Assembly (NCBI GenBank): GCA_050298595.1
Contig: JBNKUM010000066.1
Span: 1 to 20,150 of the forward strand
Length of the DNA stretch: 20,150 bases
Source: Gammaproteobacteria bacterium
Lineage (GTDB): Bacteria; Pseudomonadota; Gammaproteobacteria; GCA-001735895
Direction of reading: 5' to 3'
The notes beneath the pieces were generated by a model that did no database searches, was not told the origin of the DNA, and saw only the letters and a list, made by a program, of their open reading frames with translations. A program made the position numbers and the translations under genes. Shown here piece by piece: positions 1 through 20,150 of the stretch; positions within the stretch are counted from its first letter, which is position 1; each line of letters begins with the position of its first letter.

Positions 1-134
1 CCTCTACGGTGTTCATAGTCCTGACCGCTACTCGCATCCTGCCCACAGAGAAAGGCTCGACGGACACAGCGCGAGGTACAGTGGTAATACGGGGTGGATT
101 CGATAGCGATTTGGGTTTTCCGTGCTTGAGGCAT
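1..134 (-). CDS. 5' part of a RAYT-like / IS200-like Y1 (HUH) transposase, running off the window edge
   Basis: Manual translation from ATG at 134 gives [44 protein letters not shown], matching the '[18 protein letters not shown]...YEHRR' N-terminus of this family. GGAG RBS at 141-144 (minus). Not in the ORF track. Confidence 0.85.
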
Positions 135-259
135 AACTCACTCCTTTGATATTAATGAATGCGTTGAAAATAGAAAAGAAGGGCTGTATTGTCAACTTTT
201 ATTTATGGGTGTCCGTTAATCGTTCTCTCACTCTGCGACATGCTCAACTTACCAAAAAC

Positions 260-266
260 GTTAAGT
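260..266 (+). other. Integron-type core site GTTAAGT (GTTRRRY) opening putative cassette 1
   Basis: GTTRRRY lies 12 nt before the ATG at 279, the same layout as the GTTAGGT at 810. The left half of this attC is not recognisable. Confidence 0.45.
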
Positions 267-278
267 TGCTGGAAAAAA

Positions 279-491
279 ATGAAGCTAAATGCATACGGAA
301 AAATGATAGAAGTATCCAAAATCTCAGGGAATTGGATTGTTTTTTTTATAGGAAATGAAGGGAAGAAACGTACAGCTTACGATATTACCCTCCCTCAAGA
401 ATTGAAAGAAAATGAAATAGTCCAATATCTTGAAGACTTACTTCATGAATGGGCTACTCCTTCAAATCAAACAATTACTGAAATTAAATAA
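279..491 (+). CDS. Small conserved hypothetical protein (70 aa), cassette-like
   Basis: Part of ORF 189..491; the ATG at 279 is the more plausible start. MKLNAYGKMIEV...GNEGKKR...YLEDLLHEWATP resembles a small proteobacterial family (recalled). Confidence 0.7.
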   Translation: MKLNAYGKMIEVSKISGNWIVFFIGNEGKKRTAYDITLPQELKENEIVQYLEDLLHEWATPSNQTITEIK

Positions 492-733
492 ATAGAAAGA
501 TACATACATCATGATCAGCTCCCGGATACGACGCCTGGGTCTGCGCCACCGTTTGACCACTATGGATGGTGGAAATGCAGATATTGCAGGACGCAATATA
601 TCTGTCTTTCCCACTCTCTTCACAGAACTGCAGTTGCCGTCGGCTAGTACTTTTTAAAGTATTCATTTATGATTACTCCCGATAATGTACCGGGGACTTT
701 CACCCCATAAGATCGTGCTCATGCAGGGCACAC
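491..733 (-). mobile_element. ORF-less group IIC(-attC) intron remnant or mini-derivative inserted in the attC bottom strand
   Basis: Minus strand from 733 reads GTGTGCCCTGCATGAGCACGATCTTATGGGGTGAAAGTCCCC...TAGCCGACGGCAACTGC, closely resembling class C intron domain I starts (O. iheyensis intron GUGUGCCCGGCAUGGGUGCAGUCUAUAGGGUGAGAGUCCCG). The 5' exon ends CTGT (canonical IBS1 TTGT). No RT ORF and no clear domain V. The left boundary is inferred. Confidence 0.7.
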
Positions 734-816
734 ACAGGCACCTCAAAAGGAATATCGTCACATCCGTGCCGCTTCGTAACCGCTTTAGCGCTCGTCTTTT
801 AGGTTAAACGTTAGGT
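734..816 (+). other. attC site (right of the intron insertion point)
   Basis: AC-AGGC-ACCTCAAAAGGA (L'' side) pairs with TCTTTTAGGT (795-804, L' side) with an unpaired extra base, followed by TAAAC and the core GTTAGGT at 810-816. Confidence 0.7.
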
Positions 817-821
817 GATCA

Positions 822-1184
822 ATGAAATTATTAACAGAAGTTATGGAGCATGAAGAATTAACACGAATTCGAATCTTATTCGATTCAAAAGGAATACCTG
901 TATTTATTGGTAATGAAGATTCAGCAAGAAATTTCGGTTTTATTTACCCTGCCCGGAAGTACAGTATTTTTGTGATATATGAAGAGCAATATCAGGAAGC
1001 ACTAAGCTTGCTTGATAATGATACCTACGAAGTGCAAAATCCCGTAGATCCGGATGAGCATCAAAAATTGATCGAAACTAATAGTAAAAATTCTTTTAAT
1101 AAATTATTCAAAGTTATCACGATAATAGGAGCCGTATTGTTTATCTCGATAGCCATATTGATAATAATTTCTGTAAATACCTGA
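822..1184 (+). CDS. DUF2007-like (putative signal-transducing) membrane protein, cassette 2
   Basis: N-terminal 'RILFDSKGIPVFIGNE...IFVIYEEQYQEALSLL' pattern and a C-terminal TM helix. Starts 5 nt after GTTAGGT. The stop lies within ACCTGAC (1179-1185), one mismatch from the inverse core ACCTAAC. Confidence 0.75.
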   Translation: MKLLTEVMEHEELTRIRILFDSKGIPVFIGNEDSARNFGFIYPARKYSIFVIYEEQYQEALSLLDNDTYEVQNPVDPDEHQKLIETNSKNSFNKLFKVITIIGAVLFISIAILIIISVNT

Positions 1185-1204
1185 CATTTAGTGACAATGC
1201 AGTT

Positions 1205-1549
1205 AGTGCCTGGATCTGTTGAACTGCGAATATAAAGCATACCATTCTGGATCATTTACATGAATGACTCTTGCTTAACCGTATAGGCACAGAATCCTCA
1301 GGTTGTCTTCAAAGGCAGCAAACATAATCTTCATTCTGAGTAGTTGTTGAATATGAGATGCGGTTTCGTTTCCATTGCCAGTCACGTTTAACCAGATAAC
1401 TCTGTTCTTACTCATTACCTTTAGTGAATCCACTCCTTTGGGAGAAATGTTAACGCGACTATCCTGAGTCGCTGTGCCTACAAAGAATATTTTTGTTGTT
1501 CGATACAGAGCACGAGCTTGTCTGATATTTCAGTCTATTGCTATCCCAT
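1205..1549 (-). pseudogene. Pyridoxamine 5'-phosphate oxidase-family (FMN-binding) protein pseudogene
   Basis: GAGGAG RBS and ATG at 1549. Translation: MG*Q*TEISDKL...EQQK/IFFVGTATQDSRVNISPKGVDSLKVMSKNRVIWLNVTGNGNETASH...RMKIMFAAFEDNLRILCLYG*ARVIH..DPEW. It has three in-frame stops, a 1-nt frameshift near 1490 and a 3' truncation. Confidence 0.85.
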
Positions 1550-1770
1550 TTAGATACTCCTCTTCAGGGTTTTTGAACGATATTCTGGGTGTGTTAATAA
1601 TCATAAAGCTGGGTTAATAGCATCAATAATTCGATTGGCTGATCAGCACTCAGCGGAGCTGGACCGGCGAATGGCAAGGCAACAGGTGCTTGATGCTGGA
1701 CCATCAGCAGAACAGCTACTGCGGGCTGTTGAGGAATCTATCAAATAACCTGTTGTACCGATTGGTTCTT

Positions 1771-3441
1771 TTAATGATCATCAAACGAAGTGAGTAGCAT
1801 CAAGATGCCTGGAATGCCGAGAATAACAGTCAGCAGTGGGACAAAGAAAATTCCTGCTCCGACCATGGTGGGTGCTATGCCATCCAGTCCGGCGATCAAC
1901 GTCGCACTGATTATTAAGCTGCCACCAGCAATCGCTCTGACAGTACGACGGTTGCTCTTTTGAACTTCTTTTTTGATTTCTTCCAGATGTCTGGATTTAT
2001 ATTCTATCTGTAATTTGTCGTTGGCCAGCTTGTCCAGAGTTTTGAAAATCAGCTGCGGCAGGTCGGGTAAATGCTCGGCCATAAACGGTATGTTGTTCTT
2101 AATGCCTTTAGCCAAAGCGCGAATACCCATTTGCTCACTCAGCCATTTTTCCAGAAAGGGTTTTGCGGTATCCCATAAATCGAGTTGCGGATAAAGCTGA
2201 CGGCCTAAACCTTCGATATGCAAAAAGGTTTTCTGTAATAGTAATAGTTGTGGTTGAATTTCCATATTGAAATCACGCGCGGTTTCAAACAGACGTAGCA
2301 ATAACTGGCCAAATGAAATTTCGTGTAGTGGTCGTTGAAAGATCGGCTCGCACACAGCGCGAATGGCTGATTCAAAATCATCGATGCGAGTATCGCTATC
2401 TACCCAGCCTGAGTCAACATGCAGTTCGGCGACACGACGATAATCGCGGTTAAAAAAAGCAACGAAGTTTTCTGCCAGATAGCGTTGGTCTAAGGTAGAC
2501 AAAGAACCCATGATGCCAAAGTCGACAGCTATGTATTTCGGGTTTTCCGGGTTTTCACGCGACACAAAAATATTGCCGGGGTGCATGTCGGCATGGAAGA
2601 AGTTGTGGTTGTAAACCTGATTAAAAAATACTTCAACCCCTTTTCTGGAGAGTATTTCCAGATTAATGTTATGACGTTTTAGCTGCTTGATATCAGTGAC
2701 GGCAATACCTTCGATACGCTCTATAACCAGCATATTAGATTTGCAGAATTCCCAGTAAACCTGCGGTACATACAGATCTTCAGAATCAATAAAGTTGCGG
2801 CGTAATTCACTGGCGTTAGCGGCTTCACGCACCAGGTCTAATTCGTTGATAAGCGTCTTTTCAAACTCTTCAACGACCTTGATTGGTTTAACACGTTTGG
2901 CTTCCTTCCAGTACCGGTTAGCCAGTCGTGCCAGAATCATCATTAACGCGATATCCTTGCGAATGATTTTTTCTATATTGGGGCGAACAATTTTTACCAC
3001 GACTTTGCTGCCGTCGTGCAGCACCGCATTATGTACCTGAGCAATAGAAGCAGAAGCAAGTACATTTTGATCAAACGATAGAAAAGCCTCGTGCAAAGGT
3101 TTGCCGAGTTGTTTCTCAATAATCGCTTTAGCCTGATTAACCGGAAATGGCGGTACACGATCCAGTAGCTTTTCAAGCTCGACAATAAGTTCCTCATCCA
3201 AAAGGTCCCGACGTGTTGCGAGTAGCTGACCGAACTTGATGAATATAGGGCCTAAAGATTCAATACATAAGCGAATGCGTACCGCCTGCGAAACGCTGTT
3301 ATCCCGAAACCAGTTATAGGGATTGAGATAGATGAGAAAGCGCAACGGTGCAAACAGGTGTAGCTTGAGAATGATTTCATCAAGCCCAAAACGGGCCAGG
3401 GTGAAGTTGATGAAGATCAGACGGTACAGGGAAGAAAGCAT
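1771..3441 (-). CDS. ubiB: Ubiquinone biosynthesis regulatory protein kinase UbiB (ABC1 family)
   Basis: LGPIFIKFGQ, ASASIAQVH, VVVK, FFHADMHPGN and DFG motifs; C-terminal TM segments; follows ubiJ. Confidence 0.97.
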   Translation of the reverse strand: MLSSLYRLIFINFTLARFGLDEIILKLHLFAPLRFLIYLNPYNWFRDNSVSQAVRIRLCIESLGPIFIKFGQLLATRRDLLDEELIVELEKLLDRVPPFPVNQAKAIIEKQLGKPLHEAFLSFDQNVLASASIAQVHNAVLHDGSKVVVKIVRPNIEKIIRKDIALMMILARLANRYWKEAKRVKPIKVVEEFEKTLINELDLVREAANASELRRNFIDSEDLYVPQVYWEFCKSNMLVIERIEGIAVTDIKQLKRHNINLEILSRKGVEVFFNQVYNHNFFHADMHPGNIFVSRENPENPKYIAVDFGIMGSLSTLDQRYLAENFVAFFNRDYRRVAELHVDSGWVDSDTRIDDFESAIRAVCEPIFQRPLHEISFGQLLLRLFETARDFNMEIQPQLLLLQKTFLHIEGLGRQLYPQLDLWDTAKPFLEKWLSEQMGIRALAKGIKNNIPFMAEHLPDLPQLIFKTLDKLANDKLQIEYKSRHLEEIKKEVQKSNRRTVRAIAGGSLIISATLIAGLDGIAPTMVGAGIFFVPLLTVILGIPGILMLLTSFDDH

Positions 3442-3442
3442 A

Positions 3443-4057
3443 TTATTTTTTCAGTTTATGGTTAAGCAGGGCTTCCATACGCTCGACACCGTGTCTGAGG
3501 TCGGTTACTTCTGATTTGAATCGATCAAACTCGGGTTTGCTCGGCATGTGTCGGCTTTCATCCTGCAGGTAATCTCGCCCGGATAATGCCACCGATTGAA
3601 ATCTGTCGCTAACCCATTTGCGTGTTTTGTTAACACCCTGAAAGATGCGAAAGGCCATTGCATCGCCCACGATCTTAGAGAGCTGTTGTTCCCAGTCGAT
3701 ATCCAGCTCAGTCAGAATTTTTTGAAACTTTTGTGCGACAGCTGCGTTACCACTGATTTCAATACGTTCCTGAATTGATGTGCTGAGTTTATCTTTATTT
3801 AAGGACAGGTTCACCAGTGCCATAACACGACCACGAATAACAGCGCTGGGTTCCTTAGCGGGTTGTTGCAGGCTGATACGCATGCCCCATGAACCGGGAT
3901 GACAGTAAAGGGTTTTATCCACATCGGTAAAATTGATGGCAATAATATGCCCCTGTAATTCGCTACAGTGTTGCAATGCGTTCTGGTCCATGCCAAGTAA
4001 GTGGTTGCCGCCGATTTCAGCTGCGCCCAGCAGGTTCTTCATCATTTGCTCTATCAT
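3443..4057 (-). CDS. ubiJ: Ubiquinone biosynthesis accessory factor UbiJ (SCP2 domain)
   Basis: 'IEISGNAAVAQKFQKILTELDIDWEQQLSKIVGD' and C-terminal 'V..LR..VERMEA'; lies between ubiE and ubiB. Confidence 0.9.
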   Translation of the reverse strand: MIEQMMKNLLGAAEIGGNHLLGMDQNALQHCSELQGHIIAINFTDVDKTLYCHPGSWGMRISLQQPAKEPSAVIRGRVMALVNLSLNKDKLSTSIQERIEISGNAAVAQKFQKILTELDIDWEQQLSKIVGDAMAFRIFQGVNKTRKWVSDRFQSVALSGRDYLQDESRHMPSKPEFDRFKSEVTDLRHGVERMEALLNHKLKK

Positions 4058-4533
4058 CGATAAGCCTCCAGAGTTTGCAGAGATTCATCCTGCATAATGA
4101 CCAGAGTTTTAGACAACTTGTCGTGCCAGCTCTGATTGTGTTTGTCGAATAGAATCCAGATAAAGCCCAGGCCCAGCGGAATGGCGGATATAAAATAAGC
4201 CAGGTAGCGAATGATCAGCTGGCTGGCGCGTGCTTTATCTTTAGTACTGGCATCGACTATCCTGCAATCGAGTAATAACTTGCCCGGTGTGGCCATCCAC
4301 ACCACCCAGAAACCGATGACCAATACTGCAGGTATACCATGATCAAACAACAGAAGACGCCAATCCAGCAGTTGGGTTAGAGATGCCTGTTGCGAGAGCA
4401 GCAGATACTCCATGCCAAAAATGGACAGGGCCAGTGCCGTACTCATCAGGCTAAACAGTGTGCTATCAATCATAAACGCTATAGCACGCCGCAGAAAGCC
4501 CGCATACTCAAACTGGCGGTGGATGAAGTTCAT
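4054..4533 (-). CDS. RDD-family membrane protein
   Basis: YAGFLRRAIAFMID, TPGK and QSWHDKLSKTLV motifs. Start moved to the ATG at 4533 to avoid overlap with ubiE. The stop overlaps the ubiJ start (ATGA). Confidence 0.9.
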   Translation of the reverse strand: MNFIHRQFEYAGFLRRAIAFMIDSTLFSLMSTALALSIFGMEYLLLSQQASLTQLLDWRLLLFDHGIPAVLVIGFWVVWMATPGKLLLDCRIVDASTKDKARASQLIIRYLAYFISAIPLGLGFIWILFDKHNQSWHDKLSKTLVIMQDESLQTLEAYR

Positions 4534-4543
4534 GGCCTGGCAA

Positions 4544-5296
4544 TCAGTACTTGAATGCGCGATGCAGGGCGACGATGCCACCGGTCATGTTGAAAACCTC
4601 GACTTCGTCGAATCCAGCTTCTTGCAGCATCATGTTCTTCAGGGTTTCCTGATCGGGGTGCATACGAATAGATTCCGCCAGATACTGGTAGCTTTCGCGG
4701 TCATTGGCAATCAGCTCACCCATGCGCGGTAGAATATTGAAGGAATAAAAGTCGTAGATCTTTTCCAGCGGCTCATACAGCGGTTTTGAGAACTCAAGCA
4801 CGCATAGACGACCACCTGGCTTTAATACGCGACGCATAGAACTCAATGCCTTCGCTTTATCAGTCACATTACGCAGCCCGAAAGCGATGGTGATGCAATC
4901 GAAGCTATTATCTTCAAAAGGCAGGATCTCGGCATTGCACTGACTGGTCGAGATGCGATTCACCAGACCCTTATTAAGTACCCGGTCGCGCCCTTCCTGT
5001 AGCATCGACGCATTGATGTCCGCCAGTACCACATGCCCACTGTCACCGACCAGTTTCGCCTGTTTGATCGCAAGATCTCCAGTGCCACCGGCCAGATCCA
5101 GTACAATATGCCCTTCACGCAGGCCACACAGCTCGATGGTGAATTTCTTCCACAGGTGGTGGACACCCATAGACATCACATCGTTCATCAGATCGTACTT
5201 ATTCGCCACCGAATGGAAAACTTCGGCAACTTTGGCTTGTTTCTCCTCGGTTTTAACCTGAGAAAAGCCGAAATGGGTAGTGGAATTATCGTTCAT
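4544..5296 (-). CDS. ubiE: Ubiquinone/menaquinone C-methyltransferase UbiE
   Basis: [48 protein letters not shown] and [14 protein letters not shown] motifs. Confidence 0.98.
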
Positions 5297-5424
5297 GACA
5301 GGAGCTCGTTTAAAACTAGACGAACCTTATCAGAAGTTGAGGTTTGGGTCAGCAAGGAAAGCGAGGTCAGAAAGCCATAAAAGTGATATGGTTCAGCCAA
5401 TTTGAAAAGAAATTCTGTATACAC

Positions 5425-6186
5425 ATGAATGATGACCAACTCCTGCGCTATGGACGACAGATACTGCTTCCAGAAATAGACCTACACGGTCAACAGAGGA
5501 TAAAAGATGCCACGGTGCTGGTCATTGGGCTGGGCGGGCTGGGGTCCGCTATCTCCTTTTATCTGGCGGGAGCTGGCGTTGGACACCTGTTGTTGAATGA
5601 CTTCGATGCCGTGGATAAATCCAACCTGCAGCGCCAGATCGTACATCAGGAAGCCGGTGTCGGCATGAATAAGGCCCAGTCGGCCAGGCAAACCTTGCAA
5701 CGTCTGAATTCAGATATTGAGATACAGGCGATTGAAGAAAAACTGGATCGTCAGGCATTGCTCAAACTGGCCGCAGGTTGCGATGTCATCGTCGATGGCA
5801 GCGACAACTTCGCCACCCGACATCTGATCAATGAAATCAGCCTGCTCAGTGGTAAGCCTCTGGTATCTGGTGCAGCAATTCGTCTGGAAGGTCAGGTCAG
5901 TGTATTCAATACGCAGGCCGATAGCCCCTGCTACGCCTGCCTATATGGAACAGATAACTCCGATGATCATATGACCTGTTCGGAGAATGGCGTGCTCGCA
6001 CCGCTGGTAGGCATTATCGGTTCGATACAGGCAATGGAAACTCTCAAGCTGATCGTCGGGTTCGGCGAAACACTGGATAAAAGATTACTGGTGCTGGATG
6101 CTAAAACGATGAATATACGCACTCTCAAACTGGCGCAGGATCCCTCCTGTATCTGTCATCAATTACGCAAATCAATAACAGCCTGA
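5425..6186 (+). CDS. moeB: MoeB/ThiF family adenylyltransferase (probable MoeB)
   Basis: MNDDQLLRYGRQILL start (ATG at 5425), GLGGLG, SNLQRQ, DNFATR, PCYAC and CSENGVLAPLVGIIGS. MoeB versus ThiF is not strictly resolved. Confidence 0.88.
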   Translation: MNDDQLLRYGRQILLPEIDLHGQQRIKDATVLVIGLGGLGSAISFYLAGAGVGHLLLNDFDAVDKSNLQRQIVHQEAGVGMNKAQSARQTLQRLNSDIEIQAIEEKLDRQALLKLAAGCDVIVDGSDNFATRHLINEISLLSGKPLVSGAAIRLEGQVSVFNTQADSPCYACLYGTDNSDDHMTCSENGVLAPLVGIIGSIQAMETLKLIVGFGETLDKRLLVLDAKTMNIRTLKLAQDPSCICHQLRKSITA

Positions 6187-6205
6187 AAAGGAGAATAAAT
6201 CAGAC

Positions 6206-6451
6206 ATGGCAGAGATAGAGTTTTCAAAAGCTGAAAAAGATACCATCGTTCAGAAAATTCAGGACTACCTGAATGATGAGCTAGACGTTGAAATCGGCCA
6301 GTTCGATGCCGAGTTTCTACTGGACTTTTTTTCCAAAGAGGTTGGGGCTTATTATTACAATCAGGGTTTGCAGGATGCGCGTGCTGTTATTAGTGCAAAG
6401 CTGATTGATGTTGATGAGGCTATTTATGAGATTGAGAAACCAACACGTTAA
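6206..6451 (+). CDS. DUF2164 family protein
   Basis: 'EIGQFDAEFLLDFFSKEVGAYYYNQGLQDA' is typical of the family; AGGAG RBS upstream. Confidence 0.9.
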   Translation: MAEIEFSKAEKDTIVQKIQDYLNDELDVEIGQFDAEFLLDFFSKEVGAYYYNQGLQDARAVISAKLIDVDEAIYEIEKPTR

Positions 6452-6624
6452 ACCTGACTCACATAAAAACACATATGCCCACTAATGATACTGCTTGTCC
6501 GGTAGCATAAAACAAATCGTATTCAGCAAGGAGAACTAAAGTCAGTTTTATCCATTTGTCTTTTAGGGTTTTCGAAGCTAGAATCCGCACGAATTTATTT
6601 TATTTCTAATGAACAAGGACACAT

Positions 6625-7302
6625 ATGTATTGGCATAGATTTTCTCGTGCAGTTGCCATTTCCGCTGCTATTCTTCTCCTTTCCGCTTGCGCAACCGAAA
6701 GCTCACAAACTATTTCTGTACAACAGGTTGAAGCTGCTGCTGTCCCCTACAACGGGCCGCACACTCCGATATCTATAGGTAAATTCGACAACCGTTCGAA
6801 TTTTATGCGCGGGCTGTTCAGCAATGGTGTCGATCGTCTGGGCGGTCAAGCCAGGAATATTCTAATCACACACCTGCAACAGACCAACCGCTTCAATGTC
6901 CTTGATCGAGACAATCTAACCGAAACCAAATCCGAGGCCAGCCTGAGTGGAAGTGAGCAGACCTTAAAAGGGGCTAATTACGTGATCTCCGGCGGTGTTT
7001 CCGAATTCGGTCGCAAGGAAGTTGGAGACAAACAATTGTTTGGGCTCCTGGGGCGTGGCAAGAAGCAAATCGCCTATGCCAAAGTGGCTATTAATATAGT
7101 CAAAGTTTCTACTGGCGAGATTGTCTTTTCGACATTGGGGGCGGGCGAGTACAGCCTTTCTAATCGTGAAGTACTGGGTTTTGGCGGTACTGCGAGCTAC
7201 GATGCAACGCTCAATGGAAAGGTGCTGGATCTGGCCATTCGCGATGCAGTGAACAAACTGACTTCTGCAATCGATAGCAATGTGTGGAGACCTGAGGCAT
7301 GA
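6625..7302 (+). CDS. CsgG/HfaB-family lipoprotein
   Basis: Lipobox LSAC; GKFDNRS, DRLGGQA, LQQTNRFNVLDR and EFGRKEVGD motifs. Confidence 0.9.
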   Translation: MYWHRFSRAVAISAAILLLSACATESSQTISVQQVEAAAVPYNGPHTPISIGKFDNRSNFMRGLFSNGVDRLGGQARNILITHLQQTNRFNVLDRDNLTETKSEASLSGSEQTLKGANYVISGGVSEFGRKEVGDKQLFGLLGRGKKQIAYAKVAINIVKVSTGEIVFSTLGAGEYSLSNREVLGFGGTASYDATLNGKVLDLAIRDAVNKLTSAIDSNVWRPEA

Positions 7303-7688
7303 AAATTGAGCAGTTGCCTGTAGCAGGGTTGAGGCGACAAATCTCTCTTATTGTGTTGGTTTGTGGTTTTCTGGGGTTGGTGGGATGCGTATCTGCGCCG
7401 CCTTCAATTTATGGTTGGGGAAGCTACCAGCATCAGGTATACGAATATCTGAAGTCTGATGGCAGTAGTCCGGAAGAGCAAGTTGCTTCGCTGGAAAAAG
7501 ATCTGATGGAAATGAGTGCAAAGGGAGAGGCAGCACCGCCAGGATTTCATGCCCATTTGGGGTTGTTGTACGCATCTTTGGGTAAAGTCGATAACTCGAT
7601 TGAGGAGTTTCAGGTCGAAAAAACGTTATTTCCAGAATCGGCACAATATGTTGATTTCCTCCTGTCGAACAAAAACAAAGGGGGCTAA
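7299..7688 (+). CDS. DUF4810 family lipoprotein
   Basis: Lipobox LVGC; 'YGWGSY...PPGFHAHLGLLY...EKTLFPES'; ATGA overlap with the upstream gene. Confidence 0.88.
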   Translation: MKIEQLPVAGLRRQISLIVLVCGFLGLVGCVSAPPSIYGWGSYQHQVYEYLKSDGSSPEEQVASLEKDLMEMSAKGEAAPPGFHAHLGLLYASLGKVDNSIEEFQVEKTLFPESAQYVDFLLSNKNKGG

Positions 7689-7692
7689 AACT

Positions 7693-8358
7693 GTGCAAAT
7701 ACCTGGAATATTGAAACTGATTATTGGGGTGATTGCTCTAGCACTTGTCTCAGCCTGTGCAACGCAACCACCAGTCCAAATGGACTACACGGCGTTCAAG
7801 GATAGTCGGCCTGCGTCTATACTGGTGCTACCACCGATTAATAACTCACCCGAGATAGATGCCAGTGCCGCTGTATTGGCACAGGCAACGGCGCCATTGT
7901 CTGAATCCGGTTATTATGTTTTACCGGTTGCTCTGGTCGTTGAAACCTTCAGGGAGAACGGATGGACAACTGCTTCCGATGTTCACAATGTTGAATTATC
8001 CAAATTACGAGAGGTGTTTGGTGCTGATGCGGTATTGTATTTAACCATCCAGCAATATGGTGCCTCCTACACCATAGTTGACAGTACTGTCGTGGTTAGG
8101 ATGAATGCACAATTAACCGACTTGAGGACCGGTGCAACCCTTTGGACCGGTTCGGCGGTAGCCAGCGATGCAAATAATAATAGCAATCAGGGAGGGATTG
8201 TCGGAATGCTGGTATCTGCCATCATTAAACAGATTGCAAACAGTGTCACCGATACCAGCTTCCCAGTTGCTGGTATTGCCAGTAAACAACTACTTTCGGC
8301 AGGGCATTTCAATGGCTTGCTGTATGGACCACGCTCCCCAAAGTTTCAGACTGACTGA
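7693..8358 (+). CDS. DUF799 (GNA1162-like) lipoprotein
   Basis: GTG start at 7693, lipobox VSAC; 'RPASILVLPPINNSPE', 'PLSESGYYVLPV', 'FGADAVLY' and 'LLYGPRSP'; completes the known three-gene lipoprotein unit. Confidence 0.88.
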   Translation: MQIPGILKLIIGVIALALVSACATQPPVQMDYTAFKDSRPASILVLPPINNSPEIDASAAVLAQATAPLSESGYYVLPVALVVETFRENGWTTASDVHNVELSKLREVFGADAVLYLTIQQYGASYTIVDSTVVVRMNAQLTDLRTGATLWTGSAVASDANNNSNQGGIVGMLVSAIIKQIANSVTDTSFPVAGIASKQLLSAGHFNGLLYGPRSPKFQTD

Positions 8359-8422
8359 TCACAATAGATGAATATCATGTCATTCAAATTACTGAATAAC
8401 GGGTAGATATGGGGTCAGAGAT

Positions 8423-8567
8423 GAATGGCACTTACTTAAGGCTGATACTGCGTCATTGCGAGGAGCTTGCGACGTGGCAATCTCTTTTGGCAGTTGGTTT
8501 CAGCACGGTTTAGAGATCGCCGCGCTAACGCTCGCGATGACAATTTTCCGTTAAGTAAGTGCCATTA
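8423..8567. mobile_element. 145-bp IS4-type MITE with 11-bp target-site duplication
   Basis: Perfect 16-bp inverted repeat AATGGCACTTACTTAA (8424-8439) / TTAAGTAAGTGCCATT (8551-8566). Direct repeat GGGTCAGAGAT at 8412-8422 and 8568-8578. The ends resemble IS4 termini (TAATGCC...GTTAAG). Confidence 0.8.
8452..8541. repeat. Palindromic (RPE/REP-like) element inside the MITE
   Basis: Nested inverted pairs GTCATTGCGAG (8452-8462)/CTCGCGATGAC (8531-8541) and GTGGCAATCTCT (8474-8485)/AGAGATCGCCGC (8512-8523). Confidence 0.75.
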
Positions 8568-8811
8568 GGGTCAGAGATAACTGGGGTTCGAAAGGCACTT
8601 AGTTGAGCCTTTTCAGATGACCAGATAGTCTTAGCTGATTTCTGGCATGAGGGTCATGCTCTGAGTGCGGCCCAGGCCAGGCCGGGTATTTAACCTGGAT
8701 TCCACAGTTGACCGCTCGGGTTGGAAGGTAACCCACTGTTTCGTTGGACTTAACAGTCGGTTTATCTTTTTACGCTCCTATGCTTCTTAATATAGATGGC
8801 AGAAAACATAA

Positions 8812-9228
8812 GTGACAAGTTTGAAAATAAAAAAATTCGAAAATGAATGGTGTCTACTTCAAAATCAGTTTGATAGTTATGAAAAGTATTCACTGCTAAT
8901 TAAGCTGGCAAATGCTGGTCTGTTATGCACTGCGTATTTTGTAAACAGGATGAGTGTTTTTGTCGTATTTCTGTTGCTGATTTTATGGATGCAGGATGCT
9001 ATCTGGAAAACCTTTCAGTCGCGTATTGAAACTCGCTTGTTGCAGATTGAAAACAGCCTGCTTTATGAATCTGATGAAAATGCATTTCAATTCAATAGCC
9101 AATACCAGATAAATCGTCCAGGGGTTGTAGGCCTGATAGCCGAGTATTTGAGGCAGGCACTAAGGCCGACGGTTGCATTTCCACATGTTGTACTTGTATT
9201 CATACAGGTTGTTGTACTTATTTTGTAA
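8812..9228 (+). CDS. Hypothetical membrane protein (138 aa)
   Basis: GTG-start ORF with two N-terminal hydrophobic segments and one C-terminal one; converges on the kinase stop without overlap. Confidence 0.7.
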   Translation: MTSLKIKKFENEWCLLQNQFDSYEKYSLLIKLANAGLLCTAYFVNRMSVFVVFLLLILWMQDAIWKTFQSRIETRLLQIENSLLYESDENAFQFNSQYQINRPGVVGLIAEYLRQALRPTVAFPHVVLVFIQVVVLIL

Positions 9229-9231
9229 AAA

Positions 9232-10077
9232 TCAGGCTTCCTTCAAACGTTCCTGGCGCTCCATCTCTTCCTGCATGGCAGCTTTTATTTCCAGCAACAC
9301 GGAATCTACATCGGCGGTTTTGGTACTTTCTTCAAAACATCCGGTTAACTCGGTTTCAGGATGAAGGTCACCTGCCTCATACAGAGACCAGATTTCCTTT
9401 CCATAGTGGGTATCGAGTAATTCTGGAGCATAACGTCCGTAGTATTCAGTGATTTTATTGACGTCACGTTCAAAGAACCGCTTTGCATTATTATTGGCTG
9501 TCGAATCGACAACCTGAGGAAGGTCGATGATTACCGGACCATAGTCATCCACCAGTACATTAAACTCTGATAGATCTCCATGCACCATGCCGGCAACCAG
9601 CATGCGGGTAATATATCGAATCATAATGGCGTGATCTTCCAGTGCCTGCTCAGTAGACATGGATACATCGTTTAAACGGGGAGCTACCTGCCCCTCATCA
9701 TCAGTGATCAATTCCATGATCAGTACACCATCAAAGCAGCCATAGGGTTTAGGCACACGTACATCGATAGCTGCGAGTTTATACAGTGCATCTACTTCGG
9801 TATTTTGCCAGGCCTGTTCCTGCTCATTGCGGCCAAACTTTGAGCCTTTTTCCATCGCTCTGGCGCGACGGCTATTGCGCACCTTGCGTCCTTCCTGATA
9901 AACCACGGCCTGCTTGAAGCTACGGTTATAGGTTTCCTTATAGACTTTGGCGCAGCGTATCTCAGAGCCACAGCGCACAACATAGACATCGGCCTCTTTT
10001 CCACTCATTAGACGACGCAGGACTTCGTCAATCAGGCCTTCGTTGATCAGGGGGAGTATTCGCTTTGGGATTTTCAT
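9232..10077 (-). CDS. RIO1-like Ser/Thr protein kinase (PA4780 family)
   Basis: LMSGKEADVY, CAKVYK, VHGDLSEFNVL and IIDLPQ motifs. Confidence 0.93.
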   Translation of the reverse strand: MKIPKRILPLINEGLIDEVLRRLMSGKEADVYVVRCGSEIRCAKVYKETYNRSFKQAVVYQEGRKVRNSRRARAMEKGSKFGRNEQEQAWQNTEVDALYKLAAIDVRVPKPYGCFDGVLIMELITDDEGQVAPRLNDVSMSTEQALEDHAIMIRYITRMLVAGMVHGDLSEFNVLVDDYGPVIIDLPQVVDSTANNNAKRFFERDVNKITEYYGRYAPELLDTHYGKEIWSLYEAGDLHPETELTGCFEESTKTADVDSVLLEIKAAMQEEMERQERLKEA

Positions 10078-10729
10078 GGCGCCTTATACCTTATTTCTGC
10101 CTAAGATGAAATCAAAGTGCAGGGTATTTTTGGTGGTTTATTGAGAATTTAAACTCTTCTGATGATCAGTGCCAGGCCAAAAAGTAGTATGATTTACCGG
10201 GAACCGCTGGTACTCCCGGAAAATAGGGCTTATATCTTCCCCGCAAGCTACCTGGAAAACTCATCACGAAGTTGTGAATAACTACCTGGTTTACCCGCTG
10301 CAGTTATGGTGGGTATTCAGAGTGAATCCTAAAGAATTAGTAAATCATTTCACATGATCAACACACTCAGGTTTTTTTCCTGAAACGCTCGATGTTTACA
10401 AACGTGAGTTTTCCGACTCTCTGGGTTGATATCTGTATGTCACATATTTCTTCTGTATCCGAGTAATTCCTGATTGTCAGTTCGGTTTTAATCTCTGTAT
10501 GAGCGCAGCCGGTTTCAAATTCAGACCCTGTCGCAGCCTTTGTCTTAACTGTGACTACAGAGAGCTGCCTGATCGACTTTTAAAGTAGTTTTGAATTCAT
10601 CGTAGAGAGTCTATAAAAGGGAAATATTTTACTGATCATTGAACTTTAAAATGTGATCTCTATCCATAGTAAATATCTAAACTGATAAGAAGGTTGCTAT
10701 TTAACAAATCTACTTTCAGGAGAGATATC

Positions 10730-11261
10730 ATGTCAGAAAAAGATTGATATACCTGCACCAGCCAATCAGCAGAATTCAACAAACAGGTGTACTCCGTTAA
10801 TAGTAAAAAACGATGATTTTTTATTACTCGTTTGCAGTAGGTAACTGGAATCCATATGCAGAAATTGAACGTTTGCAGCGCAATATGGACAGGATTTTTA
10901 ATAATGCTTTTAATGGTGTTGTCAGTGGTCCCTTTTCCAGGAGTATTTTTTTTATAACACTGCAGCTTTGCCACAGATGAATGTAGACGAAGATAATTCA
11001 CAATATACAATTACTCTTGACCTCCCTGGGGCCGATCAAAATAACATCTCCGTGAATCTGGAAGGTCAACAATTGACAGTTAGTGGTGAGCAGAGCCTGG
11101 ATCAGCAAAAAAAGGATTCGAATGGTAATGTGATATTCCAGGAGCGCCATTCAGGAAAATTTCAACGCAGTATCTCCCTACCTGAATCTGTCAAGAATAA
11201 TAGCCTGTTAACGCATGTTGATAATGGTGTGCTTACAATTACTGTGAAAAAGCCTGGTTAA
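10730..11261 (+). pseudogene. Hsp20/alpha-crystallin family small heat-shock protein, frameshifted 5' region
   Basis: 10968..11261 encodes the alpha-crystallin domain (DLPG, LTVSGE, ERHSGKFQRSISLP, NGVLTITV). The typical upstream segment WNPYAEIERLQRNMDRIFNNAF (from 10846) is in another frame. The ATG at 10730 with an AGGAG RBS reaches a stop after 5 codons. Confidence 0.75.
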
Positions 11262-11531
11262 TACATGAGTACGTGAGAGGGATCGATAAATCAATCTCTC
11301 TCATTATGCATAAGTAGAATAATATACTCATTAATGGCTCACGTAGCCTTTACCAAAAGTCCAAAATATTCATCGCTATTTACATGTTTTTTTTGATTGA
11401 GGTTGCATGTATTTAACGGGGCATTATCTTTGATTTTCCGCTTACTTTTGAGGATTTATGAGAATGTTTGAAATCATATTGTTAACGCGATTATAAAGGC
11501 CGTCTTACACTGACAGGTTTGCAAAAAATAT

Positions 11532-12377
11532 TTATACCCGTGTGACTCTTGCGCCCAGATTCGCCATACCTGCCTGATACACCGCACTGGTCACTACGCC
11601 ATCGATTCCGATAGCCGCAAAGTCTTTTACATTGTTGATATTGATACCTCCAGCGCCTAGAATTTTTACCTGCGGATGATGTTCATTCCTGTATTCTATT
11701 ATCTTTCCAATCTTATCTACGTCGAGTTTATCCAGTTGCAATACATCGGCATCATGCTGCATTAACGCGATTGCATCATCAAAATTTTCGCTTTCAACCA
11801 CGATCTTTTTTTCTACCACATGTGGTTTCAGTTGCTGGATAAAAGAATAAAACTCGGCATCGTTCTGGTAGATTATGCGATGCGCATTAAAAAATAGAAT
11901 AGTTTCGCTCAAGCCCAGACGATGTGGCATCGCACCTCCGCACATGGCTGCCTTGATGCAGAATTTTTTTGCGAAAGGAAATGTTTTGCGGGTGGTTAAC
12001 AGCTCGCAGTTTGGATTTACCTGGCGGATAGCCTGGTTCATTAAAAATGTATAACTCGCAATCTTGCAGCTATATTCAAGCAGTATCTGGGTTAAGCGGT
12101 AAGCCTGATGGACCTGATTGTAATCACCCTGATAACTCAGGATGACAGCATCTTGTTTAGCTGACTGGGTGCTGGGTATGGTGGACAATACCTGGCAGTT
12201 AAAGTATTCAGCAATTTTTGCAGCTTCTTCACTACAGGCAACCACCACCTCTTCGCGAGTAAAAATATCAATGCGCACCTGTTGATCGATACAGTTCTGT
12301 AACAAGGTGGTTAAATCGAAATAGGGAATATCTTCGTTGATGTATTCGAGTAAATCCTGCTGACTCAAGTTAAACAT
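11532..12377 (-). CDS. modD: ModD protein (NadC/ModD phosphoribosyltransferase-like family)
   Basis: EDIPYFDLTT, TTRKTFP, HRLGLSETIL, QLDK and AGGIN motifs are characteristic of ModD rather than NadC. Confidence 0.85.
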   Translation of the reverse strand: MFNLSQQDLLEYINEDIPYFDLTTLLQNCIDQQVRIDIFTREEVVVACSEEAAKIAEYFNCQVLSTIPSTQSAKQDAVILSYQGDYNQVHQAYRLTQILLEYSCKIASYTFLMNQAIRQVNPNCELLTTRKTFPFAKKFCIKAAMCGGAMPHRLGLSETILFFNAHRIIYQNDAEFYSFIQQLKPHVVEKKIVVESENFDDAIALMQHDADVLQLDKLDVDKIGKIIEYRNEHHPQVKILGAGGININNVKDFAAIGIDGVVTSAVYQAGMANLGARVTRV

Positions 12378-12610
12378 AATTTTTTCTAAATGATTGATCG
12401 TTAGCCCGTACCATAGACACGAGATGGAAAGGATGCATTAAGAATTTTTAATCTTCCCGGTATAATCTCAAAAAGACGCGATTGTAAGAATCTTTCAGAG
12501 TGTATATGCGCTTTATGACCGTGCAGGCCCCTTAGGTAATGCGCGAGTATTGGAGTGGTAAGCGAGTAGCTTCTTAAATCCGCTGCTGGCGATAAACAGA
12601 AGTTGAGAGC

Positions 12611-13297
12611 TCATGGATTAGCAGGGTCAGATAAACCGGCTTCTCTAAACCCTTTGGCGCGAAGTTGACAGGAGTCACAATGACCGCAGGGCTTACCATT
12701 GCTGTCAGGATCGTAACAGCTCAGGGTTAACCCATAATCAACGCCAAGTTCGATACCACGCTGGATAATCTGAGCCTTAGATAGCTCGATCAATGGGGTG
12801 TGGATTTTGATTTTAGTGCTACCTTCAACACCGGCTTTGGTTGCCAGATTCGCCATGTTTTCATAGGCATGGATATATTCGGGTCGGCAATCTGGATAGC
12901 CACTGTAATCCAGCGCATTCACACCGATAAAGATATCCGACGCTTCAAGTACTTCAGCCCAGGCCAGTGCAAAGGAAAGGAAAATCGTGTTACGTGCGGG
13001 CACGTAGGTGATCGGGATTTCATGATCTATAATGGATTCATCACGGTCATGCGGTACGGCAATGTCGGCGGTCAGGGCTGAGCCACCGAATATACGCAGA
13101 TCGATATCAGCGACAATATGCTCGGCAACCCCAAGATATTCGGCGACGCGGCGGGCTGATTCAAGTTCAATGATGTGGCGTTGTCCGTATCTAAAAGAAA
13201 GTGCGTATGGAGTAAATCCCTGGTCACGTGCGATGGCCAGTGCAGTAGCGGAGTCGAGGCCCCCACTTAGCAGAACTACAGATTTCATTTCAGACAT
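12611..13297 (-). CDS. queC: 7-cyano-7-deazaguanine synthase QueC
   Basis: [30 protein letters not shown] and SCY...CGHCDSC motifs. Start at 13297 or 13288. Confidence 0.96.
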
Positions 13298-13409
13298 AAT
13301 ATTGTAACGGTTTAAAAACATTAAATTGCGTATAAGCGTTTGCAGAGGAATCCTACTGTTGCCCGGTTGCTTATACAGCTACTTTCGCTTAGTTAACTAG
13401 TTTTATTAA

Positions 13410-16400
13410 TTAACTACAAGTTAATCTTTTTCTTAATGGTACTAACCCTAATAACACCACCAACAGCAAGTACATCGAGCCACCACCACTATTACTTCCA
13501 CTTCTTCCACCTGATTCACCCCACCGAGACGAATCCAATGGGTACTGATCGTCATTGTCAGTAATTTCATCCCCATCCGAATCACTTTCCAGTGGGTTTG
13601 TACCAAATGTCACTTCCTGGCCGTTATTTAAACCATCGCCATCGCTATCAACGTTTGGAGCCAAGAAGTAAAAATTGTCAATTGAAACTCTATCGACAGC
13701 TGAGCTCAAACCTGCGTTTTTACTATATACCAGGCTAATAGTATGCTCCCCCTTTGTTAATTCAAGACTGACCGCCTGGCTCGCTTCACCTGAAATTTCG
13801 GTTTGCGTTTGACCATCCAGCATTATAATCAGTCGATCATGATCTTGTTCTGAGTTGACGTTAGCAGTAAAGCTTAATATGCCTTCCTCGAACACGTTCA
13901 CATAGTTGATTTTAGCAATTTTATTATTAGATACCGGCTCCGCCATCAATTGCTTTTCACCCGCCCCATTCGACTCAATAACCCAGGTTTCTTTTGTATC
14001 ACTCGTCCAGTTGTTGCTGAGTACACTGCTAAAGTCCTCAGCAAAATAGGCTACCGCTGGATGACTCGATGCATCATTGAGGTCGGTTCCATATTTTGCT
14101 TCAGTGCTATTGTCGATTCCATCCTGATCTAAATCGAGAGCACCGTCAGTTGCGTCAACCGGATTAAGTCCCAGATAAACTTCAATGCCGTCTGTAATAA
14201 GGTCACCATCGGTATCGGCATTATCTGGTTCAGTAAGACCACTATCCACTTCTTTCAAGTCGGAGATAGCATCACCATCACTATCCGCTAGCATTGGATT
14301 CGTATCAATATTAAATTCTTCAAGATTAGAAAGTCCATCCTGATCAGCATCAAGCGCTGCATCAGCAGGATCATTGATGTCAAAACCATAGGCTTTTTCC
14401 CAGGCATCATGCACTCCATCACTATCAGAATCAATAAATTGCCCGGTGTAATACACATTATCAACCCAGACTGCATCGTATCCTGAACTTATTGAATAAT
14501 CCTTTTTATAAGAGAAAATAATATTGTGAGGTCCTGCTTTCAAAGGAATACTAACAGACCGCCAGTCATTTTCTCCAGACAGGAAATATACTAAATGAGA
14601 ATCAACGTATACTTCAAAATAATCAAAATTATATTCAGTTGACGTTTTTATATCAAAAGTCAGATTACCTTCTTCAGCAACTATGTCCCAGGAAATAGCA
14701 GCCAGGCCATTGTCATCTATATCTTCTGAGCCCAAACTAAAGTACCCTTCATAAGCCTGAGTAGTAGTGGGTGAAAAGATAACATCTGCGCTCGAAGACA
14801 TTTCTGAGCCAGTCAGCGTTTCGTCATCTTCAAATCCGAATTTGATGCTACTAGCTGTAGGAATCTTGAAGCTACCTGCATTGTTTGGATCTGTCTGGTC
14901 TTTAAATTCTACTAAATTAGAATTGCCATCTTCGTCTGCATCAAGAGCTGCATCTGAAACATCCAGGGGATTGAAGTTATTTGCGATTTCCCAACCGTCT
15001 GACATGCCATCTTCGTCCGAGTCATGGCTGTTTACTCCGGTCCCTAATGTATTGTATTCATCGCCATCTCCCAGGCCATCATCATCGGTATCTCGATCCT
15101 TAGGATTAAAGCCATTATTGATTTCTTCCCGATTTGACAGGCCATCTGAATCAAAATCGAAACTCATATCATCAGGATTATTCGGGTCAAAGCCAAGCAA
15201 GCGTTCTGTTAAATCAGATATGCCGTCAGCGTCTTCATCAATCCCGTTTCCACCGCACTCTACGCCAACTATTGAGAAAGCTTCATAAACATCAAACCAT
15301 GGGTAACGCAAATCAAAAGCGGCGTTTATTACGCCACAAGCACCATCTTCAAATGATGAATCAGGCATCCAGTAGGCTTGATTAGCCAATACAAATACAT
15401 CGAACGCTTTGCGCGGATCCCACCCTTCTTTATTGGATAGCAAATAATACGCTCGATTAAACACGCCGCTACTATAGTGAACATCCATGCCTTCAAAGTA
15501 ATCCGAAGCGTGGCCAATTGATCTGCCATCCCGGGTGGGATCCTCAAAATAGCGAAGACCGTCACCATTCTTATATATATCAGAGCCCACAAACCAATCT
15601 ACATCACCTTTCCAGAAATATTCGCCAGCTTCACCTGCGATGTCAGAAAATGCCTCATTTATGCCGCCAGATTGGCCATAGTAATTTAAATTGGAGTTAA
15701 ACTGTGTGAAACCATGACTCACTTCATGGACTGTTACATTAACATCCACCAGAGGATAGAATTTGCTGTGACCATCGCCAAATATCATGCTCTGGCCATC
15801 CCAGTATGCATTTTCATGACCCTGTCCGTAGTGAACTTTCAATGACATTTGAAAAGGTAATGGCGTTGTATCATACCATTGCTCATACATGTTAAAAGTC
15901 AAATTTCCAAAATAATAGGCGTCATTAATTGGCGAATACGCACCATTGATTTCCTGGAATGTATTTTCCGGACAAGTAAAAGAATACGGCGTGTTATCTT
16001 GCCAATTATCCTCATTATTTAAATTGACGACTTTAACATTTGTGTTTTCAAAAACGCACCTACCATCACCACCATCAGCTACATCCAAAGCCGGAAAATC
16101 AGTGCCATATTGGTATTGACCAGTTTTTTCGTTACCACCAGGGCCTGTCGCCTGAACATGCATTAATGTGTCCCAGTTTTTATAGACACGACCATTATTC
16201 GCATCAATGATGAACATATGCCTGACAACTCCACCAGCCTTTTTATTTGCCATTATTTCAACATGGTAAGCTAAATGAGCTTCGCCAAATTCTTCATCCT
16301 GGAAAACAATTAGATCGGCCTTCTCTTTTATGTATTGACTCAATTCACCAAGTTTCATAGGAGCAATATTTCGTATAATAGAAAGGATTGAGGCGACATC

Positions 16401-16775
16401 ATTTTTCGGATTTATGTTGCTTCCAGTATCGGATTCAATTTTTGAAAGCGCTTGACCACTGATACGAATATCTAGCGAAGTTTTGGAGGAATGCGTAACA
16501 ACCTGCTGACCCCAGACAGGAATACCTTTAAACATTTGTTGATAACGAACATGATTGTTACCTTTCATATCCTTTGTTAGCGACTTTTGTGAGAATTTGT
16601 AATCCGTACCAAGTTTAAGATATTGCGCAAACCCCATACCTCTTTGTGATAAGCCTGTAAACTGAGTTACAAGCTTTGTTGGCCTCGAGGAAAATTCAAT
16701 ATTTTCTGCTGCTTGCAATCCTGCACTTACAGTTAAGGTCAATCCTATTGCAATCCATGCGACTAAATTTTTCAC
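13410..16775 (-). CDS. Secreted M4 (thermolysin/vibriolysin-like) zinc metalloprotease with acidic DxDxDG repeats, two beta-rich domains and GlyGly-CTERM
   Basis: GTG start with AAGGA RBS; signal peptide; FTP/PepSY-like propeptide (HVRYQQMFKGIPVWG, FIIDANNG); ATGPGGNEKTG mature start; NAYWDG; HEVSH (15714-15728); NEAFSD; DVHYSSG; many D-x-D-x-D-G repeats; C-terminal SGGGS + TM helix + RKR. Confidence 0.95.
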   Translation of the reverse strand: MKNLVAWIAIGLTLTVSAGLQAAENIEFSSRPTKLVTQFTGLSQRGMGFAQYLKLGTDYKFSQKSLTKDMKGNNHVRYQQMFKGIPVWGQQVVTHSSKTSLDIRISGQALSKIESDTGSNINPKNDVASILSIIRNIAPMKLGELSQYIKEKADLIVFQDEEFGEAHLAYHVEIMANKKAGGVVRHMFIIDANNGRVYKNWDTLMHVQATGPGGNEKTGQYQYGTDFPALDVADGGDGRCVFENTNVKVVNLNNEDNWQDNTPYSFTCPENTFQEINGAYSPINDAYYFGNLTFNMYEQWYDTTPLPFQMSLKVHYGQGHENAYWDGQSMIFGDGHSKFYPLVDVNVTVHEVSHGFTQFNSNLNYYGQSGGINEAFSDIAGEAGEYFWKGDVDWFVGSDIYKNGDGLRYFEDPTRDGRSIGHASDYFEGMDVHYSSGVFNRAYYLLSNKEGWDPRKAFDVFVLANQAYWMPDSSFEDGACGVINAAFDLRYPWFDVYEAFSIVGVECGGNGIDEDADGISDLTERLLGFDPNNPDDMSFDFDSDGLSNREEINNGFNPKDRDTDDDGLGDGDEYNTLGTGVNSHDSDEDGMSDGWEIANNFNPLDVSDAALDADEDGNSNLVEFKDQTDPNNAGSFKIPTASSIKFGFEDDETLTGSEMSSSADVIFSPTTTQAYEGYFSLGSEDIDDNGLAAISWDIVAEEGNLTFDIKTSTEYNFDYFEVYVDSHLVYFLSGENDWRSVSIPLKAGPHNIIFSYKKDYSISSGYDAVWVDNVYYTGQFIDSDSDGVHDAWEKAYGFDINDPADAALDADQDGLSNLEEFNIDTNPMLADSDGDAISDLKEVDSGLTEPDNADTDGDLITDGIEVYLGLNPVDATDGALDLDQDGIDNSTEAKYGTDLNDASSHPAVAYFAEDFSSVLSNNWTSDTKETWVIESNGAGEKQLMAEPVSNNKIAKINYVNVFEEGILSFTANVNSEQDHDRLIIMLDGQTQTEISGEASQAVSLELTKGEHTISLVYSKNAGLSSAVDRVSIDNFYFLAPNVDSDGDGLNNGQEVTFGTNPLESDSDGDEITDNDDQYPLDSSRWGESGGRSGSNSGGGSMYLLLVVLLGLVPLRKRLTCS

Positions 16776-17310
16776 AATATTTCCTTGAAAAAAATCATCA
16801 AAATATTACGCCAGGATTCTGATGAAACTTTGTCATCTAAACACCTAAAATATCTATCACCTGGTTGCATTAGAAATTGAATAATTTTTTGTTAAATTTA
16901 AATCCAACATCAAAAAAAATACCTTCAGCCTGTTCAATAATTTTTTCAGATGAAAATAACAACAAAAGGAGAGCGAACATAGTGAGCGATGCCTTATAAG
17001 CCTATTGTTAGTCGAGCATGAAATCATGAATTTTGGTGCATTTGCATAGTTTCTTTTTCTACCGTTGATCTTCCATATAAACTGATCTTTCAGGTTTGAT
17101 TATTGCTATAAAAGAAAAATGTAATTTCTAAATAAAATCATCCTGCGAAAAATAATGTTCGCAGTTAAAATTTAGACGATAGGCAGCTGTCTTACAATTA
17201 GATAAACAGCGTAGGCAAAAAAACTATTTAAGCTATTTAGCGTAGGATACTCATAGCTATCTCTACCATACCCTAAAGAAAACCATAGCCATTAATCTAT
17301 GACCTCTACT

Positions 17311-17820
17311 TCAGCAATACGCTCTATTTACATCTAGCAGTGCCTGATCCTTCATGATTCGTAGCACGACCTGTTCAGTTTTTTGAAAACTACTTTAATG
17401 GCTTTTACTACATTGATTTTTTTGCTTTCTTTTCCTGTTAAAAATGATTTGACCTTATCGTTATATCTAATTGAAAAGTTGGTAGCTTCTATAAAAACCC
17501 TTACCTTGTATTTATTGCCATTCTTGTAGTTATTTTAATTTTACCCATTGCTAATCCGTACACTTTTAACACAGTGGAAAAAAGTTAAATAGTTGCTAAC
17601 CTTATTAAATAGACTCACCTATACCTGAAACACTCAGTAGTTTTTTATCCTCAGGTCGTAACTTCAATTGATTGACTCCTTTTTCAATCTCTGCAATTAT
17701 GGCTTGTATACTTTTTACGATGTGCATATAACTATTTAGTGTCAGAGTAATATTTAGATCATCCGAAAGCATATTATTAACCTCTTCAATTCCGATGATT
17801 TTGAGCTTGTTGGAATTCAT
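17311..17820 (-). pseudogene. IS110-family transposase remnant (C-terminal part)
   Basis: Fragments across frames: LLSVSGIGESI, CVKSVRISNG, NNYKNGNKY...FIEATNFSIRYNDKVKSF, KAIK, KLNRSCY and IMKDQ..DVNRAY. These match the IS110 C-terminal domain, with stops, frameshifts and an internal deletion. Confidence 0.8.
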
Positions 17821-18332
17821 CTATTGACTGGTATTTCGTATCAAGGGGTCGGACATACTGATTAGATATTTTCTATTCTTCCTTTGATCAACGACTCTGG
17901 CTCTTAGATACTTATCAGATAAATCAACTAGACTCGAAAATCATGTGGGATTTCAAGATGTATGGTTCAGTTATGGATGTAGTGAAATCGAAGGATTCAG
18001 GAAAATTTTGCGGTAAAAATCAAGGTTGAGCATGTCACATCGGATGACGCTTAAAAATGATTTATTAAATATCATCAATAACTTATGGAAAAGCTTTATG
18101 AGACTGAGAAATCGATAATTAAAAGGGCATCAAGCCAGAGCAAAAGAACAGGCTGCTCGATTGAAATACCTTATTGAAGGAGAAGATCCAAAAGAGTGTA
18201 TCCGTTCAAGAATCATACCTGATATCACCAATCAATGACCGGGCTATGGTGTTAATGGATATCAAATCAGACCGAATGTTAATGAACTCACGTTTGCAAA
18301 CGAAGTGGCGAATTTGTGAATACCTTAATCAA

Positions 18333-19388
18333 TCAAATAGGTCTGGAATCCTCAGCTTCCAGCTTGAAGCCTTTTTCCCGGAATAGCTTCAGCGCAGCAT
18401 CGACGACATCGGCATCAAATATCTTGCCACGGTTCAGCTCTATCTCCTGTAATGCATTCTCAATGCTCAGGTGCTGGCCGAGGCGGTAGGGGCGATTGGT
18501 GGCCGTCGCTTCAATAACGTCCGCCACCGCGAGTATACGCGACTCCAGCAGTATCTCATCGCCTTGCAGACCATAGGGATAACCCGAGCCATCCAGACGC
18601 TCATGATGCTGACATATGGTCTGGGCGATGGGCCAGGGGAAATCGATCCCCTTGAGAATCTCGTAACCCCGCAGCGGGTGTTCTTTGATTAAAGAAAACT
18701 CAGCCTCACTGAGGAGTCCTGGCTTGGTAAGAATCTCGGCGGGAACACTGATTTTCCCCACGTCATGTATCACCGATGCCAACTTAATCCCTTCAATCAT
18801 ATGATCTGACAAGCCCAGTTCGTGGGCGATAGCTTCGGCCAGCCGCGCTACGTTGCGCTGATGACCAGCGGTATAGGGATCGCGCAGCTCCACCATAGCA
18901 GCTACCGCTGTGACGGACTCAAACAGGCTCATCTTCAGCCGCTGCTCACTCTCCAGCAGCGAATGGGTACGTTCCTCCACCATCTCCTCCAGATGGTTTT
19001 GCAATCTAAACAGTTCCATATGGGTGCGCACCCGCGCCAACAGCTCTTCGCGCTGGAAAGGCTTGGTGACAAAGTCCACGCCACCGAGATCAAAGCCAGT
19101 CAGTTTGTTATTCATCTCCGAGAGAGCGCTGACAAAGATTACAGGCACATCACGTAACCGTGGCACACTTTTCAGGCGGCGACAGACCTCGAAACCATCC
19201 ATCCCAGGCATGCTTATGTCGAGTAGAATCAGTTGCGGAGGCTGGCTTGTTGCCGCGCGCAATGCCAGTTCACCATTGATCGCCGAGCGTACATGATAGC
19301 CTTCACCTTTCAGAATATCGGTAAGAAGACGTAACGAGGCAGCGGTATCGTCAACGGCGAGTATATATTCGCTGTTGCTGTCGGTCAT
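18333..19388 (-). CDS. Two-component response regulator with REC + HD-GYP c-di-GMP phosphodiesterase domain (RpfG-like)
   Basis: ILAVDD...LILLDISMPGMDG...VTKPF receiver domain; RDPYTAGHQ, HDVGKI, HHERLDGSGYP and RPYR motifs; GGAG RBS. Confidence 0.95.
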   Translation of the reverse strand: MTDSNSEYILAVDDTAASLRLLTDILKGEGYHVRSAINGELALRAATSQPPQLILLDISMPGMDGFEVCRRLKSVPRLRDVPVIFVSALSEMNNKLTGFDLGGVDFVTKPFQREELLARVRTHMELFRLQNHLEEMVEERTHSLLESEQRLKMSLFESVTAVAAMVELRDPYTAGHQRNVARLAEAIAHELGLSDHMIEGIKLASVIHDVGKISVPAEILTKPGLLSEAEFSLIKEHPLRGYEILKGIDFPWPIAQTICQHHERLDGSGYPYGLQGDEILLESRILAVADVIEATATNRPYRLGQHLSIENALQEIELNRGKIFDADVVDAALKLFREKGFKLEAEDSRPI

Positions 19389-19428
19389 GATTGAATTGTC
19401 TCCTCGCTTTGGTTATATGTGTGCCATG

Positions 19429-19900
19429 TTACTCACTGCTTATAGACTTCAGCGCTCTCAATATATCAGAATAGTTGGGTTCTGCGGTAAACTGGGTAAA
19501 AATTTTCCCCGGCCAGGTAACCTTTTCCGCAATGCTGGCAATTGCGATATTGATGCACTCACAAATTAGAGATTCCAAAATTGCATGTAATTCATTGCGC
19601 AGTTGTGCGGGGGCTGCTGTCATCTGTTGCAGCGAGAGCTGTTCGTTTACAGTCTCATGGAGTGATGTGTCTGTGCGATGAGTGCATCTAATTCCCTGTC
19701 GTCTGATCAGACTGTTGCTCCTTGAACACAGAAGCGGTATCGCTCACGATCTTAACCTCTTCTCCGGTTGGTAGCTGATGGATATACCTGGTGGTCTCTA
19801 CACCGCTACGAGCTGAATTGCACGTTTGCGGCGGCCGTTGCCTATAAGGACATAGGTAAGAGGCGAGAGCAAGACGCGGCAGCTTTGTATCTCTCTGGAA
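19429..19900 (-). pseudogene. C-terminal remnant of a hybrid sensor histidine kinase (REC domain plus helical tail)
   Basis: SGVETTRYIHQLPTGEEVKIVSDTASVFKEQQ resembles the receiver segment DGxEATRxIRxLPxGxxVKIVAVTASxFxEQ. LRNELHAILESL...NYSDILRAL resembles the tail of such kinases. Broken across frames and ends 40 nt before the HD-GYP gene. The upstream limit is approximate. Confidence 0.65.
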
Positions 19901-19983
19901 TAGCCTGTTATTCCACGTCGTCACGCCTTGATCTACACCAGCTCAAACGCACAATTCAGATCGTCCAACTGCGGATTCCAGGT

Positions 19984-20010
19984 TCAAGGGAACAGACTCT
20001 GACCCTTTGA
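19984..20010. repeat. Imperfect GGGTCAGA/TCTGACCC-type palindrome (REP-like)
   Basis: TCAAGGGAACAGACTCTGACCCTTTGA. Related motifs occur at 8411-8420, 8568-8576, 17841-17854 and ~17894-17905. Confidence 0.5.
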
Positions 20011-20150
20011 AAAAAAACCGCCAAAACTGATCCATCAGTAATGACGGTTGAATTGCCAGGTCAGGCAGTTCTTATTAGACCTAGTTGATCACTTTACTCA
20101 CTTCTTCCGAATATGCACTTTCAATATTCGCTGTATTATAGGAAGTTATT

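Follow-up and report, generated by a model that had tools for sequence, protein, structure and literature searches.

Between two cassette ORFs of a gammaproteobacterial genome, the minus strand carries a 243-nt insert (733–491) that starts with a class-C-type 5′ end, GTGTGCCC..., and separates the two parts of an attC-like box. Class C introns are compact, carry a CGC triad in domain V (DV) and target hairpins. Is so short an insert a mini-intron mobilised in trans, or is it what remains of a longer intron? The stretch of DNA analysed here (the window) is contig C66 in its entirety, 20,150 nt, from a genome (G000) of 5.49 Mb in 119 contigs. We conclude, with a probability of about 0.85, that 491–733 is an immobile, non-catalytic relic of an attC-targeting-type group IIC intron. 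The insert is a twice-deleted fragment, a new member of a known sort. The features of the locus are as follows.

189–491, plus strand: upstream cassette ORF, 100 aa, DUF7661 (Pfam PF24697, E 3.6e-21)
486–490, plus strand: left part of an attC-like R″ box (AAATA/AC), separated by the insert from the remaining site (join computed)
491–511, minus strand: last 21 nt of the insert, TGATGTATGTATCTTTCTATT
512–552, minus strand: C-terminal coding remnant of an intron reverse transcriptase (RT), 14 codons, reading KRWRRPRRRIRELI
553–604, minus strand: two-hairpin domain I module (hairpin 1, 604–593/587–578; hairpin 2, 572–566/563–557)
553–733, minus strand: group IIC intron domain I (DI), first ~181 nt, starting GTGTG at 733 (by homology)
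734–816, plus strand: remainder of the attC-like site (AC of R″, spacer, L″, variable loop, L′, spacer, R′)
822–1184, plus strand: downstream cassette-like ORF, 120 aa (from the ORF list)

The insert divides an attC-like site

Read along the minus strand from 733, the insert begins GTGTGCCCTGCATGAGC..., with GTGTG at 733–729, and its terminus at 491 reads ...TCTTTCTATT. A sequence-only reading of this DNA had proposed these coordinates, a class C intron 5′ end at 733 and, upon joining base 490 to 734, the top-strand box AAATA/AC followed by AGGCACCTCAAAAGG. When the sequence was re-read, the coordinates and both junctions were as described and the join gave the same letters; the 5′ end is supported by GTGTG and by homology to the starts of intron domain I. 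The 3′ end of the insert, ...CTATT, differs from that of the family, ...CCCGAT. The TAA at 489–491, which is the stop codon of ORF 189–491 and overlaps both the R″ box and the last base of the insert, is still a stop codon once 490 and 734 are joined.

The attC call was made by inspection of the R and L boxes, which lie at 486–490 plus 734–735 (R″), 741–750 (L″), 796–804 (L′) and 810–816 (R′, GTTAGGT). L″ and L′ pair at nine positions, one base being bulged, and five of the seven R-box pairs are formed. R″ is a poor fit to RYYYAAC, and the attC-like hairpin is absent from the minimum-free-energy fold of the computed 490/734 join. A similar attC-like site precedes another intron 5′ fragment in the source genome (C75:780–877).

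On the bottom strand, the remainder at 734–816 is the 5′ exon hairpin of the intron, and past CTGT this strand reads GTGTGCC in place of TATTT. Both flanking ORFs are on the plus strand and the insert is on the minus strand, in the opposite orientation. The flanks therefore bear out the earlier proposal of bottom-strand insertion at an attC-like R″ box (CTGT/T), antisense to the cassettes. Group IIC-attC introns are described as inserting at TTGT/T of R″ on the attC bottom strand, antisense to the cassettes (PMC7923331, PMC3001079), and the insertion point CTGT/T agrees with the rule as those reports give it. The integron-integrase (IntI) genes of the source genome, three in number, are on C89, C75 and C99 and not on the window contig; the gene on C99 carries stop codons. 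Because the R box is split, the attC site is probably no substrate for IntI, and the two flanking ORFs would be expected to act as one unit.

The upstream ORF has a complete C terminus, its residues 31–99 aligning to positions 2–69 of the 70 in the PF24697 profile. All Pfam matches of the downstream ORF fall below cut-off, the best being DUF2007 (3e-4; 21.3 versus 25.7 bits). Searches with 734–1200 and 100–490 found no empty-site copy of the cassette in 40 relatives, the sole matches being 75% identity over 125 nt of ORF 822–1184 in G011 and copies of a repeat at 100–220; the pre-insertion state is thus one that we infer. At the start of the contig, 129–220 was considered as a further attC site and rejected, as 1–213 is a 98% repeat (C35, C69) that holds the start of a minus-strand ORF. 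A reading of that ORF as a Y1/REP-type transposase was unsupported by profile searches, in which its first 130 aa had no Pfam match at E ≤ 0.01 and no NCBIfam match at E ≤ 1.

The retained ribozyme sequence is the first half of domain I

The segment 736–553 aligns to G000:C108:1074–1258 at 95% identity (E 7e-79), and the longer segment 736–512, which reaches past the point of divergence from C108, aligns to G001:C5:10962–11187 of a congener at 94% identity (E 2e-94), the best match among the 40 relatives. More distant relatives of 736–553 in the source genome are the 5′ fragments at C96, C75:869–977 and C74. Across the source genome and its 40 relatives, matches at E ≤ 0.001 were found in 12 of 41 genomes. 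The homologous copies likewise follow a stem-loop, and their 5′ exon ends in TGT. What the window retains of domain I is only about its first half.

The 3′ part of this half is a module of ~50 nt with two hairpins, and the first deletion junction lies at its 3′ edge, GGTCAA/AC. Among 18 distinct copies of the module, drawn from the source genome and its relatives, both stems show compensatory changes, and both are recovered by an alifold consensus. Hairpin 1 covaries among ATAT/ATAT, GTTT/AAAC and ATAA/TTAT forms, and hairpin 2 among CCACCAT/ATGGTGG, CGCCAT/ATGGCG and CCTACC/GTAGG forms. In the window copy, an ATG to ATA change in hairpin 2 breaks one pair. The sequence-only reading had assigned the insert a hairpin of its own at 578–587/593–604; the hairpin exists, but the 18-copy alignment identifies it as a conserved, covarying stem-loop of domain I. 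The fold of the whole 243 nt is unremarkable (z = −1.43), with 18 of 200 shuffles folding at least as well.

Reverse transcriptase codons follow domain I

The sequence 3′ of the hairpin is RT coding sequence and not a novel RNA: KRWRRPRRRIRELI, encoded by 552–512, aligns to KQWR(K/R)PRRRIREL(I/L)KLGV... of the G001 copies and of an uninterrupted RT at G002:C187. The aligned G001 copies run on as ...KLGVRKSDAI..SRKSYWRLSKTLATNAGLNNA, and their RT tail reads KQWRKPRRRIRELIKLGVRKSDAI..SRKSYWRLSKTLATNAGLNNAHF..IGLISVRTLWCKIHHPATAR, followed by a stop. At G002:C187 the same peptide is the C terminus of the uninterrupted protein, ...RMCYW/KQWRRPRRRIRELL... (...GWIRRRLRMCYW/KQWRRPRRRIRELL...), which matches TIGR04416 (1.1e-25, residues 2–146) up to the end of the model. 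With this RT as the query, tblastn returned 901 plasmid records at identity below 60%, the best among the matches listed being 49–52%. The homologue inspected (H9; 48.8% identity over 216 aa) is an ltrA in a class 1 integron, where it lies in antisense orientation with the aadA2 and cmlA cassettes on either side.

Past ...GAGCTGATCA, the window copy continues with 21 nt (511–491) that match nothing else, no other copy being found in the genome or the fetched loci; this second deletion junction, at 512, is unique to the window copy. The best match of the 21 nt in the remainder of the 528-nt copy at G001:C5 (GATG.AGTATCT, before DV) was equalled by 144 of 1,000 shuffles. These nucleotides may be what is left of the 3′ intron sequence, or filler introduced at the second deletion. 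A reading of the tail as a degenerate domain V was considered and rejected, as the same bases are RT codons. In a comparison of 491–560 with eight intron 3′ ends, the best match, to the 5′ strand of the C74 DV, was equalled by 8 of 500 shuffles, and this misreading is a caution against over-reading short matches.

The ribozyme core is absent

Rfam returned 0 matches at gathering score in the whole window. At E ≤ 10, the interval 350–900 contained no group II family, only Zeta-pan and JPX_2, and the Zeta-pan match (756–806, minus strand) reaches 21.8 bits, the gathering score being 56.7. The absence of domain V, remarked upon in the sequence-only reading, holds: RF00029 has no match at E ≤ 10 in 350–900, whereas relatives score 41–48 bits and the source genome holds DV matches that end ...CCCGAT/TA. 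The insert also lacks domains II, III and VI (DII, DIII and DVI) together with half of DI, and its alignment jumps from DI directly to RT codons.

The same reading had proposed that the lack of a group II model match at 640–733 would refute an intron origin. The models for D1–D4, RF02001 and RF01998, indeed have no match in the window, yet this says nothing about 640–733, because these models begin ~110 nt into introns of this family. At G002:C61, where the intron starts at ~877, window 740–610 aligns to 881–749, RF02001 matches 768–604 (110.6 bits) and RF01998 matches 556–475; RF02001 also begins ~110 nt into the intron in C18 and C75 of the source genome. Most of the sequence that the window retains is upstream of any Rfam model. 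The homologues continue into RF02001 (110.6 bits in L041, 137 bits in L012 and 67.9 bits in L024) and into RF01998 and RF00029. RVT_1 matches in the source genome are confined to C13, C75 and C119, and a full-length parent with this RT tail is not assembled in G000 or G001, which hold only 5′ and 3′ fragments.

The first deletion junction is shared with ~528-nt derivatives

The junction fuses nucleotide ~181 of DI (GGTCAA) to the W/KQW codons, so that most of the RT is lost together with DII, DIII and the 3′ half of DI. It is common to the window and to ~528-nt derivatives in G001 (minis) that keep the RT tail, DV and DVI. The copy at G001:C5 is complete at 528 nt, running from GTGTG to ...CCCTATCCCGAT, and its DV scores 47.1 bits; RF02001 and RF01998 have no match at E ≤ 1 in the ~528-nt copies. 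Junction searches covered the genome collection (four stretches found), a metagenome collection (one) and 79 genomes of the order (two). The identical junction occurs in seven sequences: the window, four in G001, a 552-nt contig of another genome (L064) and a 1,240-nt metagenome contig (L066). In all five junction-bearing copies with a known 5′ flank, the flank ends in TGT after a stem-loop (four TTGT, one CTGT), and the flanks all differ. Same-length relatives had been proposed as a test of the insert. None of 243 nt was found in its own genome, the 40 relatives or the 79 genomes of the order; relatives of ~528 nt do share the first junction elsewhere. A second short family of ~490 nt, also with DV, occupies at least four sites of one cassette array (G001:C62).

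The minis appear to have evolved without constraint. Between two G001 minis, the dN/dS of the RT tail is 1.09 (3 synonymous and 10 non-synonymous changes), whereas between lineages it is 0.10–0.19 (dS 0.5–1.25; 73 codons, small numbers). The former value indicates that minis are neutral once formed, and the latter suggests repeated appearance of the junction in lineages whose RT was under constraint while they diverged. Consistent with this recurrence, the full-length RT at G002:C187, which lacks the module, is separated from the G001 minis by a dS of 0.5, whereas the other junction-bearing lineages stand at 0.85–1.25. One of four complete RT tails is frameshifted. C108 has a normal DI, and in the first 140 nt of that domain its identity to G001:C5 is 100%; for the other minis the figure is 95–98.6%. 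The 76-codon ORF of the minis is the RT C terminus, starting at an ATG inside the hairpin; its 76-aa product (P0001) matched no Pfam or NCBIfam family, TIGR04416 ending just before it.

A possible route to the junction is suggested by copies in which the module stands inside an RT ORF. In L066, the ~50-nt DI module lies between YW and KQW of a long RT ORF, which is decayed at its YADD motif. In C75 and, judging by its flanks, G012:C216, the same module lies at another TGG^AAA site, LLGW^KAYF. Module insertions in RT ORFs are thus found at two TGG^AAA sites, W^KQW (L066) and W^KAYF (C75 and G012:C216), and a deletion running from the DI module to its ORF duplicate would yield exactly the mini junction. 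Microhomology at the DI/RT junction amounts to only 2 nt (AA). The junction would arise either through template switching or when the DI module recombines with its ORF duplicate. That the joining of the DI module to TGG^AAA is a recurrent, mechanism-driven rearrangement of the intron lineage, and not a one-off deletion, is a tentative proposal that we consider unlikely, though with an appreciable chance of being correct. The passages returned by a full-text literature search contained no description of a recurrent junction of this kind.

Origin of the insert

The order of events that we infer is the following. An intron would have reverse-spliced into the attC bottom strand at CTGT/T, in the orientation opposite to the cassettes. 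Either the inserted copy or its cDNA would have carried a rearrangement fusing DI nucleotide ~181 to the last ~75 codons of the RT at W/KQW, with loss of DII and DIII as well as the 3′ half of DI and most of the RT; the congeneric ~528-nt derivatives share this junction. A second deletion, in the window copy only, would then have taken the remaining RT tail, DV and DVI and left 21 nt. That this deletion was the window copy's own follows from the shared first junction, after which come the unique 21 nt and no DV. Neutral evolution of the tail, a frameshift and the ATG to ATA change in the window hairpin all point to decay after formation. By its sequence, the insert appears to descend from a group IIC intron with attC-targeting behaviour: its target site follows the rule for such introns, and the DV and core are lacking. 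Of the two origins that the sequence-only reading had offered, the internally deleted relic is the one that the fusion of DI to RT codons and the absence of DV support. The other, trans-mobilisation of a short attC-targeting element or structured RNA, is not supported for the 243-nt form, whose second junction and last 21 nt are unique and for which its own genome, the 40 relatives and the 79 genomes of the order yielded no same-length copy.

Mobility might nevertheless belong to the ~528-nt form, which could have been copied to new attC sites by the RT, and perhaps the ribozyme, of full-length relatives acting in trans, with the window copy as a decayed member. One identical DI/RT junction in seven sequences, with five distinct 5′ flanks all ending in TGT, is what such copying would leave, and the occurrence of the same internal junction at five target sites in at least three genomes is equally explained by copying of a shortened form. 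The ~490-nt DV-bearing family at several sites of one array adds to this picture, and there is precedent in Thermosynechococcus elongatus, for which 17 ORF-less introns with one deletion breakpoint are described as trans-mobilised (PMC2882425). Against this, the mini deletion takes the 3′ half of DI, DII and DIII, and the minis, with no RF02001 or RF01998 match at E ≤ 1, have no ribozyme core. The half of DI that is absent from the minis is where class C introns carry EBS1. Moreover, the star-like pattern of DI identities (G001:C5 at 100% to C108, the other minis at 95–98.6%) fits repeated derivation from one master, the G001 minis have a closer relative in the module-free RT of G002:C187 than in the other junction-bearing lineages, and the 243-nt form has no second copy. 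We regard a non-autonomous mini-intron as improbable. Taken together, the star-like DI identities, the loss of the core, the module duplicates and the dN/dS values favour repeated formation of dead minis over mini mobility.

A relic could also have been put to use, as an outward promoter or a transcription barrier acting on the downstream cassette, or as a lock that fixes the two cassettes together. Group IIC-attC introns are reported to have outward promoters in DI (P1out, nt 1–200) and to impede read-through from Pc (PMC3001079); the window retains DI nt 1–181 beside ORF 822–1184, the insert splits the R box of the attC site, and in Sinorhizobium, 5′ ribozyme fragments are reported to be conserved (PMC4181065). 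However, a simple sigma-70 scan placed no plus-strand site within 491–733, finding only 402–431 and 831–858 (shuffle mean 1.2); the 40 relatives yielded no orthologous copy of the relic, its fold is unremarkable, and the RT tail of the within-genome copies evolves neutrally. Exaptation of this kind is therefore quite improbable. That the insert is an assembly chimera, made by mis-joining repeated intron fragments, or a chance resemblance, is hardly credible. The element is indeed a multi-copy repeat, depth over 557–741 is 5–10 times that of the flanks as other copies pile up, and the window contig begins in another repeat. Yet X1 contigs at a depth of 30.9–36.1 span 184–593, 564–668 and 651–1250, and contigs of X3, a second run of the same study, span 271–591, 562–661, 651–762 and 733–850, so that in both runs each insert junction is covered with more than 31 nt to either side. 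BLAST E values of 1e-79 to 1e-94 exclude chance. Across four DNA runs of one study, 86–95% of the words sampled from window 150–1250 were present. The X1 and X3 contigs cross both junctions at flank depth and include no joint that skips the insert, a result that rare empty-site variants may escape. A loose end of X1 at 512 continues into a longer RT tail, indicating a longer family member in the same sample.

Relation to known introns

The relic resembles the group IIC-attC introns, such as S.ma.I2 of Serratia marcescens class 1 integrons, as described in PMC3001079 and PMC7923331, in its class-C-type 5′ end and in its position on the attC bottom strand at R″ (TTGT/T; CTGT/T in the window), antisense to the cassettes. 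Its RT tail also has homology (~49%) to an integron-borne ltrA. Whereas those introns are described as ~2 kb long, with a full ribozyme and an RT, the window holds 243 nt, comprising DI nt 1–181 and 14 RT codons, and it is without DII, DIII, DV, DVI and a canonical 3′ end. As a dead fragment in a cassette array, it is like the truncated introns UHB.F1, H.ha.F1 and H.ha.F2 of integrons and CALINs (PMC7923331); that report also states that fragmented introns outnumber full-length ones in bacterial genomes. UHB.F1, H.ha.F1 and H.ha.F2 are described as 5′-truncated with DV and DVI kept, as expected from incomplete reverse transcription (PMC7923331). By contrast, the window copy has kept its 5′ end and lost its 3′ end by internal deletions.

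The T. elongatus ORF-less introns, as presented in PMC2882425, share with the window family a breakpoint common to many copies and visible remnants of the ORF ends, and the TeI3n fragment in the same account has an internal deletion from DId(5′) to DIVa1, of the same sort as the DI-to-DIV deletion of the window. The mobile members, however, are described as deleted inside DIVb only, with the whole ribozyme kept, unlike the window family (PMC2882425). The breakpoint also has a different history: in T. elongatus it is traced to one ancestor, whereas the window-family junction turns up on backgrounds that have diverged. The Sinorhizobium RmInt1 remnant FRE652 is likewise a 5′ ribozyme fragment that has persisted without an RT (PMC4181065). 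FRE652 belongs to another intron class with another target and is reported as conserved across strains at one locus (PMC4181065), whereas a search of the relatives gave no orthologue of the window relic.

Implications

For annotation, these results mean that Rfam misses short class-C 5′ ends in attC sites, its models starting ~110 nt in. Short class-C relics can be mistaken for novel small RNAs, and odd 3′ parts may be remnants of RT coding sequence. For integrons, relics that split an R box probably freeze the neighbouring cassettes as one unit. The wider pattern of DI-to-RT junctions is the more interesting lead. If it reflects site-specific template switching in retrohoming, or if the module is mobile, the lineage would regularly spawn ribozyme-incomplete minis at new attC sites, and the relic described here would represent a single, decayed outcome of recurrent mini formation. 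The junction may mark a preferred template-switch site in class C retrohoming.

Intron fragments and ORF-less forms

In the genome of the window (G000), numerous 3′ fragments of the relic's intron lineage, consisting of the reverse transcriptase (RT) tail and/or domains V–VI (DV–DVI), were found, as were 5′ fragments. No full-length intron copy bearing the relic's type of RT tail was found in the G000 assembly. Another locus, L012, lacks an ORF and may be an intact class C ribozyme, with Rfam scores of 137 bits (RF02001), 62.9 bits (RF01998) and 48.2 bits (RF00029).

Introns and intron fragments in G000 (C, contig)
C48:37414-37128, C48:41742-41595, C85:166561-166782, C100:88730-88847: 3′ fragments
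C76:100174-100091, C74:13703-13631, C60:274-335: further 3′ fragments
C108, C96, C75:869, C74: 5′ fragments
C18:~4039-3330, minus strand: ORF-less group II intron of ~710 nt with Rfam matches (L012)
C75:90216-92202, plus strand: full-length intron, adjoining IntI at C75:87838-88698 (minus strand)

The RT of the full-length C75 intron contains one in-frame TGA. This intron's own two-hairpin domain I (DI) module (90332-90383) is duplicated, over ~50 nt, at 91796-91846, where the duplicate lies between the RT motifs LLGW and KAYFDIAE and shifts the frame. The same flanks as those of this module insertion occur in another relative, at G012:C216:288-340.

Repeats and the attC-like site

A family of 48–50-nt repeats forms short tandem arrays on more than 30 contigs of G000, sometimes embedded in, or adjoining, intron fragments.

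Examples of the 48–50-nt repeat in G000
C49:208-303, C56:50294-50391, C56:53893-54038, C17:32124-32219: repeat examples
C108:~857-807: repeat inside C108
C100:88636-88723: repeat beside DV

The repeat at window 1-213 has copies with 98% identity at C35:365-146 and C69:9507-9295, and copies with 91–96% identity in the congener G001 and in G010. A minus-strand ORF begins within it, with its ATG near 134, and extends past the contig end. The first 130 aa of this ORF, read from C69, had no match in Pfam or NCBIfam, which left a tentative impression of a Y1/REP-type transposase unsupported.

A weak match to the Zeta-pan RNA (21.8 bits versus a gathering score of 56.7) lies at window 756-806, minus strand. 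This location is on the bottom strand of the attC-like site, which hints at a likeness between the Zeta-pan motif and attC hairpins.

Short derivatives and a less decayed relative

A cassette array in the congener (L058, G001:C62:16000-30144) holds at least five copies of a second short intron derivative of ~490 nt, each comprising a DI stub carrying a 46-nt insertion in a loop, a ~120-nt stretch, the last RT codons and a DV scoring 35–42 bits. Flanks differ in three of four copies, and a 1615-nt tandem unit holds two.

In the ~528-nt minis, the RT C-terminus is encoded by an ORF of 76 codons, which begins at an ATG within the second DI hairpin (CCACCATCCATGGTGG) and is open in three of the four complete copies. 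Within G001 it evolves neutrally (dN/dS 1.09).

Open 76-codon mini ORFs
L064:45-272, minus strand (P0001)
G001:C248:41-268
G001:C97:13918-14145

In sequencing run X1, a contig matching the window from 512 upward, at the loose end there, carries on into a longer RT tail (...AGCTGGGCGTCAGGAAATCTGATGCCATCA, minus strand). Therefore, a less decayed family member exists in that sample, absent from the binned genome.
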